Virus genome (UHGV): UHGV-0211320 | DNA from: a virus | DNA length: 36,929 nt | Strand: one strand, 5' to 3' | Shown: positions 1 to 36,929 of the stretch, one piece after another | Layout: every line of letters starts with the position of its first letter | Numbering within the stretch: position 1 is the stretch's first letter | The notes under the pieces: model-generated | The model's input: the letters and a program-made list of their open reading frames with translations, nothing else | The model's database searches: none | What the model was told of the DNA's origin: nothing | Program-made: the position numbers and the translations under genes

Positions 1-37
1 ATAAAAAAACACGCCCACCGTCCAAAGCAAGCGTGTT
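1..37. repeat. Hairpin (AACACGC/GCGTGTT stem, 8-14 and 31-37) inside a 25-bp motif AAAAAACACGCCCACCGTCCAAAG. A near-identical copy lies at 36328-36352.
   Basis: Direct reading. A-run sits 5' on the plus strand and a T-run follows on the minus strand, so it is a minus-strand-type intrinsic terminator. The repeat matches 36328-36352 with 1 indel and 1 mismatch. Confidence 0.5.
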
Positions 38-111
38 CTATGAAAAAACAAACCTATACGATAGGCTTATTCACGTGTCTATTGTATCAGAGAAAGAGAG
101 CTGATTCAATT

Positions 112-1323
112 ATGTCAGAAGTAACAGGATACTTAGAACAAGTAGACAATGAAACATATAGACTAAGAGCTGTATTAGGGTACAAACCTGATGGCTCGGC
201 AAAAAGAAAAAGCAAAACTATAAAAGCGAATAGTAAAAGAGCGGCATATAAAGAATTGAACATCTGGTTAGAACAATTCGAAGGAATGACCGATGATTCG
301 TTGGATTTATTCAATATAACTTTTGGTGAATTTTATAGAAAAATATGGCTTTCAGAGGCCGAAAAAAATTTAGAGCCAAAGTCTTATCATAACTATAAGC
401 GAATGATCGAGAATAGATTTCTTGATAAATTTGATTTTATCCCTCTAATCGATATCAAACCATACATGATAAAGAAAATTGTTGTTAATGCTCAAAGAAT
501 CAATACAAAAGATCCTGGAAGAAACTCTGATAAACCTTTATCAAGAAATACAAAGCTTCGTATGTTATACGCCGTTAACAACTTATTTTTGATGGCTAAA
601 AATGAGTACGGAGCAATTAAAGAAAATCCTGTGGAAAATGTAAAAATACCAAAAGAAAAAGGCGTAAAAAAGAATATCGAAGAACCTTATTCGGAAGAAG
701 AAATTCATGCAATGCTAAAAGCAGCATTTGAGGAAAGCATAGAAATTAAAACTTTAATTGTTCTAGCATTTATTACAGGAGCAAGACAAGGAGAAATTGC
801 AGCTTTAGAAGAAAAAGATATTGACTTTGACAAACAAGAAATAAGATTTCATCAGCGGATTTCAGAAGTAGATGGAAAATCAGATATTCGGTTGCTTCCA
901 GGTTTGAAAAATGATGATGATGAAAAAATAGTAACCGGTCCTGCTTATCTATTTGATATGCTAGATGAATTAATCAAAGAGAATAAAAAGATTCGTTGGA
1001 AATTAAATATAAAGAAATTAAAACACTATTTTATATTTGATACAAAACAAGACGGAACTTTGCCACGTGGAAGTTATCTGTATAAGAAGTTCAAACGATT
1101 CACCAAACGACACAATTTGCGTCACATTCGTTTTCACGACATTAGACATACATCAGCTACCTATTTGCTTAGCGATCCTAATATGACTCCAAAAGAGCTT
1201 CAAAAACGATTAGGACACCGAGATTTTAATACTACAATGAATGTTTATGGCCATGTCTTACGCAAAGAAAAAGATACAGCAGCTACAGCGTTTGAAAAAC
1301 TATTAAAAAAAGATATAAAATAA
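112..1323 (+). CDS. int: Tyrosine site-specific integrase (phage integrase family), with an N-terminal arm-binding (AP2-like/SAM-like) domain and a C-terminal catalytic domain.
   Basis: C-terminal HDIRHTSATYLL (HxxR) and NVYGHV (catalytic Tyr) motifs. The N-terminus MSEVTGYLEQVDNETYRLRAVLGYKPDGSAKRK is typical of Firmicutes phage integrase arm-binding domains. RBS GAGAG is upstream of the ATG at 112. The ORF-track start at 40 adds an implausible hydrophobic extension. Confidence 0.9.
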   Translation: MSEVTGYLEQVDNETYRLRAVLGYKPDGSAKRKSKTIKANSKRAAYKELNIWLEQFEGMTDDSLDLFNITFGEFYRKIWLSEAEKNLEPKSYHNYKRMIENRFLDKFDFIPLIDIKPYMIKKIVVNAQRINTKDPGRNSDKPLSRNTKLRMLYAVNNLFLMAKNEYGAIKENPVENVKIPKEKGVKKNIEEPYSEEEIHAMLKAAFEESIEIKTLIVLAFITGARQGEIAALEEKDIDFDKQEIRFHQRISEVDGKSDIRLLPGLKNDDDEKIVTGPAYLFDMLDELIKENKKIRWKLNIKKLKHYFIFDTKQDGTLPRGSYLYKKFKRFTKRHNLRHIRFHDIRHTSATYLLSDPNMTPKELQKRLGHRDFNTTMNVYGHVLRKEKDTAATAFEKLLKKDIK

Positions 1324-1337
1324 CATTGAAAAATTAT

Positions 1338-1366
1338 ATTTTCGGGTATAAACTCGGGTAGGATAT
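1338..1366 (+). promoter_or_regulatory. Putative integrase arm-type binding sites (P arm): TTCGGGTATAAACTCGGGTAGG.
   Basis: Two TCGGGTA copies about one helical turn apart. The same arrangement recurs at 1576-1604 on the other side of the core. Confidence 0.45.
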
Positions 1367-1451
1367 ATAAAAACTTGGGATAATTTGCGGTATATAAGCA
1401 TGTAAAAATGCTGTAAATTCGCTTATCTTCATTTAAAATACCATTAAATAA

Positions 1452-1497
1452 CGAACTCTTAATCAGCGGGTCGCGGGTTCGAGCCCCTCACGGCCCA
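1452..1497 (+). other. Partial tRNA-Lys(CUU)-like 3' segment (anticodon loop through discriminator), proposed as the attP core. It is not a complete tRNA gene.
   Basis: ACTCTTAATCAGCGGGTCGCGGGTTCGAGCCCCTCACGGCCCA aligns position-by-position with bacterial tRNA-Lys 3' halves. It shows anticodon loop CTCTTAA, variable loop GGGTC and T-loop TTCGAGC. There is one T-stem mismatch, no 5' half and no CCA. Confidence 0.6.
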
Positions 1498-1514
1498 TTG
1501 GGTGCCAAACCCAC

Positions 1515-1560
1515 GTCACCAGTACATTCTTGGCTACTTAGGTAGTTTCGAAAAGAGTGT
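1515..1560 (+). terminator. Imperfect stem-loop followed by TTTTTTATTTTT.
   Basis: CCACGT...ACGTGG and GTAC pairing, then a T-run on the plus strand only. It probably ends the int transcript inside attP. Confidence 0.35.
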
Positions 1561-1575
1561 ACGTGGTGGCATTTT

Positions 1576-1604
1576 TTATTTTTCGGGTATGAAATTCGGG
1601 TATG
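1576..1604 (+). promoter_or_regulatory. Putative integrase arm-type binding sites (P' arm): TTCGGGTATGAAATTCGGGTATG.
   Basis: Second pair of TCGGGTA direct repeats, mirroring 1338-1366 around the tRNA-like core. Confidence 0.45.
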
Positions 1605-1665
1605 CATTTTAGCATTTTGTTTTTTAATAACATTCGAACTAATCAATAAACCTTTGGGTTATCAC

Positions 1666-1695
1666 AATATGTACCGCCCCTCATCGAGGGGCTAT
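1666..1695. terminator. GC-rich hairpin GCCCCTC-atc-GAGGGGC followed by TATTTTTA, sitting between the convergent int and endolysin transcripts.
   Basis: Perfect 6-7 bp GC stem with a T-run on the plus strand. It is directly 3' of the minus-strand endolysin stop. Confidence 0.5.
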
Positions 1696-1697
1696 TT

Positions 1698-2717
1698 TTA
1701 TCGTTTAGGAATATTTAAATACCAACGTTTGTCATGGAAATCTTGCGCTCCATCTTTAGTGTTTCCTTTTGGATCATTCGTTGCACGCATCATGACATAG
1801 ACTTTCTTATTAGGAAAATTACGCATATTGAAAGATACATGATAACCAACATTTCCAGAAGTATTATAAGCTTGGTTTACATCTGGTCTATAAATTCCAT
1901 CAGCTCTTACTCGAGCTAATTCTTTCCCAGTATTGTAATCCATAATGAAAATATACTCGTATTTATAGTTAGCAATGTGCCATCCAGCCACATGCAAGTT
2001 TGCGTTTTCGATTTCTCCGAACTGATCAATGTGGGCGTAATTTGTTCCATCTGTCAGCGTAGGATTTGCAGCACCTGCTCGAGTTGGATCAATGACTGGT
2101 TTATCATCTGAAGTTGTCGGATTTTCATCGGTAAATCCATGAGCTAAATCATATGCTAATTTTTCTTTACTTACGCCCATTTCAGAAAGATAACCGTAAG
2201 GATCTGTATGATCGCCCCAGATATTTTGTGTTACCCATAAATGTGATTTGATTCCTGATTGGTTATAAGGAGTGTCCAATGTTAATGGAATACCATATTT
2301 CATTGCTGAATCTCTAGCCAATTCAACGTATGCCTTGTAGTTTTTCTCAAACGTTGCTTTATCATGTGTGTGTTGTAACTCAATCTGCACAGGACTGTTA
2401 GCATTAGCATACGAACCAGCACCGTACTGTACATAACCAGGTTGTCCGACTTGATAAACAATTCCACCGTCTCCCACAATATAAGCAGTATAAGCGCTAG
2501 TCCATGAACGTTGCATATACTGTGCTTCATTGCGTCCTGTTGCTGTTTCGTTAGCCGTTTCATGAAGTAAAATATACTGATTATTTGCTACTTGAGAGCT
2601 ACCTTCATTTACACCTAAATTAAATTCATTGTTGATCGTATAGGCGAACCCGTTAATTGGCAATAAAAAAAGAGCCGTTAAAAGGCTCATCGCAGTAACA
2701 GTAATTTTCTTTTTCAT
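1698..2717 (-). CDS. Endolysin: N-acetylmuramoyl-L-alanine amidase (Amidase_2/PGRP-like) with an N-terminal Sec signal peptide and a C-terminal cell-wall-binding region.
   Basis: N-terminus MKKKITVTAMSLLTALFLLPINGFA is a signal peptide. The amidase_2-like core carries conserved His/Glu/Tyr and an HxWxxxxGDHTDP motif. It is the last gene of the lysis cassette. Confidence 0.75.
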   Translation of the reverse strand: MKKKITVTAMSLLTALFLLPINGFAYTINNEFNLGVNEGSSQVANNQYILLHETANETATGRNEAQYMQRSWTSAYTAYIVGDGGIVYQVGQPGYVQYGAGSYANANSPVQIELQHTHDKATFEKNYKAYVELARDSAMKYGIPLTLDTPYNQSGIKSHLWVTQNIWGDHTDPYGYLSEMGVSKEKLAYDLAHGFTDENPTTSDDKPVIDPTRAGAANPTLTDGTNYAHIDQFGEIENANLHVAGWHIANYKYEYIFIMDYNTGKELARVRADGIYRPDVNQAYNTSGNVGYHVSFNMRNFPNKKVYVMMRATNDPKGNTKDGAQDFHDKRWYLNIPKR

Positions 2718-2727
2718 TTGTTTCCTC

Positions 2728-2925
2728 CTATTTTTTCAAATTATAAGCCGACACACCAGTGATAACACCTAAAAATGTTGCTACTGCATTGATAGTAAGT
2801 ACTGTCATATCTGTTCCATTCCATCCGTAGGCTTTCCCTAACGTTGCTACTAACACAGAAGCAGCTGGCAATACTGTTAAAACTGTCCATTTAATGACTT
2901 GATAATACTTATCGGGTAAAATCAT
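2728..2925 (-). CDS. Holin (phage_holin_1-like, 65 aa, two transmembrane helices).
   Basis: Small two-TM protein immediately upstream of the endolysin, with a charged C-terminus (NLKK). Confidence 0.7.
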   Translation of the reverse strand: MILPDKYYQVIKWTVLTVLPAASVLVATLGKAYGWNGTDMTVLTINAVATFLGVITGVSAYNLKK

Positions 2926-2947
2926 TTCTTCTTAACTCCTTTCTTTT

Positions 2948-3241
2948 TTACCTAGATCTTTCTCTAAATAAAGTTTTGATTTGTTGCGTATGCGCCACTA
3001 ATTTTTCTGCATGCTTATCTAATCTTTCGTCGTGTTTTTTCAGTTCTTCATGAATAGTAATGCGATCAGATTTGCTTGCTTCTAAATCTTTAGTCAGTAA
3101 ATCTAAATTTCGGCTTACTTTTGAAAGAGTCTCAGTAATCTTCGAGAAAGATGCAGTAATTGGTTTTATTACTAATAAAATCAATCCAGCGATTGTCGCA
3201 AACCATCCCGCCCACGTTGCTAACTCTCCTACATTTAACAA
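2948..3241 (-). CDS. XhlA-like lysis-associated membrane protein (N-terminal TM helix plus coiled coil).
   Basis: TM helix WAGWFATIAGLILLVI followed by a coiled coil. It sits in the position of PBSX xhlA, upstream of the holin and lysin. Confidence 0.55.
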   Translation of the reverse strand: MLNVGELATWAGWFATIAGLILLVIKPITASFSKITETLSKVSRNLDLLTKDLEASKSDRITIHEELKKHDERLDKHAEKLVAHTQQIKTLFRERSR

Positions 3242-3287
3242 ATTCCATCATCTCCATTAAAAATAAGCAATCGACGTAAGCCGATTG

Positions 3288-6008
3288 CTACACTTTTTTA
3301 AATTTAAAAATCGATTCAACTTCCCATTTGTCGCCGATATTAACTCCTTGTCCGGTACAATAAGAGTAATAGAACTTATTGTATTGCTCAGCGTTCGACA
3401 CATTAAACATGTTTTTTATTTGATTGTTTTTATAATTGACGGTCACGTCTGCGCTGATTTTTGACTGCGTTCCGTAAATAACTGCTTGATTGATATTATC
3501 GATTTGAGCGTTAATCCCCGGTTGGAAATTTGTCCCAGATACATCGTATTCGATAAAATCCAAGTCAGTATAGGCAGTATCCGTAATTAATTTAGAACTT
3601 GGATCTTGATAGTTGGTCCACCGAAGGATTGGGAGCATCGTCAGATACGCGTTTTTGATTCTGGCAAAAGATTGTAACCAGTTATAACGTTGTGTTAGTT
3701 TTAGCCCATCTGGACCCCATTCATAGATTCGCAAGACATCTGCAATATAGTCGGCTTCCGTTCCTTGCTTGATTAATTTTGATCGGTAAATAATTTTGAA
3801 TGTATCAACCCAGACATTAAATACTCCGTTAATATCTGCTTTGACATTATTTGTATACATGTCAATAGAATCCATTTTTTCATAACCGTGGTACGTTCCA
3901 TGAAAGTCAGGCAAGCCATCTATTTCAATGGCGCATTCCCACGCCCCTGCATTAACTACTTGATCGCTTTTAATCACAGATCCAGTTTGAGTATTCAACT
4001 CTACCATTTTACCGCCAACAATCCGCCAAAGTTCAGCATTTTGATACGTTCCACCGTCTGTATATGGTTTAGATTCATATCCAATTCCGTATTCAAAGTA
4101 CGTATTTTCTGCGCCTGCTGGACAGTAAATCTGAAATGCAGTGTTTCCGTCTGATGGTTTTGATACCAGCAGCTTATTTGCTACATTATCTGCACCTTTT
4201 ACAACTGGCATCACTAGATCCGGGTTATATTTGAAATAAGCTTCAAATTCCGTGGCTTCTTGCCCTTTCTCCAATTGCGTCTCATCAACATGTAAATTAT
4301 TGATTGAGAAACGGATATAGACTTCGCTATTATCTGTTTTTATAACTTGATCAGTGGAGTTTGGTAAAATCTGTTGGCTTGATAGCGGTTGTTTGTTTCT
4401 GTCATATTTAACTAGATTGACCGCTCCATGCACTATTTTGGGCGTTAATACATAACTTGAATTTGGTTCGATCAGTATAAAATCAGAAGTTTGATTAGCG
4501 CTATCCGGTACTACTGTGCCATCGCTACGCTCCAGATAACCCGTTACAGTTGTCGCCTTATTAAAAAGATTTTTTCCAGTGACCAAATTAGCGAGTTTTT
4601 CAGTCGATATAATCGCATTTTCGATTTGCTCCGGACTTTCGATTTTTGGTGGCTCATCCTCGCCAATCTTTTTTTGATCCGGATCAAATTGGTAAAATGC
4701 TTCAAACTCTGATTGTGTTTGACCATATTCAAGTTGCATTTTTTCAACATCTAGCCTATTAATGCTGAATCGAACAAAGACCGCTTCTGGATTGATTGCG
4801 ATAGTGTGCACGGCATCTGGGGTTATTTGTATGCCTGATCCTGAGATAAATTTATAATTGGAGTCATAAAAGCAAACGTTCAACGCTCCATTTGCTATTT
4901 TGCTAAATGTTAAATATCCTTTCGAGCTGTCAATGTATCGAAACCCAGCTGTCACATTATTCGTATCGGGAATCACTACACCGTCAGATCGATCAAGATA
5001 ACCAGGTTCGAGGACATCTTTGTTAAAAAGATTTTTTCCAATAACTAAATTGGCGAGTTTATCTGTCTGGACTGATTTAACACTTATCATTTTTCCTTGA
5101 TAGGTAGATCCGACCGTCCAAGCCGTACCACTCCAGTAGTACCAATTACCATCCGCAGAAACGACGTAGATATTGCTATTCCCGTTCGGAAAAGCAGTTT
5201 TTAAATCCGCTAACGTGGTATATACGCCAGATGGATTGCCTTTTGGAAAGTTGCTAATTCTATCATTAACTTGATTTAATGCCTGATTAACATCTATCTT
5301 ATCTGCTTTGTTAATTTTAAGTGTGTCGATATCTGTGCGGAATTCATTTGCGCCAGAAAGAACCTCGTCGATTTTCTGATCGGCTTGATCAATACGATCA
5401 TTGGTTTTATCAATATTTGTATTGATAGTTTCGACATCTTGATTGGCTTTCGCAATTTTGTCGTTTGTGTCTTTTAATTTCGCATCAATCTGCGTTTCAG
5501 ATTCCGAAATTTTCTGTTCAATCTCTAGCTTTCCATCAGCTAGAATTTTTTCGATTTTATCAATAGTCTGACTGAAACCATTGAAGTAATAATCTTCTAG
5601 TTCTGGCGTACTATCATCAATTGGACTGCGTTTGATATAAAAAGTAAAACGACCAGCTGTATCTAGTGATCGATCATTGGGGAAATCAATATAAACACTA
5701 CCTTCGACAATTCCAATATAACCTAAAATGTTGTCTTCTAGCACGATAGACACAATACCGTTCACGCGATCTTCAATGGTGGCGAGATAGTCATGTTTCC
5801 CATATCCGCCTTCTGCCGTTGCAGATTTGAACATCAAGCGAATCGGAACAGTTGTCCCTTCGGGTAATGATTGAGGTAGATCGTTTTTTACCAATTTAAA
5901 AATTAATTTAGCTGTTCCCCGATCATGCGACCAAAAAACGACCTTCGTCTGAATTGGATTGATTTCTTCTGCTTGGATCACAATGATCGATTCATTAATT
6001 TTAAACAT
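3288..6008 (-). CDS. Tail fibre / receptor-binding protein: BppU-like N-terminal domain, coiled coil, two tandem ~150-aa carbohydrate-binding-like modules and a C-terminal domain.
   Basis: N-terminal ~130 aa resemble the baseplate upper protein (BppU) N domain. A heptad-rich segment occupies aa ~140-250. Two modules repeat KLANLV(I/T)GKNLFNK ... (V/I)RFSIN.L.V..QLE.GQ..EFEA(F/Y). Confidence 0.7.
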   Translation of the reverse strand: MFKINESIIVIQAEEINPIQTKVVFWSHDRGTAKLIFKLVKNDLPQSLPEGTTVPIRLMFKSATAEGGYGKHDYLATIEDRVNGIVSIVLEDNILGYIGIVEGSVYIDFPNDRSLDTAGRFTFYIKRSPIDDSTPELEDYYFNGFSQTIDKIEKILADGKLEIEQKISESETQIDAKLKDTNDKIAKANQDVETINTNIDKTNDRIDQADQKIDEVLSGANEFRTDIDTLKINKADKIDVNQALNQVNDRISNFPKGNPSGVYTTLADLKTAFPNGNSNIYVVSADGNWYYWSGTAWTVGSTYQGKMISVKSVQTDKLANLVIGKNLFNKDVLEPGYLDRSDGVVIPDTNNVTAGFRYIDSSKGYLTFSKIANGALNVCFYDSNYKFISGSGIQITPDAVHTIAINPEAVFVRFSINRLDVEKMQLEYGQTQSEFEAFYQFDPDQKKIGEDEPPKIESPEQIENAIISTEKLANLVTGKNLFNKATTVTGYLERSDGTVVPDSANQTSDFILIEPNSSYVLTPKIVHGAVNLVKYDRNKQPLSSQQILPNSTDQVIKTDNSEVYIRFSINNLHVDETQLEKGQEATEFEAYFKYNPDLVMPVVKGADNVANKLLVSKPSDGNTAFQIYCPAGAENTYFEYGIGYESKPYTDGGTYQNAELWRIVGGKMVELNTQTGSVIKSDQVVNAGAWECAIEIDGLPDFHGTYHGYEKMDSIDMYTNNVKADINGVFNVWVDTFKIIYRSKLIKQGTEADYIADVLRIYEWGPDGLKLTQRYNWLQSFARIKNAYLTMLPILRWTNYQDPSSKLITDTAYTDLDFIEYDVSGTNFQPGINAQIDNINQAVIYGTQSKISADVTVNYKNNQIKNMFNVSNAEQYNKFYYSYCTGQGVNIGDKWEVESIFKFKKV
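4210..5060 (-). repeat. Internal tandem duplication (two ~390-450 bp modules) inside the tail fibre gene.
   Basis: DNA segments near 5025-5075 and 4560-4600 are ~85% identical (TTAAAAAGATTTTTTCCA...GCGAGTTT). The protein modules at aa 317-470 and 471-600 are paralogous. Confidence 0.7.
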
Positions 6009-6023
6009 CTATATCTTCCTTTC

Positions 6024-7415
6024 TTAAATAATTGGTATTGGGTCATTCGTTACCCATGTACCTGAAATATAAGATGATCCATTTCCTGAGTATGCGACTA
6101 CGCGACTAGCTTGTGTTAAGCCTGCCCTTGCGCCAGCAGGTTGGGTTTCATTGCGATATAAAGCCAGCGGATGGTAAGCAGGATAACTTTGATCACGTTG
6201 AAATCCAGCGGGAACCAAAATAACATTTCTTGTGTTAGAAGCATCAGAAGGATAATTATTGCATTCATACTTGATTGCTATTGTGACTGTGTCTCCTTCA
6301 CGTTTAATAGTACCGTTAACGTTTGTAATATTGTCACGATCGCTAATATCATCATTAGTGATTTGGCGAATGATTTTACCTGTAACGATATTCCCTTGAT
6401 TTCTTGCTTCAGCAATTCTATTAGCCTTCACTTTTGATCCAGCTACTTTAACTCGAGCAGTTCCGTTATCGGCAATTACACCATAGTCATTTCCACTACC
6501 GCGATCATTTGAATCAATATTGATATCAGCTAAATTTCTAGCTTCAGCAATACAGTTCTGATTTTGATAGAAATTATTACTTGTACCAATTTTTGAAGCT
6601 CCTATGGCGAAAAGACATCTATTCCCTTTGCCAAAGGTATTTTCAGCGAAACGACAATTCCAAACTGCTAAGTAGCTTGATTGTTCAGAATAGATTGCAC
6701 ATTTTATATCCCCGCCAATATATGCCACACCGGAAATATTTGCCTGATCGACAAATTGAAGGCCGTTGATTTGCTGGTATCCCAGCGAGCTAATGAAGGC
6801 GATCGAACGTACTTTTACACCTAATTCTGAGCTTGTATCTGACACATTTTGTCTGTTTCGAATCGTAATGCTGACAGCTTTGAGATTCCTTACTACAACA
6901 TCTTCAAGGTATACTCCATCGCCAATCCAAATAGTTACTCGTGAACTAGTTAATAACGGTATTTGATTTACAGCAGCTTGAATTGTAAGAAATGGATTTT
7001 TTTCTGTACCATCCCCACTTTGATCACTTCCTGTTTTAGCAACATATAAATCGAGCGTTTCGCCGTATGCTCCCATAAGAGTTCCAACAGAAACATTTAG
7101 TTGATTTAGCTGACCTTGTTGATTATCTTGTCTTGTCTTTAATTCTGTATAATTCAAATTGAAAAGGTTATCCAATGCTAATAATCTCGAATAAAGCGTT
7201 GGATAGATCGTACCTTCAGCATTTGTTCGAGCATCCACTACTTCGTTAGGAGAATCACCGCCTGAATGAAGCACGAGATTATCTATACGACTGTTTGTTG
7301 ATTTGTGCTGCTCGTCTAAATTTTTTTCCAAATTTTCTAAGTAGTCCACATTGTCATTGAATGTTTCTTTCCACTCGTTGGAAATTCGGTTATTCTTCAA
7401 TTTTTCTAATTCCAA
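6024..7415 (-). CDS. Tail-associated protein with a right-handed beta-helix (pectate-lyase-like) region; candidate tail spike or depolymerase.
   Basis: Repetitive beta-helix-like middle region (NCRFAENTFGKGNRCLFAIGASKIGTSNNFYQNQNCIAEARN...) in the distal tail module. Its start codon abuts the stop of the upstream gene. Confidence 0.5.
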   Translation of the reverse strand: MELEKLKNNRISNEWKETFNDNVDYLENLEKNLDEQHKSTNSRIDNLVLHSGGDSPNEVVDARTNAEGTIYPTLYSRLLALDNLFNLNYTELKTRQDNQQGQLNQLNVSVGTLMGAYGETLDLYVAKTGSDQSGDGTEKNPFLTIQAAVNQIPLLTSSRVTIWIGDGVYLEDVVVRNLKAVSITIRNRQNVSDTSSELGVKVRSIAFISSLGYQQINGLQFVDQANISGVAYIGGDIKCAIYSEQSSYLAVWNCRFAENTFGKGNRCLFAIGASKIGTSNNFYQNQNCIAEARNLADINIDSNDRGSGNDYGVIADNGTARVKVAGSKVKANRIAEARNQGNIVTGKIIRQITNDDISDRDNITNVNGTIKREGDTVTIAIKYECNNYPSDASNTRNVILVPAGFQRDQSYPAYHPLALYRNETQPAGARAGLTQASRVVAYSGNGSSYISGTWVTNDPIPII

Positions 7416-8435
7416 CTAAATCACTCCTTTTTTCGTTAGATTAGCGAGAATTGCAGTCATTGTTTTCTTTGTGTTGCTCAATGTGATCTCTGGCGGCTTA
7501 TTTGGTATCGCTGGATACGTCTTGATTCCTACTACTTGAATATAGGTATTGACACCTAACGGCTCATAGACAAACGCCACGTAATCGCCCTTATTAGGCT
7601 CTACACGCCATTTCATAGTAACTGTGCCAGTGATTGTTGGATAGTCTTGCAAGTCTTGTTTCAAACGTTCTAGCATGTTCCCTGAAACGGTGTAACGATC
7701 ATCACTAACTGGACTTTGGACACGTATACCCCATTTTTCCGACTGCTTACTTGTATATGTGATTGGCGTGAAGTAGTAAGTGTCGTCTTCTTTTTTCTTA
7801 CCAAATCCTTTTATCTGTGTTTTCAACGAATAGGTGTCTATGTCGAACTTCACTGAATCCGTGTTGTATTTGTATCGAATCTGCTCCTGAACTTTATCGC
7901 CGAACTCTGAGCGTGGATAGAATGTTAAATGTTTGTTGTCCGGAATCACTATCGCATCATAGTCTTTCAAAATTTCTTCAACCAGTTTCAAATAGTTACC
8001 ATTCCCGAAGTTTTCTTGTTCAACTGGCAAAAACTTCTTGTTCGGATCTACAACTTCCCATGTAAAGCCGCGATTATCAGGTTTGAAAACATGCGCTAGC
8101 AGTTGGTTGATAGAGCGTGTTCCTGTGATTGTGTCGTACTGAAAGCCATCTTGCATGGTGTAGTAAATGTGCGTGGCTGTAACTGTTTTTGTGATTGCTG
8201 CCCCTTCGGCAGAAACGCCCATTTGTTTTACGATAAACTCTTGTCCATTGAAAAATACTGAATTTTCATAATCGACTAAATCAAAAGCCAATTCATTGAA
8301 TTTTGTTTTGACAATAGTGAACGAAATTTCCCACGTTTCGTTCTCTTGCCAATTTTCAGTAAATGTACTTTTATCGTAGTCAGTCAATATTTCTTTTTTT
8401 GTTTTCTCGTAGTCTTGGATAAAAATATCTTTCAA
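7416..8435 (-). CDS. Tail-associated lysin (Tal) N-terminal-like baseplate hub protein (gp27-like fold, short form).
   Basis: ~340 aa, which matches the conserved N-terminal structural domain of siphovirus Tal proteins. It sits directly after the Dit gene. Confidence 0.5.
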   Translation of the reverse strand: MKDIFIQDYEKTKKEILTDYDKSTFTENWQENETWEISFTIVKTKFNELAFDLVDYENSVFFNGQEFIVKQMGVSAEGAAITKTVTATHIYYTMQDGFQYDTITGTRSINQLLAHVFKPDNRGFTWEVVDPNKKFLPVEQENFGNGNYLKLVEEILKDYDAIVIPDNKHLTFYPRSEFGDKVQEQIRYKYNTDSVKFDIDTYSLKTQIKGFGKKKEDDTYYFTPITYTSKQSEKWGIRVQSPVSDDRYTVSGNMLERLKQDLQDYPTITGTVTMKWRVEPNKGDYVAFVYEPLGVNTYIQVVGIKTYPAIPNKPPEITLSNTKKTMTAILANLTKKGVI

Positions 8436-8443
8436 ATTACCAC

Positions 8444-9274
8444 CTACTTATACAAAAAATTGAAGTCCCATTTTGACTCCACTCTAGTAACATTTTGTAT
8501 TTCAATTTCATTCGTTCCAACCGCTAACGTTATCAAACCTAAATTCGTGTCAATTCCGCAATTTACACCGTTCAACTTCGGATAAACACGGTCTAAAGTC
8601 AAAGTTTGGCCTAGCAACGTAGAAAACTCCGGATAGTAGATGAATCGTTCCCCTGTCGTTTTGTTGAAAATAGTCACGTTGCCTTCTGATTCACCTTCCA
8701 AAGTGATTTTTAGAGCATGTTCACGTGGATCAATAGCAAAATCGCCAGCATTATAAATGATAAAATTACTGGTTCGGTGCGTATACTTATAATCTTCCGC
8801 AACTAGACCTTGTGAAAATTGCCATTCATTAGACAGTGAAAAATCCGATAACGTGGAAGCCATCGATTCGGAACAACCTCTAAAAACAGTGAAAGTCGCC
8901 TTGTAAGTTGCATATCTTAGACCAACTTCATTCACTTCTACTGAGTTAGGACGGACAAAGTATTTTTTGCCCGGTTCTCTATCTGTAAAAACATAATATC
9001 CTTCGTCATCGAATAGAAACGCATATAATTCAGTTTCTTTTAGTTGATAGTCATACATATTTTTGAATTCAGTATAAAATTCCACTTCGATAGTGAACGA
9101 TTTGAAACTTTTTTCGACTTCTCTCGAACCGTTTGACCCTGAAAATTCTTGGTATTCTACATTTAGTTGTGGTGCTTTTCGTGCAAAAGAAATACACTCT
9201 ATGCCCAATTTTTCTTTTAGAGATACTATCTCTTGATTTTTTATGAAGCGAAAATCGATTAAATAGCCATTCAC
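8444..9274 (-). CDS. Distal tail protein (Dit).
   Basis: 276-aa protein immediately downstream of the tape measure gene, which is the conserved siphovirus order TMP-Dit-Tal. Confidence 0.6.
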   Translation of the reverse strand: MNGYLIDFRFIKNQEIVSLKEKLGIECISFARKAPQLNVEYQEFSGSNGSREVEKSFKSFTIEVEFYTEFKNMYDYQLKETELYAFLFDDEGYYVFTDREPGKKYFVRPNSVEVNEVGLRYATYKATFTVFRGCSESMASTLSDFSLSNEWQFSQGLVAEDYKYTHRTSNFIIYNAGDFAIDPREHALKITLEGESEGNVTIFNKTTGERFIYYPEFSTLLGQTLTLDRVYPKLNGVNCGIDTNLGLITLAVGTNEIEIQNVTRVESKWDFNFLYK

Positions 9275-9284
9275 TTTATCCCTC

Positions 9285-12200
9285 CTAACCTGTTGTATAT
9301 AGCGAACGTTTCAACTGGTTACCTAAGTATCCATTTGTATTGTCTGCAATTGCTTTACCATCAAGTTTGACACTTGTGTCTTTTGCTAAAAGTTTAGATA
9401 GCAAGTGATTCTGCTGAATCATCAGTGAAACTAATGTTTCTAACGTTCCGCTCGAATCACTACTGTTATTTACACTTTTTGGTTTTACTCCTAACTTATC
9501 TTGAGCAATTGCAAGCAACTGCATCGCTCTTGATCGTTTAGCCTTATCTAACGGAATAATAATTTCTGGCTTGTTTCCTTCTGCGATTTCCGCAATTTGA
9601 TGTTGGTTTACAATTCCACCATTTGCGTAACCATGACCACGCCCAATCACACCTAACATATCCGAACCATAGCGTTTTTTAGCGTAGTTGATAGCTGCTA
9701 AGATATTATCGAAACCGCTCATTATATTGCCGTATCCTGGAAAAGCATTCGCAGCAAATGTTCCCGGTTTTGTTTGGAGCAATCCAGTAGCATTACCGTC
9801 TGCTAAGCCGTCATTTCCACCAATGGCAAGCGGATTGCCACCTGATTCTGTTTGGATTTGTCGCATCCACGCATCGACATAAGCGGATGAGGTTGGTAAG
9901 TTATTCATTTTCAAAGCACGTTTTACATATGGCCGCCAGCGTTCTACGCCACTCCCACCAACGCTATCGCCACCGCTAACAAGTCCGCCCTGCGGATCTC
10001 TTACACCGTTTAAATGCACGTGGTCGTAGTGGTCTCCATCTGGCCAGGGTCTCCAATCGTTATGAATACCTGTACCTGATTGTCCTGAACGGTCACGAAC
10101 CTTACCATTTGTGATAACATAGCCGATTTTGTTTGCAAACTTCTCAAATGCGTAATTGGCTGCTTCTGTATATCTAGGGGAACCATTCACGACTCCCGGT
10201 AGCGCAATATCAATTGCGTTGTGCTTTCCGTGTGAGTATGGATCGCCTTCACGATAACCTGAGGTTACTTGAAAGCCTGGAAACTTCTTCATTACTGCAA
10301 CTGCAACGTCCGCCAAGTATTTGTAAACGCCTTGCATGCCCATTGAAGTGTCTAAACTGCCACTGCTGAATAGTTCTGTGATTTTGCTCGTCAATGCTTC
10401 GGTAGCCTTGCTTAGAATACCTTTACCAACATCTAAAGGATATTTGACAAGTCCTTCCAGTACGCCAAGACCATTTAACACTTTCCTAGCCAACGCTCCC
10501 GGGTCTGTTACAAAATCCCATACATCGCCGACTACATCTTTCAGCTTGTTTCCAACATCTCCAGCAAATCCTTTGACGTTGTTCCATAGATTTCCGAAAA
10601 AGCCTGTACCTTTGGCGTATCTATATCTTGGTGCTTTGTTTCCAGTCATATAAGCTGTTTCTTCAGCTGTTAGAACGTGTGTGCCTTTTGGTGCATTCAA
10701 CACTACATTTCGCCCTCGTGGGATAAATGCTTGCCCGTTAGGTGTGATTACCGCTTCAGCACCTCTACCGTCATTTACCATCATAGGCCCGCCCGGATGA
10801 CCTCCGTTTGGTGTTCCTTTTGCGTATTGTGGTACTTCCCATTCTTCGAGTTTGTCAGCACCCAGTTTTTCTAGCACCCATGAAGCTCCATTGATGATCG
10901 CGTTAACTGGTTTCCCCACCGCTTTAAGTGCTGCGTTGAATATACTTTTGAACGCATCAACAAGGGCATCTTTACCACCAATAATGGCATCCTTCATCTT
11001 CGTCGGTAGTTCTGAAAACCAATTGAATACTGTATCAATACCGCTACGGAAGTTGTCTTTGATACCGTTCCACAGGTTACCGATTGCATCAGAAACATTG
11101 TTCTTCAATTCAATTGCTTTGTTGAAAATGTTTTTTACCCAGCCAACTACCTTATTCCAAGTGTCTCCAACGCCATTGCTGAAGAAGTTTTTCACACCAT
11201 TCCACATGTTTTGGATGAAATTGCCAAACGTGGTTTTCAGGTTGCCAGCTTTGCTCAACAGATTAGTTACCCAATTGACTAGCTTATCCCAAGTTTTGGA
11301 AATACCTTCAGTAAAGAAAGTTTTAGTACTTTCCCATAGCCCTTTTATTGAGCCTGAAAAACCAGTCCACAAACCTTTTACTCCTTCTAAAATCCGTTTG
11401 AAGAATAGTATTTGAATCCAATTCCATACTGCTTGGATAGAACCCCAAAACAGTTGTTTTACTCCTTCCCACATCTTAGAAAAATCGCCTGTAAATAAAC
11501 CAGTGAAGATTTTGATAGCACCTTGAATGACGTTCATAATCCCTTCGACTAAACCTATTATATTGTCAATGAACCCCATGACTAAATCCATAACGATTTT
11601 TACAACGGGCTGTATAAACGTAAAAAAGTTCTTGATTGCTTCAATAATCTGTTTACCATTTTCATTCCAAAATGTGGTCATCGATTTTCCAATTTTAGAA
11701 AAAGCTCCGCCTATCTTTTCTATAATGGGCATTATATATGGCGACAAAGTATCGAAAATTCCTTTTGCAATTTGCCATGCAACTTCTATGCCGTTTTTAA
11801 TGTTTGACATAGCACCATCAAAGTATGTTTTGATATTGTCGAAAACATCTTTTATCTTAGAAATTGTTTCTGGAGAAAATCCTAATTTAGCTAGAACATC
11901 TTCCATGTCTGCGTTACCTTTGAATACGTCAAACAATGTCTTAACCGCGTTCTTTATTTTTTCTATGGTATCTTGTGCGAAAGTAACCATTTCTGGTGGG
12001 AAAATTTTAGTTAGAATATCAAAGCCTTGCTTTGCTTGATCTCCATCTAACGTTCCAAACAGCGTCCCAAAAGCAAGTGTTGCTATGTCAGCCCCTTTTT
12101 TCAACATGTCAAATACAGGTTGAGCGACGTTTTTTATGCTTTCCATTGCTGGCTTGATTTTGGTTGTTAAGTCGTCAATTCCTTTGCCTATGTCACTGAT

Positions 12201-13667
12201 CAAAGAAGTGATATTGCCTTTGCCGAAAGCATTAATTATTTCATTAATCATGTTTACGGCGCTGGCTTGCAGATTTCCAACCGCCCCCTCAATCGTAGCT
12301 GTGGAACCTGCTGCCTTTTTAGCTACATCAGTCATACCTAATTGCATGAATGCTTCATTCAATTCTTCAGCAGAGATTTCTCCGTTTGCCATAGCCTCGC
12401 GGAAGTCTCCGTCAGTATAAGCGCCCATTTCTTTCAATGCTTGTTGAATTTTCCCTGAAGCGCCCGGAATGGCATCCGCAATCTGATTAAAGTTTTCAGT
12501 TGTTAATTTGCCAGCACCGACAGTTTGTGTCATTGCCATTGCTACCGATTTGAACGTATCTGAGTTACCACCTGAAACGGCATTGACATTACCGATTGCC
12601 TGCGTTAGACCATCAAAGTCTTTCACACCGTTGGCTGCCAACTGTGCGGTCGTATTCATTACGTCGCCTAGTTCATAAACCGTTTGGTCGGCGTAATCTT
12701 TCATCACTGTTTTAGATTCTTCAATTTTCGAATTATCTATACCAGCAAATTGCATTGTTTGAACAAACTTGTCCATTGAATCGGAAGCCTCTACTGCTTC
12801 ATCTTTCAACCCCATGAAACTGTTAACAACACCGCCAACTGCTTGTGAAGCTAATCCAGCGACTGCACCAAACGAAAATGCGCCTTTTAGCGAGCTTAAT
12901 TTGTCTTTTAGTCCGTCCAGTTTCCTAGCTGACCTTGTTGATTTGTCGCCAAAATCTTCTATTTTTTTTCCTGATTGATCGCTGGAGCTTTTGAGTGCTT
13001 CTAATTGCCTGCTAGATATTTGGCTTTGTCGTTCTAACTTTTCTAATGCCCTTTTTGCATCTTCGGTTTCATTTGCTGAATCGCCAAACTCATCAGCCAT
13101 CAGTTTCACAACTTTGCGCTGTTCTTCGATAGCTTTCTCGGATAATTCCGTTTGTTTGGCTAGCCCTTTTTGTTTTGCTTCAAACGCACCAGATTCATCA
13201 CCAGCGGCTTTCAACGCTTTGACTTCGGCGTTCATTTGCCGTTCATTTTCTTTGATTTCATCAGATAAATCATTGACGGCTGTTTTGGAATACACCAATT
13301 CTTTTTTTGTGTCATTCAACTGGCGACTGTAAGCATTATATTTTGCGGTAGCATTGTTTATCTGTGTGTTAAGGTTAGCAACTTGTTTCGATTCCTCGCC
13401 ATACTTGCTAATCGCTTCATCACGGCGCTTTGTTAATTCTCTTACTTTGGCGTTTTGCCCTTCCATAACCGTAGACAAGTCTTTCGTCTTTTGACTAAGT
13501 GCTTCGTATGAACGTCCTGCTGAATCATAGGCCTTTAGATTGGCACGCATATTCGATTCTGCTTGTTTGACTTTCGCATTGATTTCGTCCAGCGTGTTAC
13601 CAAAACTAGTGCTATCTAAACTAATCCCTAGCTTGATATTTCCTGCCGGTTGTCCTTTTCCTGCCAT
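9285..13667 (-). CDS. Tail tape measure protein (1460 aa) with C-terminal lytic transglycosylase (SLT) and LAS/M15-like peptidase domains.
   Basis: Long coiled-coil and glycine-rich repeat regions. The SLT motif is QTESGGNPLAIGGNDGLADGNATGLLQ. The VanY/M15-like motif is SGYREGDPYSHGKHNAIDIA. Confidence 0.85.
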   Translation of the reverse strand: MAGKGQPAGNIKLGISLDSTSFGNTLDEINAKVKQAESNMRANLKAYDSAGRSYEALSQKTKDLSTVMEGQNAKVRELTKRRDEAISKYGEESKQVANLNTQINNATAKYNAYSRQLNDTKKELVYSKTAVNDLSDEIKENERQMNAEVKALKAAGDESGAFEAKQKGLAKQTELSEKAIEEQRKVVKLMADEFGDSANETEDAKRALEKLERQSQISSRQLEALKSSSDQSGKKIEDFGDKSTRSARKLDGLKDKLSSLKGAFSFGAVAGLASQAVGGVVNSFMGLKDEAVEASDSMDKFVQTMQFAGIDNSKIEESKTVMKDYADQTVYELGDVMNTTAQLAANGVKDFDGLTQAIGNVNAVSGGNSDTFKSVAMAMTQTVGAGKLTTENFNQIADAIPGASGKIQQALKEMGAYTDGDFREAMANGEISAEELNEAFMQLGMTDVAKKAAGSTATIEGAVGNLQASAVNMINEIINAFGKGNITSLISDIGKGIDDLTTKIKPAMESIKNVAQPVFDMLKKGADIATLAFGTLFGTLDGDQAKQGFDILTKIFPPEMVTFAQDTIEKIKNAVKTLFDVFKGNADMEDVLAKLGFSPETISKIKDVFDNIKTYFDGAMSNIKNGIEVAWQIAKGIFDTLSPYIMPIIEKIGGAFSKIGKSMTTFWNENGKQIIEAIKNFFTFIQPVVKIVMDLVMGFIDNIIGLVEGIMNVIQGAIKIFTGLFTGDFSKMWEGVKQLFWGSIQAVWNWIQILFFKRILEGVKGLWTGFSGSIKGLWESTKTFFTEGISKTWDKLVNWVTNLLSKAGNLKTTFGNFIQNMWNGVKNFFSNGVGDTWNKVVGWVKNIFNKAIELKNNVSDAIGNLWNGIKDNFRSGIDTVFNWFSELPTKMKDAIIGGKDALVDAFKSIFNAALKAVGKPVNAIINGASWVLEKLGADKLEEWEVPQYAKGTPNGGHPGGPMMVNDGRGAEAVITPNGQAFIPRGRNVVLNAPKGTHVLTAEETAYMTGNKAPRYRYAKGTGFFGNLWNNVKGFAGDVGNKLKDVVGDVWDFVTDPGALARKVLNGLGVLEGLVKYPLDVGKGILSKATEALTSKITELFSSGSLDTSMGMQGVYKYLADVAVAVMKKFPGFQVTSGYREGDPYSHGKHNAIDIALPGVVNGSPRYTEAANYAFEKFANKIGYVITNGKVRDRSGQSGTGIHNDWRPWPDGDHYDHVHLNGVRDPQGGLVSGGDSVGGSGVERWRPYVKRALKMNNLPTSSAYVDAWMRQIQTESGGNPLAIGGNDGLADGNATGLLQTKPGTFAANAFPGYGNIMSGFDNILAAINYAKKRYGSDMLGVIGRGHGYANGGIVNQHQIAEIAEGNKPEIIIPLDKAKRSRAMQLLAIAQDKLGVKPKSVNNSSDSSGTLETLVSLMIQQNHLLSKLLAKDTSVKLDGKAIADNTNGYLGNQLKRSLYTTG

Positions 13668-14193
13668 TATTTACCTCCTTCCTCAAGTTTTACCAAGTCT
13701 TCAGCCGATAAAAATTGTTTGATGAAATCAGCACCATCTACATATTCTTCGCCATTCTCCACTTCTCCAAAAAGGTGTAACAAATAATGATAGTCGGCTT
13801 CGTCCACATCTCTCATCGTCCAACCTGATTCGATTAAATCTTTGTAGATTTGATCCATTGCTTTCCTAGCTTCAGAAAAACTTATCTCTTTTTGCTCGCT
13901 ATCTGCTTTTTTTCATTGTTTCCCAGTTCATTGATTTGTTCAAAAACACTTTCTAATGCCGGTACTAACTCGCTCGCAGTCAAACCGTCTAAAATAGCAT
14001 CAAATGTAACTGCTGGATCTTGGAAAATATCTGCTGTAATTGCAATCATTGAATCAATTGCTTCTAAATCAGTTAGGTCTGCTTTTTCCGCTTTCTCGTA
14101 AAATTTGATACACTCACGCATTGCACGTGCGGAAATATCTTGTTGTTTGAATGTTTTTTTCTTTCCGTCAAGTTTCAATTGCAATTCAATCAT
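13667..14193 (-). CDS. Tail assembly chaperone G-T fusion made by a programmed -1 ribosomal frameshift. G alone is 13882..14193; the T segment continues to 13667.
   Basis: Slippery heptamer A AAA AAG (G + A7 + G, plus-strand 13906-13914) lies 8 codons before the G stop. The -1 frame opens exactly after a TGA at that point and runs through the 63-aa T ORF (MDQIYKDL...). The position between the major tail and TMP genes is canonical. Confidence 0.8.
13907..13913 (-). promoter_or_regulatory. -1 PRF slippery site (A7 tract) of the G/GT chaperone genes.
   Basis: GAA AAA AAG read on the minus strand (plus strand CTTTTTTTC). Confidence 0.75.
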
Positions 14194-14249
14194 TTGTTTT
14201 CCTCCTAAAAAATAGAGGCTGGGATTTTTCCCAACCTCAAAATATTGTT

Positions 14250-14825
14250 TTATTCTCCGCTTGCGGGTAGTGTAGCGACGTTGTTTACTAAGTTCTTGAA
14301 TGCAGCCAAAGTCATTTCTTCTGATTCTACGGCTGTTAAGTATACATAGCCACGTTCATCAGAAATGAATTCCCCTTCGATAGAATCGGTTTGTAATTCT
14401 ACCCCTTTGTCTTCAGCTGTTTTCATGTCGATATCTGGATGACTGAATTTTCCTTTTGCCAATCCCATGAATAAGCGTTTTCCTTCTTTGTTCGCTGTAA
14501 CCATGACTACCGACACGTAAGGCGCTGCAGTTTCTGAACCAATTACATTTACACCATCCACGGTTTTAGCGCCAATGATTTCGCTGTAAATGCCGTTATC
14601 CATTAAGTCTGCCACGTCAAGCGTAACTTTTGGTGACGAAACCCCTTTACTTGCAATGAAGAACGGTACGTTTGAAGCGTATGTTGTGTTAGAAGTTGCG
14701 CCTAATCCAGTAATTTTAGCTTCGATCGCTCCGCCTTTTGACTTATCTGCTACTAATTCTTTTAGAGTGCCGTCTGCACCTGTTTTTACGCCAAAAATGA
14801 CGCTCTCAAATCCTACTGTTGCCAT
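14250..14825 (-). CDS. Major tail protein.
   Basis: 191 aa, immediately upstream of the G/GT chaperone genes, with Ig-like beta-rich composition typical of siphovirus major tail proteins. Confidence 0.7.
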   Translation of the reverse strand: MATVGFESVIFGVKTGADGTLKELVADKSKGGAIEAKITGLGATSNTTYASNVPFFIASKGVSSPKVTLDVADLMDNGIYSEIIGAKTVDGVNVIGSETAAPYVSVVMVTANKEGKRLFMGLAKGKFSHPDIDMKTAEDKGVELQTDSIEGEFISDERGYVYLTAVESEEMTLAAFKNLVNNVATLPASGE

Positions 14826-14840
14826 CTATTTTCTCTCCTT

Positions 14841-15212
14841 TTAATTTAGTGAAATATTTGCTACATATCGTTTGATAATCCGCTTTGCACCTTCCAAATC
14901 CTCGTCATCTGTTTGTTCCGTGTATGCGCATTGCCAACCATTCCCCCTCATAACCTCATCAAGGGCAAAATAAAAGGCATCAACCTCTTTCATGGTTGAC
15001 ACCCATACATCTACCTGTACGTTAAATTGAATGGTCAAAGGATTGTTGCTTGCGAAATCTTCATAGTTGCCGGATATCTCTGTAATTCTGCCAACTGGAA
15101 GGCTAGGTACTGTTTGAGCTGATTCCGGAACACTATTGGTGTAAAAATCAATGTTCTTTGTTTTTTCATTGCTATTCAGAATTGAATAGACTTGTGATAC
15201 TGCCGTTTTCAA
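14841..15212 (-). CDS. Tail completion / tail terminator-like protein.
   Basis: 123-aa protein between the HK97 gp10-like gene and the major tail gene. Confidence 0.4.
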   Translation of the reverse strand: MKTAVSQVYSILNSNEKTKNIDFYTNSVPESAQTVPSLPVGRITEISGNYEDFASNNPLTIQFNVQVDVWVSTMKEVDAFYFALDEVMRGNGWQCAYTEQTDDEDLEGAKRIIKRYVANISLN

Positions 15213-15604
15213 AGTCCTAGCCTCCTTTTTACTTCGTCAGCAATGATTTGTGTTACTTGTTTTTCGATTTGCTTTTGTGTTTTTTGTACGAAACCTTTTG
15301 GACGTTGTTTGATTGTTCCGAACTCGATAAAGTGCATCCGCCAAGAAACATCTTTGTCATAGCCGACTTCTATCAATCCGTTTTTTACCGAGCTTGTAAC
15401 CACATGGTTCTTAGCATGTTCTTGCATATACGAACCGCGTTTACCGTTTGACTTCGTTCCATCCCAGTAAGGTGTGTTTTGTCGTAACTTTTCTTGAGCG
15501 TACTCCCCAGCTTTTCTAAGTGCTGGGCTTTCCACTCGTTGAACGTTTGCTTTTACTTCCCTAAGCGCTTTGTACACTTCGGTTGCATCGACTTCTACAC
15601 TCAT
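15209..15604 (-). CDS. HK97 gp10-family head-tail joining protein.
   Basis: Size, position and sequence pattern (…HVVTSSVKNGLIEVGYDKDVSWRMHFIEFGT…) are typical of phge_HK97_gp10. Confidence 0.6.
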   Translation of the reverse strand: MSVEVDATEVYKALREVKANVQRVESPALRKAGEYAQEKLRQNTPYWDGTKSNGKRGSYMQEHAKNHVVTSSVKNGLIEVGYDKDVSWRMHFIEFGTIKQRPKGFVQKTQKQIEKQVTQIIADEVKRRLGL

Positions 15605-15936
15605 TTTGAAACCTCTTTTGCAATGATTGTCGTGAAGTCTTTTGTAAACTCGCCCTTTGTAATTGTGATGATTTCAAACGTTTTTCCATTCCAACGCACT
15701 TTCATATCATTGGTTAGCTCTGATTTTTGTTGGTAGCGGATAATGAACGTCAGTGTTCCTTCCAAAGCCGTGCCAATCGACGCCTTAACGTCACTCAAGC
15801 GTTGTGTTTGAACACAAGCCCAACAAGAAAAAACAGTCTCAGGTGTGGTGACCAGCTGGCCGTCCTCGTCCTTGACTGTCGTATCCTTTATAAAGTCAAT
15901 ACGTTGACTTAGGTCACTCGTCTGTATTAACGCCAT
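15601..15936 (-). CDS. Head closure / head-tail adaptor protein.
   Basis: 111 aa in the conserved position after the gp6-like connector. Its start and stop codons overlap its neighbours. Confidence 0.55.
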   Translation of the reverse strand: MALIQTSDLSQRIDFIKDTTVKDEDGQLVTTPETVFSCWACVQTQRLSDVKASIGTALEGTLTFIIRYQQKSELTNDMKVRWNGKTFEIITITKGEFTKDFTTIIAKEVSK

Positions 15937-16198
15937 GATCTAGCCCCCTCAACTGATGAATCAAAGCAGTCACTCCAAATGGAATCTCCGCGAATGCTTT
16001 TTCACTTGTAGCAATCCGGTTCTCATACCAGTGAGATACCAGCAACGTGACCGCATAGTTAAACCGTTCATCATCTGTTTTTTCGACTTCGATCGATCCA
16101 AGAATAAATTTTTCAGCCGTGGACACCAACATTTTTAAAAGCTCGTCGTCCAGATCATGATCAATGCGAAGGTATGTTTTTAGTTCTGCCAGTTCCAT
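15914..16198 (-). CDS. Head-tail connector (gp6-like DNA packaging / connector protein).
   Basis: 94 aa with the typical helical N-terminus (MELAELKTYLRID...). It follows the capsid and Ig-like segment. Confidence 0.6.
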   Translation of the reverse strand: MELAELKTYLRIDHDLDDELLKMLVSTAEKFILGSIEVEKTDDERFNYAVTLLVSHWYENRIATSEKAFAEIPFGVTALIHQLRGLDHGVNTDE

Positions 16199-16209
16199 TC
16201 AATCACCGC

Positions 16210-16419
16210 CTATTCAGCAGTTACGGTAACTTCACACACCGCAGTTTTTCCGTTTGCAGTTGTTGCAGTGATTATTGCTGTACCAGCTGCAATACCTGTG
16301 ATTTTGCCTTGAACCGGCGTTACTGTGGCAATTGCCTCATCGCTAGAACTGTATTTAACCGATTTGTCCGTTGCGTCAGCTGGCAAGACAGTCGCTGACA
16401 GTGTTTCTGATGCCCCCAC
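16210..16419 (-). CDS. Ig-like (Big_2) domain segment. Probably not a free-standing gene but the C-terminal extension of the major capsid protein, reached by a -1 frameshift.
   Basis: ASETLSATVLPADATDKSVKYSSSDEAIATVTPVQGKITGIAAGTAIITATTANGKTAVCEVTVTAE is a Big_2 domain. The nominal GTG start lacks an RBS and cuts off the first ~15 residues of the domain. Those residues are encoded upstream in the -1 frame, overlapping the capsid 3' end. Confidence 0.6.
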   Translation of the reverse strand: MGASETLSATVLPADATDKSVKYSSSDEAIATVTPVQGKITGIAAGTAIITATTANGKTAVCEVTVTAE

Positions 16420-16463
16420 CGCAAGCGTAGTCGTTGTTTTGTTTAACGTTACGCCGGATGGGT

Positions 16464-17657
16464 CTATGCTTTTGGGCCCAGTGTTACGTAAAAGCCTGCA
16501 GCAGTGTCGGCTACTTCAACATCAAAACGAATGAATCCTGCTAACAATTGACCATATACATCGTTATCTACCCAACGAACAGACGCTTGTTGACGATCAA
16601 AGAATTTTGCAAATAGTGAAGGATCTCCCACAAATGCTACTTTGTCACCTGCTTTTGTTCCAATTACATCATCCGCCATTACAACAACTTCACGCCCTAA
16701 TAGTTTGTAACCCGAAGCAACTGTAACGTCTTGTTGCAACAAGTAACGTCCGTCATTATCTTTCATTTTGTCTAACTCGTTGAAGAAGCTTTGAGAAGCA
16801 ATGAATTTCACGTTGTAAGCAGGATCAATAGCAACATTCACGATGTCTTTCAAATCGTCAATCGTAGTAACAGTTTTAGCTGTTGCTGTTTGCAACTTAG
16901 CAGCAATTGCAGCGTTTGAAGTGTTTAGTGATTGACGTTGGATATGTTCAGCGACCAAACCGCCTAGATCGATATCGGAATCGTCTAATGCTTCTTGAGA
17001 AACTGGAATGTATCCACGGTAAGTGGCAATTTCGTAGTTTACTTTTGTAAATTCAGGGTTAGCTAACGCTGGGTTTTTAGCCAATTCAGCCACAGAGATC
17101 ATTTTATTTTTGTTAGCTCTCAAAATTGGATATGATCCTGTACCTGTTGTTACTGGCACACGTCCTACGTGTTGACGTAAGTCGACAACTGTTTCGGGTT
17201 GTTTTTCTGGTTTAGTGATACGGTCAACTGGAATAACTGCTTCTGCTCCGACTGTTGTCAATCCGTCGCGTTTTTCTCCTTTTGTACGAATGAATTGATT
17301 GATTGAGCGTGTGTATGTTTCTTTTTTGTCGTTTAGGATAACTTCCATTGATCTTTTCTCCTCTTTGTCTTTTTTGTCTTTTTTAGGCGGAATAAGCGGT
17401 ACTTCTTCCTTTTCTTCTGGTTCTTTATCCTTTTCAGGTTCAGTTGGTTCAGTTGGTTCTTCTGTTTCAGGCTCTGTTTTAGGTTCATCAGAAACGCCTA
17501 AGTCTTTTAACTCGTCTTCAAGCTCAGTTTTTAATTGTGCTTGCGTTTCTTCTTGCTCTTTGTTGGCTTTGATTTGAGCCAACAAACCCTTGGCTTTTTC
17601 CAAATCGCCTGCATCAAGCGCTTTTTGTGCTTCTACTTTTAACTTTTCGTTATCCAA
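16464..17657 (-). CDS. Major capsid protein (HK97 fold) with an N-terminal scaffold-like delta domain.
   Basis: N-terminal ~100 aa are coiled-coil and E/K/P-rich with EPTEPTEP repeats. The C-terminal ~300 aa match the HK97-type capsid pattern. The gene follows the prohead protease. Confidence 0.85.
   Translation of the reverse strand: MDNEKLKVEAQKALDAGDLEKAKGLLAQIKANKEQEETQAQLKTELEDELKDLGVSDEPKTEPETEEPTEPTEPEKDKEPEEKEEVPLIPPKKDKKDKEEKRSMEVILNDKKETYTRSINQFIRTKGEKRDGLTTVGAEAVIPVDRITKPEKQPETVVDLRQHVGRVPVTTGTGSYPILRANKNKMISVAELAKNPALANPEFTKVNYEIATYRGYIPVSQEALDDSDIDLGGLVAEHIQRQSLNTSNAAIAAKLQTATAKTVTTIDDLKDIVNVAIDPAYNVKFIASQSFFNELDKMKDNDGRYLLQQDVTVASGYKLLGREVVVMADDVIGTKAGDKVAFVGDPSLFAKFFDRQQASVRWVDNDVYGQLLAGFIRFDVEVADTAAGFYVTLGPKA
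16470..16476 (-). promoter_or_regulatory. Candidate -1 PRF slippery heptamer C CCA AAA, two codons before the capsid stop.
   Basis: On the minus strand, ...CTG GGC CCA AAA GCA TAG. After a -1 slip the reading continues as S I D P S G V T L N K T T T T L A V G A S E T L..., a complete Big_2 domain. The -1 frame is open from 16515 down to 16210. Confidence 0.55.
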
Positions 17658-17698
17658 ATCGCTTTCCTCCTTTGTTTTTGGGTATAAAAAAAGAACCT

Positions 17699-18250
17699 CT
17701 AGTAATTTAGAAGCTCTAGTTCTATCTCTAATTTTCGTTTTTCTTTTTCATTGATTACTCGTTTCAATGATCGTTGCGCTAAGACTGCATCCGTTCCTTC
17801 GTAAGCTGGGATCGAAACAATCGATATTTCGAATAATTCATCGATCTTATTTAGATTGCGGATATACATTCCATCTTGATTTTCCCACGTTTGAGAATCA
17901 TCTTTTACGGCAAAACCGAACGAACATTCGTTGATATCACCACGTTTTATGGATTCGTACAAATCGTTGGCGTAAGAAGTATTTGGCAGTTGACATCTGA
18001 AATGAAGTCCTACGTCATCCACTTCCAACTCTAGCGTTTGCGATGACGTTCTTCCTAAAACCATACTTGAATCATGATCGACAAAACAGCGAACATCTGA
18101 TAAATCGGTCGTATCCAACGCTTGTGGCGAAATTATTTCTTTGAACCCGCCAAGGTCTCTGCTCAACGAATTGAATTTCATTGCGTAGCCCTCAATCGTT
18201 CGATTGTCCGTTGACTGGATTTCCGCTAAACTCCGAATTTCCATTTCCAC
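17699..18250 (-). CDS. Prohead maturation protease (HK97 family).
   Basis: Sits between portal and capsid. Real start is probably GTG at 18250 or ATG at 18244, behind RBS AGGAGGTG. The ORF-track start at 18337 overlaps the portal gene by 146 nt. Confidence 0.7.
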   Translation of the reverse strand: MEMEIRSLAEIQSTDNRTIEGYAMKFNSLSRDLGGFKEIISPQALDTTDLSDVRCFVDHDSSMVLGRTSSQTLELEVDDVGLHFRCQLPNTSYANDLYESIKRGDINECSFGFAVKDDSQTWENQDGMYIRNLNKIDELFEISIVSIPAYEGTDAVLAQRSLKRVINEKEKRKLEIELELLNY

Positions 18251-19376
18251 TATTCCCACCTCCTTTCGCTGTGGTTTTCGTGTACAAAACATCTCCATTA
18301 GGAATGCTTGGCAATCCGTAATAATCTCTGACCTCATTAATCAGTAGATAACCGTCTCCGCCGTTGCCATCTTCCATTGCTTTATTCATCCTAGAAGCCT
18401 TGTCTTGCCCTGTAAGCGTAGAGAAGTCAAGTTCTACATTAATACCTAACTTGATTGCTAACTCATCTGTAATCATCTGCGAGAGCGCCCTAAGCGTACT
18501 AGAAACGTAGGAATCGTTAGCCGAATCGTCTTTGGTATTGACTAACTCCATACCAAAACGTGACAAAGGAATGCCGAACGCTTTAGCAATTTGTTTTGTC
18601 GAGTACACGTTGTTTTGAATCATCTTCAAAATATCCGTATTTAGCTCAAACTGTTTGAATTCCTGTGTATCGTCCAAAACAATTACGCTATTAGCGTTAG
18701 AAGCACCGCTGTTTACTTCTTCAAAGTCTTGCTTAATTTGCTTTTTAGACTTGTTATTCAGCGTACCTTTATTGAGCTTCAAAACTCCGCCTGCTTGAAT
18801 CCCCTTCTTGAAGAAGGAGCTTAGCATTTTGTTCCCATTGTCGAGCATGGAAAGTTCTGTTTTGAGTGCATCCAATGGACTGATACCGGTTTTTCCGTTT
18901 ACAGTTATATATTTGAAGTGCAACATCTCACTAGAATCAACACTGTACGAATTTCCTGCTTTGTTTGTGTACTCATAACGCAACACACCTGTTTCTAAAT
19001 CTTCGTAAACGACGACTTGTGACGGTTTAGCAAACTCTAAGCTATTTTCACGAATGATCGCAAAAGCATTCCCTGACAAAAGCATTTGAGCCGTGATAGC
19101 AAACATGAAAGAATATGGTGTCATACTTGCGTTTGGGTACTTGTTCAACATGTCTAACTTTCGAATGTCTGCTTGCTTATCATCGGAAAACTTGAACTTG
19201 CTGGCGGCGATATCCCCAGCCAATATCTTTACCGCTGTAAACACATCAGACTGTTCTAGTGCCGTTTCTCCGTCAAAGTTGATGGTCGTGTTCCCATTTA
19301 CAGTTGAAATGAAGTCGAGCATTGTACTCGAACGACTGGACAAGCTACGTTTTTCCGTTTGGAAAAATAAACCCAT
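18192..19376 (-). CDS. Portal protein (HK97 family).
   Basis: 394 aa, downstream of terL. C-terminus is Gly/Asn/Ser-rich. Sequence pattern is typical of HK97-type portals. Confidence 0.8.
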   Translation of the reverse strand: MGLFFQTEKRSLSSRSSTMLDFISTVNGNTTINFDGETALEQSDVFTAVKILAGDIAASKFKFSDDKQADIRKLDMLNKYPNASMTPYSFMFAITAQMLLSGNAFAIIRENSLEFAKPSQVVVYEDLETGVLRYEYTNKAGNSYSVDSSEMLHFKYITVNGKTGISPLDALKTELSMLDNGNKMLSSFFKKGIQAGGVLKLNKGTLNNKSKKQIKQDFEEVNSGASNANSVIVLDDTQEFKQFELNTDILKMIQNNVYSTKQIAKAFGIPLSRFGMELVNTKDDSANDSYVSSTLRALSQMITDELAIKLGINVELDFSTLTGQDKASRMNKAMEDGNGGDGYLLINEVRDYYGLPSIPNGDVLYTKTTAKGGGNSGNGNSEFSGNPVNGQSND

Positions 19377-19395
19377 TTATCCCACCTCCTTTCAG

Positions 19396-19566
19396 CTATA
19401 ATTCTGATTCTCGAACCAAAATAAAAACGGTAAGCATTAAACTAATGCCCACCGTCAGGAATCCGATAATCTGGTTAAACAAAAAAGCTGCGGCTATGAA
19501 TGAAACTAGCCCTAAAACATACAAAATAATCACGATTAGTCTTAACTTGTTACCATCCAAAGCCAT
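19396..19566 (-). CDS. Small two-TM membrane protein (56 aa).
   Basis: RBS GAAAGGGG upstream of ATG (MALDGNKLRL...), followed by two hydrophobic helices. It sits between terL and portal. Confidence 0.4.
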   Translation of the reverse strand: MALDGNKLRLIVIILYVLGLVSFIAAAFLFNQIIGFLTVGISLMLTVFILVRESEL

Positions 19567-21283
19567 ACTCGCCCCTTTCAATCAATTCATTGATATCTTC
19601 TTCATCAAAATCATGGTACATTGCCTGCGTGTAAGCATTAATCAACGCATCTAAAGGATCAATCTTATTTCGATTCATTGCCTTATCAATCATGATTGTA
19701 TCGTTGTTTTCTTTGGTGATTGCGTTTCTGATTGCTCTGTTAAGCAGTGGATTGTTTGAATGGACTGTTTTTCCTTTAATAACGTCCGTTCTAAATTGTT
19801 TTGTCGGAACGTTCAAAGTTATCAGTCCTTGTCGCACTTCAATCATTTCTTTCTCGTAGAATTTCGATAGATCAGTAATAACATTACCAGCATTATACGG
19901 ATCGTAAAAGATACCTTTTAGCTCAAAGTTATTACTTTCGATGAAATCAGTAAGCCAATTGACTAAATCGTGATAGTCAATCAATCCGTCCGGACTACTA
20001 CTAATCGTGCAATATCCTGCTTGCTCATATTGTCGGTATGGTGTTTTGTCTTCTTTTTCTTTTGCTTCAATTCCGCCACGATTGGCTACAAAGGAATAGC
20101 TATCAACAAAAAACTTACTTTCTTCTCTGATTGGAATGACCCACGAAATAGAAGTTAAGTCATTCACTCGTGACAAATCGACACCGATGTAAATCTCACG
20201 CCCTGTTAAGTCCGTTTGTTTGATGTAATCAGGAGCAACGGCAGAAGTCCACTCTTCTTCGCTCATATAACTTTCTTGTGAAGATTGAACCCATATGTTG
20301 AATTCTTTAGTAAGAACATTTGATATACTTCCTTTTGCTTTTCCTTCGTCTAAAAGTCGTTTTTTGTTTTCAGTTAGTCGTTCTTTTTGTTCTGATAGTT
20401 CCATTAATGGGTTGGACTTTATCCACATATCAGTGTCCACTACTTCTTTAGCATTGTCCTGTTCCCAACATAGCGCTAAATACTCATCGCCTACCACTTC
20501 TTCTTTTAGCAACTTCGTTACATACTGATACTCTATCGAGTACATTGGATAGTTTAGTTTGCTTGAAGCCGTTGAAATGATAATCGTTAGCGGTTCGATT
20601 TGTTGCCCCATTGACGTTTCGATAACATCCATCATTTCCGTTGTTTTAGACAGGGCATACTCATCAAAAATGCCCAACAATGTATCGAGACCGTCTAATG
20701 TATCTGCATCAGCAGACAGTGGTTTCATAAATGAATCATCTGTCGTAGTAAGCTCGTTTTGTAGAACCTTTGTAAATTTCTGGATCGCTTTACTTTTTCC
20801 ACGTAAGGCTTTTAATTGTGACTTAACCATAGTGAAAACGATTTTCGCTTGATCTCGTTTGTTAGCAGTAGCGTATATCTGTCTTGCTTGTCGTGGATTT
20901 CGTTCGTAAATTAGACAGTACAGCGCAATCCCTGAAACAATCAACGATTTTCCTTGCTTACGTGCTAGCGAAAGATAGGCTTTTCTGAAACGCTTGGTAT
21001 TGTCTTTCTTTCTTCGCCAGCCCCATAACATCCCTAGAATGAATTTCTGGAATAGTGCCAACTTATTAGGCTTGCCACTCTTAGGATCTGGAAGCATTGA
21101 AATGAATTTTACGATATTTTGAGTGTATTTTGGTTCGTAGTAGTAAGGAAAGTCATCTCGCTTTGACCTCTCGATATCCTTTTTGTGTCTATCAATTGCC
21201 ATCTGTATCTTCTCACAGACTAAGATATTCCCATTTTCTACTTCATCAATGTATTTTTGAACGTGATCAATCATCACTATCAA
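19550..21283 (-). CDS. terL: Terminase large subunit (Terminase_1 / HK97-type).
   Basis: 577 aa with Walker A-like LARKQGKS and an ATPase plus nuclease domain pattern. Its start overlaps the terS stop (translational coupling). Start may be TTG at 21283 or ATG at 21274. Confidence 0.9.
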   Translation of the reverse strand: MIVMIDHVQKYIDEVENGNILVCEKIQMAIDRHKKDIERSKRDDFPYYYEPKYTQNIVKFISMLPDPKSGKPNKLALFQKFILGMLWGWRRKKDNTKRFRKAYLSLARKQGKSLIVSGIALYCLIYERNPRQARQIYATANKRDQAKIVFTMVKSQLKALRGKSKAIQKFTKVLQNELTTTDDSFMKPLSADADTLDGLDTLLGIFDEYALSKTTEMMDVIETSMGQQIEPLTIIISTASSKLNYPMYSIEYQYVTKLLKEEVVGDEYLALCWEQDNAKEVVDTDMWIKSNPLMELSEQKERLTENKKRLLDEGKAKGSISNVLTKEFNIWVQSSQESYMSEEEWTSAVAPDYIKQTDLTGREIYIGVDLSRVNDLTSISWVIPIREESKFFVDSYSFVANRGGIEAKEKEDKTPYRQYEQAGYCTISSSPDGLIDYHDLVNWLTDFIESNNFELKGIFYDPYNAGNVITDLSKFYEKEMIEVRQGLITLNVPTKQFRTDVIKGKTVHSNNPLLNRAIRNAITKENNDTIMIDKAMNRNKIDPLDALINAYTQAMYHDFDEEDINELIERGEYGFGW

Positions 21284-21746
21284 CTTCGTTCATCATTTCA
21301 GCAAACGGATCGTCTGGTTCTTTCTCCATTTCTTGTGGATTGACAATCTTTAGACGTGAGTTGATTGTCAGTCCTAAATCATTAGTTGCTGTTTTCAGTT
21401 CTTTCGAGAATGAATTGACTGTATCAATCAATGGATTTTTACGACCATCGATCAAAAAGCCTTGTTCGTCTAACTCTTTGCTTGCTTTGTCGTATAAGTA
21501 TGAATAGTTGCAGTAGCGAATCATTGTTTGTTGGTCTAGTTCTGAAATAGGTAAGTCCTGAATGTAGCGAGAGATTCTATCCCACTCTTTTTGCGCTTCT
21601 TTCAAAAGCCCGACCGGATAATTTGAAAAGTCCAGTCTTGGATAGTTGTATAGCTTTTCTTCTTCGGCTTTTTTAGCTTCAATTTCTTCTTTTGTGTAAT
21701 TCTTTTTGCTTGCGTTAAGCAATTTCTTCGGCCTGCCTTTGCTCAT
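21267..21746 (-). CDS. terS: Terminase small subunit (P27 family).
   Basis: 159 aa starting MSKGRPKKLL with an acidic C-terminus, typical of phage_term_smal P27-type proteins. It lies immediately upstream of terL. Confidence 0.8.
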   Translation of the reverse strand: MSKGRPKKLLNASKKNYTKEEIEAKKAEEEKLYNYPRLDFSNYPVGLLKEAQKEWDRISRYIQDLPISELDQQTMIRYCNYSYLYDKASKELDEQGFLIDGRKNPLIDTVNSFSKELKTATNDLGLTINSRLKIVNPQEMEKEPDDPFAEMMNEVDSDD

Positions 21747-21912
21747 TTCATCACTCCTATCTATTTTACAAATTTTCTAAAGGGAATTTTTTTTCGAGAA
21801 GAGAGGGCATCGATTTTCTTCGTTCTAGCGACATAGGGCGGCTTATTTTTTATCAAAACTATTATTTAGTAATATTTATATACACTTTAGGTGAAACGCC
21901 TTAGAACGCAAA
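21747..21912. other. Candidate cos region (between the HNH endonuclease and terS).
   Basis: HNH-terS-terL adjacency is characteristic of HK97-like cos packaging, where cos lies between the HNH gene and terS. This 165-bp intergenic stretch has GC-rich blocks (GACATAGGGCGGC) inside AT-rich DNA. Ends not determinable from sequence. Confidence 0.3.
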
Positions 21913-22287
21913 TTAGAGCCTTTTAAGGTTATATGCCTTTTTATGCTCTTTGTTGTGGCACGACTGGCAAATACTTTCTAACGTATCGTAGTCTAACCTT
22001 TTATCCCAATCTTCTTTTACTTCCGTTTTATGATGGACTATCGTAGCACTGGTTATTTTCCCATTTCTCAAACACTCCTCACATAGTGGTTGGTCTGCCA
22101 GCTTGCTACGTCTTAGCTTCTTCCATTGGCTTGAAGCATAGAAGCGAGCATACTTCATGTTCTCTTTGTTGTGTCTTACTTCTCTGTTATACGTCTTGTC
22201 TGCATTGCCTTTGTGTTTCTCGCAATAACGGTTGGGTAACTCAACGTATTCGCGGCAGATAGACACAGCACATTTGATTCTAGGCAC
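21913..22287 (-). CDS. HNH endonuclease (packaging-associated).
   Basis: Cys/His motifs C..C...HH...C.SCH..EH, 124 aa, directly upstream of terS. Confidence 0.8.
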   Translation of the reverse strand: MPRIKCAVSICREYVELPNRYCEKHKGNADKTYNREVRHNKENMKYARFYASSQWKKLRRSKLADQPLCEECLRNGKITSATIVHHKTEVKEDWDKRLDYDTLESICQSCHNKEHKKAYNLKRL

Positions 22288-22289
22288 AG

Positions 22290-22859
22290 CTATACTTCTC
22301 TTTTATGTCCGATTGTTTTCATATCTGGATACTTATCATTAAAGCTAGAAAAGTATTGAATCGTGATGTCGTTCGCTCCTCTATCATCATTAGCGAAACC
22401 ATCAGTCTTCCAATGATACGAGACATCTACTAATCCTTTAGGCGATTCATCCAACCTCTCACCTTTGTACCAAACTTCTGGTACTGAGTCAGTATCCTTC
22501 AGTTTTATTTCTAGAAGATTCGTATTACTTCTATCATCTAACGCCAATTCATCAATCCTCTTTTTGATTTGTTGCATTAATTTTCTTCTTGTCTCTCCTG
22601 TCATTGGTGCTACTTTCTCATAACCAGTAAACTCACAAGAAAAGCGTTCAATAGCATAAGCGTTTTGAAGTGGCTTAGCTCTAAGAACAGCTGGACTATT
22701 GCTATAAAAACGATCTACTAATAACTTCCCTATAGGAATGGCATCTAAAGCTCTATCAGTAAACACTAAAGCATTGGGATAATCTTCTTGAATTTTGTAA
22801 GCTAGATTTGGTGAAGTTACAATGTTATACCCTTCTCTGATATAATCTTTTAATTTCAT
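22290..22859 (-). CDS. Hypothetical protein (189 aa).
   Basis: ORF with RBS, between the ArpU region and the HNH gene. No family recognised. Confidence 0.5.
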   Translation of the reverse strand: MKLKDYIREGYNIVTSPNLAYKIQEDYPNALVFTDRALDAIPIGKLLVDRFYSNSPAVLRAKPLQNAYAIERFSCEFTGYEKVAPMTGETRRKLMQQIKKRIDELALDDRSNTNLLEIKLKDTDSVPEVWYKGERLDESPKGLVDVSYHWKTDGFANDDRGANDITIQYFSSFNDKYPDMKTIGHKREV

Positions 22860-22923
22860 AGTTTTCCTCCTAAAAACATCTAATAATTACTTGCTAACAA
22901 CTTGATGTAATCATAGTTATCAT

Positions 22924-23151
22924 TCATTTGATGTATCTCTCAATGTTTTGTTGAATATACTCGTCTTTCCAATAGCCATGACCGCAATATATCAGCTTGC
23001 ATTTATCCACTTCGTTTGGTGTAGCTTCTCTTAGCATTTCGACAATAGAGTACTTCCCTTTGATTTGTACAGAACGCACAACACGCACTGAACAATCATC
23101 AATGGTTCGAGGATATTCATTAGTTAGCGATACGTACCAGTAGTTTCTCAT
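22924..23151 (-). CDS. Hypothetical protein (75 aa).
   Basis: ORF in the minus-strand operon. No family recognised. Confidence 0.4.
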   Translation of the reverse strand: MRNYWYVSLTNEYPRTIDDCSVRVVRSVQIKGKYSIVEMLREATPNEVDKCKLIYCGHGYWKDEYIQQNIERYIK

Positions 23152-23155
23152 GGTG

Positions 23156-23587
23156 TTAGTCCTTTCTTATTGGAGGTCCCGGTTTTTCATCACGCTTCTT
23201 CAATATGCTTCGTTCATACTCAAGACATTCTTCATCTCTATCCCAAGGTTCGTTGCGTTTTTTTGTATAAAAGGGTTTCCCAAGTTCGCTGTGTTGCGTA
23301 CCAGACTCTACAACAAATTTCTCGATGTATTTTGATAGTGCAGGTTTAGTAATAATCAGAGTACCGTTAGGCAAAGTGTACATAAATGAATCCTTTTCGC
23401 TCACAACTTTCTCGCTTGCATAAAGTACAGATTCACCGTACTGACTGTCTACTTCAAGGCGGAACTTAGGATAGTATAAATTGTTGGCCATATCCTCAAA
23501 AGTCATCTTTTGAATATCTTCTAATTCGAATCCTTTTTCTTTCAACTCTTTCACTACATTGTTTTGTAAAAAGTCTAATGAATCCAT
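23156..23587 (-). CDS. Hypothetical protein (143 aa).
   Basis: Strong RBS AAGGAGGAG before ATG at 23587 (MDSLDFLQNN...). The longer ORF-track start is preceded by noncoding-looking sequence. Confidence 0.55.
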   Translation of the reverse strand: MDSLDFLQNNVVKELKEKGFELEDIQKMTFEDMANNLYYPKFRLEVDSQYGESVLYASEKVVSEKDSFMYTLPNGTLIITKPALSKYIEKFVVESGTQHSELGKPFYTKKRNEPWDRDEECLEYERSILKKRDEKPGPPIRKD

Positions 23588-24376
23588 TCTCGCACCACTC
23601 CTCCTTAAAATAAAAAGACCACTCAAAGAGTGATCTAATATGTAATAGCAACCTACACACAGACAAGTCTGATACTTCCTGCACCTCACCACTGCCACAT
23701 CCCTCGGTTGCTAACGAATACTGAAACAGAATACCGTCTCTGTTCATGACCAACGCGACAGTACAAAGCTTTGTCGCAAGCAGGTTATCGTATTCCTAAT
23801 AACCCCAACTAATGTTTCTCTCCTAACCTACACCTGAGAGTGGCGCACGTCTGCGCTAGTATTTTATGCCTTCTAACTGCTAGTGGCATCCCGACTAGTC
23901 AGCCAATTCATCGGCATCCGATAAGATGAATTGTTTCCGTAGGTTCCTTAAGTCACTGGCAATGAATCGAACATTGCAACACCATTTTCCGATATTTTAC
24001 AGACTCTCCATCATAAAAGCTCTCACCTCTAGAATTGTCTATCTTTAGGGGAATTATTCAAGATGCCTCTTGCCCATTACCCTCGACGGTCTCTTGCCTA
24101 GCTGCATAAACTAAGCTCAAGTGTTCATTACCACTGATTTAAGTTATTAGCGTTACCTTTCCGCCACAGTGACACTATAAAATTATTCTCGGCTGCTACT
24201 ATTTTTTATTTTGTCCATTTTTAAATCCAATCATATAGACATTAAGACAGAGCGCAAAAATTGAAATTATTAACGCCGTCATTTCTCTTTACCCACCTTT
24301 TTTAATTATTTAGTTAAGTTATATTTTTCTGATACTTGGTATGATTTCATGAGTGCAGCTGCTAAAAAATATACTG
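23588..24376. other. ~0.79 kb noncoding, relatively GC-rich, hairpin-dense island (candidate structured RNA or cis-acting packaging/recombination region).
   Basis: No ORF of 60 aa or more in any frame. Several perfect stems: GCGACA/TGTCGC (23753-23777), GCGCA/TGCGC (23841-23857), CAATTCATC/GATGAATTG (23904-23933), GGTTG/CAACC enclosing ACAGA/TCTGT, and the palindrome GACTAGTC. A T-run lies on the plus strand at 24200-24215. Confidence 0.4.
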
Positions 24377-24514
24377 CTAAGAAACTTGGATTTTAAAATT
24401 AGCAATTTCATCTAAAGTTTCTTGTAACTGTTCGACTTGGTCACTAGCCTTGTTGAGCAGTTCTTTTAGTTCAGTCAAATCTAATTTGAAAGTTGCTTTG
24501 ATTTCTTTATCCAT
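24377..24514 (-). CDS. Small hydrophilic protein (45 aa), paralog of 24953..25111.
   Basis: RBS GGAGGG 6 nt before ATG. Sequence MDKEIKATFKLDLTELKELLNKASDQVEQLQ... The 31-bp leader is identical to that of the 24953..25111 gene. Confidence 0.5.
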   Translation of the reverse strand: MDKEIKATFKLDLTELKELLNKASDQVEQLQETLDEIANFKIQVS

Positions 24515-24521
24515 TTGTTTT

Positions 24522-24552
24522 CCCTCCAATACATAAATTAATAGACAGCAAC
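24522..24552 (-). repeat. 31-bp leader repeat copy 1 (plus strand CCCTCCAATACATAAATTAATAGACAGCAAC), identical to 25119-25149.
   Basis: 31/31 identity including the SD sequence, while flanking coding sequence has diverged. Confidence 0.8.
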
Positions 24553-24653
24553 AAAATAACATTGCTTTGATAATTTGGTATCGACCACTATAAATTTCTT
24601 TTCTTGCAATTATTTTTAATATATGCTAGATTATCAACCGATATAGTCACTGC

Positions 24654-24687
24654 CTGTGCTAGCGGAAACTAGTGCAGGTTTTTTGTT
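24654..24687 (+). terminator. Plus-strand-specific intrinsic terminator (9-bp stem with two G-U pairs, loop CGGAAA, then GTTTTTTGTT).
   Basis: CTGTGCTAG/CTAGTGCAG pairing works only as plus-strand RNA (G-U wobbles), followed by a T-run. Confidence 0.4.
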
Positions 24688-24721
24688 CTATTTACTCAAA
24701 AGTTATTACGATAAATTCTTA

Positions 24722-24749
24722 TTGTGAAAATAAATACTAAGCGTATAAT
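24722..24749 (+). promoter_or_regulatory. Sigma-A-type promoter for the plus-strand gene 24802..25026 (TTGTGA-16-TATAAT).
   Basis: Read directly: -35 TTGTGA at 24722-24727 and -10 TATAAT at 24744-24749. Confidence 0.5.
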
Positions 24750-24801
24750 TTTAGTTATCAGCGAGTGGTCCGCTGAAATAATTTATAAGAAGGTATTCCT
24801 C

Positions 24802-25026
24802 ATGGAAAAATCATTCGATGAATTTGTAAATCAATTCGACAAAAAATATTATGAAGATTTAGCAAATAGTCTTACAAAGTCTTTTACAGAAAATAGTAAC
24901 GCGATTCCCATTAAAGATTTAGCAACATATTCCGTAACAATGAGTATGCAAATCACACTTCATTATTTACGTGAATATCATGAATGGCTTCATTCAAATG
25001 AGAACCAATCTTCTGATAATCAATAA
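24802..25026 (+). CDS. Small plus-strand protein (74 aa) lying in the otherwise minus-strand region, convergent and overlapping with 24953..25111.
   Basis: RBS AGAAGG, ATG at 24802, own promoter, and a downstream plus-strand terminator at 25247-25277. No family recognised. Confidence 0.5.
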   Translation: MEKSFDEFVNQFDKKYYEDLANSLTKSFTENSNAIPIKDLATYSVTMSMQITLHYLREYHEWLHSNENQSSDNQ

Positions 25027-25111
25027 TCAAAAAGCCATGCTCCTCGCTACCTTGATTAGCTTGGAGCAACTCTTTTATTTCTCCTGAAGTACCTTCAATC
25101 GATAATTTCAT
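24953..25111 (-). CDS. Small hydrophilic protein (52 aa), paralog of 24377..24514.
   Basis: RBS GGAGGG before ATG at 25111. The IKELLQANQGSEE segment resembles LKELLNKASDQVE of the paralog. Its 3' end overlaps the plus-strand gene antisense. Confidence 0.45.
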   Translation of the reverse strand: MKLSIEGTSGEIKELLQANQGSEEHGFLIIDYQKIGSHLNEAIHDIHVNNEV

Positions 25112-25118
25112 ATTCTTA

Positions 25119-25149
25119 CCCTCCAATACATAAATTAATAGACAGCAAC
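25119..25149 (-). repeat. 31-bp leader repeat copy 2.
   Basis: Identical to 24522-24552. Confidence 0.8.
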
Positions 25150-25225
25150 GGATGATAGATAATAAGAACAATTTAGAAGGAGTTGAAATTCACATCCTTA
25201 TTCTTAATATTTCCGTTGCTGTCTA
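25139..25225. repeat. 13-bp perfect inverted repeat TAGACAGCAACGG ... CCGTTGCTGTCTA flanking a 62-bp spacer, overlapping leader copy 2.
   Basis: Read directly at 25139-25151 and 25213-25225. Confidence 0.6.
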
Positions 25226-25246
25226 TCGAAGCTTAATTAAACGATG

Positions 25247-25277
25247 AGGGAGATTTCCTCCCTTACATTTTATTTTG
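25247..25277 (+). terminator. Plus-strand intrinsic terminator AGGGAG-atttc-CTCCCT followed by TACATTTTATTTTG.
   Basis: Perfect 6-bp GC-rich stem and T-run, downstream of the plus-strand gene 24802..25026. Confidence 0.55.
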
Positions 25278-25368
25278 TCGATCCTGTTTCCTAATCTTTC
25301 GACACTACCATAATATCACGTTAAAACACTCAAAAACCCTACACTATCCCTACAAAAACCCTACAAAA

Positions 25369-25788
25369 TCAACGATACTGAACTAACACGCCTTTTTTGT
25401 ATGCTTCTGCAAATTCGATCAGCGCGATGGATTTCAGCTTCTCTACATTCTTTTCACCGTATCCTCGTATCAATTGCCCTATTTCATAATTAGAGTGCTT
25501 GTTTACGTCACAGAAACTATAATAGAGTATCTGACGGCTAATCAGACTAAGAGCCATCAAAGCCGCTAGAATCGCATCTCTCTCCGCTTCTATATCCATC
25601 ATTTGAATGATCGCGTCTTCTGCCTTATTACCGTGCTTCGGTGCCTTCGGCATATCCGTAATAATCGGCGACTTAATATCTATCAAAGAGCGACCTGCCA
25701 TCCGCTCCAAACGCCGAAAGTTCTTCAGCACATCTCTCGCATTACATCTTGTCTGTTTGAAATCTACCTCTCGTAACAATTGCATCAA
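25369..25788 (-). CDS. ArpU-family phage transcriptional regulator (late gene activator, sigma region-4-like).
   Basis: 139 aa with the characteristic ...LISRQILYYSF... segment. It sits at the early/late boundary. Confidence 0.7.
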   Translation of the reverse strand: MMQLLREVDFKQTRCNARDVLKNFRRLERMAGRSLIDIKSPIITDMPKAPKHGNKAEDAIIQMMDIEAERDAILAALMALSLISRQILYYSFCDVNKHSNYEIGQLIRGYGEKNVEKLKSIALIEFAEAYKKGVLVQYR

Positions 25789-25837
25789 GTCAAACCGCTC
25801 CTTTATGTGATATAATAAATGTGTTGGATTTATTGAA

Positions 25838-25866
25838 TCAGTCGGAGCGATCCGGCTTTTTTATTT
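25838..25866 (+). terminator. Plus-strand hairpin GTCGGA-gcga-TCCGGC (GNRA loop, one G-U pair) followed by TTTTTTATTT.
   Basis: Plus-strand specific (C-A mismatch on the other strand). An extended -10 TGaTATAAT on the plus strand lies just upstream at 25808-25816. Confidence 0.35.
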
Positions 25867-26157
25867 GTCATTGATTAGTTCAATATCCACCAATCTCACC
25901 ACTGCTAAATTCTCTTTACTTTTCGCTAACCACTTGTCACATTCCATCGTGTTTTCAATGCGGATGATTGCTGAGTGATTATAGAGATGCTCTACATATC
26001 CACGAAACGGATAGATGAACTCCTCTGCTTCACAGCGAACCATGTCACCGACTTTGACTTTTGGTTTCTTACGTGTTTTAGGGTTCTTTGTCGGCATGTC
26101 TAGCATTAAACCGCCGATACCATGACTACTAGCGTAAAATCCGTCTTTTAGTTTCAT
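25861..26157 (-). CDS. Hypothetical early protein (98 aa).
   Basis: ORF coupled to the upstream gene by an ATGA overlap. No family recognised. Confidence 0.5.
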   Translation of the reverse strand: MKLKDGFYASSHGIGGLMLDMPTKNPKTRKKPKVKVGDMVRCEAEEFIYPFRGYVEHLYNHSAIIRIENTMECDKWLAKSKENLAVVRLVDIELINDK

Positions 26158-26375
26158 TCTTTCTCCTCCATGTTCCGTTGTAAATTTTCCCCAAGATAAG
26201 TAACAGCCTTTCCAATATCACTTACCATTTGACCAAAATCCTTCATAAAACTTCTAGTAAGTCTTACTACTTCTTCTGCAGAAACACCATACTCCCGTTC
26301 GAACTTTACCTTCAGTACATTCAGTTCCTGTTTTCTTAGTTTTGTTATTCTGCGATGTCTGTTGTTCATTGTCAA
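26154..26375 (-). CDS. Hypothetical small basic protein (73 aa), possibly DNA-binding.
   Basis: Arg/Lys-rich N-terminus (RHRRITKLRKQELNVLK). Part of the tightly packed early operon. Confidence 0.4.
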   Translation of the reverse strand: MTMNNRHRRITKLRKQELNVLKVKFEREYGVSAEEVVRLTRSFMKDFGQMVSDIGKAVTYLGENLQRNMEEKE

Positions 26376-26606
26376 TCAACTCCCTAATCTGAAAGTGTTG
26401 TCTATACTTGATAGAAATTCTTTTAAGTGGTTCTCTACCACAGAATCGGTCACGTTAAAACGATCAATTAATACTGGAGCTGCCATATCTTTCAAATAAC
26501 TTTGTCTGATGACTAATTCAGTACCATCAGGAAGTTCTATGTTAACCTCCCGACCATTGATAATTGCTTGAATGCCCGCTTCACTTAGTGGTATTTCGTA
26601 TTTCAT
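26376..26606 (-). CDS. Hypothetical small acidic protein (76 aa).
   Basis: 12 acidic versus 7 basic residues. RBS GGAGG upstream. Confidence 0.45.
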   Translation of the reverse strand: MKYEIPLSEAGIQAIINGREVNIELPDGTELVIRQSYLKDMAAPVLIDRFNVTDSVVENHLKEFLSSIDNTFRLGS

Positions 26607-26636
26607 TCCGCTTCCTCCTCTTTAGCTGTCAATTAC

Positions 26637-26831
26637 TTACTCGCAAGTCACTAAAATGGCTACTTCATCGATAAAGTTTCCATCTTCGTCTTCCATTCCT
26701 TGCTGAATGCTAATGTCGGTAATCTGCTTAAAAAATCCGTTGTCATAGCCTTGTGCGTTTATCACTACTTCGACGTCTCCGAAAACCTCTTTGAGACTAT
26801 TAATTTTATTTACTACTTCCGATGCGTCCAT
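26637..26831 (-). CDS. Hypothetical small very acidic protein (64 aa, net charge about -11).
   Basis: 14 Asp/Glu versus 3 Lys and no Arg, by direct count. No family recognised. Confidence 0.45.
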   Translation of the reverse strand: MDASEVVNKINSLKEVFGDVEVVINAQGYDNGFFKQITDISIQQGMEDEDGNFIDEVAILVTCE

Positions 26832-26917
26832 GACTACATCCCTTTCCAGTTAAAAATCTCTGTCGTTAATAGACTACTGTTCAAAGTATTCATCTTCACT
26901 CATCCTTCTGCCTCCTC

Positions 26918-27448
26918 TTACACTGGCACAGCAAATGGCCAGTATCCTTCATCAATTGCTTTTATTTCTGATTCCGTAAATTTCATATCATCAAAATCGT
27001 TGTTGTCTGCAATTGTTATATTTCCTCTATCATCTTTCATTAGATACGCCTCTAAATCCCAACGATTAAAATACATAACTGGCAACTTCACATAATACAA
27101 CGGCTCTTTCTCGACCTCGTAGCCGTCTATCCAAGCACGAGCAAACGTTTCTTGATTATCTTCAATCCATCTATCAGCCTTGCTATACTCAACACCGTAG
27201 AGGTTCCACGGCTTGAATGAAATAGCTAGACTATCGCCTTTCTTTTTAGCGTATTCTATCCATTCCGCCACAAACTTCGGCACCACTGGCTTCTGCGGTT
27301 CGTCTATTTTTTTCATTAACGTAATACCTGCATTTATACTCTCGTTATAGCAAGCAGCTATTGCATCATTTCCTATCGCTTTAATACTTTCTAACTTTTT
27401 GATTGTTTCCTGTTTATTCATCTGCTTCCTCCTATCGTCCGCCGCCAT
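26918..27448 (-). CDS. Hypothetical early protein (176 aa, possibly DUF1642-like).
   Basis: ORF with RBS GGAGGAAG. Family assignment is from memory and uncertain. Confidence 0.45.
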   Translation of the reverse strand: MAADDRRKQMNKQETIKKLESIKAIGNDAIAACYNESINAGITLMKKIDEPQKPVVPKFVAEWIEYAKKKGDSLAISFKPWNLYGVEYSKADRWIEDNQETFARAWIDGYEVEKEPLYYVKLPVMYFNRWDLEAYLMKDDRGNITIADNNDFDDMKFTESEIKAIDEGYWPFAVPV

Positions 27449-27548
27449 AATTGGCGACAGACCGCTGTTTGTTGATTATCGTCCGCTAATTTGGTGGTTA
27501 ATTTACTCACATTCATTCCTCGCTTCTGCTATTTCTTCGGATAGTGGA

Positions 27549-27824
27549 CTAAATTCCTGCCCGTTTAAAGTTTCCGCCATTTTCGAAAATATCAGTTAGA
27601 TGGTTTTCCATCTCCTCATCAGACAAATATCCAAATGGTTCCCAGTCAAAGGTGTAATCACAAGATCCATCAAAACTGATAGGCATTAATTCCAAGCCGT
27701 ATGATCCAAAACCGCAAATCACACTTGCTCCCCAACCGTTTGGGAATTTATAAATCCGATGGTTAGCAATCGTATTATGACCAGTAGTCATATAATCTCG
27801 ATATCTATTGCATTCTGTTCTCAT
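27549..27824 (-). CDS. Hypothetical protein (91 aa).
   Basis: Start overlaps the upstream stop (ATGA). Confidence 0.45.
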   Translation of the reverse strand: MRTECNRYRDYMTTGHNTIANHRIYKFPNGWGASVICGFGSYGLELMPISFDGSCDYTFDWEPFGYLSDEEMENHLTDIFENGGNFKRAGI

Positions 27825-28129
27825 TTTTTCTCCTCCACATACCTAAACTGTCGTCCTTTTGAATCAATCCATGAGCTCCTAGCTCTATCCCAAATAATGT
27901 TTTTGCTTAATCCAGTAATTTCAGATAACTGTTCAGCAGTACCTGTTACTAGAATTCGATCACCATGCCAGATTGCAATTTTTCTCGGCGTTCTCCGTTT
28001 GGTTTTTTCATTCCACATTGATTTACCGAGCTTTTGGACTTCTGCAACTATTTCTTTGTCTTCCTGCCAAGATTCTGACTTGGTTAATTCAGCAATTCTT
28101 TTCATTGCTGCTTTCTTATCCATGCTCAT
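27821..28129 (-). CDS. Hypothetical protein (102 aa) with a possible HTH-like segment (GTAEQLSEITGLSKNII).
   Basis: Start overlaps the stop of the 53-aa ORF upstream (ATGA). Confidence 0.45.
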   Translation of the reverse strand: MSMDKKAAMKRIAELTKSESWQEDKEIVAEVQKLGKSMWNEKTKRRTPRKIAIWHGDRILVTGTAEQLSEITGLSKNIIWDRARSSWIDSKGRQFRYVEEKK

Positions 28130-28287
28130 TCCTCCAATCTACGAATTTCCCTTCTTAAGTTCTCTATGTGCAAATCGATCGCCTTTCTCGCCGTTTCATT
28201 GACCATCACTGCCTTTGTTCGTTCTAGATCGTCAATCTCACGCTGAAGGCTTCGAATACGCATTTGAATCACTTCTTCTGTTGTCAT
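28126..28287 (-). CDS. Unannotated small coiled-coil protein (53 aa), absent from the ORF track because it is shorter than 60 aa.
   Basis: RBS GAGGTGG before ATG at 28287. Sequence MTTEEVIQMRIRSLQREIDDLERTKAVMVNETARKAIDLHIENLRREIRRLEE. Its TGA overlaps the ATG of the next gene. Confidence 0.5.
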   Translation of the reverse strand: MTTEEVIQMRIRSLQREIDDLERTKAVMVNETARKAIDLHIENLRREIRRLEE

Positions 28288-28301
28288 GATGGACCACCTC
28301 G

Positions 28302-28661
28302 TTAAAAACGCTCTTCCTTGAACGTATTCCGATATTTTTTAGCTAAAATCAACGGCACTTGATATTTATGACAAAACAACTTTGCCTTGATCTTAAAGTC
28401 TTTTGTCTGCATTCCTTTGACATCTACGACTTTGACTAGTTTGCCGTTTTTATAAAATGTGAAGTCGGGAATATACTCGATCTTACGATACTTCTTTCCA
28501 TCTAGTTCAAACTTCGGCATCAGCTCAAATCGTTCCTGAAGTTTTACTTTCCAGCCGTTCGCTTCCGCTTGCCACAAAGCTAGATCGTAGTACTCTGCTT
28601 CTGCGATAGAATCAAACTTGATACCTCGATGGATAGTTTTTCGATTACGATATTTATTCAT
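28302..28661 (-). CDS. DUF1064-like putative PD-(D/E)xK nuclease (possibly resolvase-like).
   Basis: Pattern ...GIKFDSIAEAEYY...IEYIPDFTF...VVDVKG...K, 119 aa, downstream of the DnaC-like gene. Family recalled from memory. Confidence 0.45.
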   Translation of the reverse strand: MNKYRNRKTIHRGIKFDSIAEAEYYDLALWQAEANGWKVKLQERFELMPKFELDGKKYRKIEYIPDFTFYKNGKLVKVVDVKGMQTKDFKIKAKLFCHKYQVPLILAKKYRNTFKEERF

Positions 28662-29509
28662 GCGATACTACCTTTCACTGGTTTTATGCGCTTGTCTGCT
28701 GTTTGTTGGAATTTCAGCGCATAACCTTCTGAATTTTTAAATATCCTAGAAACAATTCTTTCACCGTAGGCTTCTCTTAGTTCAGGACCAGATAAGTTTG
28801 TTGTGATAATCGTTGCCTTGTTCTGTCTTGCTTCCAAGAGCGTGTTTAACGTATTGTTTGTAAACTGTCTACTATTTGATACCCCACTACCTAATTCAGC
28901 TCCAACATCGTCAAAAACCACCAAATCAGTTGTTTTAATATCGGCTATAAGCGATCCTTCAATTTCTTTTCTCAGTTCAGAATTGTTATAAGAAAACTTT
29001 ATTTGCTCTAATAACTCTTGATAGCTTATAAAAAGTATTTTCTTGTCATAATTTGAGCGCTCAAGTATTTCCCAAGCTGTCGCCATTGACAAGTGGCTTT
29101 TTCCGCTTCCTGATTTCCCTGATAGAATGAAATGTGCAGGATGGTTCAGTAGGACATCATTTACATAGCTTTTAGCTCTTTCTAAAGCAATTTTCGTTTC
29201 TTGGTCCACTACGTGATAATTCTCCATTTTGCATTTAAACAAAGTTTTATCTGTTAATACCGAACCATTTTGAAAAAAACTCAACGCTCGTGCTTTTAAG
29301 CTGTCGTTATATATCCGTTCGGTCTGTATATCCTCTTTCACACGTAACGCTTTATAACCACAACTCATGCATGTGGGTTTACAACGTTCTGAACCATCCT
29401 TATTTTTAGCTCGCCAACTATACAAAGGTTCGCTACATTCTGGACATTTTCCACTTTGCACTAATACTCTTCTTATTAGCTTCTCCATAGCATTTGCTAG
29501 GCTTTCCAT
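28658..29509 (-). CDS. DnaC/IstB-like ATPase (helicase loader) with an N-terminal zinc-finger-like Cys cluster.
   Basis: Walker A GKSGSGKSHL. N-terminal Cys cluster CPEC...CKPTCMSCGY. RBS AAGGAG 9 nt before ATG at 29509. The ORF-track start at 29632 overlaps the upstream gene. Confidence 0.75.
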   Translation of the reverse strand: MESLANAMEKLIRRVLVQSGKCPECSEPLYSWRAKNKDGSERCKPTCMSCGYKALRVKEDIQTERIYNDSLKARALSFFQNGSVLTDKTLFKCKMENYHVVDQETKIALERAKSYVNDVLLNHPAHFILSGKSGSGKSHLSMATAWEILERSNYDKKILFISYQELLEQIKFSYNNSELRKEIEGSLIADIKTTDLVVFDDVGAELGSGVSNSRQFTNNTLNTLLEARQNKATIITTNLSGPELREAYGERIVSRIFKNSEGYALKFQQTADKRIKPVKGSIA

Positions 29510-29525
29510 GTGATGCATCTCCTTT

Positions 29526-30359
29526 TTAAATTGGCAAGTCGTCATATTCACTAGGATTGCTGTACTGTAGTTTTTGACTTTGCTTTTTATGATTCTTCTT
29601 GTCTGCTTTGATTTCGAATTTGAGCTTCTCAAATTTTTCTCTCAATTTCTTAGCACTTCTAATATTTCCAAACCAAAATTCATTTGTAGGTAGCCAATTG
29701 ATCACATACTCAATCGCTTCTATAGACGCTTTATCTCTTTCTTCCATCAACCTGATTGTGTCTGCCCATTTTTCGATATCTACTTTGTTCATTTCTTTTG
29801 GAAAATCTTCAGTTAAATTACTTTGCAATTTTTTAGCAAGGCGTAAGTGTTCGTTAGAATACTTACCTTTCTTTTCTTCTTTATCTATATCTATATCTTT
29901 CTCTATCTCTATCTCTAACTCTGGTGTAGTTTTGTCTGGACATTTGTCCGACACTTGTCCTCCAGTTATTAAATTCCGTTTTGCCTCTTCTATTTTCTTT
30001 CTGTATTCTCTTTTTCTATCTGCTTCAGTTGAGGATTTTCCAATGAAACTTTGTATATCAGACATATAAATTGCTCCGTTATCTAATACGTCAATAAGCT
30101 GCAAATCACGGAAAATTTGTACCGCTTTTTCTACGACTCCTACAGAATGTCTTGTAATAGTTGCGAGCATTGTAGAGTTAAATGGAATCCTGTCATTAAA
30201 CATCAACTTACCTTCGTGTTTTAGACTTCTTAAATAAAGTTTGAGAAGAATATTAGAATAAATATAGCCATCTGGCATACTTTCTAAGAGAACCATCTCG
30301 TCACTATCGAAAAAATTCTCTTTTAGTTTTAAATAGTAGTAGCGTTTGTTGTCAGACAA
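29526..30359 (-). CDS. Phage replisome organizer (N-terminal phage_rep_org domain plus DnaD-like C-terminus).
   Basis: N-terminus YYYLKLKENFFDSDEMVLLESMPDGYIYSNILLKLYL is typical. TTG start at 30359 behind RBS GGAGGG. An acidic EIEIEKDIDIDKEE segment is encoded by tandem hexamer repeats. Confidence 0.65.
   Translation of the reverse strand: MSDNKRYYYLKLKENFFDSDEMVLLESMPDGYIYSNILLKLYLRSLKHEGKLMFNDRIPFNSTMLATITRHSVGVVEKAVQIFRDLQLIDVLDNGAIYMSDIQSFIGKSSTEADRKREYRKKIEEAKRNLITGGQVSDKCPDKTTPELEIEIEKDIDIDKEEKKGKYSNEHLRLAKKLQSNLTEDFPKEMNKVDIEKWADTIRLMEERDKASIEAIEYVINWLPTNEFWFGNIRSAKKLREKFEKLKFEIKADKKNHKKQSQKLQYSNPSEYDDLPI
29880..29925. repeat. Tandem hexamer repeats (TATCTA x2-3, TCTCTA x3) inside the replisome organizer gene; candidate origin iterons.
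   Basis: Read directly: TTATCTATATCTATATCTTTCTCTATCTCTATCTCTAACTCT. Confidence 0.5.
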
Positions 30360-30365
30360 TATTTT

Positions 30366-31052
30366 TTACCCTCCTATTCTAAGTTTCTTAATTGTTTCCT
30401 GGTTTAACTTGATCCCTTTGATTTGATATTTATTTTTGAAATTGATCACACCTATCTTGTGTTTCTCCGTGTGATGAATCCTGCAGAGTGCTGCAAATGT
30501 GTACTCTGAATGATCAACTTCTTTGCGCTTTCGTCTTCCTAACGCTTTATCAAAGTGATCGATATCAGCTCCTGTTTTGCCACAGATGCAGCAGACTCTT
30601 TTTGTAATGCATTTGTAGAAGTAATACTCTTGATTCGCTGGTAAAATCTCATAGCCTTCTTTGAAAGGAATATGATGTTCAAAGATAAAATCTAAGATGA
30701 TATTTGCTAAGACGTTAGCATCACTCACAGTCGTATTCGATTCATCTTTGAGGCTTATTTTGCGCCCTGTGACACCTTCAAAGCGGAAGTAAAAGAATTC
30801 CTTCCAGAAGTCCGTTGGCATGCCTGTATCGATGAAAATATCGCCTATGAGTGCATAGATGAAGTTTCGTTGCTGTACAGTGAAACGTCTAGGATCAATA
30901 AAACGAATTTCGATGACTCGATCGCCATCATATCCGTCGTACATAGTCTTCAAACGTTCAATGTTCACTTCTTCATTGATCGTTGCACCTATGTCTTTTC
31001 CTTTGAACTTTTTCAGAACCGCGGAATATGAATCGATTAATGGTTTAAACAC
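30366..31052 (-). CDS. Hypothetical protein (228 aa) with a C-terminal HNH-like Cys/His nuclease motif.
   Basis: C-terminus CCICGK...DIDH...ALCRIHHTEKH. GTG start with a weak RBS. It lies in the replication/recombination module. Confidence 0.45.
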   Translation of the reverse strand: MFKPLIDSYSAVLKKFKGKDIGATINEEVNIERLKTMYDGYDGDRVIEIRFIDPRRFTVQQRNFIYALIGDIFIDTGMPTDFWKEFFYFRFEGVTGRKISLKDESNTTVSDANVLANIILDFIFEHHIPFKEGYEILPANQEYYFYKCITKRVCCICGKTGADIDHFDKALGRRKRKEVDHSEYTFAALCRIHHTEKHKIGVINFKNKYQIKGIKLNQETIKKLRIGG

Positions 31053-31057
31053 TCATA

Positions 31058-31729
31058 TCACTTCTTATCTAATTCTTTTCTCTTAGCTGCTATTGCTCGC
31101 TCCATCAAGGCACATTGCTCATAGCTTAACTGTTCAATAGTTTCAACGTTATCAGCTAAGAGCCCTAATTTATCTGTCTGCTCATTAACATATTCGATTA
31201 AGGTTTTGGTCATATCTTTACCCATCTGCTCATTGAAAGCTTCTAGAATCGTCTCTAGCATGTTTAATTTCTTTGTATCGATTCTAGGTGGTGTTGGAAT
31301 ATCTTCCCCTTGAAATACATATAATCCCAGTCCGTGTAGAGCCAATGCTTTCACAAAGCATCGCTTCAATGAGTTATTGATTTGCATTGCATTTGGTTTA
31401 ACAACTGGTTGGTTTCGATAATCTAAAACAGGAAATAACTCGGTTTCCGTGTGTCCTTTAACCGTTACTGAGACAGATACATAAGTCCCTGTTTCGTCCA
31501 TAAGAAAAGGTTTGTATTCCTCAACAAGAAAGTCTTGATGAGTTCCAGAAACAACTCTGTAGTGTTTATACTCATTAATAGTTACCGTTGCCTGTGGATC
31601 ATTCTTTTTCATAATCTCCCACGCGTGAGCCCAAGATAAATAATCAAAATTTCCTTTTTTCTTGAGAATTTTATTTAACTTGCGACTAAAAAGTTTTTCA
31701 AAAGTCGATGTCCCTTTGCTTTCACTCAT
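31058..31729 (-). CDS. Rad52-like single-strand annealing protein (Sak/DUF1071 family).
   Basis: YLSWAHAWEIM and NNSLKRCFVKALALHGLGLYVF resemble the RAD52 GWAHS...DGLKRALRSFG core. RBS GGAGG before ATG at 31729, overlapping the upstream stop. Confidence 0.55.
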   Translation of the reverse strand: MSESKGTSTFEKLFSRKLNKILKKKGNFDYLSWAHAWEIMKKNDPQATVTINEYKHYRVVSGTHQDFLVEEYKPFLMDETGTYVSVSVTVKGHTETELFPVLDYRNQPVVKPNAMQINNSLKRCFVKALALHGLGLYVFQGEDIPTPPRIDTKKLNMLETILEAFNEQMGKDMTKTLIEYVNEQTDKLGLLADNVETIEQLSYEQCALMERAIAAKRKELDKK

Positions 31730-32063
31730 CAAATTCTGCCTCCATTTCAGCAATGTATTTCTTACCTGGTCCGTAATAAGAGATATCAATCAAGTTATCT
31801 CTGTCATACTCTTCTAATGCATCAGTCAAGCCATCTTCGATGACATAAATGTATTCAGGTTTGTTTGAATGTTTTGATAGATGAATAAGGTAAACATGAT
31901 CCCAAATGCTCACAAAATTGCCCAAATCATCTTGATCACATGCTAGTTCTTCATCTGTCAGAAGATTACGTCTGATTTTTCGATTATTTGTTTCCTTGAT
32001 ATTCGACTTGCCCCATTCAGAATCAGTCAAATATTGATCTAAAGTGGAAAGTTCTTTATTCAT
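31722..32063 (-). CDS. Hypothetical acidic protein (113 aa).
   Basis: RBS AAGGAG. First gene after a ~180-bp intergenic region. Confidence 0.5.
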   Translation of the reverse strand: MNKELSTLDQYLTDSEWGKSNIKETNNRKIRRNLLTDEELACDQDDLGNFVSIWDHVYLIHLSKHSNKPEYIYVIEDGLTDALEEYDRDNLIDISYYGPGKKYIAEMEAEFDE

Positions 32064-32096
32064 ATGCTAAAATTCTCCTTACATATATTTTGTTTT

Positions 32097-32134
32097 GTGA
32101 CTCTATGCTTGCCGGCTGAGTCACTTTTTTATTT
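32097..32134 (+). terminator. Plus-strand intrinsic terminator GTGACTC-(14 nt)-GAGTCAC followed by TTTTTTATTT.
   Basis: Perfect 7-bp stem and a T-run on the plus strand only. No plus-strand gene upstream. Confidence 0.4.
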
Positions 32135-32195
32135 GTTGCCAAGCTTTTTGCTTATCAATATGTTGTTGGCTTAGGATGCTTGGTTTATTGTGTCT

Positions 32196-32220
32196 CCACC
32201 AGCGATTAGCAATTACCGCC
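32196..32220. repeat. Conserved motif CCACCAGCGATTAGCAATTACCGCC, similar to 33663-33689.
   Basis: About 21 of 27 positions shared with CCACCAACGATCAGCGATAATTCTGCC. Both lie ~100 bp upstream of the first gene of a minus-strand gene block. Confidence 0.4.
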
Positions 32221-32241
32221 CCTATTCTTAGCGCTTCAGCT

Positions 32242-32967
32242 CTATTCATTTTCATCACCGAAAAGTCTTTGTTGTCTGTTCAGTTGATCGATTTCCATGC
32301 GGATCGCAGTTTCTGGTAACCACATTTCAATAAATGAAACAGCATCATCGAATCTCTTACGAGGTAACTCGCCATATCTTGGGATTGAAAAGGTACGTTT
32401 AAATTCAGACCAAAATTTTGAGAATACTTTTTTGCTGATTTCTTCATAAGCTCGGCTTTCTTTACCTCCTAAAACTTCTATAACTTTCATATTTCCTTTT
32501 TGCTTAATTTCAAACTCTTGTTGCCCACTAATTCGCATAGTATCTTTAAGCATGGAGACATCTTTTTTAACATCTTTCATTTCTTCTAGTTGGTAGATCA
32601 TCATATCTTCAATTGTTTGAGGAACAGTATTCTTGCGAATAACATCTTCCATTTCGTTGAATGCTTCAATAAATTTGAGTTTGAAACTTATTGCTTTACT
32701 TCCAGTGAATCCCATAGCCAACAAGGAAAATCCATCTCTATTCATGAAAAAAACTCTCCGACTTCTCCCATACGTGTCCGGCTCGTTTCCTTCTACAAAC
32801 ATCTGCTCAAAATTGAGCACATCTTCAACATTGGCCGAATTTTCGACCGATCTTTTTACTGATTCAATTGCTTCTAGCACATGCTTATGTTTCTTTTCGA
32901 AAGCTTCAGCTACTTGCAAACTCGTAGTCACAGCTTCTTTATTTTTCAAAATTACTAATTCTTGCAT
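32242..32967 (-). CDS. Rha-family phage regulatory protein / antirepressor.
   Basis: N-terminus KEAVTTSLQVAEAFEKKHKHVLEAIESV is typical of the Phage_pRha domain. RBS AAGGAG. Confidence 0.65.
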   Translation of the reverse strand: MQELVILKNKEAVTTSLQVAEAFEKKHKHVLEAIESVKRSVENSANVEDVLNFEQMFVEGNEPDTYGRSRRVFFMNRDGFSLLAMGFTGSKAISFKLKFIEAFNEMEDVIRKNTVPQTIEDMMIYQLEEMKDVKKDVSMLKDTMRISGQQEFEIKQKGNMKVIEVLGGKESRAYEEISKKVFSKFWSEFKRTFSIPRYGELPRKRFDDAVSFIEMWLPETAIRMEIDQLNRQQRLFGDENE

Positions 32968-32983
32968 TATTTCTTCTCTCCTT

Positions 32984-32993
32984 TTGATATAAT
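32984..32993 (+). promoter_or_regulatory. Extended -10 promoter (TGaTATAAT) for the plus-strand gene 33018..33455.
   Basis: TG at 32985-32986 and TATAAT at 32988-32993, about 25 bp upstream of the RBS AAGGTGG. Confidence 0.5.
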
Positions 32994-33017
32994 TTGAGTA
33001 AAAAGGTGGTGAATTAC

Positions 33018-33455
33018 TTGATAAAAATTTTGAGCGATTACCAAGTCGCTATTACTTTAATCATTTCTATTTCAGGATTTTTTTTATCCCTCTATAACTT
33101 ATTTAAAGATAAAAGAAAAATTACGCTCTCCTATTTTTTAGTTAAGCATGATAGAAGTAATCGAATGATTCTTACTGGCGTAATTGCAAACCCATCAAAA
33201 ATGCCAAACTCAATTATCGAATGTACGTATCTTTACAACGGTAAGAAAATTAATTGTTCACATTATCACGCCAATGGTTTTGATATGGGAAGCATTCATA
33301 AAAGCAGCCTTTTATCTCCTATACCGTTGGCACAAGCAATCTCTCCTGGCTACTCAGTCGCTTTTTCAGAAGTTTTAGATATGAAAGATATATTACCTGG
33401 TGAAAAACTTGTAATGGTCATAAGAACAGCTAATTATCAAAAAAATTTAAGTTAA
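33018..33455 (+). CDS. Orphan plus-strand membrane-anchored protein (145 aa; N-terminal TM helix plus ~100-aa soluble domain).
   Basis: RBS AAGGTGG 8 nt before TTG at 33018. TM segment VAITLIISISGFFLSLYNLF. It is convergent with the 33-aa peptide gene and divergent from rha. Confidence 0.55.
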   Translation: MIKILSDYQVAITLIISISGFFLSLYNLFKDKRKITLSYFLVKHDRSNRMILTGVIANPSKMPNSIIECTYLYNGKKINCSHYHANGFDMGSIHKSSLLSPIPLAQAISPGYSVAFSEVLDMKDILPGEKLVMVIRTANYQKNLS

Positions 33456-33471
33456 AGCTAAAAGACTCATT

Positions 33472-33573
33472 TTAATTGAAAAATTTTTCTTTAATAATCA
33501 AATACAAATTAATTATTATTGATCCAATCCCACAAAACATAATTAACAGAAATACAATATCGTCCTTACTCAT
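33472..33573 (-). CDS. Small hydrophobic peptide (33 aa, MSKDDIVFLLIMFCGIGSIIINLYLIIKEKFFN), a Fst/Ldr-like type I toxin candidate. Absent from the ORF track.
   Basis: RBS GGGAGGG 8 nt before ATG. Single TM helix with a charged tail. Its leader is paralogous to that of 33747..33890. Confidence 0.4.
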   Translation of the reverse strand: MSKDDIVFLLIMFCGIGSIIINLYLIIKEKFFN

Positions 33574-33574
33574 T

Positions 33575-33610
33575 AGTCAGTCCCTCCCGATTGGCTTTTT
33601 TGTTCCCAAT
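33575..33610. repeat. Conserved leader/terminator-like element copy A (plus strand TTAGTCAGTCCCTCCCGATTGGCTTTTTTGTT), similar to 33891-33925.
   Basis: About 85% identical to copy B. It contains the SD of the downstream peptide gene, and on the plus strand a G/C-rich segment followed by TTTTTTGTT. Confidence 0.6.
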
Positions 33611-33662
33611 CTTTTCTTCGCTCGATGTTCTGTTTTGCTAGAATCGTTGACTCGTTATGATG

Positions 33663-33689
33663 CCACCAACGATCAGCGATAATTCTGCC
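33663..33689. repeat. Conserved motif CCACCAACGATCAGCGATAATTCTGCC, similar to 32196-32220.
   Basis: See 32196-32220. Confidence 0.4.
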
Positions 33690-33746
33690 AATTTGTAATA
33701 CTTATTTTCTACTCATGTGAAACTTATTTGATTGACAAAGTATTGC

Positions 33747-33890
33747 CTATTTTGAATAAATCATTAAAAAAATTGTAAGCATTAGACATACTAGAACCGC
33801 ATAGGATGTATACCAGTATTCGCCGCGTTTTCTCATGTAGTTATTTACTAAAACGGCCACGAGATAAACGCCTAATAAACAAAACCACAC
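33747..33890 (-). CDS. Small membrane peptide (47 aa from GTG; an alternative ATG start at 33941 gives 64 aa).
   Basis: RBS GAGGAGG 9 nt before GTG. Sequence VWFCLLGVYLVAVLVNNYMRKRGEYWYTSYAVLVCLMLTIFLMIYSK has 2 TM helices. It is coupled 2 nt after the stop of the 57-aa ORF. Confidence 0.4.
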   Translation of the reverse strand: MWFCLLGVYLVAVLVNNYMRKRGEYWYTSYAVLVCLMLTIFLMIYSK

Positions 33891-33925
33891 TTTAGTCAGC
33901 CTCCTCGGTTGGCTTTTTTGTTTTG
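33891..33925. repeat. Conserved leader/terminator-like element copy B (TTAGTCAGCCTCCTCGGTTGGCTTTTTTGTT).
   Basis: See copy A. On the plus strand AGCC-(9 nt)-GGCT followed by a T-run. Confidence 0.6.
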
Positions 33926-34065
33926 TACTCAGCTTCATCAAGCCCCATAAAAATCCAAACCATGTAAACGATCGTTCCTATCAACGCTTGTCTATTTCCC
34001 CAAAGTCCTAAAGCGTAGATGATTAGCGGTGCGCTGAATACTAATGTTCGATTAAACTTTCCCAT
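33892..34065 (-). CDS. Small two-TM membrane protein (57 aa). Absent from the ORF track.
   Basis: Strong RBS AAGGAGG 6 nt before ATG at 34065. Sequence MGKFNRTLVFSAPLIIYALGLWGNRQALIGTIVYMVWIFMGLDEAEYKTKKPTEEAD. Its start overlaps the 3' end of the xis-like gene. Confidence 0.5.
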   Translation of the reverse strand: MGKFNRTLVFSAPLIIYALGLWGNRQALIGTIVYMVWIFMGLDEAEYKTKKPTEEAD

Positions 34066-34291
34066 GTTGACCTCCTTTTAAATACTGATACAAAGCGATA
34101 CTACTAAACCTCCATTCTCTGCCAACTTTCGCTGCTGGAATCTTTCCAGATTCGGCATCTTTAGTCAGCGTGCGTGTCGTGGTTTTTAAATATTCCGCAG
34201 CTTGCTTTGTATCCCACACTTCATTTGCAATCTCAGATTCTGCCAAAGAAGCTTTGAGATCTGAGAGGTTAACTAAAGCTAGTTGCTCCAT
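34052..34291 (-). CDS. Excisionase-family / MerR-like HTH DNA-binding protein.
   Basis: QAAEYLKTTTRTLTKDAESGKIPAAKVGREWRFSSIALYQYL matches the excisionase-family DNA-binding domain pattern. RBS AGGAGG. Confidence 0.55.
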   Translation of the reverse strand: MEQLALVNLSDLKASLAESEIANEVWDTKQAAEYLKTTTRTLTKDAESGKIPAAKVGREWRFSSIALYQYLKGGQHGKV

Positions 34292-34310
34292 TGGTTGTTT
34301 CCTCCTGTAT

Positions 34311-34514
34311 TTATAATTCGTACATAGTGATAATCGAATCTATAATTCTGTTTGCTTCTGCAGAAGTCTTTTTACCGTTTAAAATTAAAGATAAGTAGCT
34401 TTTGCTAATGCCGAATCTTTCAGCAAGCATGGTGTAAGTTAAGAACTTTGAACTTTCGACATATTCTTTGATTTTTTCTCTATCTCGTCGAGTGATTTCT
34501 GCAATGTCAGTCAT
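34311..34514 (-). CDS. Cro-like HTH regulator (67 aa).
   Basis: RBS AAGGAG 8 nt before ATG at 34514. HTH segment TYTMLAERFGISKSYLSLILNGKK. It is divergent from the cI-like gene across operator-containing DNA. Confidence 0.65.
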   Translation of the reverse strand: MTDIAEITRRDREKIKEYVESSKFLTYTMLAERFGISKSYLSLILNGKKTSAEANRIIDSIITMYEL

Positions 34515-34539
34515 ACTAAAACTCCTTTCTTTTATATTC

Positions 34540-34557
34540 GTAAACAAATTTAACAAC
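34540..34557. repeat. 18-bp inverted repeat arm (GTAAACAAATTTAACAAC); its partner at 34700-34717 is GTTGTTAAATTTGTTTAC.
   Basis: Perfect reverse complements 160 bp apart, symmetrically placed upstream of cro and cI respectively. Confidence 0.7.
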
Positions 34558-34583
34558 TTTTTTCTAAATTCAATTGACAAAGC

Positions 34584-34601
34584 ATAGAGTTTTATTCTAT
34601 A
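34584..34601. promoter_or_regulatory. Candidate operator O1 ATAGAGTTTTATTCTATA (TAGA..TCTA dyad), embedded in TTGACA(34574-34579)-18-TATACT.
   Basis: Identical 18-mer repeated at 34761-34778. It overlaps the spacer of a consensus-like plus-strand promoter. Confidence 0.5.
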
Positions 34602-34699
34602 CTTTGTACATAGTTAAATAAGACATATAAACATTGATTTTAAAAGCTTTCTTGGCGGTTGGCGTTTAATAATCAAAAGTGTTTTTTGTTGTCTTTTTA

Positions 34700-34717
34700 G
34701 TTGTTAAATTTGTTTAC
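34700..34717. repeat. Inverted repeat partner of 34540-34557.
   Basis: See 34540-34557. Confidence 0.7.
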
Positions 34718-34760
34718 AAGAACAAGTATAGAGGTTTAACTCTAATTTGTCAACAGATAA

Positions 34761-34778
34761 ATAGAGTTTTATTCTATA
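34761..34778. promoter_or_regulatory. Candidate operator O2 ATAGAGTTTTATTCTATA within a putative cI promoter (TTGTCA 34747-34752 ... TATTCT).
   Basis: Exact copy of the 34584-34601 18-mer, 35 bp upstream of the cI start. Confidence 0.5.
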
Positions 34779-34813
34779 TTTTTTCTTGTCAGTCTAGAAA
34801 GGTTGACATATCA

Positions 34814-35134
34814 ATGAATCCATACGAAAAAATAAAAGAATTAACAAAGCAAAACGGAATATCTGTAAGAGAATTAGAAAAAAGATTGGGATATTCAAAT
34901 GGATATTTCAGTAAATGGAAATCAGTATCACCTAACTCCGAAGGTTTGGCAAAAGTATCAGATTATTTTGGTGTTTCTATAGACTATCTTCTAGGAAGAG
35001 AGAAAAAAGAGACCCCTAAACATGTGGATTTGTCAGAAGACGATACTGTATTCTCTTTTGACGGAAAAGAAATATCTAAGGAGACAATGCGTAAAGCGAT
35101 TGCAATTGCTAAAGCTTTAGAGGAAAATGAATAG
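34814..35134 (+). CDS. cI-like repressor (XRE-family HTH, 106 aa).
   Basis: RBS GAAAGG before ATG at 34814. HTH ELTKQNGISVRELEKRLGYSNGYFSKW. It is followed by an ImmA-like protease, giving an ImmR/ImmA-type module. Confidence 0.8.
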   Translation: MNPYEKIKELTKQNGISVRELEKRLGYSNGYFSKWKSVSPNSEGLAKVSDYFGVSIDYLLGREKKETPKHVDLSEDDTVFSFDGKEISKETMRKAIAIAKALEENE

Positions 35135-35151
35135 TTGGAGTGATGGGTTGT

Positions 35152-35574
35152 ATGTATTTAAAGTTGAAAGAAATGCTGAGTGAGTATAATTTAAAGTTAA
35201 TCTATATGGAAATGGAAGAACCAGGTTTTTATTATCCAAAACCAAGAATAGTATTTTTGAATGAAAAATTACACGAAGACAGTTCTGAAGCTTTTCATTT
35301 AGCCCACGAGCTCGGTCATTTCATTGCTTCACATTTTGAATATTCAGTACTGTACGATAACTCTACAACTTTTCATTCAAAGTTCGAAGCTGAAGCTGAT
35401 AGAATCGCTATTATGATTCTACTTAATATCTTTATTGAGAATGAACTGACTGATGAATCCCAGTTCAAATTAGAAAATTTCATGAAGTTCTACTCTATCA
35501 ATAATAAGTTAAGAACAGAATGTTTTAATGTTTGCCAGTCTTATTTCAAGAAAAAATACTCTTATGCACAGTAA
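35152..35574 (+). CDS. ImmA/IrrE-family metallopeptidase (anti-repressor protease).
   Basis: HEXXH motif HELGH. It lies immediately downstream of the XRE repressor. Start is probably ATG at 35152 (GGAG 11 nt upstream). Confidence 0.75.
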   Translation: MYLKLKEMLSEYNLKLIYMEMEEPGFYYPKPRIVFLNEKLHEDSSEAFHLAHELGHFIASHFEYSVLYDNSTTFHSKFEAEADRIAIMILLNIFIENELTDESQFKLENFMKFYSINNKLRTECFNVCQSYFKKKYSYAQ

Positions 35575-35579
35575 AAAAA

Positions 35580-35599
35580 GCCCGTGCTGCAACACGGAC
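35580..35599. terminator. Hairpin CCGTG-ctgcaa-CACGG preceded by A8 on the plus strand (T-run on the minus strand).
   Basis: Canonical intrinsic terminator only as minus-strand RNA. It sits between the immA and lipoprotein genes. Confidence 0.4.
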
Positions 35600-35654
35600 T
35601 CATACCTCATTTCTGAGATCACAAATATATTATACCAGAAAAGAGGGAAACGAA

Positions 35655-36326
35655 ATGAAAAAGTCTATTTTATGCGTTGGGGTTTTAGGTTTGAGTTTAG
35701 CTGTTTTAGGGGCTTGCTCGTCTAATGATGGTGGCAATAAAACCGCTGAGGAATCAACTACAACAATTTCAAGCTCTACCACTACGGAAATCCAAGCATC
35801 GGCTCAACAAACATCTGAAAGAGATGTGATTGAAATGTCGTTTAAAGACAAAACGTTGACTGGGCCTGGTTACAAACTCACTATCGATAAGACGCAGGTC
35901 GGAAAAGACAATTCTTCCGGAGAAGACGGATTGATTATTTGGTACACGCTAGACAATCAGACAGAAGCAAATATGGTGCCTAGCGATATGTTTTCAATGC
36001 TCACTTTTAGCCAGCAAGATGATACGTCCGAATATGATCTAACATCTAGTGTAGGTACTTTTGACGTGTCTGAGGCGCTCTATCCTATGTACAACGAAGA
36101 CGGAAGCCCACTCGAAGATGACGCTGCTTATGATGAAGCTGTAACTAATCAAAATAACTTTTTGGATGAAGTAGATGCTAAATCTGACGCTGAACTGTTG
36201 CCGGGTAAAAGTGTACAATGCGTCACGGGAGTCGTTTTAAATAATACTCAAGGCGAAGTAAAAATTAAGCTTGGAGAAGACTTCCCCGCAAGCGAAAATC
36301 AAGAACTGATAGTTAGTCTAAATTAA
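35655..36326 (+). CDS. Lipoprotein (moron); candidate superinfection-exclusion (Ltp-like position) protein.
   Basis: RBS AGAGGGA before ATG at 35655. Signal peptide with lipobox MKKSILCVGVLGLSLAVLGAC|SS, then a Ser/Thr-rich linker and a ~180-aa acidic domain. It lies between the repressor module and int. Confidence 0.7.
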   Translation: MKKSILCVGVLGLSLAVLGACSSNDGGNKTAEESTTTISSSTTTEIQASAQQTSERDVIEMSFKDKTLTGPGYKLTIDKTQVGKDNSSGEDGLIIWYTLDNQTEANMVPSDMFSMLTFSQQDDTSEYDLTSSVGTFDVSEALYPMYNEDGSPLEDDAAYDEAVTNQNNFLDEVDAKSDAELLPGKSVQCVTGVVLNNTQGEVKIKLGEDFPASENQELIVSLN

Positions 36327-36327
36327 C

Positions 36328-36368
36328 AAAAAACACGCCCCACCGACCAAAGTTTGTGGACGTGGGAT
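36328..36368. repeat. 25-bp repeat copy B (AAAAAACACGCCCCACCGACCAAAG) with an imperfect hairpin; near-duplicate of 3-26.
   Basis: See feature 1-37. Confidence 0.5.
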
Positions 36369-36426
36369 GTTAAACCTATAGTAGGCTTATTTACAGCTTA
36401 TTAATCAAAGAAAAGAGGAGTAAAAA

Positions 36427-36698
36427 ATGAAAAAAAGTGTCTCTTTTAGGTGTTTTGCCGAGTAGTTTCTTAATTGTTGGTTGTTCACAAAAAGAAACTA
36501 CAAAAGAATCATCGGATATTTCTAGCATTGAAATATCCACTAATACAAAAGAAACAAAACAAAGCGCTACTGATTCTAAGTCAATAACAAGTTCCTCTGA
36601 ATCGAGCTGGAATTTCTTTAGATCAGTTATTTCAATTAAATGGTATGGACCCAAATAATTTCTTAATGCACCCAGGAGATCGTTTTAGAGTTAAATAA
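36427..36698 (+). pseudogene. Frameshifted lipoprotein gene with a C-terminal LysM-like remnant (disrupted at an A7 tract and again near 36600).
   Basis: Perfect RBS AAAGAGGAG 6 nt before ATG at 36427. ATG-A7-GTG gives M K K then a stop after 13 codons. Removing one A gives MKKVSLLGVLPSSFLIVGC|SQKE..., a lipobox signal peptide. Downstream, a second frame encodes AGISLDQLFQLNGMDPNNFLMHPGDRFRVK, matching the C-terminal half of a LysM domain. Confidence 0.5.
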
Positions 36699-36721
36699 AT
36701 AGTAGAAAGAAGGAAAATAAT

Positions 36722-36928
36722 ATGCCAAGTTACGTTGTATTGCAAGTTGTATTAAAAGAAAAATTTATAGGAAAAGGGTCGCAAAACCTATCAGAACTTG
36801 AAAACACTATAAATAGACAGTGTTCTAAAGGTTATCGATTACACACTATTTCCACTACAAACGGTGGTAGTAAAGGTTTCGGTGGTGGCGATAGAATCCA
36901 AGCTACTTTAGTTTTCGAAAGTCTGTAA
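36722..36928 (+). CDS. Small DUF4177-like protein (68 aa).
   Basis: RBS GAAGGAAAA before ATG. Pattern ...KGSQNLSELENTINRQCSKGYRLHTIS...GGSKGFGGGDRIQATLVFES resembles DUF4177. Family recalled from memory, not searched. Confidence 0.4.
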   Translation: MPSYVVLQVVLKEKFIGKGSQNLSELENTINRQCSKGYRLHTISTTNGGSKGFGGGDRIQATLVFESL

Positions 36929-36929
36929 A

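Follow-up and report, generated by a model that had tools for sequence, protein, structure and literature searches.

A probable -1 ribosomal frameshift that would append an Ig-like domain to the major capsid protein of an Enterococcus prophage

The DNA analysed here (the window) is a stretch of 36,929 nucleotides from the virus genome UHGV-0211320, an Enterococcus prophage. All genes in the region studied lie on the minus strand (Table 1). The capsid open reading frame matched the Pfam family Phage_capsid (PF05065, E 2.6e-27), and its TTG start codon is preceded by the Shine-Dalgarno-like sequence AAAGGAGG. The E/K-rich N-terminal ~105 aa of the capsid protein are probably a scaffold (delta) domain, which the prohead protease would remove from the precursor in this phage. 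In the record of phage A2 gp5, the mat_peptide begins at residue 124.

Table 1. Features at the 3' end of the major capsid gene (positions are those of the window)
Feature	Position	Strand	Remarks
Prohead protease gene	17699..18337
Major capsid protein gene (0 frame, short form, HK97-like)	16464..17657	-	397-aa precursor; ORF list
Overlap zone, -1 frame open within the capsid gene	16467..16515	-
Slippery heptamer C_CCA_AAA, X_XXY_YYZ register	16470..16476	-	Direct reading of the sequence
Capsid 0-frame stop TAG	16464..16466	-	One codon past the heptamer
Predicted stimulatory RNA hairpin, 48 nt	16415..16462	-	Starts 7 nt 3' of the heptamer; MFE fold, RNAalifold
Hairpin parts	5' arm 16462..16445; loop 16444..16436; 3' arm 16435..16415	-
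-1-frame extension, linker SIDPS and complete Big_2 Ig-like domain	16210..16470	-	86 codons (16470..16213) and TAG 16212..16210
69-aa GTG ORF from the mechanical ORF finder	16210..16419	-	ORF list

In the 0 frame the capsid gene ends with GTA ACA CTG GGC CCA AAA GCA TAG. On the heptamer C_CCA_AAA, tRNA-Pro and tRNA-Lys are able to re-pair one base back. The -1 frame opens at 16515, just past a TGA at 16518..16516, and ends at the TAG at 16212..16210. Within the overlap of the two frames, C_CCA_AAA is the sole canonical X_XXY_YYZ heptamer. A conceptual -1 slip on it gives the junction peptide ...TLGPK-SIDPSGVTL..., and the predicted long capsid form thus reads ...TLGPKSIDPSGVTLNK across the junction. 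The first-pass annotation had placed the heptamer at 16470-16476, directly before the capsid stop, and the opening of the -1 frame at 16515. When we re-read the sequence these coordinates and those of the 69-aa ORF were all correct, the heptamer was in the proper register, and translation across the slip reproduced the junction peptide that had been proposed. In-frame canonical heptamers were found at 0.43% of codons window-wide, and at this rate the probability of at least one by chance in the 17-codon overlap is ~7%. Thus, the heptamer by itself is weak evidence, and the case is carried by its conservation and by homology to phage A2. Upstream of the heptamer, a search by eye for an internal Shine-Dalgarno stimulator found just a weak AGG ~20 nt away.

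The long-form coding sequence would be join(17657..16470, 16470..16210) on the minus strand, with base 16470 read twice. The predicted protein is 482 aa long and exceeds the short form by 8.3 kDa; the first-pass annotation had also called for a larger capsid species and estimated the difference at ~9 kDa. The -1 extension matched Big_2 (PF02368) with an E-value of 7e-17 over profile positions 4-79 of 79, at 61.6 bits against a gathering threshold of 22.8. The AlphaFold model of the 86-aa extension has a pLDDT of 93.8 and nine strands, of which those at residues 6-9 and 13-17 are upstream of the GTG of the 69-aa ORF. In a Foldseek search the model matched the Big_2 domain of 7quz (TM 0.88, rmsd 0.7) and also the Ig domain of lambda gpV. 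Purifying selection on the extension region acts on the -1 frame only, with a pN/pS of 0.28 in this frame vs 1.0-1.3 in the other two; in the 17 codons before the GTG taken alone, the values were 0.40 vs 0.45 and no frame was singled out.

The 69-aa GTG ORF is probably a truncated domain rather than an independent gene. Alone, it covered only Big_2 profile positions 17-79 of 79 and lacked two of the modelled beta-strands, whereas the match reached position 4 when the extension was added. The first-pass annotation had proposed just this, an ORF without the start of its own domain and the missing start encoded in the -1 frame, and it had also seen no ribosome-binding site. We found no Shine-Dalgarno sequence upstream of the GTG at 16419 either, with a duplex energy of +0.4 kcal/mol vs -5.9 to -13.6 kcal/mol for 14 neighbouring genes. 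This GTG (16419..16417) is within the 3' arm of the predicted hairpin, and from 16515 to 16419 the -1 frame contains no ATG, GTG or TTG. According to Pfam, AlphaFold and Foldseek, a complete Big_2 domain requires translation of the sequence upstream of the first start codon.

To follow the junction among relatives, we collected a clade of 40 related loci from isolate genomes and metagenomes with capsid identity of at least 91%. CCCAAAA was invariant in all 40, and the pattern was CCCAAAA-G-NN-TAG throughout. The flanking codons drift synonymously (GGC TTT TAC GTA ACA CTG vs GGG TTC TAC GTG ACG CTT vs GGT TTC TAT GTT ACG TTA). Across lineages the codon before CCA is GGC, GCC, AGC, ACC, TCC or GAC, so that the residue before Pro varies (Gly, Ala, Ser, Thr, Asp) while the final base is always C. 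The heptamer is thus conserved at the nucleotide level beyond what the encoded amino acids need. The C_CCA_AAA heptamer is also present in phages A2 and J-1, Latilactobacillus TMW 1.706 P1 and Lacticaseibacillus L022, and the spacing of heptamer, one sense codon and stop is constant in every cassette-bearing relative. Brochothrix phage BtpYZU02 and many Bacillaceae prophages, whose related capsids have no extension behind them, served as negative controls, and none of them had the heptamer. The frame relation between capsid and Big_2 is the same in 39 of the 40 clade loci and in A2, J-1 and the Latilactobacillus phages. The exception in the clade is one relative (L050) with a 1-nt deletion after the stop, which would uncouple Big_2 from a -1 slip. 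A -1 frame closed in close relatives, which the first-pass annotation had named as evidence against its own reading, was not what we observed.

We also looked for proteins in which the two parts are fused in one frame. A search of 5.8 billion proteins gave no protein with both the capsid and the Big_2 Pfam domains among the 120 matches listed, with 70 more beyond these, suggesting that the out-of-frame arrangement is maintained and not resolved. Salmonella phage KE25 was considered as a natural in-frame fusion on account of a single unbroken tblastn match over 98% of the junction-spanning query, yet the protein is a 226-aa multi-Ig structural protein beside tail genes and not a capsid.

The predicted hairpin 3' of the heptamer has a minimum free energy of -16.5 kcal/mol (z -3.48), and none of 200 shuffled sequences was as stable. 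Its spacing of 7 nt is within the stimulatory distance of 5-9 nt. The first-pass annotation had not mentioned this hairpin. The RNAalifold consensus of 18 distinct sequences was the same helix. In the covariation count, 97.4% of cells were paired vs at most 57% when the partners were slid. Two compensatory pairs were observed, each in two related sequences; identity within the alignment is 95%, and the conservation may be due in part to the coding role of these bases. Only the isolated 48-nt hairpin stands out; the whole 101-nt region folded unremarkably (z -0.12).

The cassette was compared with that of phage A2, whose relatives we take to include J-1, PL-1, BH1 and Lrm1; the annotation of J-1 carries a joined 'major capsid L' CDS. 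Garcia, Rodriguez & Suarez 2004 (J Bacteriol 186:1714) reportedly described the major head protein of Lactobacillus casei phage A2 as two forms, gp5A and gp5B, made by -1 frameshifting, and the title of that paper calls the long form essential. The -1 frameshift of A2 to an Ig-like capsid extension is documented in Atkins et al. 2016 (PMC5009743) and in PMC7260188, and PMC6950654 names the site as CCCAAAA. The capsids are homologous HK97-type proteins, and BLASTP of the conceptual fusions gave 41% identity over 433 aa with no break at the junction, through ...PKS[IV].P.GVTL... (E 2e-98). Against the Latilactobacillus fusion, the alignment was likewise unbroken across the junction (E 1e-121), and the cassette there is identical too. 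In A2 the site is ACC CCA AAA GCG TAA, an identical C_CCA_AAA with a single Ala codon before the stop. The -1 extension in both phages is 86-87 aa long, begins with S-[IV] and has an Ig-like fold, a hairpin is predicted 7-9 nt downstream of the heptamer, and the gene order is protease, capsid, extension and head-tail connector. The two phages differ in host (Lacticaseibacillus for A2, Enterococcus for the present phage) and in the capsid stop codon (TAA and TAG, respectively), and their extension domains are just loosely similar. Moreover, the A2 hairpin is unrelated in sequence to that of the present phage, and the hairpins predicted 3' of the A2 and Latilactobacillus sites were no better than shuffled sequence. 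The frameshift of A2 is documented experimentally, whereas that of the present phage is predicted from the sequence.

Other phages recode the end of the capsid gene as well. Capsid frameshifts are described for Listeria phages A118 and A500 (-1) and PSA (+1) (Dorscht et al. 2009; Zimmer et al. 2003; PMC5009743). In these temperate siphoviruses of Firmicutes, as is proposed for the present phage, recoding close to the capsid stop gives two capsid proteins that differ at the C-terminus, but their shift sites differ, that of PSA being a +1 shift at ACA_CCC. No record of A118, A500 or PSA was among the 60 rows listed from the junction-spanning tblastn, which had 626 further records, and thus their capsids probably belong to another lineage. 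In coliphages T3 and T7, a -1 frameshift late in the major capsid gene (10A/10B) gives a minor C-terminally extended subunit, and the extension of T3 is Ig-like (PMC5009743). That of T7 is not, and both phages are podoviruses whose capsid lineage, morphology and slippery sequences are unrelated to those found here. The C-terminal domain of lambda gpV, phi29 gp8 and mycobacteriophage Douge gp8 have the same fold as the extension (Foldseek probability 1.0, TM 0.78-0.88), and the sequence search with the extension also gave matches to lambda gpV. In these three proteins the domain is appended C-terminally to a major virion protein, but it is in frame and on every subunit, whereas in the present phage it would sit on a fraction. 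Fraser et al. 2006 reportedly described Ig-like (Big_2) accessory domains on phage structural proteins.

Could the Ig-like ORF be a separate gene for a free head-decoration protein, starting at the ATA at 16467 (85 aa) or at the GTG at 16419 (69 aa) and possibly coupled to capsid termination? This is how the databases present it. NCBI annotates the extension as an 85-aa 'Ig-like domain-containing protein' from ATA 16467, so the fusion was indeed missed by gene callers as the first-pass annotation expected, and the NCBI and UniRef entry (Enterococcus faecium) begins with MDPSG. The ATA overlaps the TAG stop, which makes re-initiation possible in principle, small separate head-decoration genes do exist in other phages, and in two relatives (L017 and L098) a gene with an ATG start occupies the same position. 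However, ATA is a very weak initiator at best, with an upstream duplex energy of only -2.4 kcal/mol, and its place is taken by the non-start codon GTA in A2, TMW and L022 and in 5 of the 40 clade loci. At least four arbitrary N-termini (MDPSG, MRPKSVDPSG, MTLNK, MNKTT) have been called among the orthologues, and no start is conserved. The GTG has no Shine-Dalgarno sequence, lies inside the stem and would cost the protein two beta-strands. Neither start thus offers what an independent head-decoration gene would have, namely a conserved start codon preceded by a ribosome-binding site and followed by a complete domain. A separate gene would also leave unexplained why CCCAAAA is conserved at the nucleotide level while the amino acids around it change, and we consider this reading unlikely.

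If the Big_2 ORF were a decaying remnant, or the split an assembly error in a true in-frame capsid-Ig fusion, there would be no frameshift product. The 1-nt indel of L050 indicates that the junction can mutate or be mis-sequenced, and solved capsid proteins with in-frame Ig-like domains exist (phi29 gp8, Douge gp8). Nevertheless, the frame relation recurs in 39 of 40 clade loci from isolates and metagenomes, and A2, J-1 and the Latilactobacillus phages share it. The ORF is uninterrupted and, with a pN/pS of 0.28, evolves under purifying selection, and an in-frame fusion is absent among the 120 homologues listed. These observations make decay or misassembly very unlikely. The long form might instead come from RNA polymerase slippage on the A4 run or from readthrough of the stop codon, both of which are known to make C-terminally extended phage proteins (reviewed in PMC5009743). 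Yet four A's are far below the run lengths that generally give productive slippage, and a ribosome reading past the TAG in frame 0 would hit a TAA four codons on (ACC CAT CCG GCG TAA), with the Big_2 frame out of reach. Since neither process needs the conserved CCC part or the hairpin, we regard both as extremely improbable.

The register of the heptamer, the completion of the domain in the -1 frame, the conservation in close relatives and the positionally identical cassette of A2 support the reading of the first-pass annotation. A programmed -1 ribosomal frameshift at CCCAAAA is very probably used by the present phage and would give a longer capsid protein with an Ig-like domain. At the TAG (16466..16464) most ribosomes would terminate and release the ordinary capsid subunit. 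Some would pause with tRNA-Pro on CCA and tRNA-Lys on AAA, held by the hairpin 7 nt downstream, perhaps with help from the stop codon that comes one codon later. The two tRNAs would then slip one base back onto CCC and AAA, and translation would run for 86 further codons in the -1 frame. The product would be a minority subunit that carries the additional 8.3 kDa and ends in a short linker and the Big_2 domain, which is presumably shown on the head surface, and the ratio of long to short subunits would be set by a fixed slip efficiency. For the present phage we infer the slippage itself, its efficiency, the presence of the long form in virions and the function of the domain. This function could be weak carbohydrate adhesion, capsid stabilisation or a requirement in assembly.

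Some relatives join a HeH domain in place of Big_2 through the same cassette. The sequence of Lacticaseibacillus prophage L022 is identical to that of A2 over 17 nucleotides (CCCAAAAGCGTAACGCC) and then diverges into a HeH/LEM-like domain. In other relatives the HeH domain is reached via G_GGA_AAT and a perfect GC hairpin, or in the +1 frame after a conserved CCC. We tentatively suggest that the cassette of C_CCA_AAA, one codon, stop and hairpin may be a portable docking site at which recombination places different display domains. The HeH fold is usually associated with DNA binding. No capsid subunit with a frameshift-appended HeH domain was found in the literature searchable here; if the suggestion is true, such a subunit could tie the shell to DNA packaging.

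The mechanism is not new; the present locus carries the A2 paradigm over to a further genus and offers a well-conserved hairpin that can be studied. Its value is foremost one of annotation. In many genomes of Enterococcus faecium, E. hirae, E. durans and E. lactis the extension is entered as a free protein of 85 aa whose ATA start is implausible, and thus the long capsid form is missing from databases. In the literature, the Ig-like domains of phage heads have been connected with binding to carbohydrates and mucus. The display of such a domain by an enterococcal gut prophage, and the fraction of subunits that would carry it, bear on the interactions of the phage with its host and with the mucosa.

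The capsid gene of the window ends, on the minus strand, in GGC TTT TAC GTA ACA CTG GGC CCA AAA GCA TAG, with C_CCA_AAA at 16476..16470 in the exact X_XXY_YYZ register and the TAG stop at 16466..16464. In the -1 frame a TGA stands at 16518..16516, and no further stop follows until the TAG at 16212..16210. Translation after a slip reads ...TLGPK SIDPSGVTLNKTTTTLAVGASE... across the junction, which is the junction peptide TLGPK-SIDPSGVTL predicted in the first-pass annotation. The computed long form has 482 aa and is 8.3 kDa larger than the short form. Judged from the sequence, tandem -1 slippage on C_CCA_AAA is very probably the best explanation for such a long capsid form.

The 69-aa ORF that starts at GTG matched Pfam Big_2 (PF02368) from profile position 17 only, while the -1 extension matched it from position 4, in agreement with the proposal that the ORF misses the start of its own domain. 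AlphaFold modelled the 86-residue extension as a nine-strand sandwich (pLDDT 93.8), in which the strands at residues 6-9 and 13-17 are both encoded upstream of the GTG. With Foldseek the model grouped with Big_2 domains (TM 0.88 to 7quz); the C-terminal domain of lambda gpV was also matched, as were the Ig domains in the capsid proteins of phi29 and mycobacteriophage Douge. As proposed, the GTG has no Shine-Dalgarno sequence upstream (+0.4 kcal/mol, where 14 neighbouring genes range from -5.9 to -13.6), and no ATG, GTG, or TTG precedes it within the -1 frame. The first-pass description of the locus was thus right in every particular.

Canonical in-frame heptamers make up 0.43% of codons in this A+T-rich window, and the chance of at least one within the 17-codon overlap is about 7%. 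The heptamer by itself is only mildly significant, and it is the comparison with relatives that carries weight. Relatives were gathered by capsid-based searches with the junction absent from the query, which returned 35 loci from bacterial genomes (one per species) and 76 from IMG/VR. Capsid identity was at least 91% in 40 loci (hereafter the clade), and all of them keep CCCAAAA-G-NN-TAG unchanged. The six codons 5' of the heptamer drift synonymously, with three spellings of G-F-Y-V-T-L, and the codon 3' of it varies among relatives (GCA, GCG, GTA, GAA, GGA). The proline is preceded in the clade by Gly, Ala, or Ser, and in distant relatives by Thr, Ser, or Asp. Since the codon of this preceding residue is nevertheless always NNC (GGC, GCC, AGC, ACC, TCC, GAC), selection acts on the nucleotide and not on the amino acid. 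The heptamer is missing in related capsids without a downstream extension, including Brochothrix BtpYZU02 and prophages of Aquibacillus, Caryophanon, Exiguobacterium, Neobacillus, and Cytobacillus. Among 31 distinct extension sequences, pN/pS was 0.28 for the -1 frame, compared with 1.0-1.3 for the two others.

The first-pass annotation had named closure of the -1 frame in close relatives as evidence against frameshifting, and the pattern was broken in one of the 40 clade loci, the sole discordant observation. In this locus (L050, IMGVR_UViG_2565956807_000005), a 1-nt deletion in a homopolymer just 3' of the capsid stop (ACCC to ACC) puts Big_2, otherwise intact, into the +1 frame, and therefore a -1 slip would end after six codons. 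A sequencing error, or else a very recent mutation or knock-out, is its probable cause.

A 48-nt hairpin (16462..16415) starts 7 nt 3' of the heptamer. Folded alone it reached -16.5 kcal/mol (z = -3.48), and none of 200 shuffles folded equally well. RNAalifold independently recovered the identical helix from 18 distinct clade sequences; 97.4% of cells were paired on this structure, compared with 29-57% when partners were slid by 1-3 columns. Compensatory double changes were found at two pairs, C-G to U-A (L008, L010) and U-A to C-G (L001, L047), but this covariation is modest: it consists of two events, and the alignment is 95% identical and under coding constraint as well. The predicted stimulatory hairpin is likely rather than proven to be real. 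In the proposed mechanism, tRNA-Pro and tRNA-Lys would slip in tandem by -1 on C_CCA_AAA, the hairpin would stimulate slippage, and the nearby capsid stop codon might lengthen the pause. The predicted hairpin pairs the GTG (16417..16419) of the 69-aa ORF within its 3' arm, and this would make initiation there still less likely.

The main rival is the current public annotation, in which the Ig-like ORF is initiated independently at an ATA. As foreseen for gene callers, which were expected to miss the fusion, NCBI and UniRef file the extension as a separate 85-aa 'Ig-like domain-containing protein' starting at ATA 16465..16467, overlapping the capsid stop, and such entries are listed for E. faecium, E. 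hirae, E. durans, and E. lactis among the database homologues. However, the ATA is GTA in five of the 40 clade loci and in every distant relative, and what precedes it is no real Shine-Dalgarno sequence (-2.4 kcal/mol). The N-termini given to orthologues are of at least four kinds, including the arbitrary starts MRPKS..., MTLNK..., and MNKTT..., and independent initiation leaves the nucleotide-level conservation of the heptamer unexplained. These entries appear to be a frameshift product that has been mis-annotated systematically. Given its conservation and the purifying selection on it, the ORF cannot be a remnant or a sequencing error, and readthrough of the TAG would encounter a TAA four codons on. 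Transcriptional slippage needs a longer run than the A4 found here.

A junction-spanning tblastn query gave two-piece matches to Lactobacillus phage A2 and its relatives. In A2 the capsid gene ends in ACC CCA AAA GCG TAA and the -1 frame goes on as SVTPDGVTLSQK...; in Latilactobacillus phage TMW 1.706 P1 the capsid gene ends in TCC CCA AAA GCG TAA. The conceptual window fusion aligned without a break across the junction to both the A2 fusion (41% identity, E 2e-98) and the TMW 1.706 P1 fusion (51% identity, E 1e-121). In the original A2 paper, mutation of the heptamer reportedly abolished the long form gp5B, a stem-loop is said to lie 3' of the frameshift site, and viable phage reportedly required both forms. 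Since the cassette and the fusion are homologous to the A2 case, the window site belongs to an established family of recoding sites. Passages of the Atkins et al. review (PMC5009743) and of PMC7260188 describe the A2 capsid protein as gaining an Ig-like extension through -1 frameshifting, and a passage of PMC6950654 names the CCCAAAA site for BH1, Lrm1, J-1, PL-1, and A2. In GenBank, J-1 has a two-piece 'major capsid L' CDS and a 'major capsid S'.

Prophages of Lacticaseibacillus, Weissella, Leuconostoc, and Limosilactobacillus encode capsids of the same family (45-50% identity) in which a HeH/LEM-like domain of 45-60 aa (PF12949; PHROG 12526, function not given there), in an alternative frame 3' of the capsid stop, replaces Big_2. 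Two of these loci (L022 and L104; junction about 2391-2403) have the identical C_CCA_AAA GCG TAA cassette leading to HeH, and they share 17 identical nucleotides with A2 and then diverge. Three others (L102, L105, L109) have G_GGA_AAT TAA, followed 6 nt on by a perfect 7-bp CCCCACC/GGTGGGG hairpin, and L021 has a TCA_AAA_TAA route. HeH loci also include L018, L019/L099, L100, and L101/L108; in L018, L019, L100, and L101 the domain is in the +1 frame after a conserved ACR_CCC_A, which recalls the +1 site of Listeria PSA. In L017 and L098, a separate ATG-started gene ends in a HeH/LEM-like domain. Our search found no literature combining HeH, capsid, phage, and frameshift. Since Popovic et al. 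2012, as cited in a passage of PMC4493119, proposed that gpFI-like proteins are joined to capsid proteins by a -1 frameshift, the observation may be partly anticipated.

Other recoding sites were also seen. The tail chaperone gene has A_AAA_AAG in register near its end (13912..13906), and the -1 frame is open from there to just before the tape-measure start; this is the predicted, expected classical G/GT frameshift. G_GGA_AAC at 13924, upstream in the same gene, lies ahead of a -1-frame stop, which rules it out as the site. Enterococcus phage vB_Efm10_KEN22 (about 1660-1680) and Streptococcus phage 9871 of S. thermophilus (about 1490-1520), the latter with a capsid of a different family, have Big_2 in the -1 frame after capsid ends GTA AAG TAA and ACA AAG TAA. 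No canonical heptamer is present at these two ends (...A_AAG_TAA), whose sequences suggest a second type of site where a single tRNA-Lys would slip beside the stop.

The window is a temperate siphovirus-type prophage, almost certainly of an Enterococcus host. Apart from the start residue (M in NCBI), the Ig-like ORF has the same sequence as an E. faecium protein in NCBI, and the nearest capsids are from genomes of E. durans, E. hailinensis, E. dongliensis, and E. hermanniensis. The capsid clade contains only Enterococcus genomes apart from the Listeria phage LM 4-11-1/4-14-1 records (OR846730.1, OR848098.1), which are unannotated, flagged UNVERIFIED_ORG, and 93% identical in nucleotides to the window head module. 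Their Listeria host assignment looks doubtful.

Integrase, head, and tail genes of the prophage
Feature	Coordinates	Strand	Family
Tyrosine integrase	40..1323	+	
TerL	19550..21283	-	
Portal	18192..19376	-	
S78 prohead protease	17699..18337	-	
Capsid	16464..17657	-	
gp6-like connector	15914..16198	-	
Tail tube	14250..14825	-	
Tail chaperone	13882..14193	-	PF23857
Tape measure	9285..13667	-	

The mechanism, the heptamer, its position, and the kind of appended domain are already known, and the capsid is homologous to that of the type example. A literature search found no paper on such a frameshift in enterococcal phages. The novelty lies in the host genus and lineage, in a well-supported hairpin, and in the demonstration that the public annotation of many Enterococcus genomes misses the long form. 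The outcome of slippage would be a fixed minority of capsid subunits with a surface Big_2 domain.

What the first reader, a model, noticed from the sequence alone, without database searches (positions are those of the whole stretch)
23588..24376. ~0.79 kb ORF-free, GC-enriched, hairpin-dense island between the late-activator region and the first late genes
This segment has visibly higher GC than its surroundings and no ORF of 60 aa or more in any frame. It carries multiple perfect stems (GCGACA/TGTCGC, GCGCA/TGCGC, a 9-bp stem CAATTCATC/GATGAATTG, and a nested GGTTG/CAACC enclosing ACAGA/TCTGT) and the 8-bp palindrome GACTAGTC. It ends with a plus-strand T-run at 24200-24215. Candidates are a structured noncoding RNA, the actual cos/terminase-recognition region, an ORF-less intron-like element, or a replication or recombination site. 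None of the annotated features explains it.
Basis: seen in the sequence. Interest (0 to 1): 0.6.

Follow-up and report, generated by a model that had tools for sequence, protein, structure and literature searches.

The report
tRNA-like modular phage noncoding RNA
The GC-rich island encodes, on the minus strand, a roughly 570-nt highly structured noncoding RNA of Enterococcus phages whose front end mimics a tRNA with the anticodon arm replaced by a large folded insert; it belongs to a module-shuffling RNA family that no Rfam model recognises and that sits beside tRNA genes and ROOL RNA in other phages.

Summary
The structured part is 23606-24173 and is read on the MINUS strand, like all neighbouring genes. 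It is a noncoding RNA gene, not a cos site, an intron or an origin.

Anatomy:
- A 223-nt tRNA-like domain with a 7-bp acceptor stem, a canonical D-loop and T-loop, and no encoded CCA. A ~170-nt multi-hairpin cargo replaces the anticodon arm.
- Three further structured modules.
- An intrinsic terminator that abuts the ribosome-binding site of the next gene.

More than 130 related loci were recovered, nearly all in Enterococcus prophage contigs. Most lie between an ArpU-type activator and the HNH/terminase genes. The lytic Schiekvirus copies lie inside tRNA islands, 13 nt downstream of a ROOL RNA.

Relatives swap whole modules exactly at the tRNA-like boundaries. At least 12 different cargo cassettes were seen. 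Stems keep pairing through compensatory changes.

No Rfam 15 family matches, and ARAGORN calls no tRNA or tmRNA. No paper in the held library contains the signature sequence.

Best reading: an accessory, trans-acting RNA matured by RNase P and RNase Z. Its biological role is unknown; I favour a role in phage-host conflict. Expression and processing were not tested.

The parts
23606..24173 (-). Whole predicted noncoding RNA (about 568 nt), from the first base of the tRNA-like domain to the end of the terminator T-run.
   Evidence: Homology blocks in more than 50 loci. The module map was read from the sequences. The minus strand folds better than the plus strand. No Rfam family matched.
23951..24173 (-). 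M1, the tRNA-like domain. Acceptor 5' strand GTCACTG 24173-24167; U8-G9 24166-24165; D-arm 24164-24150 (GCG/CGC stem, G13-A22, loop AAAGGTA with A14, R15, G18G19, A21); cargo insert about 24148-23978; T-arm 23977-23959 (GCAATG-TTCGATT-CATTGC); acceptor 3' strand CAGTGAC 23958-23952; discriminator U 23951. No CCA is encoded.
   Evidence: RNAalifold recovers the acceptor, D and T arms. In the scaffold alignment of 27 distinct sequences, 97.7% of cells pair and 5 pairs are compensated, with 0 of 500 shuffles reaching the score. The 76-nt relative folds into a cloverleaf and is called by ARAGORN only at a 50% threshold.
23978..24148 (-). Cargo cassette that replaces the anticodon arm (about 170 nt, 5-6 predicted hairpins). 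It is one of at least 12 alternative cassettes in the family.
   Evidence: M1 length classes run from 76 to 248 nt. Consensus fold of the 7 window-type variants.
23811..23950 (-). M2, the conserved core module. Closing stem AACCTACG 23945-23938 with TGTAGGTT 23832-23825; P1 23933-23925/23912-23904; P3 23856-23852/23847-23843; P4 23840-23836/23822-23818; possible pseudoknot ATGCC/GGCAT.
   Evidence: About 85% identical to Schiekvirus noncoding DNA. Across 18 distinct sequences, 99.5% of cells pair and 4 pairs are compensated, with 0 of 500 shuffles reaching the score.
23712..23810 (-). M3, an optional three-hairpin module that is absent from the Schiekvirus and L005-type copies.
   Evidence: Presence and absence across loci. 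The first hairpin has 4 compensated pairs.
23648..23711 (-). M4: closing stem GCAACC 23711-23706 with GGTTGC 23653-23648 around a cassette that has at least 4 alternative versions in relatives.
   Evidence: Sequences of relatives.
23606..23647 (-). M5: spacer TATTACATATT, then an intrinsic terminator (stem 23636-23616, T-run 23615-23606).
   Evidence: Terminator scan. The terminator is conserved in nearly all relatives, and also in L172, where the slot holds protein genes.
23585..23606 (-). Shine-Dalgarno AAGGAGG (23606-23600) and ATG (23587-23585) of the next gene. They lie directly after the terminator, leaving no room for a promoter.
   Evidence: Read from the sequence. ORF frame.
24199..24282 (-). 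27-aa hydrophobic ORF (MTALIISIFALCLNVYMIGFKNGQNKK) ending 25 nt upstream of M1. It is probably co-transcribed with the RNA.
   Evidence: Translation. A homologue lies upstream of M1 in 37 of 133 loci.

Best explanation
The island is a gene for a long, modular, structured noncoding RNA transcribed on the minus strand (24173 to about 23606).

Shown here by computation:
1. Its 5' domain is a tRNA mimic. It keeps the parts of a tRNA that form the acceptor/T-arm stack and the D-loop/T-loop elbow. The anticodon arm is replaced by a ~170-nt folded cargo.
2. Three more structured modules follow, and the RNA ends at an intrinsic terminator.
3. The family evolves by swapping whole modules, with junctions exactly at the first base of the tRNA-like domain and just after its discriminator base.
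4. It occupies an accessory slot between the ArpU-type late activator and the first late genes in temperate Enterococcus phages. In lytic Schiekviruses it occupies tRNA islands next to ROOL RNA.

Inferred, not shown:
- The RNA is made together with the small upstream ORF or from read-through.
- RNase P cuts at G24173. Because no CCA is encoded, RNase Z cuts after U23951.
- This would release a stable tRNA-shaped particle that displays the cargo, plus a separate ~345-nt RNA protected by the terminator hairpin.
- The same cuts would define the ends of neighbouring RNAs, such as the 3' end of ROOL in Schiekviruses.

The products would act in trans as accessory RNAs. The role I favour is in phage-host or phage-phage conflict, for example a decoy or sponge for tRNA-binding factors or nucleases. 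That last step is speculation.
For: Strand:
- The minus strand folds to -180 kcal/mol against -128 for the plus strand.
- G-U pairs are frequent in conserved stems.
- All flanking genes are on the minus strand.

tRNA mimicry:
- The acceptor, D and T arms are recovered by RNAalifold.
- 97.7% of cells pair in the scaffold alignment, with 5 compensated pairs, 4 of them among the 6 T-stem pairs.
- The T-loop is TTCGATT or TTCGAAT, and the D-loop carries GG.
- The 76-nt relative folds as a cloverleaf. ARAGORN at a 50% threshold calls it with exactly the predicted ends.

Other modules:
- M2 pairs in 99.5% of cells, has 4 compensated pairs, and no shuffle out of 500 reaches its covariation score.
- M3 hairpin A has 4 compensated pairs.

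Modularity:
- M1 lengths range from 76 to 248 nt.
- Whole RNAs range from about 194 to more than 1000 nt.
- At least 10 unrelated upstream contexts all join at G1, one of them 4 nt after a real tRNA.
- Real tRNAs are embedded downstream of M1 in L005, L002, L092, L072, L167 and L120.

Context:
- An ArpU homologue lies upstream in 84 of 133 loci; the phrog_1202 gene lies downstream in 69 and HNH in 44.
- ROOL (265 bits) ends 13 nt before M1 in Schiekviruses.
- The terminator is at 23636-23606.

Not a known family: there was no Rfam hit at gathering threshold or at E<=10, and no tRNA or tmRNA call by ARAGORN.
Against: - There is no expression, end-mapping or processing data. The promoter is not identified, and consensus matches upstream are weak.
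- Sequence diversity is modest and confined to one genus, so compensated pairs are few. Some may reflect a handful of ancestral events.
- Several scaffolds carry an A-C mismatch in the acceptor stem (4 of 27 distinct scaffolds).
- The T-stem has 6 bp rather than 5, which is not a canonical RNase P/Z substrate geometry.
- The terminator and the slot are also used by protein-coding cargo, so the terminator belongs to the slot rather than to the RNA.
- The closest relative of the late genes lacks the RNA, so it is dispensable for growth.
- The proposed biological role has no direct support.
Confidence: 0.7

Rival explanations
1. Cis-acting leader of the late operon. Under this reading the structured RNA and its terminator form an attenuator or processive-antitermination element, comparable to lambda tR'/6S RNA, HK022 put or EAR RNA. 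It would gate transcription from an ArpU-dependent promoter into the late genes.
For: The position is right: between the ArpU-type activator (phrog_248) and the HNH/terS/terL genes. The terminator T-run runs straight into the RBS of the next gene, so downstream genes must be read through it. The terminator is conserved even when the cargo differs.
Against: The same modules sit inside tRNA islands of lytic Schiekviruses, where no late operon follows. The content upstream of the terminator is freely exchanged, including for protein genes, so the RNA modules cannot be required for read-through. The conserved tRNA-like elbow has no role in known antiterminators.
Confidence: 0.12
2. A decaying remnant of a phage tRNA island: former tRNA genes and spacers drifting without function.
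For: Real tRNAs occupy equivalent positions in relatives. A degenerate tRNA-like element replaces tRNA-Lys in some loci. The RNA can be lost. Truncated 5' halves of M1 exist in L080, L110, L112 and L118.
Against: The scaffold pairs in 97.7% of cells across 27 distinct variants, with compensated changes. The elbow nucleotides are invariant. M2 is about 85% identical between temperate siphoviruses and lytic Herelleviridae. Cargo cassettes are themselves folded and conserved. More than 130 loci keep the element.
Confidence: 0.1
3. A DNA-level site: cos/pac recognition, an origin, or a recombination hotspot sequence.
For: The region is hairpin-dense, lies upstream of the packaging genes, and module junctions show that recombination happens here.
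Against: Folding is strand-asymmetric, and G-U pairs are valid on one strand only. The element occurs in phages with different terminase types and far from terminase genes in Schiekviruses. For this HNH/Terminase_4 phage, cos is expected in the HNH-terS region near 21747-21912; this rests on general knowledge of HNH-dependent cos phages and was not tested.
Confidence: 0.04
4. An ORF-less self-splicing intron or another known ribozyme.
For: Its size and structural density.
Against: No group I or II intron family and no other ribozyme family matched at E<=10. No interrupted host gene is present. The RNA ends in an ordinary intrinsic terminator.
Confidence: 0.02

Closest known systems
ROOL RNA (Rfam RF03087)
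   Same: A large, ornate, phage- or prophage-encoded RNA of Firmicutes with no known protein partner, found near tRNA islands (PMC5737381, PMC12286853). In Schiekviruses a ROOL gene ends 13 nt upstream of this element.
   Different: The ROOL covariance model does not match the window at all. ROOL has one fixed ~580-nt architecture, whereas this RNA is a chain of exchangeable modules led by a tRNA mimic.
GOLLD RNA
   Same: It has a variable 5' part and a conserved 3' part, tRNAs are sometimes embedded in the linker, and it occurs in phage tRNA islands (PMC12286853). The layout of a variable region, an embedded tRNA and a conserved module is similar.
   Different: No Rfam family, GOLLD included, matched the window or the 20 related loci scanned. 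Sizes and motifs differ. Here the tRNA-shaped unit is a non-decoding mimic that carries cargo.
mascRNA/MALAT1 and the murid herpesvirus 68 tRNA-miRNA (TMER) transcripts
   Same: A tRNA-like fold within a longer noncoding transcript serves as an RNase P / RNase Z cleavage signal that defines the ends of the neighbouring RNA (general knowledge). The proposed mechanism is the same.
   Different: Those are eukaryotic or herpesviral and unrelated in sequence. Processing here is inferred, not shown. mascRNA has no cargo insert.
tmRNA
   Same: The 5' and 3' ends form an acceptor stem next to a T-arm, with a large structured insertion in place of the anticodon arm.
   Different: ARAGORN finds no tmRNA. 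There is no G3-U70 alanine identity pair, no encoded CCA, and no tag reading frame was detected. The domain is followed by 345 nt of further RNA.
Bacterial Y RNA YrlA
   Same: A modular noncoding RNA that contains a tRNA-like D/T-arm elbow (bioRxiv 10.1101/312249).
   Different: My recollection is that the YrlA transcript ends form the Ro-binding stem rather than the acceptor stem; I did not verify this. No Rfam family matched here. No Ro60/Rsr gene was seen in the window, though I did not search for one systematically.
Engineered 'tRNA scaffold' for recombinant RNA expression (Ponchon and Dardel; general knowledge)
   Same: The design is identical: a foreign structured RNA inserted in place of the anticodon stem of a tRNA so that the chimera is processed and stabilised like a tRNA.
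   Different: That is a laboratory construct. This would be a natural counterpart with at least 12 natural cargo cassettes.

Membership tests
canonical tRNA | Cloverleaf with a 7-bp acceptor stem, a D-arm, and a T-arm carrying a T-loop and D-loop GG. | tested here: met
   The T-stem, however, has 6 bp rather than 5.
canonical tRNA | A 5-bp anticodon stem with a 7-nt loop, U33 and an anticodon. | tested here: not met
   The arm is replaced by 17-190 nt of varied sequence. The shortest version has the loop AAAAUUU without U33.
canonical tRNA | Detected by ARAGORN or by the Rfam tRNA model. | tested here: not met
   It is called only at a 50% ARAGORN threshold.
tmRNA | Detected by ARAGORN or the Rfam tmRNA models; a tag ORF with a resume codon; G3-U70. 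| tested here: not met
   Position 3-70 is C-G.
ROOL (RF03087) | Match to the family covariance model at or near its gathering score (99.1 bits). | tested here: not met
   No hit even at E<=10. The same search finds ROOL at 263-266 bits in L001, L003 and L026.
GOLLD | Match to the Rfam family model, which covers the conserved 3' domain. | tested here: not met
   No hit in the window or in 20 related loci.
Group I / group II introns and other ribozymes | Match to the Rfam intron or ribozyme models. | tested here: not met
RNase P / RNase Z substrates (tRNA-like processing signals such as mascRNA) | Acceptor/T-arm coaxial stack plus elbow, a CCA-less 3' trailer, and cleavage by the enzymes. | not testable with these tools
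   The structural prerequisites are present. Cleavage itself needs an experiment.
Intrinsic (Rho-independent) terminator | A GC-containing stem followed by a T-run on the transcribed strand. | tested here: met
   A 9-bp stem at 23636-23616 followed by TTTTTATTTT.

The most novel reading that the evidence does not exclude
This is a previously undescribed class of large phage RNAs, a third companion to ROOL and GOLLD in phage tRNA islands. Under this reading a tRNA mimic serves as a natural 'tRNA scaffold' that is matured by RNase P/Z and displays interchangeable structured cargo cassettes. The cassette diversity would reflect an arms race, for example decoys for tRNA-directed defence nucleases or sponges for host factors. 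In Schiekviruses the tRNA mimic would also set the 3' end of ROOL.
Probability: 0.35. Interest if true: 0.85.

Novelty: new variant of a known kind. Interest (0 to 1): 0.68.

Why it matters
- Large structured bacterial and phage RNAs are rare, and the known ones (ROOL, GOLLD, OLE) have proved structurally remarkable while their functions remain open. This element shares their genomic niche and is physically adjacent to ROOL in a group of therapeutic-candidate Enterococcus phages. It could therefore give a handle on what that niche is for.
- It would be a natural example of the tRNA-scaffold principle used in RNA engineering, and a bacterial parallel to RNase P/Z 'punctuation' of noncoding transcripts.
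- It shows that annotation pipelines leave a conserved ~0.6-kb gene unmarked in many Enterococcus faecium-group prophages. tRNA finders and Rfam both miss it.

Tried and rejected
- Rfam at gathering threshold on the whole window and at E<=10 on 23300-24800 gave only noise-level hits. The same was true of the 76-nt relative.
- ARAGORN at default settings found nothing.
- A three-way MAFFT alignment of whole elements was misleading because modules are not collinear. I switched to per-module alignments.
- The single-sequence MFE fold of the whole RNA mispairs the acceptor strand, so I did not use it for the anatomy.
- I first took the conserved block upstream of M1 in many relatives (TTTCAGCGG...TTCACAATATTAATTT) for the RNA's promoter. 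Its conserved hexamers actually fit a divergent promoter on the other strand, TTGTGA-16-TATAAT, so the RNA's own promoter remains unidentified.
- PADLOC and Pfam on the flanking and slot proteins gave no defence annotation.
- Literature searches for the motif sequence and for a tRNA-like Enterococcus phage RNA found nothing. A 2023 catalogue of 10,006 unnamed viral candidate RNAs (PMC10690425) could contain fragments of it, but its sequence files are not held.
- A comparison of M1 with phage tRNAs to find an ancestor was inconclusive because the ARAGORN output was line-wrapped.
- The one genome-contig scan used a strict M2 pattern and found only three Enterococcus species. It therefore says little about distant relatives.

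Full report
**1. The observation**

Region 23588-24376 lies between a gene that starts at ATG 23587 on the minus strand and a small minus-strand ORF at 24377-24562.
- GC is 0.43-0.435 across 23600-24200. It is 0.37 to the left and 0.29-0.31 to the right. Only the left 600 nt of the finding is GC-enriched.
- 'ORF-free' is true for ATG starts only. Two mechanical GTG/TTG ORFs overlap the left edge. A conserved 27-aa ORF with a good ribosome-binding site lies at 24199-24282(-).
- Every neighbouring gene is on the minus strand. These are an ArpU-type activator at 25369-25788 (phrog_248, E 2e-40), HNH at 21913-22287, Terminase_4 at 21267-21746 and TerL at 19550-21283.
- The minus strand of the island folds far better than the plus strand: -180.1 kcal/mol (z = -3.25) against -127.7 (z = -1.27).

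**2. Known families**

- Rfam 15 gives no match at gathering scores for the whole window, and nothing meaningful at E<=10 for 23300-24800.
- ARAGORN finds no tRNA or tmRNA.

**3. Relatives**

- BLAST against GenBank phages finds only Enterococcus phages.
  - Window 23809-23959 is about 85% identical to unannotated DNA in six 150-kb lytic Schiekviruses.
  - Window 23609-23717 is 89% identical to the temperate phage EH-TP1.
- In the Schiekviruses the match lies inside a tRNA island. It starts 13 nt downstream of a ROOL RNA scoring 265 bits.
- In EH-TP1 the equivalent intergenic gap holds a real tRNA.
- Exact-pattern scans of IMG/VR returned 39, 36 and more than 120 loci for three motifs. About ten of the last set are GC-rich chance hits.
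- A strict M2 pattern found three Enterococcus species among the GTDB representatives.
- Further BLASTs with relatives' versions again hit only Enterococcus phages, apart from an embedded genuine tRNA-Lys.

**4. Anatomy (minus strand; read)**

*M1 (24173-23951), the tRNA-like domain.*
- GTCACTG pairs with CAGTGAC to form a 7-bp acceptor stem.
- U8-G9 is followed by a D-arm: a GCG/CGC stem with G13-A22 and the loop AAAGGTA, giving A14, R15, G18G19 and A21.
- The T-arm is GCAATG-TTCGATT-CATTGC, with the G53-C61 pair and a T54-Psi55-C56-type loop.
- The discriminator is U, and no CCA is encoded.
- About 170 nt of multi-hairpin RNA stands where the anticodon arm should be.

*M1 in relatives.*
- The same scaffold carries inserts that give M1 lengths of 76, 87-89, 98, 104-108, 112, 127-132, 161-165, 222-223 (the window type) and 247-248 nt.
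- The 76-nt version folds into a perfect cloverleaf. ARAGORN calls it, with exactly these ends, only when its threshold is halved. The Rfam tRNA model does not score it.

*M2 (23950-23811).* This is a multi-stem domain closed by AACCUACG/UGUAGGUU. It contains hairpins P1, P2, P3 and P4 and a possible AUGCC/GGCAU pseudoknot.

*M3 (23810-23712).* Three hairpins. The module is absent from some relatives.

*M4 (23711-23648).* A GCAACC/GGUUGC stem around a cassette with at least four alternative versions.

*M5.* A short spacer followed by an intrinsic terminator: stem 23636-23616 and T-run 23615-23606. The AAGGAGG of the next gene follows immediately.

**5. Evidence that the structure is selected**

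| Module | Distinct sequences | Cells paired | Compensated pairs | Covariation score (observed vs shuffled) | Slid controls |
|---|---|---|---|---|---|
| M1 scaffold | 27 | 97.7% | 5 (4 of the 6 T-stem pairs, 1 in the acceptor) | 0.194 vs 0.094, 0/500 shuffles | 27-41% paired |
| M2 | 18 | 99.5% | 4 | 0.137 vs 0.073, 0/500 shuffles | 28-38% paired |
| M3 hairpin A | 8 | not computed | 4 | not computed | not computed |

- P3 of M2 shows the classic series G-C, G-U, A-U and U-A.
- Many conserved pairs are G-U, which fits RNA made from the minus strand.
- Caveat: diversity is limited to one genus, the numbers are modest, and they partly reflect shared ancestry. Four of the 27 scaffolds have an A-C mismatch at acceptor position 4-69.

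**6. Modularity and junctions**

- From the 5' motif to the terminator, relatives measure from about 194 to more than 1000 nt.
- Modules are present, absent or replaced independently.
- At least ten unrelated upstream sequences join the element exactly at G1 of M1. In one of these, a real tRNA ends 4 nt before it.
- Downstream sequences diverge right after the discriminator and one or two U residues.
- Real tRNAs are embedded after M1 in several relatives. In some loci a degenerate tRNA-like unit replaces tRNA-Lys.
- The module boundaries therefore coincide with the sites where RNase P and RNase Z would cut a tRNA precursor.

**7. Genomic niche**

- Among 133 loci with M1, an ArpU homologue lies upstream within 5 kb on the same strand in 84. 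A phrog_1202 gene lies downstream in 69, HNH in 44, and the 27-aa ORF upstream in 37. These are lower bounds, because many loci are truncated.
- The closest GenBank relative of the window's late genes is 93% identical and is labelled an unverified 'Listeria phage'. In the same slot it has a DUF6731 protein and a membrane protein, followed by the same terminator.
- The slot is thus an accessory-cargo hotspot, and the RNA is dispensable for phage growth.

**8. Mechanism**

*Shown by computation:* a conserved, strand-specific, modular RNA with a tRNA-mimic 5' domain and a terminator.

*Inferred:*
- Transcription is with the upstream small ORF or by read-through.
- RNase P cleaves at G24173.
- RNase Z cleaves after U23951. 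CCA-less precursors are RNase Z substrates in Bacillus-type bacteria (general knowledge).
- Cleavage releases a tRNA-shaped carrier of the cargo and a separate ~345-nt RNA capped by the terminator hairpin.
- In Schiekviruses the same cut would form the 3' end of ROOL, much as mascRNA processing forms the 3' end of MALAT1.

The parts conserved here (acceptor, T-arm, elbow) are those that RNase P and RNase Z recognise, and the part that varies (the anticodon arm) is the one they ignore. That is the main argument for this reading.

The biological role is unknown. Given the accessory slot, the cassette diversity and the tRNA islands, I favour a role in phage-host or phage-phage conflict, such as a decoy or sponge for tRNA-binding factors. 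This is speculation.

**9. Rivals**

- *A cis-acting late-operon leader or attenuator.* This explains the terminator abutting the next RBS. It does not explain the Schiekvirus copies or the free exchange of content.
- *A decaying tRNA island.* This explains the neighbourhood and the truncated copies. It does not explain the maintained pairing or the 85% identity across unrelated phage families.
- *A DNA site (cos, ori).* The strand asymmetry, the G-U pairs and the occurrence with different packaging systems argue against it.
- *An intron or ribozyme.* No model matches.

**10. Novelty**

- No Rfam 15 family matches.
- No paper in the held library contains the signature sequence.
- Searches for a tRNA-like Enterococcus phage RNA found nothing.
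- A 2023 catalogue of 10,006 unnamed viral candidate RNAs might include fragments, but this could not be checked.
- ROOL and GOLLD are the closest in niche (PMC5737381, PMC12286853). mascRNA, TMER transcripts, tmRNA, YrlA and the engineered tRNA scaffold are the closest in design.
- I file it as a new variant of a known kind, phage-encoded structured RNAs of tRNA islands with tRNA mimicry, and not as a member of any named family.

**11. Verdict**

The finding is a real and fairly interesting noncoding RNA gene. Expression, processing and function remain untested.

Noticed in passing
window 24199-24282 (-): A 27-aa ORF, MTALIISIFALCLNVYMIGFKNGQNKK, with a hydrophobic helix and a basic tail. It has the RBS AAAGGTGGG and ends 25 nt upstream of the RNA. 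It resembles small membrane peptides or type I toxins. A homologue lies upstream of M1 in 37 of 133 loci.
   Followed up: partly
window 24722-25026 (+): A small divergent plus-strand gene (74 aa, weak match to phrog_8353) among minus-strand genes. Its promoter is TTGTGA-16-TATAAT, and its 5'-UTR hairpin (24758-24776) partly matches Rfam Ref1C (30 bits, gathering score 90). A full Ref1C hit (93.7 bits) occurs in relative L108. In about 45 relatives this block abuts the RNA directly.
   Followed up: partly
window 24567-24685 (+): A promoter-like site (24567-24596) is followed by a strong terminator-like hairpin with an 11-bp stem (24652-24679) on the plus strand. Together they could specify an ~80-nt plus-strand small RNA antisense to the leader of the 24377-24562 ORF.
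   Followed up: no
window 24512-24552 and 25109-25149; 25138-25152 / 25212-25226: A 41-nt direct repeat (90% identical) forms the RBS leader of two small minus-strand ORFs. There is also a perfect 15-nt inverted repeat whose arms are 59 nt apart. The same inverted-repeat-framed element sits directly upstream of the tRNA-like domain in L005/L022-type relatives, so it may be a further leader module.
   Followed up: partly
L172 (OR846730.1) 7076-8587: A GenBank record labelled 'UNVERIFIED_ORG Listeria phage LM 4-11-1' is 93% identical to this Enterococcus-type phage across the terminase region. In the RNA's slot it carries a DUF6731 protein and a 174-aa membrane protein, followed by the same terminator. 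The host label may be wrong.
   Followed up: partly
L079, L105, L141, L171 (downstream of M1); L005 4189-4263: Where L005 has a genuine tRNA-Lys(UUU), other relatives have a degenerate tRNA-like unit, GACGTG...GAGGTTCGACTCCTC...CACGTC. It may represent the conversion of a tRNA into a tRNA mimic.
   Followed up: partly
window 23701-23711, 24080-24090 and relatives: The short motif CGAGGG recurs at the 5' side of M4 and inside several unrelated cargo cassettes. GUGUAGGUU recurs at the 3' side of both M2 and M4. These could be shared tertiary-contact or protein-binding motifs.
   Followed up: no
window 21747-21912: The 166-bp gap between the HNH endonuclease gene and the small terminase gene is the more likely cos region for this phage. 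This rests on general knowledge of HNH-dependent cos phages and was not examined.
   Followed up: no

Follow-up and report, generated by a model that had tools for sequence, protein, structure and literature searches.

The window analysed here, the whole 36,929 nucleotides of virus genome UHGV-0211320, comes from an Enterococcus (faecium-group) temperate siphophage with its late genes on the minus strand. The locus begins downstream of arpU (25369-25788, minus strand), the late transcriptional activator gene, which matches phrog_248 ("transcriptional activator", E 1.8e-40) and is 96–97% identical to ArpU-family-annotated genes of Enterococcus phages. Read in the late direction, arpU is followed by a predicted late promoter, a leader hairpin, a 52-aa ORF, an oppositely oriented 74-aa gene with its own promoter, a small RNA-like unit, a 45-aa ORF, and a gene for a 27-aa peptide. 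The 31-mer CCCTCCAATACATAAATTAATAGACAGCAAC lies upstream of both the 52-aa and the 45-aa ORF; the window holds two exact copies (25119-25149 and 24522-24552, respectively) where none is expected from shuffled sequence, which confirms the 31/31 identity that had drawn attention to this locus. We compared the locus with those of ∼130 related Enterococcus prophages, some of which represent one contig fetched twice, so the counts given below are not counts of independent events.

Predicted late promoter and leader hairpin

Directly after the arpU stop codon lie three 7-nt direct repeats of TGTAGGG with an 11-nt period (25337-25365, minus strand), a motif with no further copies in the window. These predicted ArpU boxes share the architecture of the boxes demonstrated experimentally for ArpU of phiFL2A (PMC3753634). 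Judged by the three-repeat criterion for an ArpU (Ltr superfamily) late promoter region taken from the same paper (PMC3753634), the locus looks like such a region, with an Ltr-family activator gene immediately upstream and three 7-nt repeats immediately distal to its coding sequence. An extended -10 element, TGaTATTAT (TGATATTAT), can be read at 25310-25318 on the minus strand and is kept as GTGATATTATGRTAGTGTCGAAAGATTAG across six Enterococcus species. Boxes and -10 element together make up a predicted ArpU-dependent late promoter, from which transcription would start near 25303-25305; like every promoter, terminator, and transcription start named for this locus, it is a consensus-level prediction. 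Relatives with different boxes (TGGCGG x3, TTATACC-type) retain the same downstream leader.

The order of activator gene, three 7-nt direct repeats, late promoter, and untranslated leader is that of the ArpU/RinA/Ltr-dependent late promoters in Gram-positive temperate phages (Quiles-Puchalt et al. 2013, PMC3753634). However, terS is the first late gene in the published Ltr phages, whereas here a leader of ∼185 nt ends in a conserved long hairpin and is separated from HNH and terS by ∼3 kb occupied by variable small genes and by a cargo slot in reverse orientation. The published Ltr-type phages also carry a terminator element between activator gene and promoter (PMC3753634), whereas in this locus the terminator-like hairpin is located beyond the predicted start and faces antisense transcripts.

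The leader hairpin (25138-25226, minus strand) has an outer stem of 15 bp, inner stems, and at its apex an invariant AAGGAUGUG...CUCCU. A sequence-only reading of the locus had described a perfect 13-bp inverted repeat with a 62-bp spacer overlapping the second leader; the repeat is indeed perfect and does overlap that leader, but it extends over 15 bp (25138-25152 and 25212-25226) with 59 nt between its arms. Over 37 distinct sequences 98.5% of cells were paired, with three compensatory pairs, and on the gene-sense strand G.U cells outnumbered A.C cells by 113 to 7 in 126 loci and by 25 to 6 among distinct arm pairs, although the relatives are close (mostly 96–100% identical in conserved modules) and these covariation statistics are therefore inflated by shared ancestry. 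Because of this pairing, the compensatory changes, and the excess of G.U over A.C, we consider the hairpin to be an RNA structure on the gene-sense strand. Its arms were also found in E. lactis, E. durans, E. villorum, E. thailandicus, and E. spodopteracolus, and a search of Rfam with the hairpin returned no match. Structured 5' leader hairpins are familiar from phage mRNAs, as RNase III sites in T7 and lambda and as 5' stabilizers in Bacillus phage SP82. Like these, the present hairpin is a long near-perfect stem in an untranslated leader just 5' of the first ribosome-binding site, with strand-specific base-pair conservation; it differs in having no sequence or family relationship to them (and no Rfam family), and cleavage or stabilization here is hypothetical. 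Its function is most likely mRNA processing or stabilization, or another role in the leader. A 31-aa plus-strand ORF within the hairpin (25152-25247) was rejected as coding, as its loop-length variants differ by non-multiples of 3; its single match in Pfam was a weak one to TisB (E 0.099).

The 31-mer and the genes behind it

Copy 2 of the 31-mer (25119-25149, minus strand) is in its native position, ∼155–185 nt downstream of the predicted late start. Its first 12 nt are the 3' arm of the hairpin, the next 13 nt are a spacer, and the remainder is the Shine-Dalgarno sequence GGAGGG that serves the first late ORF. Copy 1 (24522-24552, same strand) duplicates this junction and gives the 45-aa gene its ribosome-binding site, with no 5' hairpin arm nearby. 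The direct repeat around the 31-mer reaches 41 nt at 90% identity and runs through both start codons. By this anatomy, the 31-mer is the 3' end of a conserved promoter-leader module and belongs to neither small gene. The proposal that it is a late or ArpU-responsive element is right as to location for copy 2, which lies within the predicted ArpU-dependent leader, but the 31-mer is not the element that responds to ArpU. The predicted boxes are the three TGTAGGG repeats upstream of it; there is no TGTAGGG within the 31-mer and there are no boxes within reach of copy 1.

Comparison with relatives places the boundary of this module sharply. Of the Enterococcus prophage contigs in IMG/VR, 46 contain the exact 31-mer, and most of these have it once, immediately after the hairpin. 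In these contigs it is followed by at least six types of first gene with no evident similarity; identity ends right after GGAGGG, with mean pairwise identity falling from 97% inside the 31-mer to ∼41–47% from 10 nt downstream. Among 80 loci selected by ArpU similarity alone, the near-universal junction is the hairpin arm GTTGCTGTCTAT, which was unmatched in 4, and at least five alternative continuations begin after it (the 31-mer type in 22 loci, others in 20, 11, 6, and 4). An exact 28-mer scan of GTDB species-representative genomes gave 0 matches, and the hairpin-arm pattern search that followed found 10 stretches, mostly from Enterococcus species. Since the flanking modules are themselves 96–100% identical between phages, neither special selection nor gene conversion, both of which had been suggested, is needed to account for the 31/31 identity. 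Nor is there support for a special role of the 31-mer in cis regulation.

Second copies were present in 15 loci. The upstream junction of copy 1, ...CAATGTTATTTT, is identical in all 15, the junction itself reading ...GTTATTTT|GTTGCTGTCTATT in each, and in 7 of them the first 13 nt alone are retained. Duplications of other extents also occur, ∼55 nt of the hairpin in one locus (L098) and 13 nt in others. The 13-nt arm stands at every second-copy junction without a nearby 5' partner, for which the sole account at hand is that it is a relic of one ancestral event; it may have a function, such as alternative pairing or protein binding.

The two ORFs behind the 31-mers had been taken for diverged paralogs, a relationship for which we obtained no evidence. 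BLASTP of the 45-aa protein against the 52-aa protein aligned 15 residues (E 0.049), profile-profile comparison of the two families with hhalign covered 9 columns at a probability of 1.6%, and the two match different PHROG families. By sequence, then, we regard them as proteins without detectable relationship, alike in being hydrophilic. The 45-aa ORF (MDKEIKATFKLDLTELKELLNK..., 24377-24514, minus strand) matches phrog_3882 (E 2.5e-12); in other prophages (L020, L031, L014, and L022) it follows the hairpin leader immediately, as the first gene. In the 52-aa ORF (MKLSIEGTSGEIKELL..., 24953-25111, minus strand) the N-terminal ∼24–33 residues alone are conserved in the family, with PHROG matches confined to residues 1-29 and 1-33; its C-terminal part lies antisense to the 74-aa gene (overlap 24953-25026), as the sequence-only reading had stated. 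A tblastn search of GenBank phages with the 52-aa protein gave no match.

Comparison with related phages for presence or absence of the intervening material had been proposed, and relatives of both kinds exist. Locus L017 carries the same 52-aa and 74-aa genes and lacks the block 24175-24709, and with it copy 1; in BLAST of the window against L017, positions 25369 to 24710 are joined directly to 24174 to 23698, with ∼4 nt shared at the junction. Besides copy 1 and the 45-aa gene, the block contains a small RNA-like unit and the 27-aa peptide gene. The small RNA-like unit (24597-24690, plus strand) combines a promoter-like TTGCAA-17-TAGATT, which has a TG upstream, with a terminator stem of 11 bp (24652-24679) and a T6 run. 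A promoter-like site on the minus strand (TTGATA-17-AATAAT, 24637-24609) overlaps the unit, which had no match in Rfam. As a regulator of the shared leader it was rejected, its duplex energy with leader 1 being no better than that of shuffled sequences; with leader 2 the result was marginal (uncorrected p ∼0.03), and the pairing must fall outside the shared 31-mer. The 27-aa peptide (MTALIISIFALCLNVYMIGFKNGQNKK, 24199-24282, minus strand) is hydrophobic and lysine-tailed, is conserved in 22 loci, and had no match in Pfam, toxin families included. In some relatives (e.g., L050) its gene lies directly behind the hairpin.

The reverse-oriented cargo gene

The 74-aa gene (24804-25026, plus strand) lies between genes of the late operon and is predicted to behave as an independently promoted unit. 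The consensus promoter claimed for it was found by scanning (TTGTGA-16-TATAAT, 24722-24749) and is followed by a 5'UTR hairpin (24758-24776), the two forming a conserved element at 24710-24790. A terminator of its own had also been claimed, and an intrinsic-terminator-like hairpin (25245-25265) with a T-rich tail (to 25277, plus strand) does lie ∼220 nt past the stop codon; by its position it would stop antisense transcripts running in the cargo direction before they reach the late promoter and arpU. In other loci an unrelated AT-rich hairpin replaces this one, and the T tract stays on the same strand.

The product is a predicted two-helix hairpin protein (AlphaFold model of two helices, pLDDT 82), for which a PDB structure search gave no significant match and Pfam and PADLOC no assignment, with matches to Cas5f and GGT below threshold. 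A search of 5.8 billion proteins found near-identical clusters only; a search of 1.84 billion representatives added a handful of remote 62–69-aa relatives with a YHEWL motif. The promoter/5'UTR element is far more widespread, with 80 copies in 74 of 129 sequences, every one antisense to the late genes. The cargo behind it falls into at least 15 families without evident similarity to one another, among them DUF1508, DUF1883, and a solo Cas2-like protein, and we therefore regard the slot as a moron hotspot. The 5'UTR was considered as Ref1C (Enterococcus sRNA 1C, Rfam RF02845) and rejected, scoring 30.1 bits against a gathering threshold of 90 (E 0.15), with the likeness limited to the 5'UTR hairpin.

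Discussion

We conclude that the two 31-mers probably reflect recombinational stacking of leader-plus-gene modules in a mosaic accessory slot, which is to say ordinary phage mosaicism: the 31-mer is present twice owing to the accumulation of additional gene blocks in this highly mosaic region. An ArpU-dependent late promoter after arpU would drive the leader of ∼185 nt that ends in the hairpin, and the region downstream of the 31-mer would be a hyper-mosaic accessory slot in which prophages put different first genes behind one leader. Within this slot, the reverse-oriented promoter/5'UTR would express varied morons, here the 74-aa helical protein, in a transcript that would cross the first late ORF and then the hairpin in antisense and end at the plus-strand terminator short of the late promoter. 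Two modules consisting of a leader and a first gene, from different phage lineages, would have been stacked by recombination, one with the hairpin, leader, 52-aa ORF, cargo, and cargo promoter, and the other with the block holding the small RNA-like unit, the hairpin-arm relic and leader, and the genes for the 45-aa protein and the 27-aa peptide. Copy 1 would today merely supply the ribosome-binding site of the 45-aa gene. Genes for a Sak-like single-strand annealing protein and for a Holliday-junction resolvase are present in the window, and the phage's own Sak-like protein could plausibly catalyse exchange at such short homologies.

In one alternative, the 31-mer or its 12–13-nt core GUUGCUGUCUAU would be a functional cis element that co-regulates both small genes from its two copies, with the single 5' arm pairing alternatively with either 3' arm or with a small RNA or protein acting in trans on both as a common target. 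The 13-mer is kept at 15/15 second-copy junctions even where the remaining leader is replaced, exact ATAGACAGCAAC is limited in the window to three copies, and 12 nt of copy 1 could form a perfect duplex with the 5' arm. However, 600 nt separate copy 1 from that arm, most relatives have a single copy, a different length of hairpin is duplicated in other loci, and the candidate small RNA pairs with leader 1 no better than shuffles and with leader 2 only marginally, outside the 31-mer. The one upstream junction common to all second copies suggests one ancestral event that recombination then spread, and we consider co-regulation unlikely. A suggestion of the sequence-only reading, an insertion that had duplicated its target, comes close in its first half, L017 being without the 24175-24709 block, but a transpositional target duplication is at odds with the absence of a transposase and with duplications of other extents. 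In this form the 597-bp unit would be a mobile element with a target-site duplication of 31 bp (or 13 bp), or would have arisen by site-specific, integron-like recombination at the hairpin arm. Direct repeats do flank the unit, many different continuations begin exactly where GTTGCTGTCTAT ends, and the distal cargo block ends in the same 13-mer. Against this, ORF inspection and family searches found no transposase or integrase in or adjoining the unit, no terminal inverted repeats lie between the direct repeats, the block missing from the closest comparator is bounded not by repeats but by the ∼4 shared nt, and where a hairpin under selective constraint ends, a sharp junction would be expected even with no site-specific enzyme at work. 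We hold a mobile element or site-specific placement of this kind to be very improbable. Hardly more probable is an elaborate version in which the GTTGCTGTCTAT arm is the crossover site of a dedicated integron-like cassette exchange, or the hairpin a functional leader RNA that organizes one, with captured small genes accumulating downstream of the ArpU late promoter and with the antisense promoter and guard terminator as a purpose-built socket for accessory genes expressed in the lysogen.

Also very improbable is that the cassette forms an addiction module, of the type I toxin-antitoxin or a similar kind, in which the plus-strand small RNA-like transcript or the convergent plus-strand mRNA would control a small toxic peptide. 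The overlap of the convergent 74-aa and 52-aa ORFs, the promoter-terminator unit at 24597-24690, and the conserved hydrophobic lysine-tailed peptide gene at 24199-24282 could be read in its favor, and a toxin-antitoxin-like cassette had been proposed from the layout. However, the 45-aa and 52-aa proteins are both hydrophilic where a small hydrophobic toxin would be expected, and the hydrophobic 27-aa peptide gene is not obligatorily linked to a complementary antisense RNA: it occurs with the small RNA-like unit in 14 sequences and apart from it in 8, with 7 more having the unit alone, and the duplex energy of the unit with the peptide leader is not better than that of shuffled controls. Nor did Pfam, PADLOC, or Rfam yield a match to toxin or antitoxin families, and each cargo gene brings a different antisense partner for the first ORF.

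Recombinational stacking, by comparison, reduces the observation to familiar phage biology, a mosaic junction plus a moron, and opens no new question. Lambdoid and dairy phages are known to have conserved boundary or linker sequences where their mosaic modules join, and here too a short conserved gene-boundary sequence is common to otherwise dissimilar modules; the present boundary differs in having an identifiable reason for its conservation, the hairpin arm and ribosome-binding site, and in being duplicated in tandem in one genome. De Paepe and colleagues are said to have described, in 2014, relaxed homologous recombination by Rad52-like annealing proteins, and the Sak protein encoded by this phage is of that kind. 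The morons defined by HK97/lambda comparative genomics are independent promoter-gene-terminator units inserted in operons. The plus-strand unit resembles them in its promoter and downstream terminator, both at consensus level, in its place between late-operon genes, and in being present, absent, or replaced among close relatives. Unlike them, it keeps promoter and 5'UTR as a fixed conserved "socket" from which the coding cargo alone is exchanged, and its cargo is antisense to the late operon, with the terminator beyond the late-leader hairpin. A literature search for an Enterococcus prophage moron hotspot found nothing specific.

For many prophages of the Enterococcus faecium group, the comparison defines a likely ArpU late promoter and leader, together with a leader RNA hairpin, genus-wide and unannotated, for which there is strand-specific pairing evidence. 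It also defines the fixed antisense promoter socket with its many alternative small cargo genes, solo Cas2-like proteins among them. Prophages are known to have hotspots for accessory and defence genes, such as those of P2 and P4, and the slot shares with these a fixed site in conserved flanks and many alternative small genes, including the solo Cas2-like protein. It differs in that its cargo consists of single small genes with no match to a complete known defence system, and in that it lies inside the late leader region. Promoter and leader, hairpin, and socket are practical entry points for the discovery of lysogen-expressed accessory or anti-defence genes and for enterococcal phage engineering.

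Results

Two exact copies of the 31-mer shared by the two small minus-strand genes (CCCTCCAATACATAAATTAATAGACAGCAAC) lie on the minus strand of the window, one at 24522-24552 and the other at 25119-25149, where none would be expected by chance, and similarity around the copies reaches 41 nt (90% identity), extending past both start codons. On the gene strand it consists of GTTGCTGTCTAT, which is the 3' arm of a hairpin, followed by TAATTTATGTATT and GGAGGG. Among IMG/VR Enterococcus prophage contigs, 46 carry the exact 31-mer, mostly as a single copy directly behind the hairpin, and the first genes following it fall into at least six types that show no evident similarity to one another (MKLS..., MDKEIK..., MESKYDK..., MNN/MKIASEKIDQ..., MEVEQIKYQ..., and MAILIIDE...). 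Divergence among these loci starts immediately past GGAGGG, with mean pairwise identity of 97% inside the 31-mer and ∼41-47% from 10 nt past it. In a second sample of 80 loci picked by ArpU similarity only, which is unbiased regarding the 31-mer, the near-universal junction was the hairpin arm alone (unmatched in 4 of 80), and at least five alternative continuations followed it (the 31-mer type in 22 loci, others in 20, 11, 6, and 4). We conclude that the 31-mer is the 3' end of a conserved promoter-leader module and does not belong to the two small genes. The selection or gene conversion proposed in the sequence-only reading is not needed for the 31/31 identity, since adjoining modules are 96-100% identical between phages.

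The 45-aa (24377-24514) and 52-aa (24953-25111) minus-strand ORFs are present as described, but their proposed paralogy did not hold: BLASTP aligned 15 residues (E 0.049), profile-profile comparison of the families aligned 9 columns (probability 1.6%), and the proteins match different PHROG families. Both families are mosaic: the N-terminal ∼24-29 residues are kept, whereas the C-terminal parts are either exchanged or in-frame fusions with other families. A third minus-strand gene (24199-24282) has a strong ribosome-binding site and encodes a 27-aa hydrophobic peptide with a lysine tail (MTALIISIFALCLNVYMIGFKNGQNKK) and no Pfam match; it is kept in 22 related loci, in some directly behind the late-leader hairpin.

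The inverted repeat overlapping the second copy is indeed perfect, but its arms are 15 nt (25138-25152 and 25212-25226) rather than 13, separated by 59 rather than 62 nt. The leader folds well on both strands (z = -4.0 minus, -5.7 plus), so the strand cannot be assigned from folding alone. Comparative data place the repeat on the late (minus) strand, as an RNA hairpin. Among 37 distinct hairpin sequences, standard pairs occupied 98.5% of cells and three pairs showed compensatory double changes, values reached by 0-3 of 500 shuffles. Single changes were overwhelmingly transitions yielding G.U on the gene-sense strand, or A.C if read on the other (113 vs. 7 cells over 126 loci; 25 vs. 6 over distinct arm pairs), counts that are phylogenetically non-independent although the bias consistently points one way. 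There is no variation in the apical AAGGAUGUG...CUCCU. A plus-strand 31-aa ORF within the hairpin was rejected as non-coding because its length variants are not multiples of three. The hairpin is a putative genus-wide late-leader element and matches no Rfam family.

Three TGTAGGG repeats with an 11-nt period (25337-25365, minus strand), the only copies in the window, immediately follow the arpU stop codon. This layout matches the architecture of Enterococcus faecalis phage phiFL2A, in which experiments showed that ArpU binding and late promoter activation require three direct repeats of 7 nt located directly distal to arpU (PMC3753634). An extended -10 element (TGaTATTAT, 25318-25310, minus strand) lies ∼20 nt downstream of the boxes, and late transcription probably starts near 25303. 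In the late promoters of other Enterococcus species' genomes (cf. 25303-25368 in the window), the boxes vary (TGTAGGG x3, TGGCGG x3, and TTATACC/TTTACTACCC types) while the -10 element and leader (GTGATATTATGRTAGTGTCGAAAGATTAG...) are kept, which suggests modular exchange of activator-specific boxes set before one common leader module.

On the plus strand, the 74-aa ORF (24804-25026), whose 3' end is antisense to the 52-aa ORF, was also confirmed, and sequence scans recovered its predicted promoter (TTGTGA-16-TATAAT, 24722-24749) and a terminator-like hairpin with a T-rich tail (25245-25277; hairpin 25245-25265). The latter is the next plus-strand terminator after the 74-aa gene and lies past the leader hairpin. 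In other loci, an unrelated AT-rich hairpin replaces it with the T tract kept on the same strand, which suggests that the conserved function may be to halt cargo-direction transcripts before they reach the late promoter or arpU. The 74-aa gene occupies a conserved socket as cargo: an 80-nt element (24710-24790) comprising the promoter and a 5'UTR hairpin (UCAGCGAGUGGUCCGCUGA, 24758-24776, plus strand) occurs in 80 copies in 74 of 129 sequences, in all copies antisense to late genes, and is followed by at least 15 cargo families without evident similarity, including DUF1508, DUF1883, a solo Cas2-like protein, zinc ribbons, and several orphan proteins. The 74-aa protein is itself an orphan, predicted to form a two-helix hairpin (pLDDT 82) with no significant PDB match, and its few relatives (62-69 aa) have a common YHEWL motif; a streptococcal relative adjoins cI on the lysogeny strand. 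The 5'UTR hairpin looks like the terminal one of Rfam Ref1C (Enterococcus sRNA 1C), but its score of 30 bits is well short of the family's gathering score of 90. The solo Cas2-like proteins (91-95 aa; PADLOC Cas2b, E 4e-8) occupy the socket equivalent to 24804-25026 as four diverged variants (loci L012/L040/L059/L117, L014/L121, L042/L075/L088, and L062), and no further cas genes were seen nearby in those loci.

Related prophage loci serve as natural comparators. In L017, the window's 52-aa and 74-aa genes recur at 97% identity and 24710 is joined directly to 24174; this locus is without 24175-24709, that is, an sRNA-like unit, the first 31-mer copy, and the 45-aa and 27-aa genes. The 45-aa gene lies directly behind the hairpin leader in L020, as does the 27-aa gene behind the hairpin in L050, while L051 joins the hairpin directly to 24174. 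The arrangement seen in the window recurs in L027 (98.7% identity). The additional copy (24522-24552 in the window) has the same upstream junction (...CAATGTTATTTT to GTTGCTGTCTATT) in 15 of 15 loci, continuing into the full leader in 8 and differently to the 27-aa gene in 7. In L098 and its relatives, the partial duplication is longer (∼55 nt of hairpin plus leader) and surrounds yet another small gene.

Discussion

The sequence observation is real apart from the paralogy claim, and what was found adds one more case to familiar categories, namely a mosaic boundary, a moron, and a late-operon leader. The simplest account of the two copies is repeated recombinational stacking of modules, each a leader plus first gene, in a hyper-mosaic slot, in which the conserved leader would provide shared homology for exchange and occasional illegitimate joins would yield partial duplications. 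Such stacking could plausibly be aided by the Sak-like annealing protein that the phage encodes, given the general properties of Rad52-like recombinases.

Other explanations fare less well. The duplicated arm might be regulatory through alternative pairing or a common target, but this lacks support: most relatives have only one copy, all additional copies have one ancestral junction in common, and the candidate sRNA pairs with leader 1 no better than random. That sRNA-like unit (24597-24690, plus strand; found in 21 sequences, with no Rfam match) has a promoter-like TTGCAA-17-TAGATT site accompanied by a TG motif, a terminator stem of 11 bp, a T6 run, and no ORF, and is overlapped by a minus-strand promoter-like site (24637..24609). 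A type I toxin-antitoxin locus, akin to the cassette originally suggested, fails: both small proteins (45 and 52 aa) are hydrophilic, the 27-aa hydrophobic peptide and the sRNA-like unit are independent of each other (both in 14 sequences, the unit alone in 7, the peptide alone in 8), and searches gave no family match. For a transposon or a site-specific cassette, no enzyme is present, and the indel boundaries in L017 and the varied duplication extents speak against either reading. The sequence-only reading is right about an insertion and an independent plus-strand unit but not about the 31-mer, which is no special device for regulation. Two by-products have moderate practical interest: a predicted genus-wide late-leader hairpin and a predicted conserved antisense socket whose cargo is diverse small genes.

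Gene content marks the window as a temperate siphophage or prophage whose genes lie on the minus strand: arpU (25369-25788), a replication module with a Holliday-junction resolvase (28302-28661) and the Sak-like (Rad52-family) single-strand annealing protein (31058-31789), and, ∼3 kb beyond arpU, HNH, terS, terL, structural genes, and endolysin. Both recombination proteins are relevant to accessory-slot mosaicism. The nearest GenBank relatives, Enterococcus phages vB_ElaS_B1578 and 4995_1, match the query region only over 25125-25900, so homology ends within the second 31-mer copy. The arpU-leader module is also 92-96% identical in PQ554527 ("Acinetobacter phage D2SVT") and in OR846730 and OR848098 ("Listeria phage LM 4-11-1 / 4-14-1"), whose host labels look doubtful. 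Lastly, an ORF-poor segment of ∼150 nt (23809-23959) is 85% identical to an unannotated segment in the tRNA-gene cluster of Schiekvirus, 150-kb Enterococcus myophages, lying between tRNA-Asp and tRNA-Ser in vB_Edu_21C1. ARAGORN found no tRNA in the window, Rfam gave no match for the segment, and its fold z-scores are weak; it is possibly an undescribed ncRNA or mobile fragment.
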